Assembly: GCA_963786415.1 (NCBI GenBank)
Contig: CAWAZC010000003.1
Location: forward strand, 535,720-599,719
Direction: 5' to 3'
Source of the DNA: an uncultured Actinomycetota bacterium
GTDB lineage: Bacteria; Actinomycetota; Actinomycetes; Propionibacteriales; Nocardioidaceae
DNA length: 64,000 nucleotides
This document shows, piece after piece, positions 1 to 64,000 of this stretch. The translations under genes and the position numbers were made by a program. Each line of letters starts with the position of its first letter. Position 1 is the stretch's first letter. Below the pieces are notes generated by a model. That model made no database searches and had not been told where the DNA came from. It saw only the letters and a program-made list of their open reading frames with translations.

Positions 1-521
1 CGATACCGCTCGGGTGCCCGGGCGTCGACGAGGACGGCGACGTCCAGCACGCCGTCGGCATTGACGACGGGCATCCCCTTCTCTGCCGCGACCGTGAAGT
101 CACCCGGCTCCGGCGTGACGGTTCCGGACTCAGCGTCACCGCCGTCCTGCGACCAAGCCGTCCACCCGCCGTCCAGCACATACACCTCCGGGTGCCCGTG
201 GTAACGGAGCAGCCACCATGCCCGGGCCGCCGCCCGGCCCTCCCAGTCGTCGTAGACCACCACCGGACGGCTCATCTCCACCCCGGCCCGGCGCATGTCG
301 CCCTCGAACCGGGGCTCATCGGGGAGGGGATGCCGACCGCGGTCCCCGGGCGGATCGGCCAGGGCGGTCTCCAGGTCGACGAACGCCGCCCCGGGGACGT
401 GCCCGGCGAGGAAGTCGTCGTACCCGCGCGGCTCCCCCATCTGATAGCGGACGTCGAGGACGGTGACGCTGCCGAGTCGGGACTGGAGCCAGGAAGCCGA
501 GACGAGCGGGCGCGAGGTCAT
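1..521 (-). CDS. Thiosulfate/3-mercaptopyruvate sulfurtransferase (rhodanese, SseA-like); 3' end runs off the window
   Basis: Hand translation of the minus strand: MTSRPLVSASWL..VLDVRY..GHVPGAAFVDLE..GRHPLP..VVVYDD..AARAWWLL..VLDGGW..LVDARAPERY. Alternative in-frame ATG at 530. Not in the ORF track. Confidence 0.9.
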   Translation of the reverse strand, partial: MTSRPLVSASWLQSRLGSVTVLDVRYQMGEPRGYDDFLAGHVPGAAFVDLETALADPPGDRGRHPLPDEPRFEGDMRRAGVEMSRPVVVYDDWEGRAAARAWWLLRYHGHPEVYVLDGGWTAWSQDGGDAESGTVTPEPGDFTVAAEKGMPVVNADGVLDVAVLVDARAPERY

Positions 522-564
522 GATCGTCATCCTGCCCGAGCCACCTGTGAAAGGATCACGCCCC

Positions 565-1218
565 GTGGCTGAACTGCACTTCTTCACCGGCACCATGGAC
601 TCGGGCAAGAGCACGCTCGCCCTGCAGACCAACCACAACCACGCCGCGCGGGGCAGGGTCGGGCGGATCTTCACCACCCACGACCGGGCCGGGGAGGCCA
701 CCCTGTCCAGCCGGCTCGGGCTCACTCATGAGGCGATCGAGGTGGAGCCCGACTTCGACTTCTGGAGCTACGTGGTGCACCACCTCACCCAGGGTGGCCG
801 GATCGACTACCTGATCTGCGACGAAGCGCAGTTCTATGCCCCCGAGCAGATCGACCAGCTGGCCCGGATCGTCGATGAGCTCCAGATCGACGTGTTCGCC
901 TTCGGCATCCTGACCGACTTCCGCAGCCAGCTCTTCCCGGGAAGCGGCCGGCTGGTCGAGCTCGCGGACCGGACGAACGTGCTGCAGGTCGAGGCGCTGT
1001 GCTGGTGCGGCAAACGGGCCACCCACAACGCCCGCACCGAGAACGGCGTGATGGTCACCGAGGGCGACGTGGTCGTGGTCGGCGACGTCGACAACCCCGA
1101 CGAGCAGCCGGCGCACGTCGCCTACGAGGTGCTCTGCCGGCAGCACCACCGCCGCCGCCTCACCGCCGCCCGCGCGAAGGCGGTCAGCCTGGCTCCCGAG
1201 CCGCTGCCCTTCGGCTGA
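565..1218 (+). CDS. tdk: Thymidine kinase
   Basis: GTMDSGKS P-loop, ICDEAQF, FGILTDFR, zinc motif CWCG..YEVLCRQHH. Confidence 0.93.
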   Translation: MAELHFFTGTMDSGKSTLALQTNHNHAARGRVGRIFTTHDRAGEATLSSRLGLTHEAIEVEPDFDFWSYVVHHLTQGGRIDYLICDEAQFYAPEQIDQLARIVDELQIDVFAFGILTDFRSQLFPGSGRLVELADRTNVLQVEALCWCGKRATHNARTENGVMVTEGDVVVVGDVDNPDEQPAHVAYEVLCRQHHRRRLTAARAKAVSLAPEPLPFG

Positions 1219-1227
1219 CTCACCAGG

Positions 1228-2394
1228 TCAACACACCAAGAGCGGTATCAGCATCTCCTCGGCCGTCAGCGATCCGTGCAGGCCGATCAGGGTGGCCTCG
1301 TAGGAGAAGTCGGAGGTGGAGACGATCGCGTGGTCGGAACGGCAGGCCACGACGACGTCCCCGATCCGGGGGCGCACGGCGGGCTGCAGCGCCCCGAACC
1401 AGCCGCGCCCGGCCGCATCGTCCCGGGTGAGTACGTCGGCCCGGTCGCCGAGCACCGACCGCCACGTCGCCACCACGTCGTCGACCGCTCCCCCGCGGCA
1501 GTAGAGGTGCCGGAACCGCGCCTCGCCGCCGATCAGGGCGACGCCCTCGCGCAGCTCGGTGACGTCGTCGACGTCGACCCGGCGGTCGGTCGGGCTGTCC
1601 AGCATGCCGTGGTCGGCGACCACGACCAGCCGGGTCGAGGACGGGAGGGTCTCGCGCAGCTGCTCCGCCTCGGCGTCGACCATGGCCAGCTGCTGGAGCC
1701 ACTGGCTGGACGCGACGCCGAAGCGGTGGCCGGTCCAGTCGAGGTCACCGTCGTACATGTAGGTCAGGGAGGGTCGTTCGGTCGAGGCGGTGGCCACGGC
1801 GGCGAGCCGCTCCCCCACCCGGTCGGCGCCCACGAACTCGGCACCCCGCTGGGAGGCCACGGTCAGCCCGCTGGCCCGGAACTCGCGCTTGTTCACGACC
1901 GTCACGCTCACCCCCGTCCCGGCCAGCCGCGCGAACGCGGTGGGATGGGGCTGCCACTGGGTGGGGTCGACCGACTTGCTCCACTGCAGCGCGTTCAGCA
2001 GCTGGTCGGTTCCCGGGATCCGCGAGGTGAACCCCACCATCCCGTGCGCACCCGGCGGCAGCCCGGTCCCGAGGGACGTCAGACTGGTAGCGGTGGTCGA
2101 CGGCACCCCGGCGGTGGCCACCTCCTGATCGACGAGCAGGGACGAGAGGTACGGCGCGGCGTGCGCGTGTCGACGCAGCTGCTCGGCCCCGAGGCCGTCG
2201 ATCAGGAAGACGACGTACGACGCGGCGTCGGGCAGGACCAACCGCGACGGGGGCTCGCCGATCGAGCAGCCGAGCGCTTCGGCGACGGCTGGTACGACGT
2301 CGGCGAGGGACCGCTGCTGGTAGGCCGGCTGGACGAATCCATCGAGACGGTCGCTGCGCGACCTCCTCAGGGACCGCCCATCGTCGTCGTTCAC
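1228..2394 (-). CDS. Alkaline phosphatase superfamily protein (nucleotide pyrophosphatase/phosphodiesterase)
   Basis: VFLIDGLG, PSTTATSLTSLGTG, DLDWTGH, VADHG, GLHGS. GTG start overlaps the upstream TGA (GTGA). Confidence 0.85.
   Translation of the reverse strand: MNDDDGRSLRRSRSDRLDGFVQPAYQQRSLADVVPAVAEALGCSIGEPPSRLVLPDAASYVVFLIDGLGAEQLRRHAHAAPYLSSLLVDQEVATAGVPSTTATSLTSLGTGLPPGAHGMVGFTSRIPGTDQLLNALQWSKSVDPTQWQPHPTAFARLAGTGVSVTVVNKREFRASGLTVASQRGAEFVGADRVGERLAAVATASTERPSLTYMYDGDLDWTGHRFGVASSQWLQQLAMVDAEAEQLRETLPSSTRLVVVADHGMLDSPTDRRVDVDDVTELREGVALIGGEARFRHLYCRGGAVDDVVATWRSVLGDRADVLTRDDAAGRGWFGALQPAVRPRIGDVVVACRSDHAIVSTSDFSYEATLIGLHGSLTAEEMLIPLLVC
2341..2376. repeat. REP-like palindromic element inside the 5' end of the phosphodiesterase CDS
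   Basis: TCGAGAC followed by hairpin GGTCGC-TGC-GCGACC and TCCTCA; shares TCGAGAC with the element at 14402-14420. Confidence 0.55.
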
Positions 2395-2978
2395 GCCCCG
2401 TGCGTCCTGGCGGACAGCGACTCGGCGAAGGAGAGCAGCCCGCCCACCGCGTCGCCGCCGTCGGCGGCCGCCGAGACCCGCAGGGAGAAGTCGTCGGAGG
2501 CGAAGACACCCGTGTAACCGTGGTCGGCGTCGCACTGGGGGTCCGAGCAGCCAGCCGGCTCGAGGTCGATCCGGCTCACCCCTCCCCAGCCGACCGTCAT
2601 CACCGCCTCGGCCGGGCGCGACGGGCCGTCCGTCGGGTTGGCGGTCATCCGGGTCACCACGACCGACCGCACCGACGACAGGGTGATCGCCTCCGTCGAG
2701 GTCGATGTGTAGGGCTCGGGCAGCAGGTCATCGGGCGCGTGCTCGTCGGTGTGGGCCAGGATCAGCCGGGTCGGGGTGAGGACGACGACCGTCAGGTGAC
2801 GGCGCACCTCGTCGCGCTCGAACGTGGGTTCGTGGTGAACGTAGAAGGACACCACCTGCTCCCCCGCCACCGCGGCATGCACCCCGTCGCGGACGACCTC
2901 CGGGTAGTAGCCCGTGTGCTCGATGGCCTCCCGCAGCTCCACGGTGCGGTCCTGGTCATCGGTGGTGCGTGTGCGCAT
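2391..2978 (-). CDS. Conserved actinobacterial hypothetical protein (DUF5998-like)
   Basis: GYYPEVV, EVRRHLTVVVLTPTR, LEPAGCSDPQCDADHGYTG. Confidence 0.8.
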   Translation of the reverse strand: MRTRTTDDQDRTVELREAIEHTGYYPEVVRDGVHAAVAGEQVVSFYVHHEPTFERDEVRRHLTVVVLTPTRLILAHTDEHAPDDLLPEPYTSTSTEAITLSSVRSVVVTRMTANPTDGPSRPAEAVMTVGWGGVSRIDLEPAGCSDPQCDADHGYTGVFASDDFSLRVSAAADGGDAVGGLLSFAESLSARTHGA

Positions 2979-3032
2979 GTGGGCAGTCTGTCACGCGTCC
3001 GCTCTCGGTCCTGACCTGTCGGTCCGGACCCG

Positions 3033-5738
3033 TCAGTCGGGCAGGGTGTCACCCGGGGAGCGCGGCAGGCGGCGGACGAACCAGTCAGAGCGGGGGTCGA
3101 GCACCGGGTCGACCCGCGCGGAGGCGGTCAGCACCTTCACGCCATCGGCGCCGGCGAGGACGAGGGAGAGGTCCATCGAGCTGACCTGCGGAAGGTCGTG
3201 CTGCAGCTGGGCGACCCGCAGGATCAGCCGCTCGACGGCCGAGATGTCCACGACCTCGCTCCCCCGGTAGCCGAACAGCATCGGTGAGGACTTGATCTCG
3301 CGGACCATCGCCGCGGCATCGCCGGCCACCAGGGGCGGGATCCGGTAGGCGCGGTCCTCCAGAAGGTCGATGACCGGCCCCGAGATGCCGAACGAGACGA
3401 CCGGACCGAACAGCGGGTCCTCGATGCTGCGGACGGCGACCGGCACCCCGGGCGGGGAGTTCTTCTGGACCACGAAGCCGGCCTTCTCTGGCTCGGTGAT
3501 CAGGGTGTTGAGGGACTCCCACGCGCCGCGCATGTCCATGGCGTTGTCGATGTTGCGCCAGACGTGGGCCAGGTCGGGACGCTCTCGCAGGTGGTCGGCG
3601 GTCGCCTTGAGCACGACGTCCCAGCCGAGGGCCTTCCCGGCCGCCTGAGCCTCGCGCAGGCTGGTGACGGGGTGCGACTCCCAGAGGTCGATCTCGTAGG
3701 TGCCCAGCAGTCTGGTGAGCTCGTCCTGGTCCAGCTCGGTGCCGTCGCCGTGCCTGGCCAGCACCTCGCCCACCAGCTGCTTGGCCGCGGCCGGGTCGAC
3801 GTCGCCCAGGGCGTCCTCGGTTCGCCCGTCCGGGGTACGCAACCACACGGCGTACCCGACGACGCGGGCCAGCGCGCGGACCGCCGCCTCCACGGCGGGG
3901 TACGACGGCACGGAGCCGCGACCGGCCGTGTGGCCGGCGACATCGGGGACCCGCAGCAGCTCCGGTACTCCCTCGGCACCCAGGAACGACGACACCAGCG
4001 GCTTGTCGGACTGCTCGCCGACGGCGGCCAGTACGTTGGCGACATCCTCGCCGGACACGTTCAGCGGGGGGATGTAGACCGCGACCACGGAGTCGACGTC
4101 CGGGTCGTCGATCGCCGAGTCCAGGGCGTCCTCGAAGTCCTCGGCGGTGGCCTCGGCTCCGAGTGCCACCGACTTGTTCACGACCAGACCGACCGACGAC
4201 GCGGCGTCCGCGGCCAGGAGTCCGAGCGCGTCGGAGTTGCCGACGATCGCCACCCGGCGCCCGCGCGGAAGCGGCTGGTGGGCGAGCAGCTGGGCGACGT
4301 CGAACATCTCCTCCAGCGTGTCGACCTGGATCACCCCGGCCTGGCGGAACATGGCGTCGACCGCCTGCGGCGGAGCGACGATCTGGCGGACCGCGTGCCC
4401 CATCGGCACACCCTGGGTGGTCCGGCCCGAGCGGACCGCGATGATCGGTTTGCGCAGCGAGACGCGGCGGGCGATCCGGGAGAACTTGCGAGGGTTGCCG
4501 ATCGACTCGAGGTAGAGCAGGACCACCTCGGTCTCGTCGTCCTCCTCCCAGTACTGCAACAGGTCGTTGCCCGACACGTCGGCCCGGTTGCCGGCGCTGA
4601 CGAAGGTGGAGAGGCCGAGTCCGCGGTTGTTGACCTTCTCCAGGATCGCCGACCCGAGGGCGCCCGACTGGCAGAAGAAGCCCGCCCGCCCGCGCGGCGG
4701 CTTCACCGGCGAGAGGGACGCGTTCAGGCAGACACCGGAGGCGGTGTTGATGATGCCGAGGCAGTTGGGTCCGATCAGGCGCAGCCCGTAGGACCTGGCC
4801 AGACCGACGAGGCGGCGTTGACGTTGCCGGCCCTCCTCGCCGGTCTCGGCGAAGCCGGACGAGATCACGACGAGACCGTGGACCCCCTTGGCCGCACAGT
4901 CGAGGACCACGTCCTGCACCGCGTCTGCGGGCACGGCCACGATGGCGACGTCGACCTCGCCGGGGATCTCGCCGACGGTGGCGTACGCCGGCAGGCCGGA
5001 GACGGACTCGGAGGTCGGGTTGACGGCGTAGACCCGGCCCGAGAAGTTGCCCATGACCAGGTTGCGCACCAGCATCTGCCCGATCGTGGCCTCGCGGCGG
5101 CTGGCGCCGATCACGGCGATCGAGCGCGCGTTGAAGAACCTCTCGATCGACGCCGCCTCGGCCCGGTGCTCCCGGTTCGCCATCACGCCCATGGCGGTGT
5201 CGGTGGCATCGATCGGGAACTCGAGGGTCATCACGCCCTCGTCGTACTCGCTCACCACGCGGTAGCCCGCGTCCCGGAAGGTGTTGATCATCTTCCGGTT
5301 GTCCGGCAGCACCTCCGCGAGGAAACGCTCGACTCCGCGCTCGCGGCCGGCCTGGGCGAGGTGCTCGAGCAGCACCTGGGCGATGCCGCGACCCTGGTGC
5401 TCGTCCTCGACCAGGAACGCGACCTCGGCCTCACCGGGGCGTACGACGTCGTAGCGGCCGACGGCGATCATCCGCCCGCCGAGGAGCACGATGAACGCGA
5501 CGCGGTTGACGTGGTCGACCTGGGTGAACCGGGCGATGTCCTTCTTGGAGAGCTTCGGCATCGGGCTGAAGAAGCGGTAGTACTTCGACTCGTCGGAGAC
5601 GCGGCCGTAGAAGTCGACCAGGAGCTCGGCATCGGCGGACTCGATCGGGCGGATGTGCGCCGTCCGGCCGTCCCGCAGCAGGACGTCGGCCTCCCAGTGG
5701 CGCGGGGCGGCCGGCACACCTTCGTCGATGCTGGTCAT
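3033..5738 (-). CDS. GNAT acetyltransferase fused to NDP-forming acyl-CoA synthetase/ATP-grasp-like domains (Pat-type protein acetyltransferase)
   Basis: N-terminal GNAT (AEVAFLVEDEHQGRGIA), CoA-binding SIAVIGAS, GPNCLG, QSGALG, GNRADV, DPLFGPVV. TAGATT -10 lies 7 nt before the ATG. Confidence 0.88.
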   Translation of the reverse strand: MTSIDEGVPAAPRHWEADVLLRDGRTAHIRPIESADAELLVDFYGRVSDESKYYRFFSPMPKLSKKDIARFTQVDHVNRVAFIVLLGGRMIAVGRYDVVRPGEAEVAFLVEDEHQGRGIAQVLLEHLAQAGRERGVERFLAEVLPDNRKMINTFRDAGYRVVSEYDEGVMTLEFPIDATDTAMGVMANREHRAEAASIERFFNARSIAVIGASRREATIGQMLVRNLVMGNFSGRVYAVNPTSESVSGLPAYATVGEIPGEVDVAIVAVPADAVQDVVLDCAAKGVHGLVVISSGFAETGEEGRQRQRRLVGLARSYGLRLIGPNCLGIINTASGVCLNASLSPVKPPRGRAGFFCQSGALGSAILEKVNNRGLGLSTFVSAGNRADVSGNDLLQYWEEDDETEVVLLYLESIGNPRKFSRIARRVSLRKPIIAVRSGRTTQGVPMGHAVRQIVAPPQAVDAMFRQAGVIQVDTLEEMFDVAQLLAHQPLPRGRRVAIVGNSDALGLLAADAASSVGLVVNKSVALGAEATAEDFEDALDSAIDDPDVDSVVAVYIPPLNVSGEDVANVLAAVGEQSDKPLVSSFLGAEGVPELLRVPDVAGHTAGRGSVPSYPAVEAAVRALARVVGYAVWLRTPDGRTEDALGDVDPAAAKQLVGEVLARHGDGTELDQDELTRLLGTYEIDLWESHPVTSLREAQAAGKALGWDVVLKATADHLRERPDLAHVWRNIDNAMDMRGAWESLNTLITEPEKAGFVVQKNSPPGVPVAVRSIEDPLFGPVVSFGISGPVIDLLEDRAYRIPPLVAGDAAAMVREIKSSPMLFGYRGSEVVDISAVERLILRVAQLQHDLPQVSSMDLSLVLAGADGVKVLTASARVDPVLDPRSDWFVRRLPRSPGDTLPD

Positions 5739-5830
5739 CTCTGAGAATCTAGCGTGGCCACCCACACTCAGGGCACCCATCCGGCGTGCCCCTTGGTGAA
5801 CGGTCGGTGGAGCCGGGGAGAATGGCGCGC

Positions 5831-8305
5831 ATGGCACGGCGCGGCACGAAAACCCCGGTCCCCGACGACTTCGAGGAGCACATCCTCGACACCAACATCA
5901 AGCAGGAGATGGAGTCGTCGTTCCTCGAGTACGCCTACTCGGTGATCTACTCCCGCGCCCTGCCGGACGCCCGCGACGGCCTGAAGCCGGTGCAGCGGCG
6001 CATCCTCCACACGATGAACGGCATGGGGCTGCGGCCCGACCGTGGCCACGTCAAGAGCGCGCGCGTCGTCGGCGAGGTCATGGGCCGTCTCCACCCCCAT
6101 GGCGACACCGCGATCTACGACGCCCTGGTGCGGATGGCCCAGCCGTGGTCGATGCGGCTGCCGATGATCGACGGACACGGAAACTTCGGCTCTCCTGACG
6201 ATTCTCCGGCGGCCATGCGCTACACCGAGTGCCGCATGGCGCCACCTGCGGCGTCGATGACCGCGTCGATCGACGAGGAGACCGTCGACTTCAAGCCCAA
6301 CTACGACAGCCGCGAGCTGGAGCCGGTCGTGCTGCCGGCAGCGATCCCCAACCTGATCGTCAACGGCACCACCGGCATCGCGGTCGGCATGGCCACCAAC
6401 ATCGCGCCCCACAACCTGGTCGAGGTGGTCCAGGCGCTGCGCCACCTGATCAAGCACCCCGACACTCGCGTCGACGGCCTGATGCGGTTCATCCCGGGCC
6501 CGGACCTGCCCACCGGGGGCAAGATCGTCGGTCTCGAGGGAGTCCGCGACGCCTATGAGACCGGCCGCGGCAGCTTCAAGATGCGGGCCACCGCCCGGAT
6601 CGAGAGCGTCGGCCGCCGCAAGGGCATCGTCGTCACCGAGCTCCCCTACGGCATCGGCACCGAGAAGGTCATGGAGCGGATCAAGACGCTCGTCCAGGGC
6701 AAGAAGCTCCAGGGCATCGCCGACATCAAGGACCTCACCGACCGCGAGAACGGCCTGCGGCTCGTGATCGAGGTCAAGAACGGCTTCCATCCCGAGGCGA
6801 TCCTCGAGCAGCTCTACCGCCAGACGCCGATGGAGGACTCGTTCGGGATCAACACCGTCGCCCTGGTCGACGGGCAGCCCCGCACCCTGGGGCTCAAGGA
6901 GCTCCTCGAGGTCTTCCTGGGCCACCGGTTCGACGTCGTACGCCGCCGCTCGGTGTTCCGTCGCGGGCGGGCCGCAGACCGGCTCCACCTCGTCGACGGC
7001 CTGCTGATCGCGATCCTCGACATCGACGAGGTGATCCAGCTGATCAGGTCCTCCGACAACGCCGCCGCGGCGAAGGAGCGGCTGGTCTCGGTGTTCGACC
7101 TGACCGGCACCCAGGCCGACTACATCCTCGACATGCCACTGCGCCGGCTCACGAAGTTCTCCCGGATCGAGCTCGAGAAGGAGAAGTCCGAGCTCGAGCG
7201 CACCATCGAGGAGCTCGACGCGATCCTGGCCGACGACACCCTGCTCCGAAAGGTCGTCTCCGACGAGCTGGCCGAGGTGGCCAAGACCTACGGCACGCCC
7301 CGACGCACCGTCCTGCTGGAGTCGGCCGGCACCACTGTCACGGCTGCCGCCACTCCGCTCGAGGTGGCCGACGACCCGTGCATCGCCTTCCTGTCCTCGA
7401 CCGGGCTGCTGGCCCGCTCCAGCAACGACGAGACGCCCGGCACGGGCGGTGGCCGCACCAACCACGACGTGATCGTCTCCGCCGTCCGGACCACCGCGCG
7501 CGGGGAGGTCGGCGTGATCACGTCGCGGGCGCGGCTGCTGAGGCTGGGCGTGCTCGACCTGCCGGCGCTCCCGGCGGCCGCCAACGACCCGAACCTGCAA
7601 GGTGGCTTGCCGCTCAGCGAGGTGCTCTCGCTCGGGCAGGACGAGCGGGCGTTGGCCCTGACCTCGCTCGCCACCGACGGTCCGGGGCTCGTCCTCGGCA
7701 CCCGCCAGGGCGTGGTAAAGCGGGTCAACCCGGAGGTGCTCTCCCGCGACGAGTGGGAGGTGATGTCCCTCAGGGAGGGCGACGAAGTGGTCGGCGCCCT
7801 GGAGCTGGCCACGGGCGACGAGACGCTGTGCTTCGTCAGCTCCGGTGGGCAGCTCCTTCACTTCGGCGCCGGCGGCGTCCGGCCGCAGGGTCGCTCCGGG
7901 GGTGGGATCGCCGGCATCAAGCTGGGCGCGGATGACTCGGTGGCCTGGTTCGGAGCCCTCGACCCGAGGTCGTCCGTCCTGGTGACGGCATCGGGCTCGT
8001 CGATCGCGCTCCCCGGCACGGAGGCGGGCTCGGTCAAGGTGACCCCGTTCGGCGAGTACCCCTCCAAGGGCCGCGCCACCGGGGGCGTGCGCTGCCACCG
8101 TTTCCTCAAGGGCGAGGACACGTTGGTGTTCGCGTGGGCCGGGGACGCCCCTGCCCGGGCGGCGGCCGCCAGCGGCGCTCCCGTGGACCTGCCGGAGGCC
8201 ACCGGTCGGCGGGACGGGTCGGGGATCCCGGGCAGCCAGCCGATCGCGGCCTGCGCCGGGCCGGTCGCGCATCGCCTCGACCGTGCCACCCGTGTGTCAG
8301 GCTGA
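5831..8305 (+). CDS. parC: DNA topoisomerase IV subunit A (GyrA/ParC family)
   Basis: [30 protein letters not shown] catalytic Tyr, C-terminal pinwheel repeats; not adjacent to oriC genes. Confidence 0.9.
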
Positions 8306-8309
8306 AGGC

Positions 8310-9020
8310 ATGCCCCGTCCGCGCCGTCGTACACGCCTGCTCCTTGCCTGCGCGGCGCTCGTGGCGGGGACCCTGGCCGGCTGCAGCGACGACCAGGGTT
8401 CGGTCACCGACCAACGCAGCCTCGACGAGGTCATGGAGCTGGCCAAGACCACCCTCGACGAGACCAGCGGGGTCAACCTCTCGCTGAAGACCACCGACCT
8501 GCCCCCGGGCGTGACCGGGGTCAAGGAGGCCACCGGTGTCGGTGTCCATCCGCCCGCCTTCGACGGGTCCCTGACCGTCGTGTTGTCCGGCACCGACTTC
8601 AACGTCCCGGTGATCGCAGTCGACGACAAGGTCTATGCGCAGATCCCGCTCACCCCGGGCTGGTCCGACGTGGACCCGGCCGAGTACGGCGCCCCGGACC
8701 CGGCCCGGCTGATGAGCCCCGACGCCGGCTTCTCCGCCATGCTCCCGGCGACCGGCGACCTCGAGGAGGGCGAGAGCGTCCGCGGCGGCAAGGACAACCG
8801 GGAAGTGCTGACCGAGTTCACCGGCACGGTGCCCGGCGACGCGGTGAGCAACATCCTGCCCGGCGCCGAGGGCGACTTCGACGCGACCTACACGATCACC
8901 GCCGACGGTGAGCTCCGCGAAGCGGTGCTCACCGGGGTCTTCTACCCCAACAGCGAGTCGATGACCTACACCATCGGCTTCGAGGACTACGGCACCGAGA
9001 AGAAGATCGCCGCTCCATGA
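8310..9020 (+). CDS. LppX/LprAFG-family lipoprotein
   Basis: Lipobox LAGC; beta-rich fold pattern (PVIAVDDKVYAQ, DPARLMSPDAG); ATGA-coupled to the MFS gene. Confidence 0.75.
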   Translation: MPRPRRRTRLLLACAALVAGTLAGCSDDQGSVTDQRSLDEVMELAKTTLDETSGVNLSLKTTDLPPGVTGVKEATGVGVHPPAFDGSLTVVLSGTDFNVPVIAVDDKVYAQIPLTPGWSDVDPAEYGAPDPARLMSPDAGFSAMLPATGDLEEGESVRGGKDNREVLTEFTGTVPGDAVSNILPGAEGDFDATYTITADGELREAVLTGVFYPNSESMTYTIGFEDYGTEKKIAAP

Positions 9021-10789
9021 GCGGACGGCCGCGCCTCCTGCTCGGCCTGGCCTCCGTCGCCGTCGCCTTCGCCGCCGCCGACACCTACGTGGTGGTGCTG
9101 GCGCTGCCGGAGATGATGAACGCCGTCGGCGTCCCGATCGACCAGCTCCAGCGTGCCGCGCCGATCGTCTCCGGTTTCCTGCTCGGGTACGTCGCGATGC
9201 TGCCGCTGATCGGGCGGATCGCCGACCTGCGGGGGCGGGTGCCGGTGCTGGTCGCCGCGCTGGTGGTCTTCGCCGCCGGCTCCCTGATCACCGCCCTCGC
9301 CTACGACATGCCGAGCATGGTGACCGGCCGCTTCCTGCAGGGGGTCGGCGGCGGCGGGCTGGTGCCGGCCACCCTGGCCCTGGTCGCCGACCTCTATCCC
9401 GCCAAGCGCCGGGGCGTGCCTCTCGGCGTGGTGTCCGCCGTCCAGGAGATCGGCAGCGTCCTCGGACCGCTCTTCGGCGCCGTCGTGCTGGCGTTCGCCG
9501 ACTGGCGGGTGATCTTCATGATCAACCTCGGCGTCGGCCTGGTCCTCGCCCTGGCGATCCGAAGCGTGCCGTTTGGTACCAAACGGCAAGAAGACAGCCA
9601 GGTGGAATGCAGTTCGCCAACAATGGATCGTGCCAAGGACTGGCCTGGGATCGCCCTCCTCCTCGTCACCCTGGCCGCCGGCGTCCTGACCATGACCCAG
9701 CCAGGGCCCCTGCTCCGCGACCTCACCTGGGGCCAGGTATTCATCTCGTTCGTGTCGGACGGGCGCTGGCTGAGCCCGATCGGCCTCGTCGCCATGGTCG
9801 CGGCCGTGCTGCTGGTGATCCGCTGCCTGACCGCTGCACGCCCGCTGGTCGACCTGACCGGCTGGGCGGAGACGCTCCGCGCGGCCGACCTGACGGGCTC
9901 CCTGTTCCTCGGCGTCGCCCTGGCAGGGGTGATCCTCGCGTTCGCGACCGCCGACCCCAAGGTCCAGGTGTTCTCCGACCAGGGCCTCTGGTACCTCCTC
10001 GGCTCGGCCGTCGCTGCTCTTGCCTTCGCCTTGCACCTGCGGCGGGCCGAGGCACCGCTCGTCCCCCGCGGCGCGATGCGTCGTACGCCGGCCTGGGGCT
10101 CGCTCGCCGTCAGCTTCTTCGTGGGCGCCGCCCTGATCGCGGCGCTGATCGACATCCCCTTGTTCGCGCGGACGACGGTCCACTCCGACAGCCAGCTGAT
10201 GGCCGCGCTGGTGCTGGTCAGGTTCCTGATCGCGCTCCCGATCGGGGCGGTGCTCGGCGGCTACCTCAGCCGCGCCCTGCCTGCGGGCGTCGTCACTGCG
10301 GTGGGCATGACGTGCGCGGCGGTGGCCTTCGTGCTGATGAGCCGCTGGGGACTGACGACGCTCAACGACCTCGCGTCAAACGTCCCGCTCCTGCTCGGTG
10401 GCTTTGGGTTCGGGCTGGCCCTGGCGCCCGTCAACGCGGCCGTCCTGGCCAGCACCGACGACGACGTGCACGGCCTGGCGAGTGCTCTGGTCGTGGTCGC
10501 CCGGATGGTCGGCATGCTCGTCGGCATCTCGGCTCTGACCACCATCGGGCTGCGGCGCTACTACGCCGAGCAGGCCGACCTGCGCGACGTGCGGGACGTG
10601 TGCGACGGCGCGAGCCGGTGCGCCGAGTTCACCCGGCTGCTGAAGGTGGCCGGTATCGCCCAGGAGCAGACCGTCTTCCTCGGCGCGGCCCTCTGCGCCG
10701 TCGTGGCAGGCGTGCTCGCGCTGCTGCTCTTCCGCTCCGCGCGGACCCGATCCATCGATGCCGGCGAGATGCTGCGTTCGGCCGGGTGA
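9017..10789 (+). CDS. MFS transporter, P55/Rv1410c-like
   Basis: ADTYVVV, QLQRAAPIVSGFLLGYVAMLPLIGRIADLRGR, RRGVPLGVVSAVQEIGSVLGP, ARMVGMLVGISALT. Confidence 0.85.
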   Translation: MSGRPRLLLGLASVAVAFAAADTYVVVLALPEMMNAVGVPIDQLQRAAPIVSGFLLGYVAMLPLIGRIADLRGRVPVLVAALVVFAAGSLITALAYDMPSMVTGRFLQGVGGGGLVPATLALVADLYPAKRRGVPLGVVSAVQEIGSVLGPLFGAVVLAFADWRVIFMINLGVGLVLALAIRSVPFGTKRQEDSQVECSSPTMDRAKDWPGIALLLVTLAAGVLTMTQPGPLLRDLTWGQVFISFVSDGRWLSPIGLVAMVAAVLLVIRCLTAARPLVDLTGWAETLRAADLTGSLFLGVALAGVILAFATADPKVQVFSDQGLWYLLGSAVAALAFALHLRRAEAPLVPRGAMRRTPAWGSLAVSFFVGAALIAALIDIPLFARTTVHSDSQLMAALVLVRFLIALPIGAVLGGYLSRALPAGVVTAVGMTCAAVAFVLMSRWGLTTLNDLASNVPLLLGGFGFGLALAPVNAAVLASTDDDVHGLASALVVVARMVGMLVGISALTTIGLRRYYAEQADLRDVRDVCDGASRCAEFTRLLKVAGIAQEQTVFLGAALCAVVAGVLALLLFRSARTRSIDAGEMLRSAG

Positions 10790-10810
10790 GCCTCCGCTAA
10801 CGTCTCCCCC

Positions 10811-11299
10811 GTGTTCGACGACCTGATCGCGGCCAACCGGAAGTTCGCCGCAGACTTCGACCTCGGCGGCTTCGACGGTGTCGCCCACGCGGGCGTCGCG
10901 ATCGTGACCTGCATGGACTCGCGGATCGACCCGCTCCGGATGCTGGGTCTCGAGCACGGCGACGCGACGATCTTCCGCAACCCCGGCGGCCGGGTCACCA
11001 CGGCCGCCCTCGAGGCCCTCGTCCTCGGGGTGCACCTGCTCGGCGTCACCCGGATCCTGGTGGTCCCGCACACCCGCTGCGCGATGACCGCCCACTCCGA
11101 GGCCGAGCTGCGCGAACGCGTCGGGACGTCGGCCGGGCAGGACGCTTCGTGGCAGCAGTTCCACGTCATCGACGACCAGCTGGCCGCCCTCGAGGAGGAC
11201 GTCCGCAAGGTCCGGGCCCATCCGTTGATCCCCGACTCGGTCGAGGTGGGCGGCTTCCTGTACGACGTCGACACCGGCCTGATCGACCAGAAGGTCTGA
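10811..11299 (+). CDS. Beta-class carbonic anhydrase
   Basis: CMDSR, RNPGG, HTRC, GFLYDVDTG. Confidence 0.9.
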   Translation: MFDDLIAANRKFAADFDLGGFDGVAHAGVAIVTCMDSRIDPLRMLGLEHGDATIFRNPGGRVTTAALEALVLGVHLLGVTRILVVPHTRCAMTAHSEAELRERVGTSAGQDASWQQFHVIDDQLAALEEDVRKVRAHPLIPDSVEVGGFLYDVDTGLIDQKV

Positions 11300-11318
11300 C
11301 CGGACGTAACCTCGTCAC

Positions 11319-11402
11319 ATGGGCTTGCTCGAGATCCTGATCTTCCTGGCGCTGTTCGTGCTCGTGGTGTGGGCCGGCGTCAGCATCCTCCGCAAGCGCT
11401 GA
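11319..11402 (+). CDS. 27-aa single-pass membrane peptide (MGLLEILIFLALFVLVVWAGVSILRKR)
   Basis: Hand translation; hydrophobic core with basic tail, high GC3, TAACCT -10 6 nt upstream. Confidence 0.65.
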   Translation: MGLLEILIFLALFVLVVWAGVSILRKR

Positions 11403-11444
11403 CGCCCCGGGGCCGCACCACGCCCGGCCGATATCCTGCGGCCC

Positions 11445-12305
11445 GTGACCAAGACCTTCCTGCTCGGGCTCGGGTGCCAGAAGGGTGGGACGACCTGGCT
11501 CTACCGGTACCTGACGAGCTCTCCGCAGTTCGTGCCCGGGTATCGCAAGGAGTACCACCTGTTCGACTCCCTCCACCTGGAGTCGGGAGACGATGCGAGG
11601 CAGCGGTTGCTCACGACGGCGGCGAAGCACGCCGCCAACCCCCAGCCCGAGAACCCCCGCGCGGCTGGCTCCGTGCACCGGCTCTGCATGTTGCTCGATC
11701 CGCAGTACTACTTCGACTACTTCACGGGGCTGCTCCACAGGAGCCCGGACACGCGGCTGGTGGCCGACGTGACGCCGGCGTACAGCTTGCTGCCCTCGGC
11801 GGTCCTCCAGCAGATTCGGGACGACTTCGGGAAACGGGGGATCACCACGCTGCCGGTGTTCCTGATGCGCGACCCCGTCGAGCGCATCTGGTCGCACATG
11901 CGCATGCTTGCCCGGGTCCACCCGGAGCACGAGGCCGCCCGGACGGAGTCCGGGGAGTTCGTCCTCGCTCACTACTCGCATCCGGACTACGCGAGCCGGA
12001 CCGCCTACGACGAGACCATCCGGAAGCTCGACAGCGCCTTCGGTCCCGACGAGATCTACTACGGCTTCTACGAACTGCTCTTCACCGACACCGAGGTCCG
12101 CCGGTTGTGCGATCGCGCCGGAATCGACTTCGTCGAACCCAGTTTCGACCAGCGCCCCAACGTCTCGCCCAAGGACTTCGACCTCCCAGAAGACACCGTT
12201 CGGACCGTGGCCGAGCACTACCGCGGGGTCTACCACGCAGTGGCCGAGCGGTTCCCTGAGGTGTCGCTCGGCGAGCTGTGGCCGAGCAGCCGGTTCGTGC
12301 TCTGA
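11445..12305 (+). CDS. Sulfotransferase family protein
   Basis: GCQKGGTTWL (5'-PSB), KEYHLFD, DVTPAY, MRDPVERIWS (3'-PB). Confidence 0.85.
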   Translation: MTKTFLLGLGCQKGGTTWLYRYLTSSPQFVPGYRKEYHLFDSLHLESGDDARQRLLTTAAKHAANPQPENPRAAGSVHRLCMLLDPQYYFDYFTGLLHRSPDTRLVADVTPAYSLLPSAVLQQIRDDFGKRGITTLPVFLMRDPVERIWSHMRMLARVHPEHEAARTESGEFVLAHYSHPDYASRTAYDETIRKLDSAFGPDEIYYGFYELLFTDTEVRRLCDRAGIDFVEPSFDQRPNVSPKDFDLPEDTVRTVAEHYRGVYHAVAERFPEVSLGELWPSSRFVL

Positions 12306-12317
12306 GGCCGGCGTGAC

Positions 12318-14378
12318 TCAGGCGTCCAGCGCCTCGACATCGACCTCGTAGGCGCCCTGCACGATGAACTCCTTGCGCGGCGCCACCTCGGACCCCATCA
12401 GCAGCTCGAAGACTCGTGCGGCCTCGTCGGCGTCGTCGATGGTGATCCGCCGGAGAGTACGACGGCGCGGGTCCATCGTCGTCTCGGCCAGCTGGTCGGC
12501 GTCCATCTCACCGAGCCCCTTGTAGCGCTGGACCGGGTCCTTCCACCGCACGTTCTTCTTGGACAGCTCCGCCAGCTTCCGCTGCAGCTCGTCGTCGGAG
12601 TAGGTGTAGACGTACTTGTCCATCCCCTTCTTGGGGTTGGTGAGCTCGATCCGGTGCAACGGCGGCACGGCGGTGTAGACCCGGCCCTCGGTGATCAGGT
12701 CGGGCATGTACTTGAAGAACAGCGTGGCCAGCAGGCACCGGATGTGGGCGCCGTCGGAGTCGGCGTCAGCCATGAAGATGATCCGGCCGTACCGACGCGC
12801 CTCGAGGTCGAACGTGCGGCCGGAGCCGGCGCCGACGACCTGGATGATCGAGGCGCACTCGGCGTTCTTCAGCATGTCGCCGACCGAGGCCTTCTGGACG
12901 TTCAGGATCTTGCCCCGGATCGGCAGCAGCGCCTGGAACTCGGAGTTGCGGGCGTCCTTGGCGGTGCCGAGTGCGGAGTCACCCTCGACGATGAACAGCT
13001 CGGTGCGCTCGTTGTCGTTGGCCCGGCAGTCCCGCAGCTTGGCGGGAAGGGCCGAAGACTCCAGGGCGTTCTTGCGACGCTGGGTCTCCTTGTGCTGTCG
13101 GGCCGCGAGCCGGGTCTTCGAGGCACCGACGACCTTCTCCATGACCAGCTTGGCCTGGGCCTTCTCGGCACGCTTGTTGGAGGTGAGGAACTTCTTCAGC
13201 TCGCCCGACACCACGCGGCGTACGACGCTGCGGGCCGCCGGCGTGCCGAGGATCTCCTTGGTCTGCCCCTCGAACTGGGGCTCGGCCAGCCGCACGGTGA
13301 CCACCGCCGTCAGCCCCTCGAGGACGTCGTCCTTGATGACGTTGTCGTCGTTGACCCGGAGCGCCTTGGTCGTCCGCATCACGTCGTTGAACGTCGTGGT
13401 CAACGCGGACTCGAAGCCGCTCAGGTGCGTCCCGCCCTTGGGGGTGGCGATGACGTTGACGAAGGACCGAATCTCGGTGTCGTAGCCGGTGTTCCACCGC
13501 ACCGCCACGTCGACCTGGAGCTCCCGCTCGACCTCCTGGGGCGTCATGTGGCCCTTGTCGTCGAGCAGCGGGACGGTCTCGGTGAAGGTCTCGGCGCCCT
13601 GCAGCCGCAGCACGTCGGTCACCGGCTCGCCGGTGGAGAGGAACTCGGTGAACTCGGTGATCCCGCCGTCGTGGCGGAACTTCTCCTCACGGGGGTCGGG
13701 GCCGCGGAGGTCGCGGATGACCAGCTCCAGCCCCGGCACGATGTAGGACGTCTGACGGGCCCGGGTGACCAGCTCGTCGAAGACGAACCTGGCGTCCTTG
13801 GTGAAGATCTGGCGGTCCGGCCAGAACCGCACCCGGGTGCCGGTCTTGCCCTTGGCCACCCGCTTGCCCTTGCGGGTCAGTCCCGACCTGGGCTCGAACG
13901 GGGCCTTCGGGCCGTCGCCGGCGAACACCCCAGCCGCTCCGCGCCGGAAGGAGATGCCCTGCTGGGACGGGGAGCGGTCGACGTCGACGTCGAGCCGGGA
14001 GGAGAGCGCGTTGACGACCGACGCACCGACGCCGTGCAGGCCTCCGGTGGCGACGTACGAGCCGCCGCCGAACTTCCCGCCGGCGTGCAGGTGGGTGTAG
14101 ACGACCTCGACGCCGGGCAGACCGGTCTTCGGCTCCTTGTCGACCGGGATGCCCCGGCCGTCGTCGTGGACCTCGGCCGAGTCGTCGGGGTGCAGCGTCA
14201 CCTCGATGCGCTTGGCCGCCCCCGCCAGCGCCTCGTCGACCCCGTTGTCGATGATCTCCCACAGACAGTGCATCAGGCCGCGGGTGTCGGTGGAGCCGAT
14301 GTACATGCCGGGCCGCTTGCGGACGGCCTCGAGGCCCTCGAGGACCAGGAGATGCGCCGCGTTGTAGGTGTTGTCGAT
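12318..14378 (-). CDS. parE: DNA topoisomerase IV subunit B (GyrB/ParE family); probable ATC start
   Basis: LEGLEAVRKRPGMYIGST, EIIDNGVDE, GGLHGVG, VEGDSALG, PIRGKILN, DADSDG, RYKGLGEM. SD AGGAG 7 nt before ATC. Confidence 0.9.
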   Translation of the reverse strand: MDNTYNAAHLLVLEGLEAVRKRPGMYIGSTDTRGLMHCLWEIIDNGVDEALAGAAKRIEVTLHPDDSAEVHDDGRGIPVDKEPKTGLPGVEVVYTHLHAGGKFGGGSYVATGGLHGVGASVVNALSSRLDVDVDRSPSQQGISFRRGAAGVFAGDGPKAPFEPRSGLTRKGKRVAKGKTGTRVRFWPDRQIFTKDARFVFDELVTRARQTSYIVPGLELVIRDLRGPDPREEKFRHDGGITEFTEFLSTGEPVTDVLRLQGAETFTETVPLLDDKGHMTPQEVERELQVDVAVRWNTGYDTEIRSFVNVIATPKGGTHLSGFESALTTTFNDVMRTTKALRVNDDNVIKDDVLEGLTAVVTVRLAEPQFEGQTKEILGTPAARSVVRRVVSGELKKFLTSNKRAEKAQAKLVMEKVVGASKTRLAARQHKETQRRKNALESSALPAKLRDCRANDNERTELFIVEGDSALGTAKDARNSEFQALLPIRGKILNVQKASVGDMLKNAECASIIQVVGAGSGRTFDLEARRYGRIIFMADADSDGAHIRCLLATLFFKYMPDLITEGRVYTAVPPLHRIELTNPKKGMDKYVYTYSDDELQRKLAELSKKNVRWKDPVQRYKGLGEMDADQLAETTMDPRRRTLRRITIDDADEAARVFELLMGSEVAPRKEFIVQGAYEVDVEALDA

Positions 14379-14401
14379 CGTGGGGCTCCTGCTGGTTCGT
14401 C

Positions 14402-14420
14402 GGTCGAGCCTGTCGAGACC
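14402..14420. repeat. REP-like imperfect palindrome GGTCGAGCCTGTCGAGACC in the parE leader
   Basis: GGTC..TCGA/TCGA..GACC symmetry; resembles repeats I recall from Nocardioides-like genomes. Confidence 0.55.
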
Positions 14421-14724
14421 CAATCCGAGTCGTTCTCTGCACCGAATCTACCTGCGACACGCCGACAGGCGGCGAAGGCTCGCTTGCCGGGAGATCGACC
14501 GGGAGCGGGACTACCTTGTTCGACAACATGGTGTGTGGTTCACGTCACGAAGCGGGCACGATCCGCGCTCGAGTTTGGGCGTATCGCAACCTGACGACTC
14601 TCGCACCGTCACACTCGTACCACCGCAGTCGTCTAGACCGTCACCCGCTCCCGGGCATGGATCCGGCGGGACGTGGGTAGAAGTGCTCCGTGACCGAGGA
14701 AGTGTCAGGCAACACCCCGAGGCG

Positions 14725-14751
14725 GGAATCTTTGATCCCGGCCACTACGTT
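14725..14751 (+). promoter_or_regulatory. SigR/SigH-type ECF promoter (GGAAT-N19-GTT)
   Basis: GGAAT 14725-14729 and GTT 14749-14751, upstream of the Cys/His-rich small protein. Confidence 0.55.
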
Positions 14752-14785
14752 GGACATGACACCGATGAAGAGAAATGAGGCCGAT

Positions 14786-15019
14786 GTGACAACTGCTGTT
14801 GCCCCCGATACTCACGTGTTGAGTGCCGAGGACCGCTGCGACCGCTGCGGTGCCCAGGCCTACCTTCGCGTCGAGCTCCATGCCGGCGGCGAGCTTCTCT
14901 TCTGCGCTCACCACGCGCGAGAGCACGGAGACAAGCTCCGTCAGGTCGCCGTGAACTTCGTGGACGAGACCCACAAGCTCACCGACACGCCCGCACCCGC
15001 CGCCGTCGACGAGTTCTGA
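14786..15019 (+). CDS. Small conserved putative zinc-binding protein (DUF7455-like)
   Basis: DRCDRCGAQAY..LLFCAHH; GAGG SD before the GTG. Confidence 0.8.
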   Translation: MTTAVAPDTHVLSAEDRCDRCGAQAYLRVELHAGGELLFCAHHAREHGDKLRQVAVNFVDETHKLTDTPAPAAVDEF

Positions 15020-15043
15020 CCGCTCCCTGACCCAGACCTTTTC

Positions 15044-15073
15044 GCGGCCCCGGACCTTCTGGTCCGGGGCCGC
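15044..15073 (+). terminator. Intrinsic terminator-like hairpin
   Basis: GCGGCCCCGGACC-TTCT-GGTCCGGGGCCGC, 13-bp perfect stem. Confidence 0.7.
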
Positions 15074-15120
15074 CTTCACGTCCGGAACCGCCGCCTCGGC
15101 CCTGTGGGAGGGTGTGCCGC

Positions 15121-15597
15121 ATGTCCCTGACCGAAGTCCTGGTGGGCGTCGCGATCGCCGTCGGGCTGATCGGCATTCTCGTGCCGATCCTGCCCGGAAG
15201 CGCGCTGATCCTGGTGGCGATCCTGGTGTGGGCGATCGAGCTCGGCTCCGCCACCGGCTGGGCCGTCTTCGGGGTCGCGGCCGGCTTCCTGGTGGTCGGC
15301 ACGATCGTCAAGTACGCCGTCCCGGGCCGGCAGCTCAAGGACGCGGGCATCCCGGCCTCGACCCAGTGGACCGGGGTGGCACTGGCCGTGCCCGGCTTCT
15401 TCGTGGTCCCGGTGGTCGGCCTGTTCGTGGGCTTCGTGGCCGGGATCTACCTCGCGGAGCGGCGCCGGCTCGGCGCGGGCGCGGCGTGGCCGTCGACGCG
15501 GTCGGCCCTGCGGGCCGTCGGCGTGAGCATCCTGATCGAGCTCACCGCCGGGATGCTCGCCGCCGGCACGTGGGTGGTGGGCGTGGTGGTCACCTGA
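15121..15597 (+). CDS. DUF456 family membrane protein
   Basis: GILVPILPG, GFFVVPVVGLFVGFVAGIYLAE. Confidence 0.8.
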   Translation: MSLTEVLVGVAIAVGLIGILVPILPGSALILVAILVWAIELGSATGWAVFGVAAGFLVVGTIVKYAVPGRQLKDAGIPASTQWTGVALAVPGFFVVPVVGLFVGFVAGIYLAERRRLGAGAAWPSTRSALRAVGVSILIELTAGMLAAGTWVVGVVVT

Positions 15598-16440
15598 TGG
15601 CGATCCTGCTCGCGCTCGCCTCCGCCCTGGCCTACGGTCTGTCCGACTTCATCGGCGGCCTGGTGTCCCGTCGCACCTCTGCGTGGTCGGTCGCCGTGGT
15701 CGGCTCACTGACCGCCGCCGTATGTACGGCGGCCGTCGCCACCTTCGTCCCCGGTGACCCGGGTCTCGCCCACCTCGCCTGGGCGGTCCTCGCCGGGCTC
15801 GGCAGCGGCGCAGGCGCCGGGTTCCTCTACCGCGGCTTCGCCGCCGGACGGATGGGCGTCGTCGCGCCCGTGTCGGCCGTCGGCGCGGCCGTGGTCCCGC
15901 TGCTCGTCGGGGTGGTCTCGGGCGAACGGCCTGCCCTGCTGGCCTGGGTCGGCATCGCCGTCGCCCTCCCCGGGATCTGGCTGGTCTCCCGGGAGCCGGT
16001 GCCCGAGGACGCCGCACAGCGGTCGGCCACCGCTGCGGGTGTGGTCGACGGTCTGCTGGCGGGCCTCGGGTTCGGAGTGCTGTTCGCCGCCCTGGGCCAG
16101 ATCCCCGACTCCGCCGGACTGTGGCCACTGGCCCTCACCCAGCTGTTGTCGGTGCCGGCGGTGGTCATCATCGCCGGGCTGCTGCGTGAGCGGTGGCTGC
16201 CGCGGCACCGGGCCGCGTGGCACGCCGTGTGGTGCGGGCTGCTGAGCACGGTCGCGACCGCGACGTTCCTGTTCGCCACCCAGCGCGGCTTCCTCACCGA
16301 TCTCAGGGGTCCTCGCCTCGCTCTACCCCGCCTTCACGATCCTGCTGGCGGCCGTCGTCCTGAAGGAGCACATCCACCGCGCCCAGGCGGTCGGGCTGGC
16401 CCTCTGCGGCGGGGCCGTCGCGTTGGTCGCCGCCGGCTGA
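15597..16440 (+). pseudogene. EamA/DMT family transporter with a +1 frameshift near 16298 (possible sequencing error)
   Basis: ALAYGLSDFIGG, GRMGVVAPVSA; the C-terminus VLASLYPAFTILLAAVVLKE continues in a shifted frame to TGA 16440. Confidence 0.75.
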
Positions 16441-16487
16441 CCGCCAGCCTCGGGCCCCGCTGCGCAGCGCGGGGGCAGACTGGTCAC

Positions 16488-17605
16488 GTGCACCTGCCCG
16501 GAGCGCAGCGTCTGCTCGCGACCCTTGGCCTGCTGGCCGCGGCCGCCTGCAGCGCCGAGGCGCCCGGCGCGCAGCCCGCGGAGCCCTCGAGTCGTTCATC
16601 ATCCGTCGGTTTCCCCGGCCAGCCGGAGAAACCGACGCCGACGGAGCCTCCGGCCGTGCAGCCGGTCACCACGCTCATCGTGGTCGGCGACATCATGCTC
16701 GGCCGGGGGGTCGCCCAGCAGCCGGGCGGGGCCGCGGCCCGGCTGCGACCGCTGGCACCGCACCTCCGGGCGGCCGACCTGACCGTCGGCAACCTCGAGA
16801 GCACGCTGTCCGACGACGGTCCGCCACTGCAGGGCGGCGACTCCTTCTCCGCGCCTCCGGCCGTCCTCGCCGCCCTGGCCGGCGCCGGCGTCGACGCGCT
16901 CTCGCTGGCCAACAACCACACCGGTGACTACGGCGAACCTGCTCTTCTTCAGACCATCGGGGCGTTCCGGGCCCGCCGGATCGAGGCCTTCGGCGCCGGG
17001 CGGGACCTGCGGGCGGCGAGCCGGGCCGCCGTACTCACCCGGAACGGTGTCCGGTTCGGCTTCCTCGGCTTCAACGCGATCGGCGAGACGCCGCGGGCGA
17101 CCAGGCAGACAGCGGGTGCCCTGTCGGTGCGGATGCCGCCGCGCACCGGGCCGCTCAACCGGGCCGACCTGGCCCATGTCGTCGGCGCGATCCGGAGGCT
17201 CGAGGAGCGGGTCGACGTCGTCGTGGTGGTTCCCCACTGGGGCACGCAGTACACCCACGTCGCCGAGCCGGTCCAGTCCCTGGTCGGGCGACGGCTCGTC
17301 GATGCCGGTGCGGACCTCGTCGTCGGCGGGCACCCGCACTGGGTGCAGGGCCTGGAGACGGTACGACGGGGCAGTCATTGCCCACTCCCTCGGCAACTTC
17401 GTCTTCGACATGGACTTCATGGAGCAGACGATGGAAGGCGTGACCCTGACCGCCCGGTTCCGCGGCGACCGGCTGCGCGGCGTCGAGCTCACGCCCTACC
17501 GCCTCGACGCCACGTTCACCCCGCGCCGCGTCACCGGCCCGGCGGCTGCGAGCGATCCTCCGGGACGTGCACACCCACGACATCGGGTCTGCTCCCGAGG
17601 GCTGA
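16488..17605 (+). pseudogene. CapA/PGA_cap metallophosphoesterase-like lipoprotein with +1 frameshifts near 17358 and 17551 (possible sequencing errors)
   Basis: VGDIMLGR, GNLES, LANNH, PHWG, GGHPHWVQG; HSLGNFVFD lies in the next frame. Confidence 0.75.
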
Positions 17606-18634
17606 TCAGCGCAACCAGGCCAGCACCACGCGCCCGGTGCGGGCCAGCTGGGCCCGGCTGACGACCGGCGGCAGGTCGGCCGCGCTGTGGTAGGCGGCGT
17701 ACGGCGTGCTGCCGAGCCGGAGGCCCGGCATGCCGGCCAGGACGAACTGCCAGTGGTCGCTGGTGCGGTTGAACTGGGCGTCGGTGGGGACTCCGGCCCG
17801 TCGCGCGGCGGCGAGAACGACCTCGCGCTGCCGGGCACCGGACGGCCCGGCCGACGACACCGGGACCAGGGTCCCGACCCCCACCCGGTCGAGCGAGAGC
17901 ATTCCGCGGACGGCACGACGCTCGGCCCGTCCGAGCGAGGCGACGTAGACGCGCGAGCCGTAGTGGTGGTCGGCATCGGTGTCACCGCGTGGCTCCTCGG
18001 CCCCGAAGGCGAGCACGACGACCGGGAGCCGGGTCCGCCGATCCCGGATCGCCTCCGCGACCGCGAGCAGCACCCCGACCCCCGAGGCGTTGTCCTCGGC
18101 GCCCGGCGACCCGGGCACGGTGTCGAGGTGGGCGCCGATCACCAGGTGCGGGCGATGCGGGTCGAAGCGGGGCGGGGTCGCGATCAGGTTCACCGACGTG
18201 CCGGCCGAGACCGGCACCCCCCACGAGTTCCCTGCAGGTACGGCTACCCGCTGCCGGCGCACGACGTACCCGCTCGCCTCCAGCTCCCCCGCCACCCAGT
18301 CGGCGGCCTGCCCAAAGGCCGGACTGGTGGCGTGCCTCGGCCCGATCACACCCGCAAGGCCGCGTACCGCGCGGACCGCGATCCCGATCTCGAGGTCCGC
18401 GGGTCGGATGCGTCGCGGCTCCGCGTCCCGGTCGACGCCTCCCTCGTCCGGCCGGGGCTCCCGCGTCGCCCGGGACGGGTCACCGGTCGGGGCTGCGCGG
18501 CCCTCCGGGCTTGCCGGGCTCTCCGGGCTCGCCGGGCTCTCCGCGCCCGGACCGGCAGGATCGCCGTCCACCGAGCATCCGGCCACGACGAGGCATCCCG
18601 CGAGAAGCGGCGCCACGAGGCCTGCGAACGGCAC
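17606..18634 (-). CDS. M28 family metallopeptidase lipoprotein
   Basis: Lipobox VAGC, GAHLDTV, GAEDNASG, FGAEE, SDH, YHSAAD. Confidence 0.85.
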   Translation of the reverse strand: MPFAGLVAPLLAGCLVVAGCSVDGDPAGPGAESPASPESPASPEGRAAPTGDPSRATREPRPDEGGVDRDAEPRRIRPADLEIGIAVRAVRGLAGVIGPRHATSPAFGQAADWVAGELEASGYVVRRQRVAVPAGNSWGVPVSAGTSVNLIATPPRFDPHRPHLVIGAHLDTVPGSPGAEDNASGVGVLLAVAEAIRDRRTRLPVVVLAFGAEEPRGDTDADHHYGSRVYVASLGRAERRAVRGMLSLDRVGVGTLVPVSSAGPSGARQREVVLAAARRAGVPTDAQFNRTSDHWQFVLAGMPGLRLGSTPYAAYHSAADLPPVVSRAQLARTGRVVLAWLR

Positions 18635-18742
18635 CCGTTCAGGCTAGCCGGAGCCGACCACCGGCAGGTCTGACCACCCGCAGCCTGGGCACAGGACGGT
18701 GTCGACGGCCCCGGTGCTGGACCCGGTCGGTGCTGCTCGCGA

Positions 18743-19918
18743 TCAGGTGGTGGGCGAGCCGCTGGCCGACGGTGGGTCCACCGGGGACGTCCAGTACTGC
18801 TGACGCGACTGGTAGGAAACGTTGCCGTACAGCGGTAGGTACTCCTCGTAGCGAGCCCGGTCGGCGAACACCGCGGATGGATCCTCGCCGGCCGCTTCGA
18901 ACTGCTCTACCGCGTCGGCCGAATCCAACGGCACGCCGCGGGCGACGATCAGCTGCGGCACCTCGCGGCCCTCCACCCAATCCGCACCGAACTGGCCCAG
19001 GCCGTAACCCATCAGCGTCCAGGCGAAGGCGATGCTGAGCTTGTACGCACCGCCGCGCTTGATCAGGTCGAGCGCCTCCTTGTCTCCATCGACGCCGGAC
19101 AGGAACATGTCGTCGGTGAGCTTTCCCTGCTCCGCCAGCGCCCTGTACGCGCCCACCACGATCGTGTCCCCACCTAGCACCACCTTGATCCCCGAGTAGC
19201 GCCGCAACGCGGTCATCATCGTGTTGAAGCCGGACGTGGTGCTGATCTCGGCGACGGTGATGTCGCCGACCACCTCGATGCCCCTGCCGCCCGTCGCAAG
19301 GCCGTCGAGCACTCCCTTGTGCCGGATCCTCAGCTGCGGCGATGCATCGTCCAGATTGAAGTACAGCACCTGGGCGTTACCGCCGAGCTCCGCGACGCAG
19401 TAGTCGGCAGCGGCCTTCCCCTGGTCGAAGCCGATCTGGTACTGGCTGGCCACGACCTGGATCGTGCTCGGCGCGGTGATGATGCCCTGAGTGCATACTC
19501 CACGGTCGATGGCACGCTGCAGCACGATACGGTCGGCGTCGGGGCTGAGCGGTTGCATCGCCAGCGCACCCACCCCTTCGTCGAGGAAGCGGTTCATCTG
19601 GTCGACGTGCAGCGCAGGGTCGTTCCCCGACGTCGCCGTGACGTAGTCGAAGCCGCGATCGCTGGCCGCCTGTCGCATGCCCCGCCCCAGCGCGAGGAAG
19701 AACTCGGAACCGGCCGTCGAGGCCCAGGCCATGCGGGCCGGCAGACCGGTTGCACCGCCTGTCGCCGCGGACGACTCGAAAGGAGCCAGCCCGTCGGGGT
19801 GGAGCCGCGCCGATGTGGCGCCGTTCCCATCGCAGGCGGCGAGCCATTGGGACGCCGACAACCCGCAGGCAGCCGCGGCGCCGAGCTTGAGCACGTTTCT
19901 CCTGGAGAGATCAGACAA
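18743..19918 (-). CDS. Tat-exported sugar-type periplasmic binding lipoprotein (RbsB-like) with no adjacent permease
   Basis: SRRNVLK twin-arginine signal, LAAC lipobox, type I binding-protein pattern (GVDGDKEALDLIK); GGAGG SD before TTG. Confidence 0.8.
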   Translation of the reverse strand: MSDLSRRNVLKLGAAAACGLSASQWLAACDGNGATSARLHPDGLAPFESSAATGGATGLPARMAWASTAGSEFFLALGRGMRQAASDRGFDYVTATSGNDPALHVDQMNRFLDEGVGALAMQPLSPDADRIVLQRAIDRGVCTQGIITAPSTIQVVASQYQIGFDQGKAAADYCVAELGGNAQVLYFNLDDASPQLRIRHKGVLDGLATGGRGIEVVGDITVAEISTTSGFNTMMTALRRYSGIKVVLGGDTIVVGAYRALAEQGKLTDDMFLSGVDGDKEALDLIKRGGAYKLSIAFAWTLMGYGLGQFGADWVEGREVPQLIVARGVPLDSADAVEQFEAAGEDPSAVFADRARYEEYLPLYGNVSYQSRQQYWTSPVDPPSASGSPTT

Positions 19919-19966
19919 CGCAGCAACCTCCGCGGGCCGGGGCAGAATGGTATCCGGACGATGTGT

Positions 19967-20413
19967 TCAACGGGGCGGCAGGCGCACGACCGTGATGAAG
20001 AAGTCGTCGATCGCCCGCACAGCGGACACGAACTGTTCGAAGTCGACGGGCTTGCGCACGTATGCGTTCGCATGCAGGTCGTAGGCCGCGATCACGTCTT
20101 CCTCCGCCTCCGAGGTCGTGAGGATGACGACGGGGATCCGTCGCAGGCTCGGGTCACCCTTGATGTCGGCCAGCACCTCGCGACCATTCCGCCGAGGCAG
20201 GTTGAGGTCGAGGAGCACGAGGTCCGGAGTCGCGGCCTCGGTGAACCGGCCCCGCCGGCGTAGATAGGCCATCGCGTCCTCGCCATTCGACACGACGGTG
20301 AGTCGATTCGCGATCTTGTAGTCCTCGAATGCCTCGCGGGTCATCAGCACATCGCCAGGATCGTCCTCGACGAGCAAGATCTCGATGGGCTGTGACGTCG
20401 ACTGGTCAGACAT
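19967..20413 (-). CDS. Single-domain response regulator (Rcp1-like)
   Basis: ILLVEDDPGD, PDLVLLDLNLP, IPVVILTTS, ANAYVRKP. Confidence 0.9.
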   Translation of the reverse strand: MSDQSTSQPIEILLVEDDPGDVLMTREAFEDYKIANRLTVVSNGEDAMAYLRRRGRFTEAATPDLVLLDLNLPRRNGREVLADIKGDPSLRRIPVVILTTSEAEEDVIAAYDLHANAYVRKPVDFEQFVSAVRAIDDFFITVVRLPPR

Positions 20414-21947
20414 GGGCGGCCGTCTCCTCCGGTGGAAGCGTGAACGATATGCAGGTGCCTGCGTGCTGCGCCTCGCGCACCTCGATGCGGCCGCCGTGGA
20501 ACTCGACGACCTTCCTGGCGAGCGCGAGGCCGATCCCGGTTCCTTCGTACTCGTCGCGACCATGAAGCCGCTGGAAGATGACGAACACCTTCTCGGCGTA
20601 CTCGGGAGGGATCCCGATCCCGTTGTCGGCGACGTCGACACGAATGGCGTCTCCCTCCACCGCTGCCGTCAGACGCAGCGACGGCGCCACCTCCGGACGG
20701 CGGTACTTGATCGAATTGGCGAACAGGTTGGTGAGCAGCATCCGGAGCAACGCCGGATCGCCGTGGAGGTCGTGGGCCCCGGGGCCGACGTCCACTGCGA
20801 GCGTCGCGTTCGTGCTCCGCACCTGATCCTCGAGCGACTCCCACGCGGTCGCGACGACAGCCGCGAGATCGACCGAGACGAATCCTTTGCTGGTGCGCCC
20901 GACCCGGCTGAGCGTCAGCAGGTCGTTGATGAGCACCTGCATCCGCTTCGCGCCGTCGACGGCGAATGCGATGTACTGGTCGGCGCGCGCGTCGAGCTGC
21001 CCTTGGTAGCGCTGCTCGAGCAACTGGCAGAAGCTGGCGACCTTGCGCAGCGGTTCCTGGAGGTCGTGGGACGCGACGTACGCGAACTGCTCGAGGTCGG
21101 CGTTCGACCGAGCCAGCTCGGCGGCATGTCGCTCCAGCCCACGCCGCTGCTGCTCCACCTCCGCCAGCACGCCGACGAGCTCCAGGCGCATGGACTCGAT
21201 GTCGTCGCCGATCTCGCGCAGGTCGGGCGGGCCCACCGGCTGGATCGAGGCGGTGTGCGCGCCGCGAGCCACCTCCCGCACTTGCTCGCCGAGGCGCTGC
21301 AACGGCCGGAGCACCGACGTGCTCAGCGCACGCTGAAGGACGATGACCGCGACCACGAAGGTGAGTGCCATCAGGGCGAGGACGACAGCCACGACGGTGC
21401 GGTCTCGGTCCGCGGCCTGCTGTGCGGTCACCACCTGGTCGGCGAGCTCGGCATCGAGGTCGGCGTTCGTCCGACGCACCCGCTCGAAGAGCTGCCGACC
21501 GAATTCGATGGTCTCGTCGGTGCCGGTGCCGCTCGCGCCGTCGGATCTCAATGACGCGTACTGTTCGCGCCACGCCGTGATGGCGGCGTCGACCGACAGC
21601 AGGTCGAGCCGGGCTGGGTCCCCGGGCGGAATCAGGCGCTCCAGCTCCACGCGGGCGCGCCGTTCGTCGCGCAGTCCCTGCCGATACGGTTCGAGGAAGG
21701 CCTGGTCGCCGGTCAGTGCGTAGCCGCGCAGGCCGGTCTCCTGGTCGACGAGCGACGTCAGCAGCTGGCTCGCGGCGAGCCGAGCCGGGAAGGTCCGCTG
21801 CACCTGATCGGACGTCGCGTTGTCGGCTTGGCGCAGCGCGACCGTCAGTGCCACCCCTGCCAGCAGCAGGAGCACGAACAGGCCGGCGAGCGTCACCCGC
21901 AACCGGCGGGCCAGCGTCCAGTCGGACCATGCACCGACCGTGATCAC
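20406..21947 (-). CDS. CHASE3-HAMP sensor histidine kinase
   Basis: DQETGLRGYALTGD..FLEPY (CHASE3), FAYVASHDLQEPLR, NSIKY, DNGIGI, GTGIGLA. Confidence 0.9.
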   Translation of the reverse strand: MITVGAWSDWTLARRLRVTLAGLFVLLLLAGVALTVALRQADNATSDQVQRTFPARLAASQLLTSLVDQETGLRGYALTGDQAFLEPYRQGLRDERRARVELERLIPPGDPARLDLLSVDAAITAWREQYASLRSDGASGTGTDETIEFGRQLFERVRRTNADLDAELADQVVTAQQAADRDRTVVAVVLALMALTFVVAVIVLQRALSTSVLRPLQRLGEQVREVARGAHTASIQPVGPPDLREIGDDIESMRLELVGVLAEVEQQRRGLERHAAELARSNADLEQFAYVASHDLQEPLRKVASFCQLLEQRYQGQLDARADQYIAFAVDGAKRMQVLINDLLTLSRVGRTSKGFVSVDLAAVVATAWESLEDQVRSTNATLAVDVGPGAHDLHGDPALLRMLLTNLFANSIKYRRPEVAPSLRLTAAVEGDAIRVDVADNGIGIPPEYAEKVFVIFQRLHGRDEYEGTGIGLALARKVVEFHGGRIEVREAQHAGTCISFTLPPEETAAHV

Positions 21948-21948
21948 G

Positions 21949-23106
21949 TCAGGACCACCATCCCGCGGTGCCGACGAGCAGCGCCGCGACGTCGTCGGTG
22001 AGGGGCCCTCCGTTCGCCTGCTCGACGGCGGCGACCAACGCCGATGCCAGCTCGTCTCGCGGGATACCGGCCGAGACCAGCGACCCGAGCAGTCGCTCGA
22101 GGCCGTCCACGCCGAAGCGGTTCGTCGATCCGGGCGCGGCGCGACCCTCGACCAAACCGTCCGTGAACAGCAGCAGACCCCATTCGCCCTCGAGCTCGAC
22201 GACGAACGGCTCCATGGGGAGACCGTCGTGAAGCGTGAGGATCGGAAGGCGACTGCCGTCGAGCTCGTCGACGTCATTGCCGCGGATCAGCAGCGGCGAG
22301 TGATGACCGCACAGCAACACCTCGGCGCGCGAGAGTGCGGTGTCCAGCGACACCGTGGCGATGGTCGCGTAACGCTCGTCGTCGTGCCGCTCTGCGAGCA
22401 GCACCTGCTCAACGCCGGGCACGACATCCACGCCTGATTGTCCGGCCAGCACCAGCGCGCGCCACGCGATCCGCAGCGCCACGCCCAGGGCCGCTTCTTC
22501 GGGGCCGTGGCCGCTGATGTCACCGATCAGGAGATGCACTCCCGCGGCGGTCTGCACTACGTCGTAGAAGTCTCCGCCGAGCAGTGCTCGGCCCCCACCC
22601 GGACGGTAGAAGCTGGCGATGCGCAGGTCGCTCGTCTCCATCAGCGGGCTCGGGAGCAGACCGCGTTGCAGGCGGGCGTTCTCCTGCGCGATCAGCTCGG
22701 CCGCCATGAAGCGGCGCCGATCCAGCGCGGCCCGCCCACGCTCGACTGCGTACCGCACCGAGCGCTCGATCGCCGTACCGTCCACCTGGCCCTTGACGAG
22801 GTAGTCCTGCGCGCCAGCAGCGAGCGCCACGCGTCCGATGCCGTCGTCGGGGCGTCCCGTGAGCACCACGATGGGTACGTCGGGCACTGCGGCGCGGAGC
22901 CGTTCGAGCGCGGACATACCCATGGCATCGGGAAGGCCCAGGTCCAGGAGCACGCACTCGGCATCGGGTGGCCAGCCGTCGAGCGCCGCCCGCATCGTGG
23001 GGAACCAGGTGAGCTGTATGTCCGGGGCGACGTCCGCCAACATGTCGGTCACGAGCAGCCTGTCCCCCGCGTCGTCCTCGATCAGGACCAGGGGTTGGCG
23101 ACTCAT
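21949..23106 (-). CDS. Receiver domain fused to PP2C/SpoIIE phosphatase
   Basis: LIEDD, LLDLGLPD, GAQDYLVKG; GGDFYD, IGDISGHG, FTDGLVE, DDVA. Confidence 0.9.
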   Translation of the reverse strand: MSRQPLVLIEDDAGDRLLVTDMLADVAPDIQLTWFPTMRAALDGWPPDAECVLLDLGLPDAMGMSALERLRAAVPDVPIVVLTGRPDDGIGRVALAAGAQDYLVKGQVDGTAIERSVRYAVERGRAALDRRRFMAAELIAQENARLQRGLLPSPLMETSDLRIASFYRPGGGRALLGGDFYDVVQTAAGVHLLIGDISGHGPEEAALGVALRIAWRALVLAGQSGVDVVPGVEQVLLAERHDDERYATIATVSLDTALSRAEVLLCGHHSPLLIRGNDVDELDGSRLPILTLHDGLPMEPFVVELEGEWGLLLFTDGLVEGRAAPGSTNRFGVDGLERLLGSLVSAGIPRDELASALVAAVEQANGGPLTDDVAALLVGTAGWWS

Positions 23107-23286
23107 GAGCTCTCCATTCGGCTCCAGCCACGGATTGTGCTCACCGTCGACCCGGGCAGCATACTGGCATCGTCGTCATCGGTCCCGGGGATCGGATGCC
23201 GGGACGATCAATGATGACGGGCCGGAGCCCCGGTCGCAGGCAAAGCGAATCTGACCCCGGACAACATGGTCAGGGTCTGCACAACC

Positions 23287-24849
23287 TCAGTCGAGGTAGT
23301 CGCGCAGAACCTGGGAGCGGCTCGGGTGGCGCAGCTTCGACATCGTCTTGGACTCGATCTGGCGGATCCGCTCGCGGGTCACACCGTAGACCTTGCCGAT
23401 CTCGTCGAGCGTCTTCGGCTGGCCGTCGGTGAGGCCGAACCGCATGGAGACCACGCCGGCCTCGCGCTCGGAGAGGGTGTCCAGCACGGCGTGCAGCTGC
23501 TCCTGCAGGAGCGTGAAGGAGACGGCGTCGGCCGGGACGATGGCCTCGGAGTCCTCGATCAGGTCGCCGAACTCGGAGTCTCCGTCCTCGCCCAGCGGCG
23601 TGTGCAGCGAGATGGGCTCGCGGCCGTACTTCTGGACCTCGATGACCTTCTCCGGGGTCATGTCGAGCTCCTTGGCCAGCTCCTCCGGCGTGGGCTCGCG
23701 GCCGAGGTCCTGCAGCATCTGGCGCTGGACCCGGGCGAGCTTGTTGATGACCTCGACCATGTGCACCGGGATCCGGATGGTCCGGGCCTGGTCGGCCATG
23801 GCGCGGGTGATCGCCTGCCGGATCCACCACGTGGCGTACGTGGAGAACTTGTAGCCCTTGGTGTAGTCGAACTTCTCGACCGCGCGGATCAGTCCGAGGT
23901 TGCCCTCCTGGATCAGGTCGAGGAACAGCATGCCGCGGCCGGTGTAGCGCTTGGCCAGCGAGACGACCAGGCGGAGGTTGGCCTCGAGGAGGTGGTTCTT
24001 GGCGCGCTTGCCGTCGTCAGCGATCCACTCGAGCTCCTCGAGCAGCTTCGCGCTGATCTTCCCGCCCTTGGCGAGCTTCTCCTCCGAGAACAGGCCGGCC
24101 TCGATCCGCTTGGCGAGCTCGACCTCCATCTCGGCGTTGAGCAGGGGGACCTTGCCGATCTGCTTGAGGTAGTCCTTGACCGGGTCGGCGGTGGCACCGG
24201 CCACCATGACCTGCTGCTCGGGCTCCCCGGACTCGTCGGCGTCGGAGACGATGAAGGTTGCCTGCTTCTCGTCCTCCACGATCGTCGGGTCGACCTTGAC
24301 GTCCTTCTCGAACTGCTCGTCAGGGATGTCGGGGAGGATCTTCTTGCCGTCGGGGCCGACTGCGGGAGGAACCATCTCCTCCACCACGGCAGCAGCCTTC
24401 TCGGCCGCCTTCTTGGCCGGTGCCTTCTTCGCCGCGGTCTTGGCCGTCGGCTTGGAGGTGGCCTTGGTGGCCGTCTTCTTGGCAGAGGTGGCCGCAGCTG
24501 GCCGCTTGGTGGCCGGCGCCTTCGACGCGGCCTTCGCGGTGGTCTTCGTGGCGGCCTTCTTCTCCGCCGGCTTGCGGGTCGTGCTGGCGGTGGCGGTACG
24601 ACGCGTCGACTTGGCCGCGACGGCACGGCTGCTCGTGGGCGGCAGGTCCACGGAGATCCCCAGCCCACTCAGGTGAGCCATCAGGCCCTTGAGGTGGCGA
24701 GGCTGGACCGATGCCTCTTCACTGGCCTGTCGGACGGCGTCGGGGGTGACGGTGCCTGAAGGGGTTCCTCCCTGGATCAGGGCCACCACTGCTGGGTGTG
24801 ACAGCACCTCGGCGGGAACTGGCTTGCGCGGGTTCGAAGACACGAACAC
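23287..24849 (-). CDS. rpoD: Principal RNA polymerase sigma factor (HrdB/SigA) with Ala/Lys-rich N-terminus
   Basis: [53 protein letters not shown]. Confidence 0.97.
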
Positions 24850-24972
24850 CTCTCGTCAGGAGCATGGGGGCGCGGCTGGACCCGGTACCGTCAAGAGCCG
24901 CGTTGGTCATTCTGCCACGCAGCCAAGGCACAAACCGAACTCACCCCGCCCCCCGTCCCGTCGGACCACGGC

Positions 24973-25542
24973 TCAGGACGTGGCCTCGCGGGCGGCCGCC
25001 TTCTTCGCCTGCTTGAACTCGCGGACCTTCTGCAGTGATGCCCCGTCGACGACGTCGGCTACCGACCGGTAGCCCTCCAGCGCATAGTCCCCGGCCGCCT
25101 GCTCCCACCCAACGGGTCGGACCCCGAGCTGTTTGGCCACGAGTGCGGTGAAGATCTGGGCCTTCTGCTTCCCGAAGCCGGGGAGGGCCTGGAGGCGTGT
25201 CATCAGGTCGGCCCCGCTCGTCGCCTCGGTCCAGATCCGCGCGGCGTCGCCGTCGTACTCGTCGGTGACGATTCTGGCGATCTCCTGCAGGCGTGCGGCC
25301 ATCGATCCGGGGAACCGGTGGATGGCGGGCGGAGTGCTGCACAAGGCCTTGAACTCCTCCGGGTCCGCCGCCGCAATGGCCGCCGGCTCGAACGTGCCGA
25401 ACCGGTCCAGCACCTTCGCCGGCCCGCGGAAAGCGTGCTCCATCGGGTACTGCTGGTCGAGCATCATCCCCACGAGAAGCGCGAATGGAGAGCCGTCGAG
25501 CACCTGGTCGGCGGCGGGGTCCTGTGCGATCTCGAAAGCCAT
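24973..25542 (-). CDS. HhH-GPD-type base excision repair family protein
   Basis: PFALLVGMMLDQQ, AIHRFPGSMA, LPGFGKQKAQIF. Confidence 0.85.
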   Translation of the reverse strand: MAFEIAQDPAADQVLDGSPFALLVGMMLDQQYPMEHAFRGPAKVLDRFGTFEPAAIAAADPEEFKALCSTPPAIHRFPGSMAARLQEIARIVTDEYDGDAARIWTEATSGADLMTRLQALPGFGKQKAQIFTALVAKQLGVRPVGWEQAAGDYALEGYRSVADVVDGASLQKVREFKQAKKAAAREATS

Positions 25543-25572
25543 GCCGCTCATCCTGCCCCAGGCGCCGTCACC

Positions 25573-25642
25573 TGCGGACAGTCCAGTGGCAGATGGCTGG
25601 AATCCGGGCCGGAGCCCGACCATCTGCCACTGGACTACCGCA
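25573..25642. repeat. Long inverted repeat (17-bp perfect arms); terminator or REP-like
   Basis: AGTCCAGTGGCAGATGG 25580-25596 pairs with CCATCTGCCACTGGACT 25620-25636. Confidence 0.75.
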
Positions 25643-25657
25643 CGGGGGGCGGGGGGC

Positions 25658-26097
25658 CTACTGCACCTCGATCGTCATCATCCCGTGGGGGTTGACCTGG
25701 ACGACGCGGATCTTTGTGCCCGTGCCCGCCACCCCCGACGTAACGGCAGGCTCATCCTGCCGCGGCCGGACACCCGTGCGGTCGAGGACGTACTCGAGGA
25801 GCGTCGGATGGGGTGGAAAGGACGTGCGGGTCACGGCACCGGTCGCGGTCCAGCCACGCCTCTCGTAGAACCTCTGCGCCCGGTGGTTCCCGGCGAAGAC
25901 GCGGAGGCGGACTCGCCGCAGGCCGGGCGGGTACGTCGCGAGGAGCGCGTCGTGCATCCAGCCGGCCAGGCCGCTCCCCCAGGTCTCCAACGCCGTGCCG
26001 AAGTGCAGGACCTCGTCCTGCGGGAAGACGTGGGACAGCCCGCGACCGCGCCGCGCTCCTGGAGCGCCATCAGCTCGGGGAGGTCATCGACCTCCAT
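25658..26097 (-). pseudogene. GNAT acetyltransferase remnant (frameshift near 26040, probable internal deletion)
   Basis: MEVDDLPELMALQERGAVAG shifts frame into LSHVFPQDEVLHFGTALETWGSGLA..NHRAQRFYERRGW; the central strands appear missing. Confidence 0.7.
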
Positions 26098-26114
26098 GGG
26101 GCGAAGCAGCCAGG

Positions 26115-26519
26115 TCAGGCGTCGGCCTTGACGGCGAGGACGGGGCACTTGGCGTCCAGCAGGATCCGCTGCGCGTTGCTGCCGAGGATCAGCTTGCCGA
26201 CGGGCGAGCGGCGGCGCAGGCCGATCACGATCAGCTCGGCGGACACCTCGGCGGCGATGCCGATCAGGTCCTCTGCAGGCTCGAACCCACGGACCAGCTG
26301 CCGGATCTCGTGCTCCACCCCGGCCTCGTCCAGCTTGCTCTTCACGGCCTCCATCTCGCCCTCGGCCTTGTCGGACGCAGCGCGGTCGAAGTCCTGGCCG
26401 CCCCGGTGCGAGTTCACAACCACCACCCTGGCGCCGCGCAGCTTCGCCTCCGCGATGGCGCTGGCGAGGGCCGCCTGCCCCTCGGGCTTGGGCACGTAGC
26501 CCACGACGACGTTCCCCAT
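26115..26519 (-). CDS. Universal stress protein
   Basis: VVVGY, AELIVIGLRRRSPVGKLILGSNAQRILLDAKCPVLAV. Confidence 0.9.
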   Translation of the reverse strand: MGNVVVGYVPKPEGQAALASAIAEAKLRGARVVVVNSHRGGQDFDRAASDKAEGEMEAVKSKLDEAGVEHEIRQLVRGFEPAEDLIGIAAEVSAELIVIGLRRRSPVGKLILGSNAQRILLDAKCPVLAVKADA

Positions 26520-26628
26520 TGCTGCCTCCTCGTGCTGGCGACTCGGGACCGGCCGGTCCCTCCGGCACGCTATCGAATCCCGGCCCTCGGCGGCAGCCTG
26601 TGGAGGAGTACGCCGCCCGGTCGGCGGA

Positions 26629-27084
26629 GTGGGAAGGCTGACGGTCGTGCCCGACCGCCCGGACCCGCATCACGACACAAGGCTCCGCCCGCAGACCCAC
26701 GTCCTGCTCCGGCGGGCCGTGCTGGACTTCCGGGTCTCGGAGCGGCGGAAGGTCTTCGCGCCGGTCCTCCACGTCGGCGTGCCGGGAGGGACCGGGCTGG
26801 CCTACGAGCCTCGGAGCGACGAGCCGATGGAACACGGGCTGCGTGCGGACCTGGTGGCGGCCTTCCTGCGACGAACCCGCACCGGTCCGGTCGAGCCCCT
26901 CGTGTGGCTCACCCGGACCGGCGAGTTCGTGCTCGAGGACATGGACGCGGAGTGGCTGTCGGCCGCCCGCTCCGCCTACGCGGAGGCGGGCGCGGACCTG
27001 ACGATGGTCGTGGTCACCCGGCGGGGCTGGTGGGACCCGCGCTCGGGTCGGCGCCGGGAGTGGAAGCGACTGCGCCGGCGATAA
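26629..27084 (+). CDS. Conserved hypothetical protein
   Basis: High-GC3 ORF filling the gap; WLTRTG..D..WLSAA..VVVTRRGW. Confidence 0.65.
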   Translation: MGRLTVVPDRPDPHHDTRLRPQTHVLLRRAVLDFRVSERRKVFAPVLHVGVPGGTGLAYEPRSDEPMEHGLRADLVAAFLRRTRTGPVEPLVWLTRTGEFVLEDMDAEWLSAARSAYAEAGADLTMVVVTRRGWWDPRSGRRREWKRLRRR

Positions 27085-27088
27085 GGGA

Positions 27089-28552
27089 TCACTCCCAGGT
27101 GTGCACCGGCTCGTTGCTGTGCATGTTGCGTTGGTACTCCAGCAGGGTGGCCCGCAGCGCGTCGTACCGGTCGAGGTCCGATCGCTCGTGCATCCGGGTG
27201 GCGAACCACTCCGCGCCGTTCGTGCCCTGCAGGCAGCGCTGCTCGATGATGCCCAACAGCCGGTCGCGGACGTCGGCCGAGACACCCCACGACGCCAGGC
27301 CATCGTGGGCCATCGGGAGCAGCCGCCGGAGCACCAGTTCGGTGGCCCGCACCTGCCCGATGCCCGGCCAGTAGATCTCCGCCTCGATGCCGTGCTCCGC
27401 GGCGACGTGGAAGTTCTCCTCCGCGGCGCTGAAGGACATCTGCGACCACAGCGGCCGCTGGCTGTCGACGAAGGCACGGACCAGGCCGAAGTAGAGCGCC
27501 GAGTTGGCCATCATGTCCGAGACGGTCGGCCCGGCGGCCAGGACGCGGTTCTCGACGCGCAGGTGTGGGATCCCCGACGCGATGTCGTAGACCGGGCGGT
27601 TCCAGCGGTAGATCGTGCCGTTGTGCAGCCGGAGCTCGGACAGCTCCGGAGTCCCGCCGTCCTCCAGTACCTCGAGCGGGTCCTCGTCGTCGGTGATCGG
27701 CAGCAGCGCCGGGAAGTAGCGGACGTTCTCCTCGAACAGGTCGAACACCGAGTTGATCCACCGCTCCCCGAACCACACCCGGGGCCGCACGCCCTGGGCC
27801 TTGAGCTCCTCGCTGCGCGTGTCGGTCGCCTGCTCGAACAGCGGGATCCGGGTCTCGCGCCACAGCTCCTTGCCGAGCAGGTAGGGCGAGTTGGCGCTCA
27901 CCGCGAGCTGGACGGCCGCGACCGCCTGCGAGGCGTTCCAGTACGACGCGAACTGGTCGGGCGAGGTCTGCACGTGCAGCTGCATGCTGGTGCAGGCCGC
28001 CTCCGGCACGATCGAGTCGGCGGTCGTGACCAGCCGCTCGGGCCCGGCGATAGAGATGGCGATGTCCTCCCCCCTGGCGGACATGATCTGCTCGCTGAGC
28101 AGGCTGTAGCGCGGGTTGGAGCTCAGCGTGCCCGGGGTCAGGTGGCCCTCGGCCAGCGTGGGCAGGACTCCGATGGTCACCATGTGGGCACCCACCTTCG
28201 ACGACTGCTTCTCGGCGTCGTTGAGGCTCTCCCGCAGCGTCTCCTCGAAAGTGGTGAGCCCGCCCTCGCGCAGTTTTGCCGGCGGCACGTTGATCTCGAT
28301 GTTGAACTGACCGAGCTCGGTCACGAAGTTGGGATCGGCGATCGCCTCCAGTGCCTCCGCGTTCTTCAGCGCCGGGTCGCCGTGCTCGTCGACCAGGTTG
28401 AGCTCGACCTCCAGCCCGGTCATCGGGTCGTCGGTGTCGAACTGCTCGTCGCGCAGCATCCGGGCGAAGACGTCGAGGCAGCGCCGCACCTTCTCGCGGT
28501 ACCGCGTGCGGTCGGCTCGGGAGAACTCTTGTGCTTCGACCTCTTCGCCCAT
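27089..28552 (-). CDS. Glutamate--cysteine ligase family 2 (GCS2) protein
   Basis: GLEVELNLVD, TELGQFNIEIN, QLHVQ, ANSPY, HNGTIYRWNRPVY, LRVENR. Confidence 0.85.
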   Translation of the reverse strand: MGEEVEAQEFSRADRTRYREKVRRCLDVFARMLRDEQFDTDDPMTGLEVELNLVDEHGDPALKNAEALEAIADPNFVTELGQFNIEINVPPAKLREGGLTTFEETLRESLNDAEKQSSKVGAHMVTIGVLPTLAEGHLTPGTLSSNPRYSLLSEQIMSARGEDIAISIAGPERLVTTADSIVPEAACTSMQLHVQTSPDQFASYWNASQAVAAVQLAVSANSPYLLGKELWRETRIPLFEQATDTRSEELKAQGVRPRVWFGERWINSVFDLFEENVRYFPALLPITDDEDPLEVLEDGGTPELSELRLHNGTIYRWNRPVYDIASGIPHLRVENRVLAAGPTVSDMMANSALYFGLVRAFVDSQRPLWSQMSFSAAEENFHVAAEHGIEAEIYWPGIGQVRATELVLRRLLPMAHDGLASWGVSADVRDRLLGIIEQRCLQGTNGAEWFATRMHERSDLDRYDALRATLLEYQRNMHSNEPVHTWE

Positions 28553-28600
28553 GGTCAGACCCTAGGGATCATGGGGCCCCGCGGCGAGAGTTCGTCCAGA

Positions 28601-29533
28601 TCAGGACGACGCGGACACCACCCCCTCCCACATCGACGGTGGCACCGCCTCGGTGAGGACGTGGGCCAGGTGGTGGGCCATCCGGTAGTCGGGATCGGCC
28701 TCGAGACAGCGGTCGACAGCGCACCAGGCGAGGGCGCCGTTGCCCGCGAGCCAGGCGGCGAAGCCGAGGACGGCGGCAACCGGCGCGACGAGGTCGTCGG
28801 GAGCACGACGGACCAGATCTCCCCAGAGGCGAGCGTGCGCCCCCGCGGTGTCTCGGCTCAGCAGGCCGAGCGCGACATCGCGGCCCTGCACGTCGACGAG
28901 GCACCTGAGCAGCCGCGCGGCCTCGCCGTCGCCGGGCACCGACCCGGCCGCGACGTGACCGACCACGGCCTCCGGCAACCAGCCCGGCCCGGCACGCGAA
29001 AGGGTGGGGTCGCGCACGGCTGCGGCCACGCGAGCCACCGCGACCGGATCGGGCGCGACCGTCGCCTCCAGCTCGGCCCTGGACCTGTGGGTGACCCGCC
29101 CGCTGAGCACGGACTCGGCGGCGAACGGGTGCGCCGAGACGTCGTAGGGCACCCCCGAGGACGAGACCGAGCGCCGAGACCGCAGCATCGGGAACCACCG
29201 ACGACCATCGGCCCGAAGCAGGTCGACCACCTCGATTCCGGCGTCACGGAAGGCCCGCACCAGGCGCCGGGCCACCTGGTCGGCGGGCAGCGGGTGCTCG
29301 GAGTAGAGCAGGAACAGCACCCGCCCCACGCCGTGCCGGACGCTCGGGGACAGCAGGGCCTGGATGCACTCGTCGACCTCCTGGCCGACGCGCGGCAGGT
29401 CGACCCGGGCGTGGAAGCAGCTCGGCCCGTCGAACGTGAACATCACCGCGGAGTCGGTCGGCACGAACCCGAGCACGACGGGCGCGGCGGCGAGCAGGTC
29501 CTCGGGCGAGCGGAGGTTCAGGGTCGTGGTCAT
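28601..29533 (-). CDS. DUF4192 family protein
   Basis: SPEDLLAAAPVVLGFVPTDS, RDVAL, AWLAGNGALA. Confidence 0.8.
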   Translation of the reverse strand: MTTTLNLRSPEDLLAAAPVVLGFVPTDSAVMFTFDGPSCFHARVDLPRVGQEVDECIQALLSPSVRHGVGRVLFLLYSEHPLPADQVARRLVRAFRDAGIEVVDLLRADGRRWFPMLRSRRSVSSSGVPYDVSAHPFAAESVLSGRVTHRSRAELEATVAPDPVAVARVAAAVRDPTLSRAGPGWLPEAVVGHVAAGSVPGDGEAARLLRCLVDVQGRDVALGLLSRDTAGAHARLWGDLVRRAPDDLVAPVAAVLGFAAWLAGNGALAWCAVDRCLEADPDYRMAHHLAHVLTEAVPPSMWEGVVSASS

Positions 29534-29656
29534 GACCGGAACCCTTCCCGGTCGGGCCGACGAATCGGCCCAGCGTCGGGTCGGGCTGTGGAAAGCCCTG
29601 CGGCGACCCGGGCTGTGGACCGTGGGTGGGCCGGTCCGACGGGTAGTTTGCCCATC

Positions 29657-30979
29657 ATGCGTCCGGTCGCCTCGGTGCTCCATCTCGACCTGGACGCCTT
29701 CTTCGCCGCCGTCGAGCAACGGGACAAGCCGTCGTTGCGCGGCAAGCCGGTCGTCGTCGGCGGTGTCGGCGGCCGAGGCGTGGTGTCGACCGCGTCGTAC
29801 GAGGCGAGGCGGTACGGCGTCCGCTCGGCCATGTCGACCCGGGAGGCCCGGGCGCGGTGCCCGCACGCGGCCTTCCTGTCCGGCCGGTTCCACGCCTACC
29901 GGGAGGCCAGCGGGACCGTGATGGCGCTGCTGCGCACGGCCTCCGCCCTTGTCGAGCCGCTCTCGCTCGACGAGGCCTTCGTCGACCTCGAGCGGGCGGA
30001 CCTCCCCGACCTCGAGGTGGAGACGGTCCGCGCCTTCGCCGAGCAGCTGCGGACGCGGGTCACCGAGGCGACGGACGGACTGACGGCCTCGGTGGGAATC
30101 GGCACCTCGAAGTTCATCGCCAAGGTCGCGAGCGACCTGGACAAGCCGGACGGCCTGGTCGTCGTACCCCCTGGGACCGAGCAGGACCTGCTCCGGCCGA
30201 TGCACGTCACCGTGATCCCCGGCGTCGGGCCGGCCACCACCGAACGGCTCCGCCGGGCCGGCATCCACACCGTCGCCGACCTGGAGACGCTGAGTGTCGA
30301 GGAGCTGGTCCGGATGCTCGGCAGAGCCCACGGCACCGGGCTGCACGCCCTCGCGCGTGCCCAGGACGACCGGCCGGTGGTGGCCGAACGGGAGACCAAG
30401 TCGATCAGCGTCGAGGGCACCTACGACACCGACCTGACCGACCGCAAGCTGATGGAGGGGCTGCTCACCCGGCAGGCGGGCAGCGTCGCGGAGCGGCTGC
30501 GCAAGAACGGCATGTCGGGCCGCACCGTCACGATCAAGGTCCGGTTGCACGACTTCACCACGCTCAGCCGCTCCGCCACCCTGCCCTCCCCCGTCGACGA
30601 CGCCGCCACCGTCGCGCGCCTGGCGCGCAGCCTGCTCACCGAGCTCGACACCTCCGGCGGGGTCCGCCTGCTCGGCGTGGGCGTCTCCGGGCTGGCCGAC
30701 TGGATCCAGGACGACCTGTTCGGCGACGACTCCGACGACGAGGAGGCGCAGCCGCCTGACGAACCGCTGCCCGGCCCTCCGCGACCGGTCTGGTCACCGG
30801 GCATGGACGTGGTGCACGACGAAATGGGGAGGGGCTGGGTGTGGGGCTCGGGCCGTGGCGTGGTGACCGTGCGCTTCGAGACCGCGCAGACGCCGGCCGG
30901 GCCGGTGCGGTCCTACCCGATCGACGACCCCGCGCTCAGCGCATGGCGACCGGAGGACCCGGCCGGTGATCCGGAATGA
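29657..30979 (+). CDS. dinB: DNA polymerase IV
   Basis: HLDLDAFFAAVE, SYEARRYGV, LSLDEAF, KVASDLDKP, clamp motif QDDLF. Confidence 0.95.
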   Translation: MRPVASVLHLDLDAFFAAVEQRDKPSLRGKPVVVGGVGGRGVVSTASYEARRYGVRSAMSTREARARCPHAAFLSGRFHAYREASGTVMALLRTASALVEPLSLDEAFVDLERADLPDLEVETVRAFAEQLRTRVTEATDGLTASVGIGTSKFIAKVASDLDKPDGLVVVPPGTEQDLLRPMHVTVIPGVGPATTERLRRAGIHTVADLETLSVEELVRMLGRAHGTGLHALARAQDDRPVVAERETKSISVEGTYDTDLTDRKLMEGLLTRQAGSVAERLRKNGMSGRTVTIKVRLHDFTTLSRSATLPSPVDDAATVARLARSLLTELDTSGGVRLLGVGVSGLADWIQDDLFGDDSDDEEAQPPDEPLPGPPRPVWSPGMDVVHDEMGRGWVWGSGRGVVTVRFETAQTPAGPVRSYPIDDPALSAWRPEDPAGDPE

Positions 30980-31820
30980 AGCTGACCTCGTCCCCTGGCC
31001 GCAGCTGCCCGCACTGCCACAGGTCCTCCCGCCGCACGACACCGATCACCGGGTAGCCACCGGTCGGCGGGTGGTCGGCCAGGAACACCACCGGCTGCCC
31101 GTTCGGCGGCACCTGCACCGCCCCCAGCACCATCCCTTCGCTGGGCAGCTCGTCGTCGCGCTTCCACTCGAGCTGGTGTCCCTTCAGCCGCAGCCCGACC
31201 CGGTTGGAGTCGGCCTCGACGACGTACGGCGCGGCGCACAGGCGGTGCAGGGCGTCCGGGCCGAACCAGTCGTCCCGGGGGCCCGGGGTGACCCGCAACG
31301 GCCCGCGACGACCCGGTCGGGGCGTGTCGTGGGCGTGCGGCTCCCCCGCCGGCCGCCCGACCGGCAGCTCGGTCCCTTCACCCACCCGGGGCGGACCGAC
31401 CCAGGCGAGGGTGTCGGTGGCCCGCGACCCGAGCACCGGCTCGACGCCGAAACCCCCCGCGACCGCCACGTAGCTGCGGACGCCGGTCACCGGCGCGCCC
31501 AGCCGGAGCACCGCGCCGGGCGGGACCCACACCGCCTCGGCATGCGGCGCCGGCGCCTTGTCGACGGCCACCGGACACGGGGCCCCGGTGACCACCACCC
31601 AGTGGCCGCCTCCTGCTCTCGCCGCGAACTGGCCGAGCGTCACCTCCAGCACCGCGGCCTCCGGCGGGTTGCCCACGAGCCGGTTGGCCAGGTCGGCGGC
31701 TCGGTCGTCGAGCGGCCCGGCGCGGGGCACCCCGAGGTGGGCAAGGCCGAATCGGCCGCGGTCCTGCACCGTGGTGAGGGCGCCGGCCACGAGCACGGTC
31801 AGACCCGAGCGGTCGCTCAT
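30936..31820 (-). CDS. pxpC: 5-oxoprolinase subunit C
   Basis: TTVQDRGR, ANRLVGN, NRVGLRL, GAVQVPPNGQP, DHPPTGGYP. Confidence 0.88.
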   Translation of the reverse strand: MSDRSGLTVLVAGALTTVQDRGRFGLAHLGVPRAGPLDDRAADLANRLVGNPPEAAVLEVTLGQFAARAGGGHWVVVTGAPCPVAVDKAPAPHAEAVWVPPGAVLRLGAPVTGVRSYVAVAGGFGVEPVLGSRATDTLAWVGPPRVGEGTELPVGRPAGEPHAHDTPRPGRRGPLRVTPGPRDDWFGPDALHRLCAAPYVVEADSNRVGLRLKGHQLEWKRDDELPSEGMVLGAVQVPPNGQPVVFLADHPPTGGYPVIGVVRREDLWQCGQLRPGDEVSFIPDHRPGPPVAMR

Positions 31821-32422
31821 CTCGGGACGAACCTGACCCTGGTGCCCGGCGCCAGAAGGGCGGGGTGGTCGCGGGAGGCGTCCCACAGGACCGCGTCGGT
31901 CGTGCCGAGCAGTCGCCACCCTCCGGGCGACTCCCCCGGGTAGACGCCGCACCACGACCCGGCCAGTCCGACCGACCCCGCGGGGACGCGTGACCGCGGC
32001 GAGTCGAGGCGGGGCACGGCCAGCCGCTCGGGCAGCCCCGAGAGGTAGGAGAACCCGGGGGCGAAGCCGCAGAAGTCGGCGACGTACTCCACGTCGGAGT
32101 GGGCCGCGACCGCGTCTTGCTCGGTCATCCCCCAGCGCTCGGCGACGAACCCGAGGTCGGGTCCGTCGTAGTCCACCGGGACCTCGACGAGCTCGCCTGG
32201 CTCCGGACTGATCGACGGGCTCCAGCCGGACAGTGCCCTGATGAGCTCGTCAGGGTCGGGGACGCCGTCCAAGAGCACGCTCGCGGCGGCGGGCACGATC
32301 TCGTCGGCCGGTAAGGACTGCTCACGAGCCCACGCGGCCAGGGAACGGGCAGCCGCGGAGTCCTCCAGTTCGACCAGCACGGCGTGGTGGCCGACGGAGA
32401 GGGTTGTCAGGGACTGGTCCAC
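31817..32422 (-). CDS. pxpB: 5-oxoprolinase subunit B
   Basis: VPVDYDGPDL, GFAPGFSYL, VPAGSVG, SPGGWRLLG. Confidence 0.88.
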   Translation of the reverse strand: MDQSLTTLSVGHHAVLVELEDSAAARSLAAWAREQSLPADEIVPAAASVLLDGVPDPDELIRALSGWSPSISPEPGELVEVPVDYDGPDLGFVAERWGMTEQDAVAAHSDVEYVADFCGFAPGFSYLSGLPERLAVPRLDSPRSRVPAGSVGLAGSWCGVYPGESPGGWRLLGTTDAVLWDASRDHPALLAPGTRVRFVPR

Positions 32423-32449
32423 GGGGACAGTCTGGACCGCATCTCGGGA

Positions 32450-32645
32450 AATGGGTGAGGGGCCCTTCGATGGTATGAGCATCAAAGGGCCCCTCGATTT
32501 GATCGGTGATGTGACGCCCGATCCACCGGACAGAGCCTCCGATCCCGCCGTCCCCGTCACCGGGCCGACGCGGCGAGTTGCCTCGCCGTGCGGATCCTTG
32601 TCTCCGTCCGATCCCCAACCTCCCCGCGAACGGTTCGGTTGGTAG
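32450..32645 (-). ncRNA. Putative structured non-coding RNA, family not recognised
   Basis: Nested helices with GCAA and GUGA tetraloops, G-U pairs only in the minus orientation, upstream TTGCGC-N18-TAGAAC, 3' 16-bp hairpin. Ends are approximate. Confidence 0.7.
32457..32495 (-). terminator. Intrinsic terminator-like hairpin ending the putative ncRNA
   Basis: GAGGGGCCCUUUGAUG-CUCAUAC-CAUCGAAGGGCCCCUC then ACCCAUUU. Confidence 0.7.
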
Positions 32646-32715
32646 GGAGAGTTCTACGGGGTCGGGGCGTCGGCGCGCAAGCGTTTTCGGCAACCGATTT
32701 CGACAAACTTCTGGT

Positions 32716-32796
32716 CCCACAGCCTCCTCCACAGAAGTGCCGGAAAGGTCCACAGAATGGGGCGATCTCTCCACAGTTCCGGGGCTGGGTTGTGGA
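32716..32796. promoter_or_regulatory. Phased TCCACAG (DnaA-box-like) repeat array
   Basis: TCCACAG at 32728, 32749 and 32770 (21-bp period), CCCACAG at 32716, inverted TTGTGGA at 32790. Confidence 0.55.
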
Positions 32797-32801
32797 TGGA
32801 C

Positions 32802-33491
32802 TCAGAGCCCGCGCAGCACCCATCCGGCGTCCTCGAGCGCCCGCCGCACGGCGCGCGCGTGACCCACCGCGCCGGGGCTGTCGCCGTGGACGCAGACCGA
32901 GTCGACCGTGCGCGCGAGCTCGACGGCGTTGGCGGCGATCGTGGCGCTGTCCGAGAGCACCGCTCCCGGCTGGTCCCGCGGCACCAGCCGTCCGTCGTCG
33001 CCGTACCCCCGGTCGGGGAAGCCCTCGAGCAGGATCCGGCGACCCGCGGACCGGGCCAGGTCGAGGACGACGGCACCGGCCATTCCGAGCACCGGCAGCG
33101 AACCGGACCCGGCCAGGACAGCCTGCGCCTGTTCCTCGTCGTCGATCACCCGGTGGTAGAGCGCGCCGTGCGGCTTCAGGTACCGCACCGAGGTCCCCTC
33201 CGCCTGCGCGATCTCGCCCAGCGTCCCGACCTGGTCGGCCACCTGGTCGCGCAGCAGGTCGGGTGCGACGTCATGAGCGACCCGGCCGAAGTTCTCCCGG
33301 TCGTCGTAGGACACCTGGGCACCGACGGAAACACCGAGTTCGGACGCCTGGGCGCAGACCGACCGCATGATCTCGCGGTTGCCGGCGTGGTAGCCGCAGG
33401 CCACGTTGGCGCTGGTGACCACCGCCACCAGCGCCTCGTCGTCGGTGACCTCCTCCCCCAGGTCGGCGTTGAGATCGACGAACCCGCTCAT
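32802..33491 (-). CDS. pxpA: 5-oxoprolinase subunit A (LamB/YcsF)
   Basis: DLNADLGE, SANVACGYHAG, YLKPHGALY, SVCVHGD. Confidence 0.92.
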   Translation of the reverse strand: MSGFVDLNADLGEEVTDDEALVAVVTSANVACGYHAGNREIMRSVCAQASELGVSVGAQVSYDDRENFGRVAHDVAPDLLRDQVADQVGTLGEIAQAEGTSVRYLKPHGALYHRVIDDEEQAQAVLAGSGSLPVLGMAGAVVLDLARSAGRRILLEGFPDRGYGDDGRLVPRDQPGAVLSDSATIAANAVELARTVDSVCVHGDSPGAVGHARAVRRALEDAGWVLRGL

Positions 33492-33523
33492 GGATCACAT
33501 TGTGCCGCGGCTAGCCTTCGGCC

Positions 33524-35671
33524 ATGGAGCCACCTGTCGCCGAGCGTCGCCCGGTCACGACCACCCACCACGGCCGCACCCGCGTCGACGAGTACGAGTG
33601 GCTGCGGGCCAGCGATGACCCCGACGTCAAGGCCTACCTCGAGGCCGAGAACGCCTACGCCCAGGAGCGGGTCGCCCACCTGGCCGACCTCCGGGAGACG
33701 ATCTTCGAGGAGATCAAGGCGCGCACCCGCGAGACCGACCTGTCGGTGCCGACGCGAAACCGCGGCTTCTGGTACTACGCCCGTTCCTTCGAGGGCAAGG
33801 AGTACGGCGCCACCTGCCGGATCCCGATCCGCGGCGAGGACGACTGGACTCCCCCGCAGCCGGAGGAGGACTGCGTCCCCGACCAGCCCGCCCTGCCCGG
33901 CGAGCAGCTGCTGCTCGACGCCAATGAGCTGGCCGAGGGTCACGAGTTCTTCGCCCTGGGCGGCTCCTCGGTCAGCCCGGACACCCACCTGCTGGCCTAC
34001 TCCACCGACACGACCGGCGACGAGCGCTTCACCGTGCGGGTCAAGGACCTGCGGACCGGCCGCCTCGAGGACGACGAGATCACCGGCGTGCTCGGCGGCG
34101 CCACCTGGAGCCGCGACGGCCGGGACTTCTACTACACGACGGTCGACGAGTCGTGGCGGCCCGACAAGATCTGGCGACACCGGCTCGGCACCAGCCAGGC
34201 CGACGACGAGCTGGTCCACCACGAGCAGGACGGACGATTCTGGGTCGGGGTGGGCCGTAGCCGCACCGACCGCTTCATCGTGATCGCCGCCGCGTCGAAG
34301 ACCACGTCGGAGTGCCGCTACTTCGACGCCGATGACCCGGACGCGGGCTTCCGGGTCTTCTCGCCCCGCCGGGACGGACTGGAGTACGGCCTCGAGCACG
34401 CCGTGATCGGCGGCGAGGACGTGTTCCTCGTGCTGCACAACCACACCGGCCCCGACTTCGAGCTGGGAGTCGCTCCCCTGGCCCCCACCGGGCCCGAGGG
34501 CTGGCGCCCACTCATCCCGCACGACCCGGCGGTACGGCTGGAGGACGTGGACGCCCACGCCGGGCACCTGGTCGTGAACCAGCGCAGCGACGGCCTCACC
34601 CAGCTGCGCATCCTCGAGCTCGACGCGGCTGCCGAGAGCGGGGGCGGCGTGCAGGACGACTACCTGATCGAGTTCGACCAGGAGATCTACACAGTCGGCT
34701 CGGGCAGCAACCCGGCGTTCGACACCCCGGTGGTGCGGCTGGGCTACACCTCCATGGCCATTCCGTCCTCGGTCTACGACTACGACGTCCGTTCCAGGAA
34801 GCTGACCCTGCTGCGACGTACGCCGGTGCTGGGAGGCTACGACCCGGACGACTACGAGGAGCACCGGCTGTGGGCCACCGCCGATGACGGCGAGCGGGTG
34901 CCGATCTCGGTCGTCTGCCGCCTCGGTGCCCGCGAGGACACGGGCGGTGGCACCGCGCCGATCCCCCTCGTGCTCTACGGGTACGGCGCCTACGAGACCT
35001 CGTTCGACCCCTACTTCTCCATCCCCCGGCTGTCGTTGCTCGACCGCGGCGCGGCCTTCGCGATCGCCCACGTCCGGGGCGGCGGCGAGCTCGGCCGACG
35101 GTGGTACGACGACGGGAAGCTCGACCGCAAGCCGAACTCGTTCACCGACTTCATCGCCTGCGCGCGGCACCTGGTCGACAGCGGCTGGACCACCCCGGAG
35201 CTCACGATCGCGGAGGGAGCCAGCGCCGGCGGGCTGCTGATGGGCGCTGTCACCAACCTCGCGCCGGGGTCGTTCGGTGGGGTCGTGGCCAATGTCGCGT
35301 TCGTGGACATCCTCACGACCATGCTCAACTCCAGCCTTCCGCTGACCGTGCCGGAGTACGAGGAGTGGGGGAACCCCGAGGCGGACCCGGACGTGTTCGA
35401 CCTGATCGCCGGCTACGCGCCGTACGACAACGTGGCCGCGATCGACTACCCACCGATCCTCGCCGAGACCTCGCTGCACGACACCCGGGTGGCCTACGTG
35501 GAGCCGGCCAAGTGGATCGCCCGGCTGCGCGCCACAGCAACCGGGCGCCGCGACTTCCTGCTCAAGACCGAGATGGCGGCGGGCCACGGCGGCGTCTCGG
35601 GCCGTTACAAGTCCTGGCGTGACCGCGCGTTCTCGCTGGCGTGGATCCTGGACCGCATGGGCCTGGCCTGA
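33524..35671 (+). CDS. ptrB: Oligopeptidase B (S9A)
   Basis: DEYEWLR, YGYGAY, HVRGGGELG, GASAGG, DTRV, AGHGG. Confidence 0.92.
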   Translation: MEPPVAERRPVTTTHHGRTRVDEYEWLRASDDPDVKAYLEAENAYAQERVAHLADLRETIFEEIKARTRETDLSVPTRNRGFWYYARSFEGKEYGATCRIPIRGEDDWTPPQPEEDCVPDQPALPGEQLLLDANELAEGHEFFALGGSSVSPDTHLLAYSTDTTGDERFTVRVKDLRTGRLEDDEITGVLGGATWSRDGRDFYYTTVDESWRPDKIWRHRLGTSQADDELVHHEQDGRFWVGVGRSRTDRFIVIAAASKTTSECRYFDADDPDAGFRVFSPRRDGLEYGLEHAVIGGEDVFLVLHNHTGPDFELGVAPLAPTGPEGWRPLIPHDPAVRLEDVDAHAGHLVVNQRSDGLTQLRILELDAAAESGGGVQDDYLIEFDQEIYTVGSGSNPAFDTPVVRLGYTSMAIPSSVYDYDVRSRKLTLLRRTPVLGGYDPDDYEEHRLWATADDGERVPISVVCRLGAREDTGGGTAPIPLVLYGYGAYETSFDPYFSIPRLSLLDRGAAFAIAHVRGGGELGRRWYDDGKLDRKPNSFTDFIACARHLVDSGWTTPELTIAEGASAGGLLMGAVTNLAPGSFGGVVANVAFVDILTTMLNSSLPLTVPEYEEWGNPEADPDVFDLIAGYAPYDNVAAIDYPPILAETSLHDTRVAYVEPAKWIARLRATATGRRDFLLKTEMAAGHGGVSGRYKSWRDRAFSLAWILDRMGLA

Positions 35672-35699
35672 CCATGGCTGATCTGGGCCACCGCCTCCC

Positions 35700-35824
35700 C
35701 TGAGAAGTCCCTGAGAGTTACGAAAAAGGGCAACTCAACCCCCCTCCCACACGTCTTTTCCACTGTAGGAGCACCACCACGGCTCCACCCGCCCGCCGGG
35801 AATCTCCGGGGGCACGGAGTCGTT
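35700..35824 (+). promoter_or_regulatory. Composite promoter: MprA-like box, SigE-type and SigR-type promoters
   Basis: CTGAGA-N5-CTGAGA 35700-35716; GCAAC-N17-CGTCT 35730-35756; GGAAT-N18-GTT 35799-35824. Confidence 0.65.
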
Positions 35825-35879
35825 GGAACCAATGAGGCGGCGCGGGGGCGTCGCCTCGTGCAGAGGAAAGGGCACCTGA

Positions 35880-36836
35880 ATGGCAACACGCAGCGCAACG
35901 CTGGGGACGCGGGAAATCGAGGGCCGCGACAGTGTCGGCCTCTACCTCGACGAGATCGCGCGCAACCCCTTGCTCGACGCTGCGCAGGAAGTCGAGCTGT
36001 CCAAGACGATCGAGGCCGGCCTGATGGCCGAGTACCTCCTGGCCACGGGCCGAGTGGCCCGCGCCAAGGGCGGCGCCCCGATGCGGGCGTCCCGCGAGGA
36101 GCTGGAGTGGCTGGCCGAGCAGGGCCGGGAGGCGGTGGACACCTTCATCACCGCCAATCTGCGGCTCGTGGTGTCGATCGCCCGCAAGTACGGCCGTGCC
36201 CAGATGCCGATGCTCGACCTGATCCAGGAGGGCAACACCGGCCTGATCCGGGCGGTCGAGAAGTTCGACTACACCAAGGGCTACAAGTTCTCCACCTACG
36301 CCACCTGGTGGGTGCGCCAGGCGATCACCCGCGGCATCGCCCAGCAGGCCCGGGTCGTCCGGCTGCCGGTCCACGTCGTCGAGGAGCTCAACCAGGTCGG
36401 CGGTGCCCGCCGCACCCTCGAGCGCCAGCTGGGCCGCGATCCCGAGCCGCAGGAGATCGCCGCCGAGCTCGACATGGACATCGACCGGGTGCTCGACCTG
36501 ATGGCGTGGGGCCGCGAGCACGTCAGCCTCGACACCCCCGTCGACGAGGACGGCGACACCTCCCTGGGCGACCTGATGGCCCAGGAGACGCTGCCCGGCC
36601 CGGACCTGACGGTGCTCGACATCGAGGCGCGTGACCGGCTCAACACCCTGGTCGAGCTGCTCGACGATCGGTCCGCCGACATCATCCGGTCCCGCTACGG
36701 GCTGGTCGACGGCCGCCAGCACAAGCTGGCCGACATCGGCGCCAAGCACGGCATCTCGGCCGAGCGGGTGCGCCAGCTGGAGCGCGAGGCGCTGCACAAG
36801 CTGCGTCGCCTCGGCGACCCCGACCTGGCGGCCTGA
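35880..36836 (+). CDS. Group 2 sigma-70 factor (HrdD/SigB-like)
   Basis: [40 protein letters not shown]; no long region 1.1. Confidence 0.92.
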   Translation: MATRSATLGTREIEGRDSVGLYLDEIARNPLLDAAQEVELSKTIEAGLMAEYLLATGRVARAKGGAPMRASREELEWLAEQGREAVDTFITANLRLVVSIARKYGRAQMPMLDLIQEGNTGLIRAVEKFDYTKGYKFSTYATWWVRQAITRGIAQQARVVRLPVHVVEELNQVGGARRTLERQLGRDPEPQEIAAELDMDIDRVLDLMAWGREHVSLDTPVDEDGDTSLGDLMAQETLPGPDLTVLDIEARDRLNTLVELLDDRSADIIRSRYGLVDGRQHKLADIGAKHGISAERVRQLEREALHKLRRLGDPDLAA

Positions 36837-36863
36837 CGCCCCTCGGCCCCGGCCGGTCGAGCC

Positions 36864-37937
36864 CTACGGGTCGAGGCGGTAGAACCGCCAGAAGTCGTGC
36901 TCGATCGGCAGCACGGTGCACGAACCGAAGCCGGCCCCGGTCGCGTACGCGCGCACGGTCCCCTCGCGGATCACCGTGCCGGTGCCGGCGGAGTCGGCTT
37001 CGGTCATCGCGGCGGCGAGGCAGTGCAGGGCACTCCAGCCGTAGTTGAACCGCTCCATCTCGTCCCCGGGGGCGGCGAAACGGTCGGCCACCTTCTCGTC
37101 GCCGACGAGCACGGCGCCGTCCGGCGTCAGCATCGCCCGCGCCGCGGCGAGCGCCTGCACCGGGTGCGCCATGTCGTGCAAGGTCTCGAAGAGTGTCACC
37201 AGGTCGAAGGATCCGGCCAGCGCCGGGTCGGCAGCGTCGCGGCACTCGAAGGACACATCGACATCGCCCGCCGAGGCCCGGGCCGCCTCGATCGACGCCG
37301 GGTCGAGGTCGAGCCCGAGGACCTCCGCCCGCGGGTAGGCGCGGGCCAGGGCCAGCGTGGAGGCGCCCTCCCCGCAGCCGAGGTCGGCGATCCGGCCGCC
37401 GCTGCCCAGTCGTTCGTGCAGGTCCGGCAGCGCGGGGATCCACTCGGCCAGCTGGTTCACGAACGACGGCCGGTTGATGTCGGCGATTCCCCGCCGGATG
37501 TCCTCCCCGTAGGCGTCGTACGGCACGCCGCCTCCGGAGCGGAACGCCTCCAGCACGGCCGGGAGGGCCTTCGCGACGCCCACGACCATCGGCGCCAGCG
37601 GAGCCACCAGGGCCAGGCTGTCGGGCCGGCAGACCACCTCCGCGACCCCGTCGGGGAGCCGGAAGGTGCGGGTTGCGGCGTCGCCGGTCTCCTCGTCGAC
37701 GTCGATGATGCCCGCGGCGGCCTGCTGCTCGAGCCACTCCCGCGCGTAGCGGGGATGGATGCCGGCGCGGCCCGCGAAGTCGTCGGCCGTCATGGCGGGC
37801 GCACCGTCGAGTGCTTCGTAGAGGCCGAGCTCGCGGCCGACGTACACGTGCAGGGTCTCCAGGGCGCCGATGACCGAGGAGAACAGCTGTTCGGCGACCG
37901 CGTCCCGACGCGCGTCCGCCTGAGGAGTCGACGTCAT
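36864..37937 (-). CDS. Class I SAM-dependent methyltransferase with N-terminal winged helix
   Basis: RYAREWLEQQA, IADLGCGEG, FETLHDM. Confidence 0.85.
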   Translation of the reverse strand: MTSTPQADARRDAVAEQLFSSVIGALETLHVYVGRELGLYEALDGAPAMTADDFAGRAGIHPRYAREWLEQQAAAGIIDVDEETGDAATRTFRLPDGVAEVVCRPDSLALVAPLAPMVVGVAKALPAVLEAFRSGGGVPYDAYGEDIRRGIADINRPSFVNQLAEWIPALPDLHERLGSGGRIADLGCGEGASTLALARAYPRAEVLGLDLDPASIEAARASAGDVDVSFECRDAADPALAGSFDLVTLFETLHDMAHPVQALAAARAMLTPDGAVLVGDEKVADRFAAPGDEMERFNYGWSALHCLAAAMTEADSAGTGTVIREGTVRAYATGAGFGSCTVLPIEHDFWRFYRLDP

Positions 37938-37986
37938 GAGGACAAGCATGTTCCTCAAGCCGGTCGGGCGGCACCACCCGGCCGGG

Positions 37987-39279
37987 TCATTCGCCGGCTG
38001 CGTCGAGGGCCGCGGCGGCGGCCTGGGCGTGCCTGGTGACGACGGCGGGAGCCGGCAGCGGTACGGCGTCCGCCTGCCGCTGCTGCCACAGTTGCAGCGC
38101 CACCACCCGGGCGGCCGCTTCCTCGACCCGTTCGCGCGGGATCACGCCGTTCTCGATCGCCTCGGTGACCACCTCGTGTGTGTTGCGGGTGTCGGGGGGC
38201 ATCAGCAGCAGGTCGGCACCGGCGTTGATGGCGTCGACGGCGGGCTTCCCCGGACGCATCACGGCACCCATGCCCATCGAGTCGGTGATCGCCACGCCCT
38301 CGAAGCCGAGCTCGTCGCGCAGGAGGTCGTACGCCTCCGGCGCCAGGCTGGTCGGGACGCCGGGGGCGAGCGCACGGGCGTCGAGGTGGCCGATCATGAT
38401 CGCGGGGGCCCCGGCATCGACCGCCGCCTCGAAGGGCGCCAGGTCCCGCTCTCGCAGGGTCTCCATCGAGGCGTCAAGCTTCGGCAGCACCTCGTGGCTG
38501 TCCGCGGTCACCGAGCCGTGTCCTGGAAAGTGCTTGGTCGTCGAGACCACCGCGGCCTCGTTGTACCCGGGCACGGCGGCCCCAATGGCGGCCGCGGCCG
38601 TCTTCGGATCCTCCGACGGCGACCGGGAGCCGATCGTCGGGTCGGCCGCGCCGATCGTGACGTCGGCGACGGGGGCGAACACCCAGGTGAAGCCCAGCAG
38701 CCGCAGCTCCATGGCGGTGGAGGCGGCGGCCTTCCGCACCACGGCATCGCCCTGGGGCGGACCGGCGGCGATCGCGTCACCCGCCTCCTGGAACGGCGGG
38801 AAGGTCGTGGCGACGCCGTCGAGGTGCGCGACCACGCCGCCCTCCTGGTCGACGCCGATCACCGGAGGGAAGCTGCGACCGTCCGCGGCGTGCGACTTCG
38901 TCACAGCCGCGGTCGTGGCCCGCACCTGGGCATCGTCGACGACGTTGTCCCCGCCCACCGACACGCCCGCCAGGTGCAGGTCGCGGACGAGATCCGCGGC
39001 CTCCTCGGGGGTGGTGCCGTAGTAGCGGCCGACGATGACCTGGCCGGCCAGCTGCGCCGGCTCCCAGCCGGCGACGAGCTTCCTCGCCTCCTCGAGCTCA
39101 GCCTGGGTGGGCCCCCAGCTCAGCGGCTCGTCAGGCGAGGCGGACTGCGGGGCCGAGGCCCGGGTCTCGGCCCCGGGTTGCTCGGCCGACGTCTCGGATC
39201 GGGATTGCGGCGTCGACTGGCATCCGGCCACGAGGGCCAGCACCAGGATCACGAGGAATGGGAGGATTCTGCGTCGCAT
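37987..39279 (-). CDS. nagZ: GH3 beta-N-acetylhexosaminidase lipoprotein (NagZ-like)
   Basis: VAGC lipobox, DQEGG, FAPVADV, KHFPGHGSVTADSH, ITDSMGM. Confidence 0.85.
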   Translation of the reverse strand: MRRRILPFLVILVLALVAGCQSTPQSRSETSAEQPGAETRASAPQSASPDEPLSWGPTQAELEEARKLVAGWEPAQLAGQVIVGRYYGTTPEEAADLVRDLHLAGVSVGGDNVVDDAQVRATTAAVTKSHAADGRSFPPVIGVDQEGGVVAHLDGVATTFPPFQEAGDAIAAGPPQGDAVVRKAAASTAMELRLLGFTWVFAPVADVTIGAADPTIGSRSPSEDPKTAAAAIGAAVPGYNEAAVVSTTKHFPGHGSVTADSHEVLPKLDASMETLRERDLAPFEAAVDAGAPAIMIGHLDARALAPGVPTSLAPEAYDLLRDELGFEGVAITDSMGMGAVMRPGKPAVDAINAGADLLLMPPDTRNTHEVVTEAIENGVIPRERVEEAAARVVALQLWQQRQADAVPLPAPAVVTRHAQAAAAALDAAGE

Positions 39280-39315
39280 CGCGGGCCACCGTACCGGGCG
39301 GCGTGCTGCGATCCG

Positions 39316-39900
39316 TCATCCGCAGAGCTCGCGATAGACGTCCGTCACACGGCGTCGGAGATCCTCGAGGGTGCCGGTGTTGTCGACCACATGGGTGGCG
39401 ATCGCCAGCCGTTCCTCCCGGGTCGCCTGGGCGGCCACCCGCGCTTCGGCGTCCTCCCGTGTCATCCCCCGCAGGTCGACCATCCGCTCCACCTGCGTCT
39501 CTGTGGGGACGTCGACCACGATCACCGCATCGAACCCGTCCGCCTGACCGGTCTCCGCCAGCAGCGGGATGTCGTGCACCACCACGTCGTCCGGGCCCGC
39601 AGATGCCTCGATCTCTGCTCCGCGCGCCCTCACCCGCGGATGGATGATGGCCTCCAGGACCCGCCTCTTCTCGGCATCGGCGAAGACAATCGCACCCATC
39701 GCCGGCCGGTCCAGGTCCCCCTCGTCGGTGAGCATTTCCGGCCCGAATGCCTCGACCACCTCCTGCAACCCGTCGGTGCCGGGCGCGACCGCCTCGCGCG
39801 CCAGGACGTCGGCATCGACCACCACGGCGCCCAGCTCGTCGAGGATGGCCGAGACAGCGCTCTTGCCGGATGCGACGCCACCGGTCAGGCCGACCCGCAT
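39316..39900 (-). CDS. coaE: Dephospho-CoA kinase
   Basis: VGLTGGVASGKS, DADVLAR, IIHPRV, DIPLL. Confidence 0.95.
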   Translation of the reverse strand: MRVGLTGGVASGKSAVSAILDELGAVVVDADVLAREAVAPGTDGLQEVVEAFGPEMLTDEGDLDRPAMGAIVFADAEKRRVLEAIIHPRVRARGAEIEASAGPDDVVVHDIPLLAETGQADGFDAVIVVDVPTETQVERMVDLRGMTREDAEARVAAQATREERLAIATHVVDNTGTLEDLRRRVTDVYRELCG

Positions 39901-40391
39901 CACGGGTTGCCGGCCAGTTCGCTGGTCCTGCCCTCGACGAGCGCTGCCCGGACGGCGAGAGCGACGCTGTCGCGTTCCGTCGTCGGCAGCCACCGGGCTT
40001 CGTCGTCAGCCAGGTAGGCGAAGACTTTCGGGCCGCGCACATCCTCAGGATGGTTCGGCATCCGTGGAACCAGATGGAGGTGGAGGTGCGAGAACCCCTC
40101 GGCCTCGGAGAACTGCATGAGGTAGGTCTTCACGCACCCGGTCACGGTCTCGAGTGCTGCGCTGAGCCGACGGACGAGCCCACCGAGCTCGTCGGCCGCC
40201 GCCGCCGTCAGCTGCGTGAACGACGTGACGTGACGCGTGGGCAGCAGGACGAGCCACCCTGGAAGCGTGCTGTTGAACGCATGGGCCACCCGCCAGTGCT
40301 CGGTGTGCAAGACGTCGTCACGCGGCGGCAGGGCGAGCCCGCCCTGCTGCTCGCAGGCGAAGCATCCGGCCAGGAAATCGTCGGTCTCCAC
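39900..40391 (-). CDS. HIT family protein
   Basis: CFAC, PGWLVLLPTRH, HLHLHLVPR. Confidence 0.88.
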   Translation of the reverse strand: METDDFLAGCFACEQQGGLALPPRDDVLHTEHWRVAHAFNSTLPGWLVLLPTRHVTSFTQLTAAAADELGGLVRRLSAALETVTGCVKTYLMQFSEAEGFSHLHLHLVPRMPNHPEDVRGPKVFAYLADDEARWLPTTERDSVALAVRAALVEGRTSELAGNP

Positions 40392-40472
40392 CCACGCACT
40401 CTAGGGCCCCAAAAAGCGGACTCCTGGCCCGGAGTTCTCCCGCCGGGCCTCCGAGGGCGCATACTGGCAGTA

Positions 40473-40691
40473 ATGACACCCTCGCCCGCACGACGGCGAC
40501 ATCTCGCCAGCAGCCCGTTCCAGCCCCGCACCGAACCCGTGATCGAGCAGTTCGAACGCGGTGACCTGGTCTCCCACGACTCCTATGGCATGGGTCGCGT
40601 CGTCTCGGTCGAAGCGGATGCGGTGACGGTCGACTTCGGCTCACAGAAGCTGCGCATCACGAGCCCCTTCCAGAAGATGTCGAAGCTCTAG
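40473..40691 (+). CDS. 72-aa protein with a Tudor-like motif
   Basis: FERGDLVSHDSYGMGRVVSVEADAVTVDFG; CATACT -10-like hexamer 7 nt upstream. Confidence 0.75.
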   Translation: MTPSPARRRHLASSPFQPRTEPVIEQFERGDLVSHDSYGMGRVVSVEADAVTVDFGSQKLRITSPFQKMSKL

Positions 40692-40722
40692 CCCAGGATT
40701 GCCGGCGGGTAGCGTCGCGCAG

Positions 40723-41982
40723 GTGAGTGAGCGCGTCGACCTGCTCCCCGGTGACCGGGTCGCCCTGTTGCAGCCCGGCACGCCGTCGTACGTCGACCTG
40801 GTGATCGGGCTGCTCTCGGCCGGGATCTTCCCGGTCCCTCTTGACCCGCGGCTCACGGCCTCCGAGCGGGACCGGATTCTCACCGACGTCGACGCACGGC
40901 ATGTGGTCGACACCCCGGAGCGTCTCGACTCGCTGCTGGCCCACGTTCCTGAGCAGGCGCGCCGCGGACTCCCGCTCGGACGGCCGATGCACGTCACCAG
41001 CGGCACCACCGGCCGCCCGAAACCGGTGGACTCCGGCACGCTGACCCGGGACGAGGCCCAGGCGCTGCTGTCCGAGGAGAGGGACCTGTGGGGATTCGTC
41101 GAGGACGACGTGAACCTCGTCGTCAGCCCGCTGCACCACTCCGCGCCGCTGCGGTTCGCGACGGGCACCCTGCTCGCGGGTGGCCGGATCGTGGTGGCGG
41201 GCACCTTCGACCCGGTCGCGATCACCGAGATGATCGAGACCGAGCGTCCCACGTCGATGTTCTGCGTCCCGACCCACCTGCAGCGGCTGTTCGCGTGCTG
41301 GGACCGGTCTGTCACGCCCGACCTGTCGAGCTTCCGTCTGGTCGCGCACGCCGGCGCCCCCTGTCCGCCCGCAGTGAAGCGGCGGTTGGTGGAGGTCTTC
41401 CCCGAGGGATCCACCTGGGAGTTCTACGGAGCCACCGAGGGCCAGTTCACCGCTTGCCGCAGCGAGGAGTGGCGGGAGCACCCCGGCACCGTCGGCCGCG
41501 CACGGCCGGGTCGGTCGCTGTCCGTGGACGACGACGGCACGATCTGGTGCACGGTGCCCGACCACGCGCGTTTCACCTACTTCGGCGACCCGGACAAGAC
41601 CACGGCGGCCTGGCGCAACACACCGGAGGGACGGGCGTTCACGGTCGGCGACGTCGGGCGGATCGACGACCAGGGCTACCTCTACCTCGACGGCCGAGGC
41701 ACCGACCTGATCATCACCGGCGGCGTGAACGTCTACCCGCTCGAGGTGGAGAACGCGCTGCGCGAGCTCCCGGGGGTGGAGGACGTCGCGGTCTTCGGCG
41801 TCCCGGACGACGACTGGGGGCATCGGGTGTGCGCCGCGGTGGTCGGGTCGGCGGACGAGGCCGAGCTGGCGGCGTTCGCTCGCGAGCGGCTCTCCCCGCC
41901 CAAGCGGCCCAAGTCCTGGACCTTTCTCGACGACCTGCCCCGCACTCCGACCGGGAAGGTACGCCGCGACGAGCTCGCCTAG
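40723..41982 (+). CDS. AMP-binding acyl-CoA synthetase family protein
   Basis: TSGTTGRPK, YGATEG, GDVG, IITGGVNVYPLEVE, PRTPTGK. Confidence 0.9.
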   Translation: MSERVDLLPGDRVALLQPGTPSYVDLVIGLLSAGIFPVPLDPRLTASERDRILTDVDARHVVDTPERLDSLLAHVPEQARRGLPLGRPMHVTSGTTGRPKPVDSGTLTRDEAQALLSEERDLWGFVEDDVNLVVSPLHHSAPLRFATGTLLAGGRIVVAGTFDPVAITEMIETERPTSMFCVPTHLQRLFACWDRSVTPDLSSFRLVAHAGAPCPPAVKRRLVEVFPEGSTWEFYGATEGQFTACRSEEWREHPGTVGRARPGRSLSVDDDGTIWCTVPDHARFTYFGDPDKTTAAWRNTPEGRAFTVGDVGRIDDQGYLYLDGRGTDLIITGGVNVYPLEVENALRELPGVEDVAVFGVPDDDWGHRVCAAVVGSADEAELAAFARERLSPPKRPKSWTFLDDLPRTPTGKVRRDELA

Positions 41983-42935
41983 GAAGCTCGCTCGCCGGTG
42001 AACGTGCGCCGGTACTGCTGCGGGCTGACGCCGCGGGCGCGGGAGAAGTGGTGGCGCATCGCTGCGGGGTTGCCGAAGCCCACCTCGCTGGCGATCCAGT
42101 CGACCGGGTGGTCGGTGAGCTCGAGGTACTCCTCGGCGGCCTGCACCCGCTGCGCGATCACCCAGCTGTGCGGCGTGGTGCCGGTCTCCGCGCGGAACCG
42201 GCGGGCGAACGTGCGCGGCGACATGTGGCTGCGCCGCGCGAGCTCCTCGACGCTGAGGTCCTCTCCGAGGTTCTCGGTGATCCAGGTGAGCAACGGGCCG
42301 AGCGTCTCGGCGTCGCAGTCGGGTACGGCGCGCGCGATGAACTGCGCCTGCCCGCCCGACCGGTGCGGCGGGACCACCATCCGCCGAGCGGCAGCGGCCG
42401 CCACCCGCGCGCCGAACTGCTGGCGCATCAGGTGCAGCGAGGCGTCGAGCCCGGCCGCCGAGCCGGCGCCGGTCACGATCGTGCCGTCCTGGACGTAGAG
42501 CACGTCCTCGTCCACCAGCGCCTCCGGGAACCGCTTGACGAACTCGTCGACGTGGCGCCAGTGGGTGGTGCAGCGACGTCCGTCCAGCAACCCGGCCTCG
42601 CCGAGGACGAAGGCCGCGGTGCAGTGGGCCAGGACGAAGGCGCCCCGGTCGTGGGCCGCCACCACGGCCGCCGCCACTTCTGGCGACGCCTTGAGGTGGT
42701 CGCGCTTCGGGGCGACGCAGACCAGGTCGGCGTCGGTGGCGGCGTCCAGCCCGTGCTCGACGTGGAGGTCGTAGCCCGAGGACCCGCGGACCCGGCCCGG
42801 ATGTGGGGTGGCGACCACGAAGTCGAAGACCGGGTTGTCGTCCTCGGGGTGATAGGGCTCGGACCACACCTCACACATCGCGCCGAGGCCGAACGGCTCG
42901 ACGCCGTCCTGGACGAGTACGGCGACCTTGTGCAT
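41979..42935 (-). CDS. GlxA/FtrA-type AraC regulator (DJ-1/PfpI plus HTH)
   Basis: CTAAFVLGEAGLLDGRRCTTHW, RSGGQAQF, MSPRTFARRF. Confidence 0.9.
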   Translation of the reverse strand: MHKVAVLVQDGVEPFGLGAMCEVWSEPYHPEDDNPVFDFVVATPHPGRVRGSSGYDLHVEHGLDAATDADLVCVAPKRDHLKASPEVAAAVVAAHDRGAFVLAHCTAAFVLGEAGLLDGRRCTTHWRHVDEFVKRFPEALVDEDVLYVQDGTIVTGAGSAAGLDASLHLMRQQFGARVAAAAARRMVVPPHRSGGQAQFIARAVPDCDAETLGPLLTWITENLGEDLSVEELARRSHMSPRTFARRFRAETGTTPHSWVIAQRVQAAEEYLELTDHPVDWIASEVGFGNPAAMRHHFSRARGVSPQQYRRTFTGERAS

Positions 42936-43016
42936 GGGACGATCCTCCCCCACGTCTGGCAGAAAATCAACGCAGGTTGTCATTCCTGCCACTAGTGGCG
43001 GGAACTCGACGGAGGC

Positions 43017-43175
43017 ATGATTACTGCCATGACCTACTTGATCGTGTTCCTGCTGATCGCGGCGGCACTGAGTGCCGAGACCATTCGCCTGCTCTTCCAC
43101 GACGGCCGCGGTCCGCAGCGGCCGCCCCGCTCCCACTTCGACGACCCGCGGTTCCGGTCCCCCGTGGCCCGCTGA
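43017..43175 (+). CDS. 52-aa membrane-anchored small protein divergent from the AraC regulator (alternative start 43029)
   Basis: Hand translation MITAMTYLIVFLLIAAALSAETIRLLFHDGRGPQRPPRSHFDDPRFRSPVAR; GGAGG upstream. Confidence 0.6.
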   Translation: MITAMTYLIVFLLIAAALSAETIRLLFHDGRGPQRPPRSHFDDPRFRSPVAR

Positions 43176-43201
43176 CCCGCCCGCCAGATTCACCGGAAAT
43201 G

Positions 43202-43235
43202 ACACCGACCCGCCTGGGGGCAGGCGGGTCGGTGT
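43202..43235. terminator. Bidirectional terminator downstream of rpsA
   Basis: ACACCGACCCGCCTG-GGGG-CAGGCGGGTCGGTGT, 15-bp perfect stem. Confidence 0.8.
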
Positions 43236-43248
43236 TGTGGTCCGGTGA

Positions 43249-44754
43249 CTAGCTGTCGCCGCCGGTGAGCTTCTCGCGGAGCGCCTGCAGCGCCTCGTCG
43301 GAGGCCAGCGAGCCGGAGCCGTTGCCGGCGTCCTCACCCTGCTCGGGCTGCTCCTCGCTCCCGGAGGAGTACGACGTGGCCTCGCCGGCGTCGACCTCTG
43401 CCTTCGCCGCGTCGGACTGCTGCTTGACGTGGGCCTCCCAGCGAGCGTGCGCCTTGGCGTACTGCTCCTCCCAGACCGCACGCTGCTCGTCGAAGCCCTC
43501 GAGCCACTCGCCGGTCTCGGGGTCGAAGCCCTCGGGGTAGACGTAGTTGCCCTGCTCGTCGTAGGTCGCCGCCATGCCGTACATGGTCGGGTCGAACTCA
43601 TCGACGTCGGAGGCGGTTGCGGTCTCGTTGGCCTGCTTGAGGGACAGCGAGATCCGGCGACGCTCGAGGTCGATGTCGATGATCTTGACCATCACGTCGT
43701 CGTTGACCTGCACGACCTGCTCGGGGATCTCCACGTGGCGCTCGGCCAGCTCGGAGATGTGCACGAGGCCCTCGATGCCCTCCTCGACGCGGACGAACGA
43801 GCCGAACGGCACCAGCTTGGTGACCTTGCCGGGCACGATCTGGCCGATCTGGTGGGTGCGGGCGAAGTGCTGCCAGGGGTCCTCCTGCGTCGCCTTCAAC
43901 GACAGGGAGACACGCTCGCGGTCCATGTCGACGTCGAGCACCTCGACGGTGACCTCGTCGCCGACGGTGACGACCTCGGACGGGTGGTCGATGTGCTTCC
44001 AGGACAGCTCGGAGACGTGGACGAGGCCGTCGACCCCGCCGAGGTCCACGAACGCACCGAAGTTCACGATCGAGGAGACGACACCCTTGCGGATCTGGCC
44101 CTTCTGGAGCTGGGTCAGGAAGCCGTGGCGCACCTCGGACTGGGTCTGCTCGAGCCAGGCGCGGCGCGACAGGACCACGTTGTTGCGGTTCTTGTCGAGC
44201 TCGATGATCTTGGCCTCGAGGGTCTGGCCGACGTACGGCTGCAGGTCGCGCACGCGGCGCATCTCGACGAGCGAGGCGGGCAGGAAGCCGCGCAGGCCGA
44301 TGTCGAGGATCAGGCCGCCCTTGACGACCTCGATGACGGTGCCCTCGACGACGCCGTCCTCCTCCTTGACCTGCTCGATGGTGCCCCAGGCGCGCTCGTA
44401 CTGGGCGCGCTTCTTGGACAGGATCAGGCGGCCTTCCTTGTCCTCCTTCTGAAGGACGAGGGCCTCGACCTTGTCGCCGACGACGACGACCTCGTTGGGG
44501 TCGATGTCGTGCTTGATCGACAGCTCGCGCGAGGGGATGACGCCCTCGGTCTTGTAGCCGATGTCGAGCAGGACCTCGTCCCGGTCGACCTTGACGATGG
44601 TGCCATCCACGATGTCACCGTCGTTGAAGTACTTGATGGTCTCGTCGATCGCGGCGAGGAAGTCCTCTTCCGAACCGATGTCGTTGACCGCCACCTGGGG
44701 CGCGTCGCCCTGTTCATCGGAGTGGGCCGGAAGAGTGAAGGTGCTGCTCGTCAT
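43249..44754 (-). CDS. rpsA: 30S ribosomal protein S1
   Basis: QVAVNDIGSEEDFLAAID, four S1 repeats, LASDEALQALREKL. Confidence 0.97.
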   Translation of the reverse strand: MTSSTFTLPAHSDEQGDAPQVAVNDIGSEEDFLAAIDETIKYFNDGDIVDGTIVKVDRDEVLLDIGYKTEGVIPSRELSIKHDIDPNEVVVVGDKVEALVLQKEDKEGRLILSKKRAQYERAWGTIEQVKEEDGVVEGTVIEVVKGGLILDIGLRGFLPASLVEMRRVRDLQPYVGQTLEAKIIELDKNRNNVVLSRRAWLEQTQSEVRHGFLTQLQKGQIRKGVVSSIVNFGAFVDLGGVDGLVHVSELSWKHIDHPSEVVTVGDEVTVEVLDVDMDRERVSLSLKATQEDPWQHFARTHQIGQIVPGKVTKLVPFGSFVRVEEGIEGLVHISELAERHVEIPEQVVQVNDDVMVKIIDIDLERRRISLSLKQANETATASDVDEFDPTMYGMAATYDEQGNYVYPEGFDPETGEWLEGFDEQRAVWEEQYAKAHARWEAHVKQQSDAAKAEVDAGEATSYSSGSEEQPEQGEDAGNGSGSLASDEALQALREKLTGGDS

Positions 44755-44948
44755 ATGGGAAGTGATTCCTTGGGTGGTCAGATGTCGTTCGGGCGCGCGT
44801 TGAAGCCGGTTTCACTACCGATGGTGATGTCCGCTGGTGCTCCGGACTGATAGCGAGCTCTGTGTCCGCTCCGTCCGGGACGCAGGCAGACTCCAGGCGC
44901 AGTCAACAAGGGTACGCCGCCCGTCACGACGACGTCCAACCGGCGGCG

Positions 44949-45839
44949 TCACCCGGTGGCGGCGGGGTCCCGCGCGCGGGCGATGGCGAGCAGCAAGTCG
45001 TGCGCCCGGTCGGCGACCGGGTTCTGCCCGCGCCGGGCCGCCAGGTCGACGAGGGCCCACAGGTCGGCGGCGCGGGCGAGGGCGAGCGCCTCCCCGGGGG
45101 CACCACCGTGCCGGGCGACGTACGCATCCAGCACCGCCTCGACGAACGCGGGTTGCCGGTCGAAGCGCAGCAGGTTGCCGAGGTCGGTGTAGGGGTGCCC
45201 GGCGTGGGCGAACTCCCAGTCGAGGAGTCCGGTGACCTCCAGCGTGTCCGGGTCGACGAGCAGGTTCTTGGGGTTGACGTCGCTGTGGACGAGGCAGAAG
45301 CGGCCGACGGTGTCGAGCAGCGCCTGGGCGTCGACGGCCACCTCGCGCAACCCCTCCAGGGCGACAGGTGACCAGTGCGAGAGCGCCTCCTCGTGACAAG
45401 TCACGAAGGCGGGCAGCCCGTCGACATCGGGGGCGAAGGAGCCGACCGTGAGGTCACCGTCGACGAACGGACCGGCCCTCAGCATCGGCATCCCGGCCAG
45501 GTCGGCAAGGATCCGCCCCAGCCGTGCCCCGAGCTCGGCCAGCTGCGCGCCGTCCAGCTCGGGGAGCAGCCGGTCTGCGCGCACGCCGGGCAGGAACGAC
45601 GTGACCAGCAGGGCCGGCAGGCCGGCGGCCGGGTCGGCGCGGCGGACTTCCAGTACCTCAGGTACCGGGACCAGTCCCCGGACCAGCCGGAGCAGCGCGG
45701 CGTCGACGTCGTGGGCGTTCTCTCCCCGGTGGGACGAGCCGGCGTAGATCCGGACGACGCTGCGCTCCCCCGCCACCTCGGCGACGAAGGTCTCCCCCGA
45801 CCACCCGCCTTCGAGAGGGGTCAGCGCGGTCAGGTCCAT
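44949..45839 (-). CDS. Aminoglycoside phosphotransferase (APH)-like kinase
   Basis: LEGGWSG, LVHSDVNPKNLL, LLDWEFA. Confidence 0.85.
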   Translation of the reverse strand: MDLTALTPLEGGWSGETFVAEVAGERSVVRIYAGSSHRGENAHDVDAALLRLVRGLVPVPEVLEVRRADPAAGLPALLVTSFLPGVRADRLLPELDGAQLAELGARLGRILADLAGMPMLRAGPFVDGDLTVGSFAPDVDGLPAFVTCHEEALSHWSPVALEGLREVAVDAQALLDTVGRFCLVHSDVNPKNLLVDPDTLEVTGLLDWEFAHAGHPYTDLGNLLRFDRQPAFVEAVLDAYVARHGGAPGEALALARAADLWALVDLAARRGQNPVADRAHDLLLAIARARDPAATG

Positions 45840-45896
45840 GCCCGCATTCTCGGAGGTCAGTCCCGGCAAGGCCAGTCGCGAAGTAGTCTCCGCAAC

Positions 45897-46727
45897 GTGG
45901 ACGGGGAAGAGACCGGGGCACCTCCACCGGTGCGCGTCGAGCGACGCCCGGTCGACGAAGCCGAGTCACGGCGAGCCAATGGTCCCGACTGGGACCGCTA
46001 CGCCGACGAGTACCAGGCGACCCATGGTGAGTTCCTCGGCGACGCGGGATTCGTGTGGGGCCCGGAGGGGCTGACCGAGGCCGAAGCGGGGGTCCTCGGC
46101 GACGTCGCGGACCGCGATGTGCTCGAGGTGGGCTCCGGCGCCGGCCAGTGCTCGCGGTGGATCCGCGAGCAGGGTGGCCGTCCGATCGGGCTCGACCTGT
46201 CCTACCGCCAGCTCCAGCACTCACGCCGGCTCGACGAGGAGACCGGCGCGGCGGTCCCCTCGATCCTGGGCACGGCGACCCACCTCCCGTTCGCCGACGA
46301 CTCGTTCGACGTTGTCTTCTCCTCCTTCGGCGCGCTGCAGTTCGTCAGCGACCTCGACCGGGCGGTCGCGGAGACCGCCCGGGTATTGCGACCCGGCGGG
46401 CGGTTTGCCTTCTCGATCACCCACCCCACGCGCTGGATGTTCCCCGACGACCCCGGCGAGGGTGGGCTCGTGGCGAGCCAGTCCTACTGGGACCGGACGC
46501 CGTACGTCGAGGTGGACGATGCGACCGGGCAGGTGTCGTACGTCGAGCATCACCGCACCCTCGGCGACTGGGTGGGGCTGCTGGCCGGCAACGGCTTCGT
46601 GATCACCGACCTGCTGGAGCCGGAGTGGCCGGAGGGCCACGAGCGGATCTGGGGCGGCTGGTCGGCAGTGCGTGGGCGACTGACGCCGGGTACGGCGATC
46701 TTCGGGGCGCGCCTAGCCGCTGGCTGA
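45897..46727 (+). CDS. Class I SAM-dependent methyltransferase
   Basis: VLEVGSGAGQCSRW, LPFADDSFD, RVLRPGG; TAGTCT -10 7 nt upstream. Confidence 0.88.
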   Translation: MDGEETGAPPPVRVERRPVDEAESRRANGPDWDRYADEYQATHGEFLGDAGFVWGPEGLTEAEAGVLGDVADRDVLEVGSGAGQCSRWIREQGGRPIGLDLSYRQLQHSRRLDEETGAAVPSILGTATHLPFADDSFDVVFSSFGALQFVSDLDRAVAETARVLRPGGRFAFSITHPTRWMFPDDPGEGGLVASQSYWDRTPYVEVDDATGQVSYVEHHRTLGDWVGLLAGNGFVITDLLEPEWPEGHERIWGGWSAVRGRLTPGTAIFGARLAAG

Positions 46728-46853
46728 GCTGTTGGCCGCGGCGCGGCGGGGGTCACGGCCAGTTTTCGTCCACATGGCCGTCTCCGGCAAGCGTTCTCCA
46801 CAGGTCCCGACTCGAGGTCCTTGAGCGTCGCCGGAAACTCCTAGCGTGAGGTC

Positions 46854-47246
46854 ATGACGGTCCGTCAGCTGGTCCCCGAACACCCGGTGCGCGCCTGTGC
46901 TCGGGTGATCGGTTCCGCGCTGGACCAGGTGGCCGACCTGGATCCGATGTACATGACGACCACCGACAAGGCCGCCTCCCTCGTGGAGCTCACCAGGCTG
47001 TCAGCGCGCCTGGAAGCGCTGCGGCTGCGGGTGCTCGCCACCGCCGACGACGTGGCGCTCGACTCCGGTGACCGCTCTCCGGCGGCCCGGCTGGCTCACC
47101 GCACACGCTCCGATGTCAGACCCGCTCTGTCCGACGGCCGGCTCGCCGAGTCGCTGGAGTCGCGATGGCAGCTGGTGAGGGAGGGACTAGCAGATGGAAG
47201 CGTGAACGTGCCCAGCGGCGACTTCAGGTTCCACCGGCGGACCTGA
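46854..47246 (+). pseudogene. Internally deleted DUF222/HNH endonuclease (13E12-like) gene
   Basis: DUF222-like N-terminus (HPV..LDQVA..MTT.DKAA.LVEL..L.ALRLRVLA.A..VA..SG) joined directly to a C-terminal-like tail PSGDFRFHRRT; no HNH motif. Confidence 0.65.
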
Positions 47247-47277
47247 GAAGGGGCATTGATCGCGCGGTGCCCCTTTC
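47247..47277 (+). terminator. Hairpin after the DUF222 remnant
   Basis: GAAGGGGCA..TGCCCCTTTC. Confidence 0.5.
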
Positions 47278-47474
47278 CTGCTGTTGCCGTGCCATGCCGA
47301 CCAGACCAAAGCCGCGCGAACAAAGAATCCGAGCCAGGGCGGACGCCGGGAAACGCCTGGAACCTAGCCATACGCGCCGGTGACCGACTATTTCGCGATA
47401 CCGAAATCGGGGGTCGTAGCCTGTGGTCTCCAGCACCGCCCGCCAGCTCACGCACGGAACAGAGGCCAATCGGG

Positions 47475-48728
47475 GTGACCCAGTCCCACTCGCCGGCCCC
47501 CGGCAGCCTCCGCGGACTCCTGCGCGGTGGCGTCGGCATCGCCGTGGCGACCGGTGTCATGAACCTGACCACCTACGGCTTCGTGCTCGCGGCCGCGAGG
47601 CTCCTCGGACCGGTCGAGTACGGCGGTGTTGCCCGGCTGATGTTCATCCTGCTGGTCGTGGGTGTGCTCTCCCTCGGGCTGCAGGCCACGGGAGCCCGGA
47701 AGATCGCCGCCAACCCCTCGCGGCGCGGGGAGGTCGAGGCGGCGGTCATGTCGGCGTCGTACCGCTCTGCACTCGCACTCGGCGCCCTCTGCCTGGCCCT
47801 CACGCCGGTCATCGCGTGGACGGCACGCCTGGACTCGTGGACGCCGGCACTGATGATCGGTCTCAGCGCGGTGCCGCTCACGATCATGGGTGGGCAGTCG
47901 GGCGTCCTCCAGGGCGAGCGACGCTGGGCTCCGCTCGCGGGCGTCTATCTCGGGCTCGGTCTCGGCCGGTTCGTCATCGGCGGCGTCTTGATGCTTCTCA
48001 TCCCCACGGCGTTCGGGGCCATGCTCGGCGTGACGCTGGGCGCCTGCGTCCCGGCGGTCGTCGGCGCCCTGGCTCTCGGGCACGCGGGCCGTGTCCGCGC
48101 AGCGGGGCAGCGGGCGGTGGTGGACCCCGAGCAGGTGCTGCACGAAGTGGTGGCCAACTCGCATGCGCTGTTCGCGTTCTTCGCGCTCTCCGGGGTCGAC
48201 GTGCTCGTGGCCGGCCTGGTGCTCGATGAGCACGCCGCCGGGCTCTACGCCGCCGGCCTGATCCTCACCAAAGCGGTGTTGTTCCTGCCGCAGTTCGTGG
48301 TCATCGTCGCCTTCCCCTCGATGGCCTCCGCGACCGAGCGTCATCGCGTCTACCTCAGGGGCCTCGCCCTCGTGGCCGCGGCCGGACTCCTCGCCACCCT
48401 CGGAGCGATCGCGTTCAGCCGCCTCGCGATCGCGTTCGTCGGCGGCGACCAGTACGCCGCGATCGAGCCCTACATCGGCCTGTTCGCCGCGCTCGGCATG
48501 GTGCTGGCGATGATCCAGCTGATGGTCTACGAGGTGGTGGCCCGCCAGCACCGCGCCAGCGTCCTGATTCTCTGGGCGGGTCTGGTCGCGGTGGCCTCCA
48601 CAGCCTTCTACGTCGACAGCGTCGGCTCGCTCGTGCTCAGTGTGACCCTCGTGAACCTGCTCGTGCTGCTGACCCTCGTGCTGGACGCGATGCGGCACCG
48701 GACAGGGGCGCCGGTCGCCTCAGGGTGA
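47475..48728 (+). CDS. Polysaccharide biosynthesis/flippase-like membrane protein
   Basis: About 12 TM segments, ARLLGPVEYG, GVLQGERRW, AGLYAAG..KAVLFLPQ. Confidence 0.75.
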   Translation: MTQSHSPAPGSLRGLLRGGVGIAVATGVMNLTTYGFVLAAARLLGPVEYGGVARLMFILLVVGVLSLGLQATGARKIAANPSRRGEVEAAVMSASYRSALALGALCLALTPVIAWTARLDSWTPALMIGLSAVPLTIMGGQSGVLQGERRWAPLAGVYLGLGLGRFVIGGVLMLLIPTAFGAMLGVTLGACVPAVVGALALGHAGRVRAAGQRAVVDPEQVLHEVVANSHALFAFFALSGVDVLVAGLVLDEHAAGLYAAGLILTKAVLFLPQFVVIVAFPSMASATERHRVYLRGLALVAAAGLLATLGAIAFSRLAIAFVGGDQYAAIEPYIGLFAALGMVLAMIQLMVYEVVARQHRASVLILWAGLVAVASTAFYVDSVGSLVLSVTLVNLLVLLTLVLDAMRHRTGAPVASG

Positions 48729-48734
48729 CCAGGG

Positions 48735-51458
48735 TCAGTGAGCGGCTTCGTGCCAGCTGCGGCCGGTGCCGACGGAGACGTCAAGGGGCACGGCGAGCTC
48801 GGCGGCACCGGCCATCTGTTCACGGACCAGCCGTTCGAGGCCGCCGCGCTCCCCTGTCGCCACCTCGAACACGAGCTCGTCGTGCACCTGGAGCAGCATC
48901 CGGGAGGCCAGCCCGGACTCGGTCAGCGCACGATCGACGTTGAGCATCGCGACCTTGATCAGGTCGGCGGCCGAACCCTGGATCGGGGCATTGAGGGCCA
49001 TCCGCTCGGCCATCTCGCGCCGCTGCCGGTTGTCGCTGGTCAGGTCGGGTAGGTAGCGGCGTCGACCCCAGATGGTCTCGGTGAAGCCGGACTTGCGCGC
49101 TTCGTCGACGATCCCGCCGAGGTAGTCGCGCACCCCGCCGAAGGTCAGGAAGTACTCGTCCATCAGCGCGCGGGCCTCGCTCGGCTCGATGCGCAGCTGC
49201 TGGCCGAGGCCGAACGCGGACAGGCCGTAGGCGAGGCCGTAGTTCATCGCCTTGATCTTCGCGCGCATGGCCGGGGTGACGTCGTCGGCGTCGACGTCGA
49301 AGACCCGGGCGGCGGTGATCGAGTGGAAGTCGCGGCCGGACTTGAACGCCTCGATCAGCAGCTGGTCCTCGGACAGATGGGCCATGATCCGCATCTCGAT
49401 CTGGCTGTAGTCGGCCGTCATCAGGGACTCGAAGCCCTTGCCCACCACGAACCCCTCGCGGATCCGACGCCCCTCCTCGGTGCGGATCGGGATGTTCTGC
49501 AGGTTGGGCTCGGTGCTGGAGAGCCGACCGGTCGCGGCGATGGTCTGGTTGAAGGTGGTGTGGATCCGGCCGTCGGAGGCCACGGTCTTGAGCAGGCCCT
49601 CGATGGTCTGCCGGAGCCGCGAGACGTCGCGGTGCCGTAGCAGCGCCGTCAGGAAGGGGTGCTCGGTCTTGACGTAGAGCTGCTGGAGCGCGTCGGCGTC
49701 GGTGGTGTAGCCGGTCTTGGTGCGCTTGGTCTTCGGCATGTCGAGCTCGTCGAACAGCACCACCTGCAGCTGCTTGGGGGACCCGAGGTTGATCTCCTTG
49801 CCGATGACCGAGAAGGCCTCGTCGGCCGCCTGCTTCTGCTCGGTGGCGAAGTGGCTCTCCAGGGCCTCGAGGTGATCGGTGTCGACCGCGACCCCGACCT
49901 GCTCCATCGCGGCGAGCAGGTCGACGAGCGGCAGCTCCATCTCAGCCAGCAGCCGTGCCCCGCCGTGCTCCTCGATCTCGTGGTCGAGCGCGTCGGCGAG
50001 GTCGAGGACCGCGCGAGCATGGAGCATCGGGATCTCCGCCGACCCGGTGTCCTCGACGGCGTCGAGGGTGAGCTGGCCGGAGTCGCCGGTGTCCTGCTTC
50101 AGCTCGCGCTTGAGGTAGCGGACGGTGAGGTCGGCCAGGTCATAGGAGCGCTGGTCGGGACGCACGAGGTAGGCGGCGAGGGCGGTGTCGCTCACCAAGC
50201 CGCGCAGTGGCCAGCCCCGGGCGGCCAGGGCGAGCATCGGCCCCTTGGCGTCGTGGAGCACCTTGGGAAGGTCGGGGTCGCCGAACCACGACACGAGTGC
50301 GGCATCGTCGTCGGGAGTCACCTCGGTGACGTCGAACCAGCAGGCCGTGCCGTCCACGGCCGCCAGTGCCACCGACCACACCTCGCCGGTGCCGCCGCCC
50401 CAGGAGCCCTGCACCGCCACTCCGGTGCGCGATCGTGCATCGCCGGGTTCCACCGGCGGCCGGGCGTGCTCGTCGAGCCAGGCAACGACCTCGCCGGGGG
50501 CGAGCCGGGCTCCGGTCATCTCGAAGCCCGAGTCGTCGATCTCCTCCTCCGACTCCAGCGTCTCGAACAGCCGGTCGCGGAGGACCCGGAACTCCAGTCC
50601 GTCGAACAGGGTGTGGACCTCGTGGCGGTCCCACGGCTTGACCGCGAGGTCGGCCGGACCGAGGTCGAGGTCGAGGTCGCAGACGAGAGCGTTGAGGCGC
50701 CGGTTGCGGAGCACGTCGCCCAGGTGCTCGCGGAGAGCCTCGCCCTTCTTGCCGGTGATCTGGTCGGCGTGGGTGATGACGTTGTCGAGACCGTCGAACT
50801 GGTTGATCCACTTCGCGGCATAGCCCTGCCCGACCCCGGGCACGCCCGGCAGGTTGTCGGAGGTCTCTCCCACGATCGCGGCCAGCTCGGGATAGCGCTG
50901 CGGAGGCACGCCGTACCTGGCCTCGACCGCGTCGGGAGTCATCCGAGCCAGCTCGGACACACCGCGCATCGGGTAGAGCACCGTCGACCGGTCGGTGACC
51001 AACTGGAAGGCGTCGCGGTCGCCGGTGAGGATCAGCACCTCGAGGTCCTCGGCCAGCGCCTGGGTCGTCAGGGTCGCGATGATGTCGTCGGCTTCGTAGC
51101 CGTCCTTCCCCAGGAATGGGATCCGCAGCGCCGAGAGCACCTCCTGGATGAGCGGGAGCTGGCTACTGAACTCGTCGGGGGTCTTGTTGCGCTTGGCCTT
51201 GTACTCGGCGTACTCGTCCAGCCGGAAGGTCTTGCGGGAGACGTCGAAGGCCACGGCCACGTGGGTCGGCTGCTCGTCGCGCAGCACGTTGATGAGCATC
51301 GAGGTGAAGCCGTAGACGGCGTTGGTGTGCTGCCCGGTCGTCGTCGAGAAGTTCTCCACCGGCAACGCGAAGAACGCGCGGTAGGCCAGGGAATGGCCGT
51401 CGAGGAGTAGGAGGCGTGGGCGGCCGGACGGGTCTGCCTTGGTCTCTGTCACGGGCAC
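48735..51458 (-). CDS. polA: DNA polymerase I
   Basis: LLLDGHSLAYRAFFALP, EADDII, TGRLSSTEPNLQNIP, DYSQIEMR, QVHDEL. Confidence 0.97.
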   Translation of the reverse strand: MPVTETKADPSGRPRLLLLDGHSLAYRAFFALPVENFSTTTGQHTNAVYGFTSMLINVLRDEQPTHVAVAFDVSRKTFRLDEYAEYKAKRNKTPDEFSSQLPLIQEVLSALRIPFLGKDGYEADDIIATLTTQALAEDLEVLILTGDRDAFQLVTDRSTVLYPMRGVSELARMTPDAVEARYGVPPQRYPELAAIVGETSDNLPGVPGVGQGYAAKWINQFDGLDNVITHADQITGKKGEALREHLGDVLRNRRLNALVCDLDLDLGPADLAVKPWDRHEVHTLFDGLEFRVLRDRLFETLESEEEIDDSGFEMTGARLAPGEVVAWLDEHARPPVEPGDARSRTGVAVQGSWGGGTGEVWSVALAAVDGTACWFDVTEVTPDDDAALVSWFGDPDLPKVLHDAKGPMLALAARGWPLRGLVSDTALAAYLVRPDQRSYDLADLTVRYLKRELKQDTGDSGQLTLDAVEDTGSAEIPMLHARAVLDLADALDHEIEEHGGARLLAEMELPLVDLLAAMEQVGVAVDTDHLEALESHFATEQKQAADEAFSVIGKEINLGSPKQLQVVLFDELDMPKTKRTKTGYTTDADALQQLYVKTEHPFLTALLRHRDVSRLRQTIEGLLKTVASDGRIHTTFNQTIAATGRLSSTEPNLQNIPIRTEEGRRIREGFVVGKGFESLMTADYSQIEMRIMAHLSEDQLLIEAFKSGRDFHSITAARVFDVDADDVTPAMRAKIKAMNYGLAYGLSAFGLGQQLRIEPSEARALMDEYFLTFGGVRDYLGGIVDEARKSGFTETIWGRRRYLPDLTSDNRQRREMAERMALNAPIQGSAADLIKVAMLNVDRALTESGLASRMLLQVHDELVFEVATGERGGLERLVREQMAGAAELAVPLDVSVGTGRSWHEAAH

Positions 51459-51516
51459 GGGCCGAGCCTAGCCGTCGCCGGGGACAGCCACCGGGCCACC
51501 AGACGCAAGCGCTGCG

Positions 51517-52125
51517 TCAGCTCTGGGAGTCGGCGATCCGGTGGCGCTGGGCCCGCCGCGTGGAGCGCCGGGCGGCCAGGACGTGCGTGAGCTGGCGGGC
51601 TCTGGAACGGCCGGTGGTGCGGCTGGTGGCAGGAGCCTGGGCGTCGAGCTTCGCCTGGACCATGGCGGTCGGCGCCAGGCGCACGACGGCGTGTGGGCCG
51701 AGCGCGAGCCGGGCCATGAACCGGTTGGCGTCCCGCGAGCCGGAGATCGCGGCCGTGGCGATGTGGGCGATGCCGCGCTCCTCGGCGAACGCCACCGCTG
51801 CCTCCATGAGGGTGCGCCCCACGCCGCGGCGACGGAAGGCCGGCAGCACGTGGGGTGAAATCGCCTGCACGACCGGCTCCAGGTTGATCGGCGTCAAGGT
51901 GGTGGCCCGCAGATGGACGGCCCCGGCGACCTCGCCGTCGTACTCCGCGACCACGATCCGCTCGTCCTCGAGCGGCTTCACCCGGGCGATGATCGCCTGC
52001 AGATCGGCGACCTGCTCGTCGTGGTCGACCCGCCGCAGCACCTCCGACCACACCTGAGCCAGCACGGGAGCGTCGTCGGGCGACGCAAGTCGCAGGGACA
52101 CCAGGGTGCGCTTCACAGGGAACAC
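51517..52125 (-). CDS. GNAT family acetyltransferase
   Basis: VLPAFRRRGVGRTLM, ANRFMARL. Confidence 0.8.
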   Translation of the reverse strand: MFPVKRTLVSLRLASPDDAPVLAQVWSEVLRRVDHDEQVADLQAIIARVKPLEDERIVVAEYDGEVAGAVHLRATTLTPINLEPVVQAISPHVLPAFRRRGVGRTLMEAAVAFAEERGIAHIATAAISGSRDANRFMARLALGPHAVVRLAPTAMVQAKLDAQAPATSRTTGRSRARQLTHVLAARRSTRRAQRHRIADSQS

Positions 52126-52229
52126 CTCGAGAGACCTTTCCGCAGCTCCGTCCGCCTCACTTGGTCCCCCGGACGCGGCTCCACCGGGGAAGACTACGCT
52201 CAGACCGCCCGCATCGACAGAGGAGGCTC

Positions 52230-52976
52230 TTGATCCCCGGCATCGGCACCCTGGTGAACGTGGTCACGGTGCTGCTCGGAGCGAGCCTGGGAGTGCTGGC
52301 CGGGCATCGCCTGCCCGAGCGCACCCGCGACGTCGTCACCGACGCACTCGGGCTGGTCACGCTGCTGATCGCGGCCACGAGTGCGGTCGCCGTCGGCGCG
52401 CCGGCGCTCACGTCGTACGTCGGCTCCAGTGCGCCGATGCTGATTGTGCTCGGCTCGATGGTGATCGGTGGCGTCATCGGCTCGTTGCTGCGGCTGGAGG
52501 CACGCGTCGAGGGGCTGGGCGGCTGGCTGCAGGCACGGCTGGCCGGCGACCGAGGCTCGGTCGAGCGGCACCGGTTCATCGAGGGCTTCGTGGTGTCGTC
52601 GCTGGTGTTCTGCATGGGCCCGCTGACGATCCTGGGCTCCCTGAACGACGGGCTCGGGCTCGGTGCCGACCAGCTGTTCCTCAAGTCCGCGCTCGACGGA
52701 TTCGCGGCGATCGCCTTCGCGGCGTCCTTCGGCTGGGGAGTGGCGGCCAGCGCCCTCACCATGCTCGTGGTCCAGGGTGGCCTGACGGTGGTGGGACTGC
52801 TGCTCGGCGACGTACTGCCCGACGCCCACGTCGCCGCCCTCACCGCAACCGGGGGTCTGCTGCTGGTGGGGGTGGCGCTGCGGCTGCTGCGGATTCGCGA
52901 GATCCCGGTCGCCGACCTGCTCCCGGCGCTCATTGCGGCCCCAGTTCTTACACAAATTGCCGCGTGGCTCCATTGA
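52230..52976 (+). CDS. DUF554 family membrane protein
   Basis: GTLVNV, FCMGPLTILGSL, KSALDG; AGGAGG SD before TTG. Confidence 0.85.
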   Translation: MIPGIGTLVNVVTVLLGASLGVLAGHRLPERTRDVVTDALGLVTLLIAATSAVAVGAPALTSYVGSSAPMLIVLGSMVIGGVIGSLLRLEARVEGLGGWLQARLAGDRGSVERHRFIEGFVVSSLVFCMGPLTILGSLNDGLGLGADQLFLKSALDGFAAIAFAASFGWGVAASALTMLVVQGGLTVVGLLLGDVLPDAHVAALTATGGLLLVGVALRLLRIREIPVADLLPALIAAPVLTQIAAWLH

Positions 52977-53105
52977 CGTAACGGTTCGCTAACGACAGGG
53001 TGCCGGGTGACGCCGCTCACTCTTGCCGGTCTACGGTGGCATTTGGCTAGCCCACAGTGGGCGAGCAGCGGTGAAGTGCACCGTCGCAACAGAAAGGTTC
53101 ACCCC

Positions 53106-54461
53106 GTGAATCGATCCAGAACCGCCACCTGGGTCAAGCTGATGGCCGGTACCGCCGTCCTCAGCCTGTCCCTCGCAGCATGTGGCTCCGATGACTCAGG
53201 CGAGGCCGGGGACGACACCTCGCCCTCCGCAAGCGAGTCCGACACCTCCGCCGACGAAACATTCACAAACGACCGTTGCAGTGGTGGCTCCACCTCCGCA
53301 GACACGTTCAAGGTGGGGGGCATCCTGCCGCTCACGGGTAACCTCGCGTTCCTCGGTCCCCCGGAAATCGCAGGCGTGGGCCTCGCGGTCTCGGAGATCA
53401 ACGCCGCCGGCGGAGTCGACGGCGCGGACGCCTGCTACCAGATGGAGGACTCCGGCGACTCGACCGACATGTCGGTGTCGACCGCCTCGGCCGGCACCCT
53501 GGTCTCGGCCAAGCCCTCCGTCGTGATCGGCGCCGCGTCGTCCAGCGTCTCGCTGAACTTCGTCGACACCCTCACTGACGCCAACATCACCCAGGTGTCG
53601 CCGGCCAACACTGCGGTGGACCTGAGCGGTTACGACCCGTTCTACTTCCGCACGGCTCCCCCGGACACCATCCAGGGCAACGCGCTGGGCACGCTGATCA
53701 CGCAGGACGGCTACCAGCGGGTCGCCTTCATCGTGTTCAACGACACCTATGGCACCGGACTCCGCAACTACACCCAGGAGACGATCGAGGCCAACGGAGG
53801 TGAGGTCGTCTACGGCGCCCAGGGGCAGGGCGACGAGTTCCCGGCCGGCCAGACGACGTTCTCGGCCGAGGTCACCGCGGCGCTGAACGCCAACCCGGAC
53901 GCGATCGTGGTCCTGGCGTTCGACGAGTCCACGCCGATCATCAAGGAGCTGGACGCCCAGGGTTGGGACATGCCGAAGACGTACTTCACCGACGGCAACC
54001 TGTCCGACTACAGCGACAGCTTCGACCCGGGTCTGCTCGAGGGCGCCAAGGGCACGCTGCCCGGCAACGACCCCGACGAGGGGTTCAAGGACCGCCTCAT
54101 CGGGTGGTACGACACGGCTGAAGGCGACACGCTGAAGGACTTCTCCTACGGCGCCGAGTCCTACGACGCAGTGATCCTCGCCGCGCTGGCCGCGGTCAAG
54201 GGTGGCTCGACGGAGTCGACGACCGTCCAGGAGAACTACGCAGACGTCTCCGGCGCCACTGACGGCGAGGAGTGCACGACGTACGAAGACTGCGTCGCGC
54301 TCCTCGAGGATGGCTCGGAGATCCGCTACGCCGGTCCTTCAGGTATCGGTCCGATCAACGAGGACAACGACCCGTCCTCGGCGTTCATCGGGATCTACGA
54401 GTACAACAGTGACAACGTTCCCGAGATCGCCAGCGTCGTGGAGGGTGCTCCCGCAGGCTGA
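53106..54461 (+). CDS. Branched-chain amino acid ABC transporter substrate-binding lipoprotein
   Basis: LAAC lipobox, GILPLTG, EINAAGG, IGAASS, YFRTAPPD, ESYDAV. Confidence 0.88.
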   Translation: MNRSRTATWVKLMAGTAVLSLSLAACGSDDSGEAGDDTSPSASESDTSADETFTNDRCSGGSTSADTFKVGGILPLTGNLAFLGPPEIAGVGLAVSEINAAGGVDGADACYQMEDSGDSTDMSVSTASAGTLVSAKPSVVIGAASSSVSLNFVDTLTDANITQVSPANTAVDLSGYDPFYFRTAPPDTIQGNALGTLITQDGYQRVAFIVFNDTYGTGLRNYTQETIEANGGEVVYGAQGQGDEFPAGQTTFSAEVTAALNANPDAIVVLAFDESTPIIKELDAQGWDMPKTYFTDGNLSDYSDSFDPGLLEGAKGTLPGNDPDEGFKDRLIGWYDTAEGDTLKDFSYGAESYDAVILAALAAVKGGSTESTTVQENYADVSGATDGEECTTYEDCVALLEDGSEIRYAGPSGIGPINEDNDPSSAFIGIYEYNSDNVPEIASVVEGAPAG

Positions 54462-54479
54462 GTCCACACGCCAGCACGA

Positions 54480-54519
54480 CAAGGAGGGCCCCGGACCGCA
54501 AGGTCCGGGGCCCTCCTTG
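54480..54519. terminator. Bidirectional terminator between convergent liv genes
   Basis: CAAGGAGGGCCCCGGACC-GCAA-GGTCCGGGGCCCTCCTTG, 18-bp perfect stem. Confidence 0.85.
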
Positions 54520-54542
54520 TGGGCTCTCAGCCCGTCGGTGGC

Positions 54543-55322
54543 TCAGGTGTTCTGCTGGCGGCCCTTCCGGTCGGCCTCGACGTCCTCGGCGAGGGTGCCG
54601 AGGTAGAGCTCGATGACCTTGGGGTCCTTGGCCAGCTCCTTGCCGGTGCCGGTGTGGGCGTCGCGCCCCTGGTCGAGCACGTAGCCGCGATCGCAGATCT
54701 GCAGGCAGCGCCGGGCGTTCTGCTCGACCATAACGACGCACACGCCGGTCTGGTTGATCAGCCGGGTCCGGAGGAACGTCTCGTCCTGACGGACCGGGGA
54801 GAGGCCCGCAGACGGCTCGTCGAGCAGCAGGACCGATGGCTCCATCATCAGCGCCCTGGCCATCGCCAGGGACTGCCGCTCGCCGCCCGAAAGGGCTCCG
54901 GCCCGCTGGTTGCGCCGGTCGTGCAGCACCGGGAAGAGGTCCCAGGTGGCGGCGAGCCGCTCGGTGAGCTTCTTGGGCCGGGTGAACAGCCCCATCCGGA
55001 GGTTCTCCTCGATGCTCAGCGTCTGGAAGACGTTGTTGGTCTGGGGCACGAAGCCGACGCCCATCTCCACCAGCTTGTTGGCCTTGAGGTTGGTGATCTC
55101 CTCGCCATTGAGCGTGACGCTTCCGGAGTGGACCTTCACCAGGCCGAACATGGCCTTGAGCAGGGTCGACTTGCCGGCCCCGTTGGGACCGATGATGCCG
55201 ATCATCTCGCCGGGATAGGCGACGACGCTGCAGCCGTTGAGGATGTTCACGCCGGGGATGTAGCCGGCGACAATGTCCTTCGCCTCGACGACGGTCGTCT
55301 TGGTCTCCGTTGTCACGGTCAT
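54543..55322 (-). CDS. livF: Branched-chain amino acid ABC ATPase (LivF-like)
   Basis: GPNGAGKST, LSGGERQ, LLLDEPSAGL, VEQNA. Confidence 0.88.
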   Translation of the reverse strand: MTVTTETKTTVVEAKDIVAGYIPGVNILNGCSVVAYPGEMIGIIGPNGAGKSTLLKAMFGLVKVHSGSVTLNGEEITNLKANKLVEMGVGFVPQTNNVFQTLSIEENLRMGLFTRPKKLTERLAATWDLFPVLHDRRNQRAGALSGGERQSLAMARALMMEPSVLLLDEPSAGLSPVRQDETFLRTRLINQTGVCVVMVEQNARRCLQICDRGYVLDQGRDAHTGTGKELAKDPKVIELYLGTLAEDVEADRKGRQQNT

Positions 55323-55329
55323 TCGGGGC

Positions 55330-55368
55330 CCCCGTTCGAAGCGAAACGGAGTGAGCATTCGAATGGGG
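55330..55368. repeat. REP-like imperfect palindrome between livG and livF
   Basis: CCCCGTTCGAA-N17-TTCGAATGGGG. Confidence 0.5.
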
Positions 55369-55374
55369 TGATGT

Positions 55375-56382
55375 TCACTTCTTCTCCTCCACTCCGGCAT
55401 CGGGTTCGGTCGGCGCGGCTTCGGCCTCGGCTTCGCGCTCGGCCTCCTCGGCAGCCACCTCTTCGGCGATCTCGGCCAGCGCCTCCTCCGAAACCTCTTC
55501 CTCGCCCAGGTCGGTGTCGTGGTGGGCGCCGAGGTAGGCATCGATGACCGCGGGGTCCGACATGACGGTGTCGGCCGAACCCTCGGCGACGAGGCGCCCC
55601 TCGGCCATGACGGCGACCCAGTCGGAGATGTGGCGGACGACGTGCATGTCGTGCTCGACGAAGAGCACGGTCATCCCCTCGTCGCGCAGGCTCTGGATGT
55701 GGGCCAGCAGCGACTGGGTGAGGGCGGGGTTCACGCCGGCCATCGGCTCATCGAGCATGATCATCGTCGGGTCGCTCATCAGCGCCCGGGCCATCTCGAG
55801 CAGCTTGCGCTGACCGCCGGACAGGCTGCCCGCGTAGTCGTCCTTCTTCTCCAGCAAGTTGAACCGCTCGAGCAGCTCCAGGGCCTTGGCCTCGATCTCC
55901 CCCTCCTGGCGACCCCACAGCGGCCTGAACATCGACTTGAGCAGGTTCTCACCGGCCTGCTGTTGTGCGCCGAGCATCATGTTGTCGCGCACCGTCATCC
56001 GGCTCAGCGCCTTGGTGAGCTGGAAGGTGCGGACCATGCCTGAGCGGGCCACGCTGGACGCCGAGGTCTTGTCGAGGACCTTGCCCTCGAAGGACCAGTG
56101 AGCGCCCTTGCCGGCCGAGGTCGGCTTGTCGAAGCCGGTGATGAGGTTGAAGAACGTCGTCTTGCCGGCACCGTTGGGGCCGATCAGCGCGGTGATGATG
56201 CCGCGCTGGACCTCCAGGTGGTCGACATTGACCGCCGTCATGCCGCCGAACTGACGGACGATGTTGTTGACGACGAGGATGGAGTCGGGCTTCTTCGAAC
56301 CCGGCGTGGCCTCGACCTCCGACATCATCCGGCGTCGGGCCTCCGGGTCGGCCGAAGGCGGACTGGTGGTCTGCTCAGGCAT
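55375..56382 (-). CDS. livG: Branched-chain amino acid ABC ATPase (LivG-like)
   Basis: GPNGAGKTT, VRTFQ, LDEPMAG, VEHDM, VIDAYLG. Confidence 0.88.
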   Translation of the reverse strand: MPEQTTSPPSADPEARRRMMSEVEATPGSKKPDSILVVNNIVRQFGGMTAVNVDHLEVQRGIITALIGPNGAGKTTFFNLITGFDKPTSAGKGAHWSFEGKVLDKTSASSVARSGMVRTFQLTKALSRMTVRDNMMLGAQQQAGENLLKSMFRPLWGRQEGEIEAKALELLERFNLLEKKDDYAGSLSGGQRKLLEMARALMSDPTMIMLDEPMAGVNPALTQSLLAHIQSLRDEGMTVLFVEHDMHVVRHISDWVAVMAEGRLVAEGSADTVMSDPAVIDAYLGAHHDTDLGEEEVSEEALAEIAEEVAAEEAEREAEAEAAPTEPDAGVEEKK

Positions 56383-57361
56383 TGAACTGCAGCTCCCTCT
56401 TGTTGCCAAGAATGCCTTGCGGTCTGAAGATCACGATGAGCATGAGGATCACGCCCACGACGATGTAGGAGAACGACTCGGTCTCCGACGAGCTCATGAT
56501 GCTGTCGGGCACATAGGCGTTGGCGACTGACTTCACGAAGATGCGGCCGGTGTAGAAGATGACGGAGCCCAGGATCGGCCCGAACACCGTGGCCGCTCCG
56601 CCGATCAACAGCGCCGTGTAGCAGAAGAACGTCAACGAGCGGCTCATGGCGTCGGCCTGGACCGAGCCGGGCAGGACATAGATCATCCCGCCGAGCGCCC
56701 CCAGCAGGCCGCCGATGATCAGCGCTTGCATCTTGATGGCGAAGACGTTCTTGCCGAGGCTGCGGATCGCGTCCTCGTCCTCGCGGATCCCGCGCAGGAG
56801 ACGTCCCCAGGGACTGCGCGTCAGCAGGTAGACGACGAGGGCACAGATGGCGACGAGGGTCCAGGCGACAAACCGCACCCACCAGCCGTTGACCCCAGTG
56901 TTGGCGTAGTCCAGAAAACCGATGTCGGTCGACCCGTCACCAAAGAAGGACAGATCGGTGAAGGAGTCGCGGTAGGACGAGCCGGGAATGCCCTGGGCGG
57001 CGCCGGTGAAGTCGGTGAGGACCGACAATCGCCCCGTGAACCGGATGATTTCTGCGGCCGAGATCGTGACGATCGCCAGGTAGTCGCCCCGCAGCTTCAG
57101 GGTCGGGACCCCGAGGACCAGCGCGAACACCAGCGCCGCGCCGAACCCGATCAGGACTGCCACCGGCAGCGGCATTCCCCGCACGGTCGAGATGGCGAAG
57201 CCGTAGGCCCCGAGCAGCATGAAGCCGGCCTGGCCCATGTTGAGCAGCCCGGTGAAGCCGAAGTGCACATTGAGGCCGATGACCGCGATCGCCACCGCAG
57301 CGGTGGTGGGCGCGACCATCTCCCGGGCCATTGCCTGGAGGATGTTGATGAAGACGTCCAT
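56375..57361 (-). CDS. livM: Branched-chain amino acid ABC permease (LivM-like)
   Basis: GLNVHFGFTGLLNMGQAGF, LRGDYLAIVT, IREDEDA, RPQGILG. Confidence 0.88.
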   Translation of the reverse strand: MDVFINILQAMAREMVAPTTAAVAIAVIGLNVHFGFTGLLNMGQAGFMLLGAYGFAISTVRGMPLPVAVLIGFGAALVFALVLGVPTLKLRGDYLAIVTISAAEIIRFTGRLSVLTDFTGAAQGIPGSSYRDSFTDLSFFGDGSTDIGFLDYANTGVNGWWVRFVAWTLVAICALVVYLLTRSPWGRLLRGIREDEDAIRSLGKNVFAIKMQALIIGGLLGALGGMIYVLPGSVQADAMSRSLTFFCYTALLIGGAATVFGPILGSVIFYTGRIFVKSVANAYVPDSIMSSSETESFSYIVVGVILMLIVIFRPQGILGNKRELQFNA

Positions 57362-57373
57362 GTCAGTCCCTTC

Positions 57374-58717
57374 TCAGCCGACCCGCTCGGCGCGTCCGAG
57401 CAAGCCCTGGGGCCTGAACAGCAGCAGCAGGATGAGGATGGCCAGTGCCACGGCGTACTTCAGGTCGCCTGGCGCCCCGAGTGGTCCGGCCAGCTCGACC
57501 ACGAGGCCGATGATGAGGGCACCGACCAGGGCGCCGAACGCGGTGCCGAGTCCGCCGAGGGTCACCGCCGCGAAGAGCAGGAGCAGGATCTGCAGGCCGG
57601 TGTCCCACTTGATTCCGTTGCTGACCACCAGTGCGTAGAAGATGCCCGCCAGCCCGGCCAGGCCCATGGAGACGGTCCAGACCAGACGGATGATCCTGTC
57701 GACGTCGATGCCCGAGGCGGCGGCAAGAGCCGGGTTGTCGGAGACCGCCCGGGTGGCGCGCCCGATGCGGGTGCGGAGCAGGACATAGCCCACGACGCCG
57801 AGCATGAGGGTCGAGACTCCCATCGCGACGAACGACACGGTCGTCACCGGAATCGGTCCCAGCTGCACCGTGTCGAAGCTGGAGGTCACGATCGGCACCG
57901 TGCCCGCGCCGATGAAGTACTGGAAGGCGTACTGGGCGGCGAGCGACATTCCGATCGTCACGATCATCATCTGGGTGATGCCCAGGCCCCTGCGTCGCAG
58001 CGGCTGCCACATGCCCCGGTCCTGGATGTAACCGGTCGCCGCGCACAGGATGACGGCGATGATGCCGCCGACCCACAGGTTCAGCCCGGCCACGTTGACC
58101 AACGCGTAGGCGAGGATGCCGCCGAGACCGACCTGCTCGGCGTGCGCGAAGTTGGACAGGCCCGTCGTGCCGTAGATCAGGGACAGTCCGACCGACGCCA
58201 GCGCGAGGAGCAGCCCGAGCCGCAGTCCGTTGAACGCGCTCTGGATGAGGAGATCGCTCCTGCTGGTGGAGGCGTCGAACGCGCCGGTGCGGACCTCGAA
58301 GAGGGCGACGAAGGTCTTCTGCTTCACGTCCGGGCCGATGTTGACGTTGACTGTGCGCTCGGTCTTGCCACGGGCCGTGATGCCCTCGGGCAGCGACTCC
58401 TGGTCGATGGCCACCTGGTACTCGCCGGGCTCGGTCGCCTGGTAGTTCCACTGCCCGGAGTCGTTGGTGGTGACTGACGTCTCCTCGCCCGAGGGCGGGG
58501 TGATGACGATGTCGACGTCGGCGACGGTCTCCTCCTCCGACCGGAGCGTGCCAGCGATGCAGGCCACGGTGTCGGAGGGGACGCACAGCTGTGCGGGTTC
58601 GGCGGCCTGGGCAGGGGCGGAGAACAGCACCAGCACAAGTGGTGCCAACAGCGCCACCAGCAGACCGGCTGCTGGGTATGCCGCGAGACGTTCGCGGACG
58701 GTGGGTCGAGGGTTCAA
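57374..58717 (-). CDS. livH: Branched-chain amino acid ABC permease (LivH-like) with an N-terminal extracellular domain
   Basis: GLSLIYGTTGLSNFAH, RAVSDNPALAAASGI, LGGLG, RPQGLLG; AGGAGG SD before TTG. Confidence 0.85.
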   Translation of the reverse strand: MNPRPTVRERLAAYPAAGLLVALLAPLVLVLFSAPAQAAEPAQLCVPSDTVACIAGTLRSEEETVADVDIVITPPSGEETSVTTNDSGQWNYQATEPGEYQVAIDQESLPEGITARGKTERTVNVNIGPDVKQKTFVALFEVRTGAFDASTSRSDLLIQSAFNGLRLGLLLALASVGLSLIYGTTGLSNFAHAEQVGLGGILAYALVNVAGLNLWVGGIIAVILCAATGYIQDRGMWQPLRRRGLGITQMMIVTIGMSLAAQYAFQYFIGAGTVPIVTSSFDTVQLGPIPVTTVSFVAMGVSTLMLGVVGYVLLRTRIGRATRAVSDNPALAAASGIDVDRIIRLVWTVSMGLAGLAGIFYALVVSNGIKWDTGLQILLLLFAAVTLGGLGTAFGALVGALIIGLVVELAGPLGAPGDLKYAVALAILILLLLFRPQGLLGRAERVG

Positions 58718-58814
58718 CTCGGGTCCTCCTTGTGGCACCCCACTGGGTGCTGCGGGCAGTCTAGGGCTCCGGAGTGTGTTCCAGCCCACATGACCCGGCA
58801 TGGTTCTCGAACTG

Positions 58815-59432
58815 TCATGTGCCTGCTCCGCCCGGACCGTGCTCGACGACGCCGTCGGAGACTTGTCGCATCGAGAGCCGGAGGTCCATTGCCGTCTTCT
58901 GGATCCACCGGAACGCGTCGGGCTCGGAGATGCCGAGCTCCTTCTGGAGCACGCCCTTGGCCCGGTCGACCGCCTTACGTGTCTCCAGCCGATCGGTGAG
59001 ATCGGCGACCTCGTGCTCGAGGGCGTCGAGCTCGGCGAACCTGCTCACCGCCATCTCGATGGTCGGCACCAGGTCACTCTTGCTGAAGGGCTTGACCAGA
59101 TAGGCCATGGCGCCGGCGTCCCGCGCCCGCTCGACCAGCTCGCGCTGGGAGAAGGCGGTGAGGATCACCACCGGGGCGATCCGCTGCCCGGCGATCCGCT
59201 CGGCCGCCGCGATCCCGTCGAGCACCGGCATCTTCACGTCGACGATGACGAGGTCGGGACGGAGCTCCTCGGCCAGCTCGATGGCCCGTGCCCCGTCACC
59301 AGCCTGGCCGACGACGTCGTAGCCCTCCTCGCCGAGCATCTCGGCCAGATCCATCCGGATCAGCGTTTCGTCCTCGGCGATGACGACCCTGCGGCCAGGG
59401 CTGGGCCGAGAAGGGGTCGCGGGCTGGTTCAC
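58815..59432 (-). CDS. pdtaR: ANTAR-domain response regulator (PdtaR/Rv1626-like)
   Basis: IAEDETLIRMDL, DVKMP, RKAVDRAKGVL..AFRWIQKTAMD. Confidence 0.9.
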   Translation of the reverse strand: MNQPATPSRPSPGRRVVIAEDETLIRMDLAEMLGEEGYDVVGQAGDGARAIELAEELRPDLVIVDVKMPVLDGIAAAERIAGQRIAPVVILTAFSQRELVERARDAGAMAYLVKPFSKSDLVPTIEMAVSRFAELDALEHEVADLTDRLETRKAVDRAKGVLQKELGISEPDAFRWIQKTAMDLRLSMRQVSDGVVEHGPGGAGT

Positions 59433-59480
59433 GGCCGACAGGCTAGCGGCCGGGCGCCGCCACGGCCCCCCGGGTGTGGG

Positions 59481-59663
59481 TCAGGCGGGCTGGTCCGCCC
59501 ACCGTTTCGACGGTTGGGCGGCGCGCTCGGCGACGTACAGCTCGATCTCGACCCGCTCCACCCGGAGCCTGCTCAGCTCAGTCGCCGCGCCCCTCGCGTT
59601 CGCAACCGCCCCCTCATGGCTGAGCGATCCCATCAGCTGGGCGACTGCCCACGGCTTCCACAT
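59481..59663 (-). CDS. 60-aa hypothetical protein
   Basis: GGGAGG SD before the ATG; helical Ala/Arg/Glu-rich sequence. Confidence 0.55.
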   Translation of the reverse strand: MWKPWAVAQLMGSLSHEGAVANARGAATELSRLRVERVEIELYVAERAAQPSKRWADQPA

Positions 59664-59771
59664 GACGACCTCCCGGAACGGCTGACTCTAATAGACGATA
59701 TTCTACTCAATTACTAGTCTTTGGCCTGCCCGAATCGCCGGACAGCATCCGGTAGCGTTTGGCCCGCTCAG

Positions 59772-59844
59772 GCCCCGGTAGCCCAACGGCAGAGGCGATG
59801 CTCTCAAACAGCATTCAGTGTGAGTTCGAATCTCACCCGGGGCA
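59772..59844 (+). tRNA. tRNA-Leu(CAA), short variable loop, CCA not encoded
   Basis: Acceptor GCCCCGG/CCGGGGC, anticodon arm ATGCT-CTCAAAC-AGCAT, T arm GTGAG-TTCGAAT-CTCAC, discriminator A. Confidence 0.93.
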
Positions 59845-59850
59845 CCGTCA

Positions 59851-59889
59851 TCCGTGACGTTCGGGTTGCCGATCGGCGATCGTCACGGA
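59851..59889. terminator. Hairpin between the tRNA and the pyk 3' end
   Basis: TCCGTGACG..CGTCACGGA inverted repeat. Confidence 0.65.
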
Positions 59890-59899
59890 CGATGGAAGG

Positions 59900-61345
59900 T
59901 CAGCGGCGGCGATACGCCGGCGCCACCTCGTTGATCGCGTCACCCATCCGGTGGATGCGCAGGGCGTTGGTGGAGCCCGGGATGCCCGGCGGGCTGCCGG
60001 CGATGATGACGACCAGGTCGCCCTCCTGCACGCGCCCGCTCTCCAGGAGAGCCTCGTCGACCTGGCGCACCATCTCGTCGGTGTGCTCGACGGCAGCGGT
60101 CTTGAAGGTCTCGACCCCCCAGGTCAACGACAGCTGGGAGCGCACCCTCTCCTCCGGCGTGAAGGCCAGGATCGGCACCTTTCCCCGGTACCTGGCGAGG
60201 CGACGGGCGGAGTCGCCGGACTGGGTGAACGCGACGAGGAACTTCGCCTCGACCCGCTCCGCGACCTCCAGGGCAGCCTTGGTGATCACGCCGCCGCGGG
60301 TCCGCGGAGACCAGTCCAGGGCGGTCATGTGGGGCAGCCCGTGCCGCTCGGTGGCGCCCACGATGCGCTCCATCGTGGCCACGGTCTCGATGGGGTACTC
60401 CCCCACGCTCGTCTCGCCGGAGAGCATCACGGCGTCGGCGCCATCGAGAACGGCGTTGGCGACGTCGGACGCCTCGGCCCGGGTGGGAGCCGGGCTGGTG
60501 ATCATCGACTCGAGCATCTGGGTCGCGACGATGACCGGCTTGGCGTTGAGCCGCGCCTTGTTGATGACGTCCTTCTGCAGGAACGGCACCTCCTCGAGCG
60601 GGCACTCCACCCCGAGGTCACCGCGGGCGACCATGAACGCGTCGAAGGCGTGGATGATCTCGTCGAGGTTGTCGATCGCCTGCGGCTTCTCGATCTTCGC
60701 GATGACGGGGACGAGCACACCCTCCTCCCGCATCACCTGCCGGACCGGCTCGACGTCGTCGGCCGACCGCACGAACGACAGCGCCACGAAGTCGACCGAG
60801 AGGTGGAGCGCGAACCGCAGGTCCTCGACGTCCTTCTCGGAGAGCGCGGGGACGCTGACCGGAACGCCGGGCAGGTTGAGGCCCTTGTGGTCGCTGACAC
60901 GCCCCCCGGTCTTCACCTCGGTCACGACGTCCTGGCCGTCCACCTCGAGGACTTCGAGCCGGACCTTGCCGTCGTCGACGAGGATCGGGTCACCGGGGCC
61001 CACGTCCCCCGGGAGACCGTCGTACGTCGTCCCGCAGACGGACCGGTCCCCGGGCACGTCTCGTGTGGTGATCGTGAACCGGTCGCCGCTGCGCAGGGCC
61101 ACTGGCCCGTCGGCGAAGGTGTCCAGACGGATCTTGGGCCCCTGGAGGTCGGCGAGGATGCCCACGCCGTGACCGGTCGCGTCGGCCGCCTCCCGCACCA
61201 GGCGGTAGGAGCGTTCGTGGTCGGCGTGGGTCCCGTGGCTCATGTTGAGCCGGGCGACGTCCATGCCTGCCCCCACCAGCTCCCGGATCCGCTCGGGACT
61301 GGAGGTGGCTGGGCCGAGGGTGCAGACGATCTTGGCTCTGTGCAC
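59900..61345 (-). CDS. pyk: Pyruvate kinase
   Basis: AKIVCTLGPA, ARLNMSHG, DLQGPKIR, MVARGDLG, ATQMLESM, MLSGETS. Confidence 0.97.
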   Translation of the reverse strand: MHRAKIVCTLGPATSSPERIRELVGAGMDVARLNMSHGTHADHERSYRLVREAADATGHGVGILADLQGPKIRLDTFADGPVALRSGDRFTITTRDVPGDRSVCGTTYDGLPGDVGPGDPILVDDGKVRLEVLEVDGQDVVTEVKTGGRVSDHKGLNLPGVPVSVPALSEKDVEDLRFALHLSVDFVALSFVRSADDVEPVRQVMREEGVLVPVIAKIEKPQAIDNLDEIIHAFDAFMVARGDLGVECPLEEVPFLQKDVINKARLNAKPVIVATQMLESMITSPAPTRAEASDVANAVLDGADAVMLSGETSVGEYPIETVATMERIVGATERHGLPHMTALDWSPRTRGGVITKAALEVAERVEAKFLVAFTQSGDSARRLARYRGKVPILAFTPEERVRSQLSLTWGVETFKTAAVEHTDEMVRQVDEALLESGRVQEGDLVVIIAGSPPGIPGSTNALRIHRMGDAINEVAPAYRRR

Positions 61346-61364
61346 GCCGAAAGCCTAGCCGCCC

Positions 61365-61378
61365 TTAGATCGTTCCAA
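61365..61378. promoter_or_regulatory. LacI-type operator-like palindrome in the pyk promoter
   Basis: TTGGAACGATCTAA (minus strand) just upstream of the TAGGCT -10. Confidence 0.45.
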
Positions 61379-61401
61379 GCCGACCTGCCCGAAACTTGTG
61401 G

Positions 61402-62878
<1,477 letters not shown>

Positions 62879-62886
<8 letters not shown>

Positions 62887-64000
62887 GAAGAACCTCCATG
62901 ATCCGGTGAGCGGCCTCTTCCTCGTCGAGGCCCTCCTCGATCGCCTCCTCGCGAGCCTCGAGCACCCGCTTGTAGTCGCTCGGCATCACCTCGGTGAAGC
63001 GGGCCAGCGAGCTCTCCCAGTCGGCGAGCAGCGCCTCCGCGACCGTCGAGCCGGTCTCCTCGTGGTGGCGGGTGACGAGGTCCTTGAGCTCCTCGGCCGC
63101 CTCTCCCTCCACCGGGCTCAGGTCGACCAGCTCGGGGTTGACCCGCGCCTCGTCGATGTCGAGCACGAAGGCGTAGCCGCCGGACATGCCGGCCGCGAAG
63201 TTGCGTCCGGTCGGACCGAGGATCGCGACCTTGCCGCCGGTCATGTATTCACAGCCGTGGTCGCCCACCCCCTCCACGACCGCGGCCACACCGGAGTTGC
63301 GGACGCAGAACCGCTCGCCCACGACCCCGCGCAGGAAGATCTCGCCGCTCGTCGCGCCGTACCCGATCACGTTGCCGGCGATGATCTGCTCTTCCGCGGC
63401 GAACGTCGCCGACCGGTCGGGGCGGACGACGATCCGGCCACCGGAGAGCCCCTTGCCGAGGTAGTCGTTGGCGTCGCCCTCCAGGCGGAGGGTGATCCCC
63501 TTCGGGACGAAGGCACCGAAGGACTGTCCGGCGGAGCCGGTGAAGGTCAGGTCGATGGTGCCGTCGGGCAGTCCCTCGCCGCGGTACCGCTTGGTGACCT
63601 CGTGGCCGAGGATGGTGCCGACGGTCCGGTTGACGTTGCGGATCTCGAGCTGGGCGCGCACCGGCTCCCCGCTCTCCAGGGCAGGAGCGGCCAGCTTCAC
63701 CAGCTCGTTGTCCAGCGCCTTGTCGAGACCGTGGTCCTGACCCGTGGTCTGGTGCAGGGCCGCCCCCTCGGGAAGTTCGGGCAGGTGCAGGATCGGCGAC
63801 AGGTCGAGTCCGGCCGCCTTCCAGTGATCGACCGCCCGTTCGATGTCGAGCGCGTCGACCCGGCCGACGGCCTCGTCGAGGCTGCGGAAGCCGAGCTCCG
63901 CGAGCAGCTCGCGCACCTCCTGCGCGACGTACTCGAAGAACGTGACGACGTGGTCGGCCTGACCGGTGTAGCGCTCCCGGAGGACGGGGTTCTGGGTCGC
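62879..64000 (-). CDS. gltB: Glutamate synthase large subunit, 3' part (start outside the window)
   Basis: [51 protein letters not shown]. Confidence 0.96.

What the first reader, a model, noticed from the sequence alone, without database searches (positions are those of the whole stretch)
32450..32680. Candidate novel structured ncRNA splitting the pxpA-pxpBC cluster
Seen (minus strand, plus coordinates): candidate promoter TTGCGC(32680)-N18-TAGAAC(32656). Helices are CCAACC/GGUUGG (32642-37/32620-15), AUCGGACGGAG/CUCUGUCCGGU (32612-02/32535-25) and GAUCC/GGAUC (32596-92/32545-41). The last closes a junction holding CGGCGAG-GCAA-CUCGCCG (32588-71) and CGUC-GG-CCCG-GUGA-CGGG-GACG (32570-49). 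A 16-bp terminator follows. Both junction loops are GNRA and three G-U pairs form only in this orientation, which argues for selection on RNA structure. There is no credible ORF and I cannot match it to a known family. Inference: either an independent ~190-nt sRNA (pxpB has its own CAGACT-N6-GTG leaderless-like promoter) or a cis-acting attenuator/riboswitch for 5-oxoprolinase genes.
Basis: partly seen in the sequence, partly recalled or inferred. Interest (0 to 1): 0.88.

Follow-up and report, generated by a model that had tools for sequence, protein, structure and literature searches.

The report
New structured small RNA in Nocardioides
The gap between two 5-oxoprolinase genes holds a real gene of about 196 nt for a highly folded small RNA that matches no described RNA family, recurs in hundreds of soil actinobacteria, is found in soil RNA libraries, and sits behind a phased array of replication-initiator (DnaA-type) binding boxes.

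Summary
On the minus strand, about 32643-32448, lies an RNA of about 196 nt. It has its own conserved promoter (TTGCGC-N18-TAGAAC), six helices and a 16-bp terminator.

A model of its core matches 108 of 151 genomes of the genus (Nocardioides, by record titles). It also matches 34 of 60 genera of the family, Kribbella-type genomes, and Terrabacter, Knoellia and Ornithinimicrobium.

- **Structure.** 50 of 56 pairs show compensatory changes.
- **Known families.** Nothing in Rfam 15 reaches threshold.

New here:
- **Kissing loop.** The "GUGA tetraloop" is one strand of a covarying loop-loop helix (GGUGACG with CGUCACC).
- **Terminator loop.** The 7-nt loop CUCAUAC is invariant in every copy inspected from both orders. 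It differs by one base from the tRNA-Met anticodon loop.
- **Box array.** 146 of 170 loci carry two or more TGTGGA boxes upstream, mostly 21 bp apart. The same boxes fill oriC.
- **Context.** At least 34 loci keep the RNA with no pxp gene beside it, and pxpB has its own conserved leaderless promoter.
- **Expression.** Soil metatranscriptome contigs cover only the RNA.

Verdict: an independent, probably trans-acting small RNA gene, not a pxpBC riboswitch. Its function is unknown. This scan reported the same family earlier, on another genome.

The parts
32716..32796 (-). Upstream array of DnaA-box-like repeats. TGTGGA lies at 32775-32770, 32754-32749 and 32733-32728 (21-bp spacing). TGTGGG lies at 32721-32716. 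One inverted copy lies at 32796-32791.
   Evidence: Read. Of 170 unique homologous loci, 146 have two or more TGTGGA in the 140 nt upstream, with a spacing mode of 21 bp. The same hexamer with the same flanks fills the dnaA-dnaN spacer of this genome and of four relatives.
32675..32680 (-). -35 element TTGCGC
   Evidence: TTGCGC, TTGTGC or TTGCGG sits 18 nt upstream of the -10 element in most of the 170 loci.
32651..32656 (-). -10 element TAGAAC(T). The transcription start is inferred at the conserved A at 32643.
   Evidence: TAGAACT in 128 and TAGAAAT in 34 of 170 loci. The A seven nt downstream is invariant in alignment A1. The start site itself is inferred, not mapped.
32448..32643 (-). The small RNA itself, about 196 nt, from the inferred start to the U-rich tail
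   Evidence: Fold, covariation and model hits in relatives. RNA-library contigs cover 32481-32656 only.
32615..32642 (-). P1: 5' hairpin (CCAACC/GGUUGG with an inner CCG-UUCG-CGG)
   Evidence: Compensatory variants are visible in A1, for example CCGAUCG/CGGGUCGG and CCGGC/GCCGG. RNAalifold did not predict P1 and it lies outside model R1, so it has no pair count.
32525..32612 (-). Junction domain. P2 pairs 32612-32602 with 32535-32525. P3 pairs 32596-32592 with 32545-32541. P4 is 32588-32571. P5 is 32570-32546.
   Evidence: Every pair of P2, P4 and P5, and 4 of 5 pairs of P3, shows changes on both sides. P3, P4 and P5 are 94-97% paired; P2 is 69%, with its distal part weak in distant relatives.
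32555..32561 (-). P5 loop GGUGACG, the 5' strand of the kissing-loop pseudoknot
   Evidence: It pairs with 32516-32511. Covarying variants include GGUGAUG with CAUCACC, GAUGACG with CGUCAUC, GCGAUG with CAUCGC, and GGUGGCG with CGCCACC. The pseudoknot helices are 96-97% paired and four pairs change on both sides.
32501..32523 (-). P6 hairpin (GAUCGG/CCGAUC). Its loop holds GCGUCAC, the 3' strand of the pseudoknot.
   Evidence: All six pairs change on both sides and 90.6% of cells are paired.
32457..32495 (-). P7: 16-bp intrinsic terminator hairpin with the invariant 7-nt loop CUCAUAC (32479-32473), followed by ACCCAUUU
   Evidence: Fold. The loop is identical in every full-length copy inspected from both orders, while the stem covaries in 13 of 15 pairs. 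The tRNA-Met loops of the same genome read CUCAUAA.
32420..32434 (-). pxpB's own leaderless-type promoter and start codon: CAGACT, six nt, then GTG. This is a neighbour, not part of the RNA.
   Evidence: NANACTGG-N4-RTG is conserved directly at the pxpB start in nearly all pxpB-type loci. The Pfam CT_C_D match begins just downstream.

Best explanation
This is a free-standing gene for a highly structured small RNA of about 196 nt. It belongs to a previously undescribed family found in Nocardioidaceae, Kribbellaceae, some Propionibacteriaceae and Intrasporangiaceae-type genera.

**Shown by sequence and comparison**
- It has its own promoter, TTGCGC-N18-TAGAAC(T).
- The promoter sits behind three or four helically phased TGTGGA boxes, which have the same sequence as the DnaA boxes of the chromosomal origin.
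- The RNA folds into a 5' hairpin and a multi-helix junction (P2-P5).
- A 6-7 bp kissing interaction between the P5 and P6 loops locks that junction.
- It ends in its own intrinsic terminator.

**Inferred**
- DnaA, or a protein with the same box specificity, sets its transcription.
- The RNA acts in trans.
- Its effector site is the invariant, anticodon-like U-turn loop CUCAUAC on the terminator hairpin. That loop could pair with GUAUGAG (a start-codon context) or be read by a protein.
- The pseudoknotted body serves as a folded scaffold or sensor.

Its frequent position beside 5-oxoprolinase genes in Nocardioides reflects shared locus history or co-regulation. pxpBC do not depend on it for transcription.
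For: **Structure**
- z = -5.14 on the minus strand against -2.43 on the plus strand.
- RNAalifold finds 23 of 48 pairs with compensatory changes in 21 sequences.
- On 64 model-aligned copies, 87.9% of cells are paired against 70.6% in shuffles.
- 50 of 56 pairs change on both sides.
- The covariation score is 0.471, against 0.173 shuffled (0 of 500 reach it) and at most 0.078 when partners are slid.
- The pseudoknot is not part of the model, yet it is 96-97% paired with four covarying pairs.

**Independence**
- Promoter and box array are conserved in 170 loci.
- The arrangement POP< RNA> dinB<, or GNAT or sigma-70 gene then RNA> dinB<, without pxp genes, occurs in at least 34 loci. Some lie on contigs of megabase size.
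- Arrays of two or three tandem copies, each with its own promoter, occur between amidase and hydantoinase/oxoprolinase genes.
- Gene contexts are unrelated in Kribbella, Terrabacter, Knoellia and other genera.
- pxpB has its own conserved leaderless promoter.

**Spread**
- The model matches 108 of 151 genomes of the genus, 34 of 60 genera of the family, and 30 of 44 genomes of the Kribbella-type family.
- Organism names come from record titles.

**Expression**
- Contigs from four soil metatranscriptome studies cover 32481-32656 and nothing on the flanking genes.
- These include contigs with no mismatch to the window.

**DnaA link**
- Only five clusters of three or more boxes exist in this 3.08-Mb genome.
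- One is the dnaA-dnaN spacer and one is this promoter.
- The origins of four further genomes hold four to six of the same hexamers.

**Loop**
- CUCAUAC is invariant in all full-length copies inspected.
- It is shared by a short sibling sRNA that has the same promoter type but lacks the body.
Against: - No transcript ends were mapped. Contigs cannot show starts or ends.
- DnaA binding is inferred from sequence alone.
- No conserved target was found. GTATGAG occurs only 27 times in this genome, and none of the four candidate start sites is an obvious regulon.
- In the genus, 46 loci place the RNA 10-150 nt upstream of pxpB and more than 30 place it upstream of a hydantoinase/oxoprolinase gene. 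One genome of another family has RNA> pxpA> pxpB> pxpC>. That pattern is what a cis-regulator would show.
- A few tandem copies between pxpA and pxpB lack their own promoter.
- The last base of the -10 hexamer (C or A) departs from the usual T.
Confidence: 0.58

Rival explanations
1. It is a cis-acting leader: a riboswitch or attenuator. The pseudoknotted P2-P6 domain senses 5-oxoproline or a related lactam or amino acid. The terminator gates read-through into the downstream oxoprolinase genes (pxpBC, or hyuA-type), or into antisense transcription of the convergent dinB.
For: - The fold has aptamer-like complexity, with a covarying pseudoknot followed directly by a terminator.
- In the genus the RNA sits immediately upstream of pxpB in 46 loci, and upstream of a Hydantoinase_A/oxoprolinase gene in more than 30.
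- One genome of another family has RNA> pxpA> pxpB> pxpC> (L083).
- Two non-homologous enzymes with the same annotated activity share the RNA.
Against: - At least 34 loci have no co-oriented downstream gene, yet keep promoter, structure and loop intact.
- Downstream genes in other genera are unrelated: a ThrE exporter, PEPCK, a histidine-kinase-like ATPase, or convergent genes.
- pxpB and some hyuA genes have their own conserved leaderless promoter after the terminator.
- Tandem copies each carry their own promoter.
- An invariant terminator loop is not a feature of riboswitch expression platforms.
- I did not look systematically for an alternative anti-terminator pairing.
Confidence: 0.12
2. 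It is a protein-titrating decoy rather than a base-pairing regulator. The long terminator hairpin presents a mimic of the tRNA-Met/tRNA-Ile2 anticodon loop (CUCAUAC against CUCAUAA). That mimic would bind a protein that reads such loops, for example MetRS, TilS, an anticodon nuclease or the ribosomal P site. Alternatively the folded body binds RNA polymerase, as 6S and Ms1 RNA do.
For: - The loop has 7 nt with U at position 2, CAU in the anticodon position and a purine after it. It differs by one base from the two tRNA(CAU) loops of the same genome.
- The loop is invariant across two orders.
- A compact pseudoknotted body is more typical of protein- or ligand-binding RNAs.
- Summed contig depth in soil RNA libraries is very high, though that figure sums many organisms and is a poor measure of abundance.
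- Actinobacteria lack Hfq (established knowledge).
Against: - No partner gene is linked to the RNA in any context examined.
- The stem is 14-16 bp, not the 5 bp of an anticodon arm.
- The fold is branched, not the rod with a central bubble of 6S and Ms1.
- Ms1 in Nocardioides and Kribbella was assigned to a different locus, next to a HAD hydrolase gene (PMC9130861).
Confidence: 0.18
3. The functional element is the DNA. The locus is a DnaA-titrating or DnaA-regulating box cluster, comparable to datA or the Bacillus subtilis DnaA-box clusters, and the transcript is incidental.
For: Apart from oriC, this is one of only four other clusters of three or more boxes in the genome. The boxes are phased at 21 bp in most loci.
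Against: - Selection acts on the RNA: compensatory changes in all helices, strand-specific G-U pairs, and a covarying loop-loop helix.
- A short sibling RNA keeps promoter type and loop but has no boxes.
- RNA-library contigs cover the transcript, not the box array.
Confidence: 0.04
4. It is a mobile or repetitive element (MITE, REP-like palindrome) or a chance GC-rich fold.
For: Several copies per genome occur in many relatives. GC-rich DNA folds well.
Against: - It is single-copy in this genome.
- Its positions are syntenic.
- I saw no terminal inverted repeats or target duplications.
- The fold is far better than shuffles, and covariation is far above both controls.
Confidence: 0.01

Closest known systems
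Ms1 RNA (MTS2823) and 6S RNA, the RNA-polymerase-binding sRNAs
   Same: An abundant, structured actinobacterial small RNA that is independently transcribed with its own promoter and terminator. It is not an obvious base-pairing regulator.
   Different: - Ms1 is about 300 nt and, like 6S, a long irregular rod with a central bubble. This RNA is about 196 nt and branched, with a kissing-loop pseudoknot.
- Ms1 homologues in Nocardioides and Kribbella were assigned by others to the locus next to a HAD hydrolase gene (PMC9130861), not to these loci.
- No 6S match appeared among the Rfam hits up to E = 10 on this region.
raiA motif RNA and other orphan structured ncRNAs (from my own knowledge of the Breaker-laboratory motif surveys)
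   Same: About 200 nt, with a complex conserved fold including tertiary contacts. It is found in Actinobacteria, transcribed on its own, lies in variable gene contexts, and has an unknown function.
   Different: There is no sequence or structure match: nothing above E = 10 on this region except three chance hits. The helices differ, and so do the DnaA-box promoter and the invariant terminator loop.
Sibling sRNA families whose conserved hairpin-loop motif is the seed, such as LhrC or RsaE with UCCC loops, and antisense RNAs with YUNR U-turn loops (from my own knowledge)
   Same: - Multi-copy, often tandem genes.
- An identical short loop sequence (here CUCAUAC, which fits YUNR) kept while the stems covary.
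- The same loop shared by a long and a short sibling.
   Different: The motif is not an anti-Shine-Dalgarno sequence; its complement contains AUG. The RNA also carries a large pseudoknotted body, and no target is known.
tRNA anticodon-arm mimics in regulatory RNAs, such as the E. coli thrS operator (from my own knowledge)
   Same: A hairpin whose 7-nt loop reproduces an anticodon loop. Here the match is 6 of 7 with the tRNA(CAU) loops of the same genome.
   Different: It is not in the leader of a synthetase gene, its stem is much longer, and binding is untested.
DnaA-box clusters outside oriC (E. coli datA, B. subtilis DnaA-box clusters, DnaA-regulated promoters)
   Same: Three or four same-orientation boxes on one face of the helix, upstream of a promoter. 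The boxes match those in the origin of the same genome.
   Different: The regulated product here would be a structured sRNA, which I have not seen described and which my literature searches did not turn up. Binding is not shown.

Membership tests
Any Rfam 15 family | Covariance-model score at or above the family's gathering threshold | tested here: not met
   The whole window gives only a tRNA elsewhere. The region at E up to 10 gives three chance hits of 11-17 bits. Eight diverse homologous loci give nothing at threshold; the best is BjrC68 at 23.7 bits against 39, matching only generic hairpins.
Ms1 RNA | About 300 nt, lying in the intergenic region next to the HAD-hydrolase ('inhibition of morphological differentiation') gene | tested here: not met
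   The length is about 196 nt. The neighbours are POP, pxpA, pxpBC and dinB, or amidase and hyuA, or ABC transporter genes. The synteny definition comes from PMC9130861.
Ms1 / 6S RNA | Binds RNA polymerase core or holoenzyme | not testable with these tools
   This needs co-immunoprecipitation.
Riboswitch or cis-regulatory leader | Consistently located in the 5' leader of a co-oriented gene of related function | tested here: not met
   The criterion is met in about 46 pxpB loci and more than 30 hyuA loci. It fails in at least 34 loci that face a convergent gene, and in the other genera.
Riboswitch or cis-regulatory leader | Conserved, complex ligand-binding fold | tested here: inconclusive
Riboswitch or cis-regulatory leader | Mutually exclusive terminator and anti-terminator pairing | not tested
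   I did not search systematically for a covarying alternative pairing.
Intrinsic (Rho-independent) terminator | GC-rich hairpin followed by a U-rich tract | tested here: met
   A 16-bp hairpin is followed by ACCCAUUU. The hairpin and the CACCYWUUU tail are conserved.
DnaA-box cluster | Repeats matching the organism's oriC DnaA box (actinobacterial consensus TTGTCCACA, that is TGTGGACAA on the other strand) | tested here: met
   The array boxes read yTGTGGAsrA. oriC of this genome holds TGTGGAgag and TGTGGAcga twice. The origins of four relatives hold four to six such hexamers. Terrabacter-group copies read TGTGGAcaa.
DnaA-box cluster | Bound by DnaA | not testable with these tools
   This needs ChIP or a gel shift.
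tRNA anticodon-arm mimic | 7-nt loop with U at position 33, the anticodon triplet, and a purine at position 37 | tested here: met
   The loop reads C-U-CAU-A-C. The tRNA(CAU) loops of the same genome read CUCAUAA. Functional mimicry is untested.
MITE / REP-type repeat | Many dispersed copies with terminal inverted repeats | tested here: not met
   There is one copy in this genome. Relatives hold one to four copies at syntenic loci.

The most novel reading that the evidence does not exclude
A structured riboregulator whose transcription is set by the replication initiator DnaA. It would couple the replication or growth state of soil actinobacteria to gene expression through an anticodon-like CUCAUAC loop, either by pairing across AUG start codons or by mimicking tRNA-Met to a protein. 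The pseudoknotted body would act as a sensor domain. This would be a new class of cell-cycle-linked RNA, conserved across two actinobacterial orders and present in soil metatranscriptomes.
Probability: 0.25. Interest if true: 0.88.

Novelty: new variant of a known kind. Interest (0 to 1): 0.8.

Why it matters
Few widespread, complex-folded bacterial RNAs remain undescribed, and each one found so far has opened new biology. This family has four features that make it worth the effort.

- **Spread.** It is present in most Nocardioides and Kribbella and in Terrabacter-group genera, all common soil bacteria.
- **Expression.** Its conserved core is covered by contigs in soil RNA libraries from four studies.
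- **Defined tertiary contact.** It has a kissing loop with covariation.
- **Two unusual signals.** It has a promoter behind an origin-type DnaA-box array, and an invariant terminator loop that copies the tRNA-Met anticodon loop.

If DnaA control holds, this would be the first sRNA I know of that is wired to the replication initiator. If the loop is a tRNA mimic or a start-codon seed, it points to a new mode of translational control in a phylum that lacks Hfq.

For annotation, it also shows that pxpA and pxpBC are separate transcription units in these genomes.

Tried and rejected
- **Rfam.** The whole window, the region at a permissive threshold, and eight diverse relatives gave nothing at threshold. 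The BjrC68 hit of 23.7 bits matches only two generic hairpins.
- **Literature.** Searches for a Nocardioides RNA motif, a DnaA-box sRNA, an oxoprolinase RNA motif and the loop sequence found nothing relevant.
- **Ms1.** Rejected on length, fold and locus.
- **Target search by the loop's complement.** GTATGAG occurs 27 times in the genome. Four sites coincide with plausible start codons: a GH15 glycosidase, a LytR_cpsA_psr protein, a DUF1579 fragment, and an 84-aa ORF. None suggests a coherent regulon, and I did not test conservation in relatives.
- **Alignment A4.** The 112 copies are unsuitable for testing the pseudoknot, because most loci were fetched with a pattern that requires GGTGACG and CGTCACC. 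The pseudoknot claim rests on A3 only.
- **ORF picking by GC3.** My first attempt produced antisense artefacts over pxpBC (cluster 3). I corrected this with tblastn maps.
- **Distances to hyuA starts.** The figures are unreliable, because the query began at a stop-to-stop ORF.
- **Metatranscriptome depth.** The depth figures sum many related organisms and are not a measure of expression level. Absence of cover on the flanks is only weak evidence of transcript ends.
- **Class-wide model search.** It gave only four weak hits outside the order, so model R1 is probably too narrow to define the outer limit of the family.
Full report
**1. What is in the sequence**

On the minus strand the gene order is:
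- pxpA (LamB_YcsF, 33491-32802);
- a 379-nt gap;
- pxpB (CT_C_D, starting at GTG 32422);
- pxpC (CT_A_B).

A convergent dinB-type polymerase gene follows pxpC, and a divergent prolyl oligopeptidase (POP) gene lies upstream of pxpA.

The fold scores -113.9 kcal/mol, z = -5.14, with 0 of 200 shuffles as good. The opposite strand gives z = -2.43.

The hairpin at 32495-32457 is a perfect 16-bp stem followed by ACCCAUUU.

No Rfam 15 family matches, either at gathering thresholds over the window or at E up to 10 over the region.

**2. It is a conserved RNA, not a chance fold**

BLAST of the gap found the stretch 32661-32446 in 26 of 36 genomes of the same genus. This genome holds a single copy.

A MAFFT alignment of 21 copies shows many 1-2 nt indels, which excludes coding. 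RNAalifold finds 48 pairs, 23 of them with compensatory changes.

I built covariance model R1 from the 168-nt core. Its matches:

| Group searched | Matches |
|---|---|
| Genomes of the genus | 108 of 151, usually 1-4 copies each |
| Genera of the family | 34 of 60 |
| Genomes of a neighbouring family with 8-9 Mb genomes | 30 of 44 |
| Two further families of the order | a few |

Record titles from a pattern scan of one genome per species name the carriers. They are Nocardioides, Marmoricola, Kribbella and Propionibacteriales MAGs. Outside that order they include Terrabacter, Knoellia, Ornithinimicrobium and Intrasporangium. One of my anonymous handles matches a Nocardioides islandensis contig by length.

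I then counted pairs on 64 copies aligned to the model:

| Measure | Observed | Control |
|---|---|---|
| Cells forming a standard pair | 87.9% | 70.6% in shuffles |
| Pairs changed on both sides | 50 of 56 | - |
| Covariation score | 0.471 | 0.173 shuffled (0 of 500 reach it); at most 0.078 with partners slid |

The distal part of P2 is weak in distant relatives.

**3. New structural points**

- **Kissing loop.**
  - The conserved GGUGACG in the P5 loop is complementary to CGUCACC in the P6 loop, and the two covary.
  - Examples are GGUGAUG with CAUCACC, GAUGACG with CGUCAUC, GCGAUG with CAUCGC, and GGUGGCG with CGCCACC.
  - These seven pairs are not in the model, so the alignment is not fitted to them. 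They are still 96-97% paired, and four of them change on both sides.
In most relatives the inner CCCG/CGGG stem does not exist.
- **Variable P4.** P4 varies in length. The GNRA loop here is a UUCG-type loop, or a stem extension of about 20 nt, elsewhere.
- **Invariant terminator loop.**
  - The 7-nt loop CUCAUAC is identical in every full-length copy inspected across both orders, while its stem covaries in 13 of 15 pairs.
  - It fits the YUNR U-turn pattern.
  - It differs by one base from the anticodon loops of the two tRNA(CAU) genes of this genome, which read CUCAUAA.
- **A short sibling.**
  - Only one other hairpin in the genome carries the CUCAUAC loop. It lies directly after a gene on contig C1.
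  - In relatives that position holds a short sRNA of about 70 nt with the same promoter type (cTTGCGC-N18-TACAACT) and the same loop, but without the folded body or the boxes.
  - Short forms and a long variant of about 370 nt also occur in other families of the class.
  - The loop is thus the shared module, and probably the effector.

**4. Promoter and upstream array**

I examined 170 unique loci (alignment).

- **-10 element.** TAGAACT in 128 loci and TAGAAAT in 34.
- **-35 element.** TTGCGC, TTGTGC or TTGCGG, 18 nt upstream of the -10.
- **Start site.** An invariant A lies seven nt after the -10. I take it as the start (32643). This is inferred, not mapped.
- **Boxes.**
  - 146 of 170 loci have two or more TGTGGA boxes in the 140 nt upstream.
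  - The spacing peaks sharply at 21 bp (163 intervals, or 241 counting 20-22 bp).
  - Of control stretches downstream, 151 of 170 have none.
  - In the window the boxes lie at 32775, 32754 and 32733, with TGTGGG at 32721 and an inverted copy at 32796-32791.

Genome-wide there are only five clusters of three or more such hexamers within 60 bp. One is this promoter. One is the dnaA-dnaN spacer, the usual actinobacterial origin, whose boxes read TGTGGAcgacac. That is identical to the promoter-proximal box of many RNA loci.

The origins of four further genomes (two Nocardioides, one Kribbella-type, one of a third family) hold four to six of the same hexamers. Terrabacter-group copies carry TGTGGAcaa, the exact complement of the Streptomyces DnaA-box consensus as I know it.

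The boxes are therefore DnaA-box-like by sequence. Binding is an inference.

**5. Gene context: the test between cis and trans**

tblastn and Pfam maps of about 170 loci show two syntenic loci in the genus.

- **Locus A.**
  - The order is sigma-70< POP< [pxpA>] RNA> [pxpB> pxpC>] dinB<.
  - The RNA is the constant and the pxp genes are optional. At least 34 loci read POP< RNA> dinB<, or GNAT> RNA> dinB<, or sig70< RNA> dinB<.
  - These include this genome's closest relative (93% identical RNA) and contigs of megabase size.
- **Locus B.**
  - The order is amidase> RNA (one to three tandem copies)> hydantoinase/oxoprolinase.
  - Most copies have their own boxes, promoter and terminator.

Elsewhere the contexts differ:
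- In Kribbella the RNA follows ABC-transporter genes and faces a convergent gene.
- In the Terrabacter-group loci whose ORFs I could place (three Terrabacter), the next gene downstream is convergent.
- Other genera show a ThrE-type exporter, PEPCK, a histidine-kinase-like ATPase, or a convergent dehydrogenase.
- One genome of another family has RNA> pxpA> pxpB> pxpC>.

Directly at the pxpB start, nearly all loci carry NANACTGG-N4-RTG, a -10-like hexamer at leaderless distance. Some hyuA genes have the same motif. The downstream genes therefore do not need read-through from the RNA.

Together this argues for an independent gene. The repeated placement next to two unrelated enzymes annotated as 5-oxoprolinases remains unexplained, and it keeps a cis or co-regulatory role alive at low probability.

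**6. Expression**

No isolate RNA-seq was on offer. Contigs from four soil metatranscriptome studies were laid on 32300-32900. They cover 32481-32656 only. None lies on pxpB, on the box array or on pxpA. Several match the window without a mismatch.

The very high summed depth over the core reflects many related organisms and is not a measure of expression level. Contigs cannot define transcript ends. This supports transcription of a discrete RNA but does not map it.

**7. What it most likely does**

- **Shown.** It is a free-standing, conserved, pseudoknotted small RNA gene with its own promoter and terminator.
- **Inferred, in falling confidence.**
  1. Transcription is controlled through the DnaA-box-like array.
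  2. The RNA acts in trans.
  3. The invariant anticodon-like loop is the effector. It either pairs with GUAUGAG (a start-codon context) or is read by a protein.
  4. The pseudoknotted body is a scaffold or sensor.

A search for GTATGAG found 27 sites and no coherent target set.

Rivals, with my odds:
- a protein-titrating decoy or tRNA mimic (0.18);
- a cis riboswitch or attenuator for oxoprolinase genes (0.12);
- a DNA-level DnaA-titration site (0.04);
- a repeat or chance fold (0.01).

**8. Comparison with known RNAs**

- **Ms1 and 6S.** These are the nearest in kind, but they differ in size, fold and locus. Ms1 in these genera was placed by others next to a HAD hydrolase gene (PMC9130861).
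- **raiA-type orphan RNAs.** They are similar in standing, but they do not match.
- **Sibling sRNAs with seed loops, and anticodon-arm mimics.** Both are analogies for the loop.
- **DnaA-box clusters outside oriC.** These are the analogy for the promoter array.

I did not find a DnaA-box-driven sRNA described in the literature.

**9. Earlier notes of this scan**

A follow-up agent had already reported the same family on another genome. That report described an sRNA of about 206 nt between pxpA and pxpB, behind a DnaA-box array, in Nocardioides and Kribbella, with Ms1 as the closest known RNA. I re-derived each of those points independently. I add:
- the covarying kissing loop;
- the invariant anticodon-like loop and its short siblings;
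- the second (amidase-hyuA) locus with tandem arrays;
- the conserved pxpB leaderless promoter;
- the extension to Terrabacter-group genera;
- the metatranscriptome cover.

One genome in the family search (G212) is unpublished.

Noticed in passing
window 32420-32434 (minus strand); L035-L223: pxpB starts with a conserved leaderless-type promoter, NANACTGG-N4-RTG, directly after the RNA's terminator. The same motif occurs about 85 times in this genome and at some hyuA starts, so it may be the general leaderless promoter form in this genus.
   Followed up: partly
G000 contig C1:1432133-1432179 (L128/L129); L137, L140, L132, L135: A second hairpin with the CUCAUAC loop lies right after a gene that I did not annotate (from its C-terminal sequence I guess an adenosine deaminase). 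In G019, G005 and G014 this position holds a short sRNA of about 70 nt (two in tandem in G014). It has the same cTTGCGC-N18-TA(C/G)AA(C/A)T promoter type but no DnaA-like boxes and no P2-P6 body.
   Followed up: partly
L103-L122, L150, L158, L177, L227: Second conserved locus in the genus: amidase> RNA x1-3> Hydantoinase_A/oxoprolinase. The RNA variants there are about 182 nt, with a P4 extended by about 20 nt, and are spaced 290-510 nt apart.
   Followed up: partly
L011, L013, L014 (G030, G033, G035): Three head-to-tail copies lie between pxpA and pxpB. Only the first has the boxes and the TAGAAC promoter, and the middle copy is partial. These copies could be expressed only by read-through.
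   Followed up: no
L144 (G528) and L143 (G454), other families of the class: L144 holds a variant of about 370 nt with inserted domains but the same -10 element, GGUGAUG loop and CUCAUAC terminator. L143 holds a copy with three TGTGGA boxes whose terminator I did not see in the stretch inspected. The family's outer limits are wider than model R1 detects.
   Followed up: no
G000 C1:603896-604307 (L123): This is the dnaA-dnaN spacer, the likely oriC. It holds three TGTGGA boxes, one TCCACA box, and a fourfold tandem repeat of ATTCGGCTGGAC next to the dnaA stop.
   Followed up: partly
G000 C1:584075-584100, C1:1008290-1008395, C3:830364-830397: These are the three other clusters of three TGTGGA/TCCACA hexamers in the genome, and possible further DnaA-regulated sites.
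   Followed up: no
L180 (record titled Streptomyces sp. SID13031): It carries the RNA in the Kribbella-type context (ABC ATPase> ABC-2 permease> RNA>). The record may be mislabelled or contaminated.
   Followed up: no
window 27101-30979 (+) and 28601-30550 (-): The 1292-aa plus-strand ORF is an artefact of high GC, because only its C-terminal third is the dinB-type polymerase. A DUF4192 gene lies on the opposite strand under its N-terminal part.
   Followed up: no
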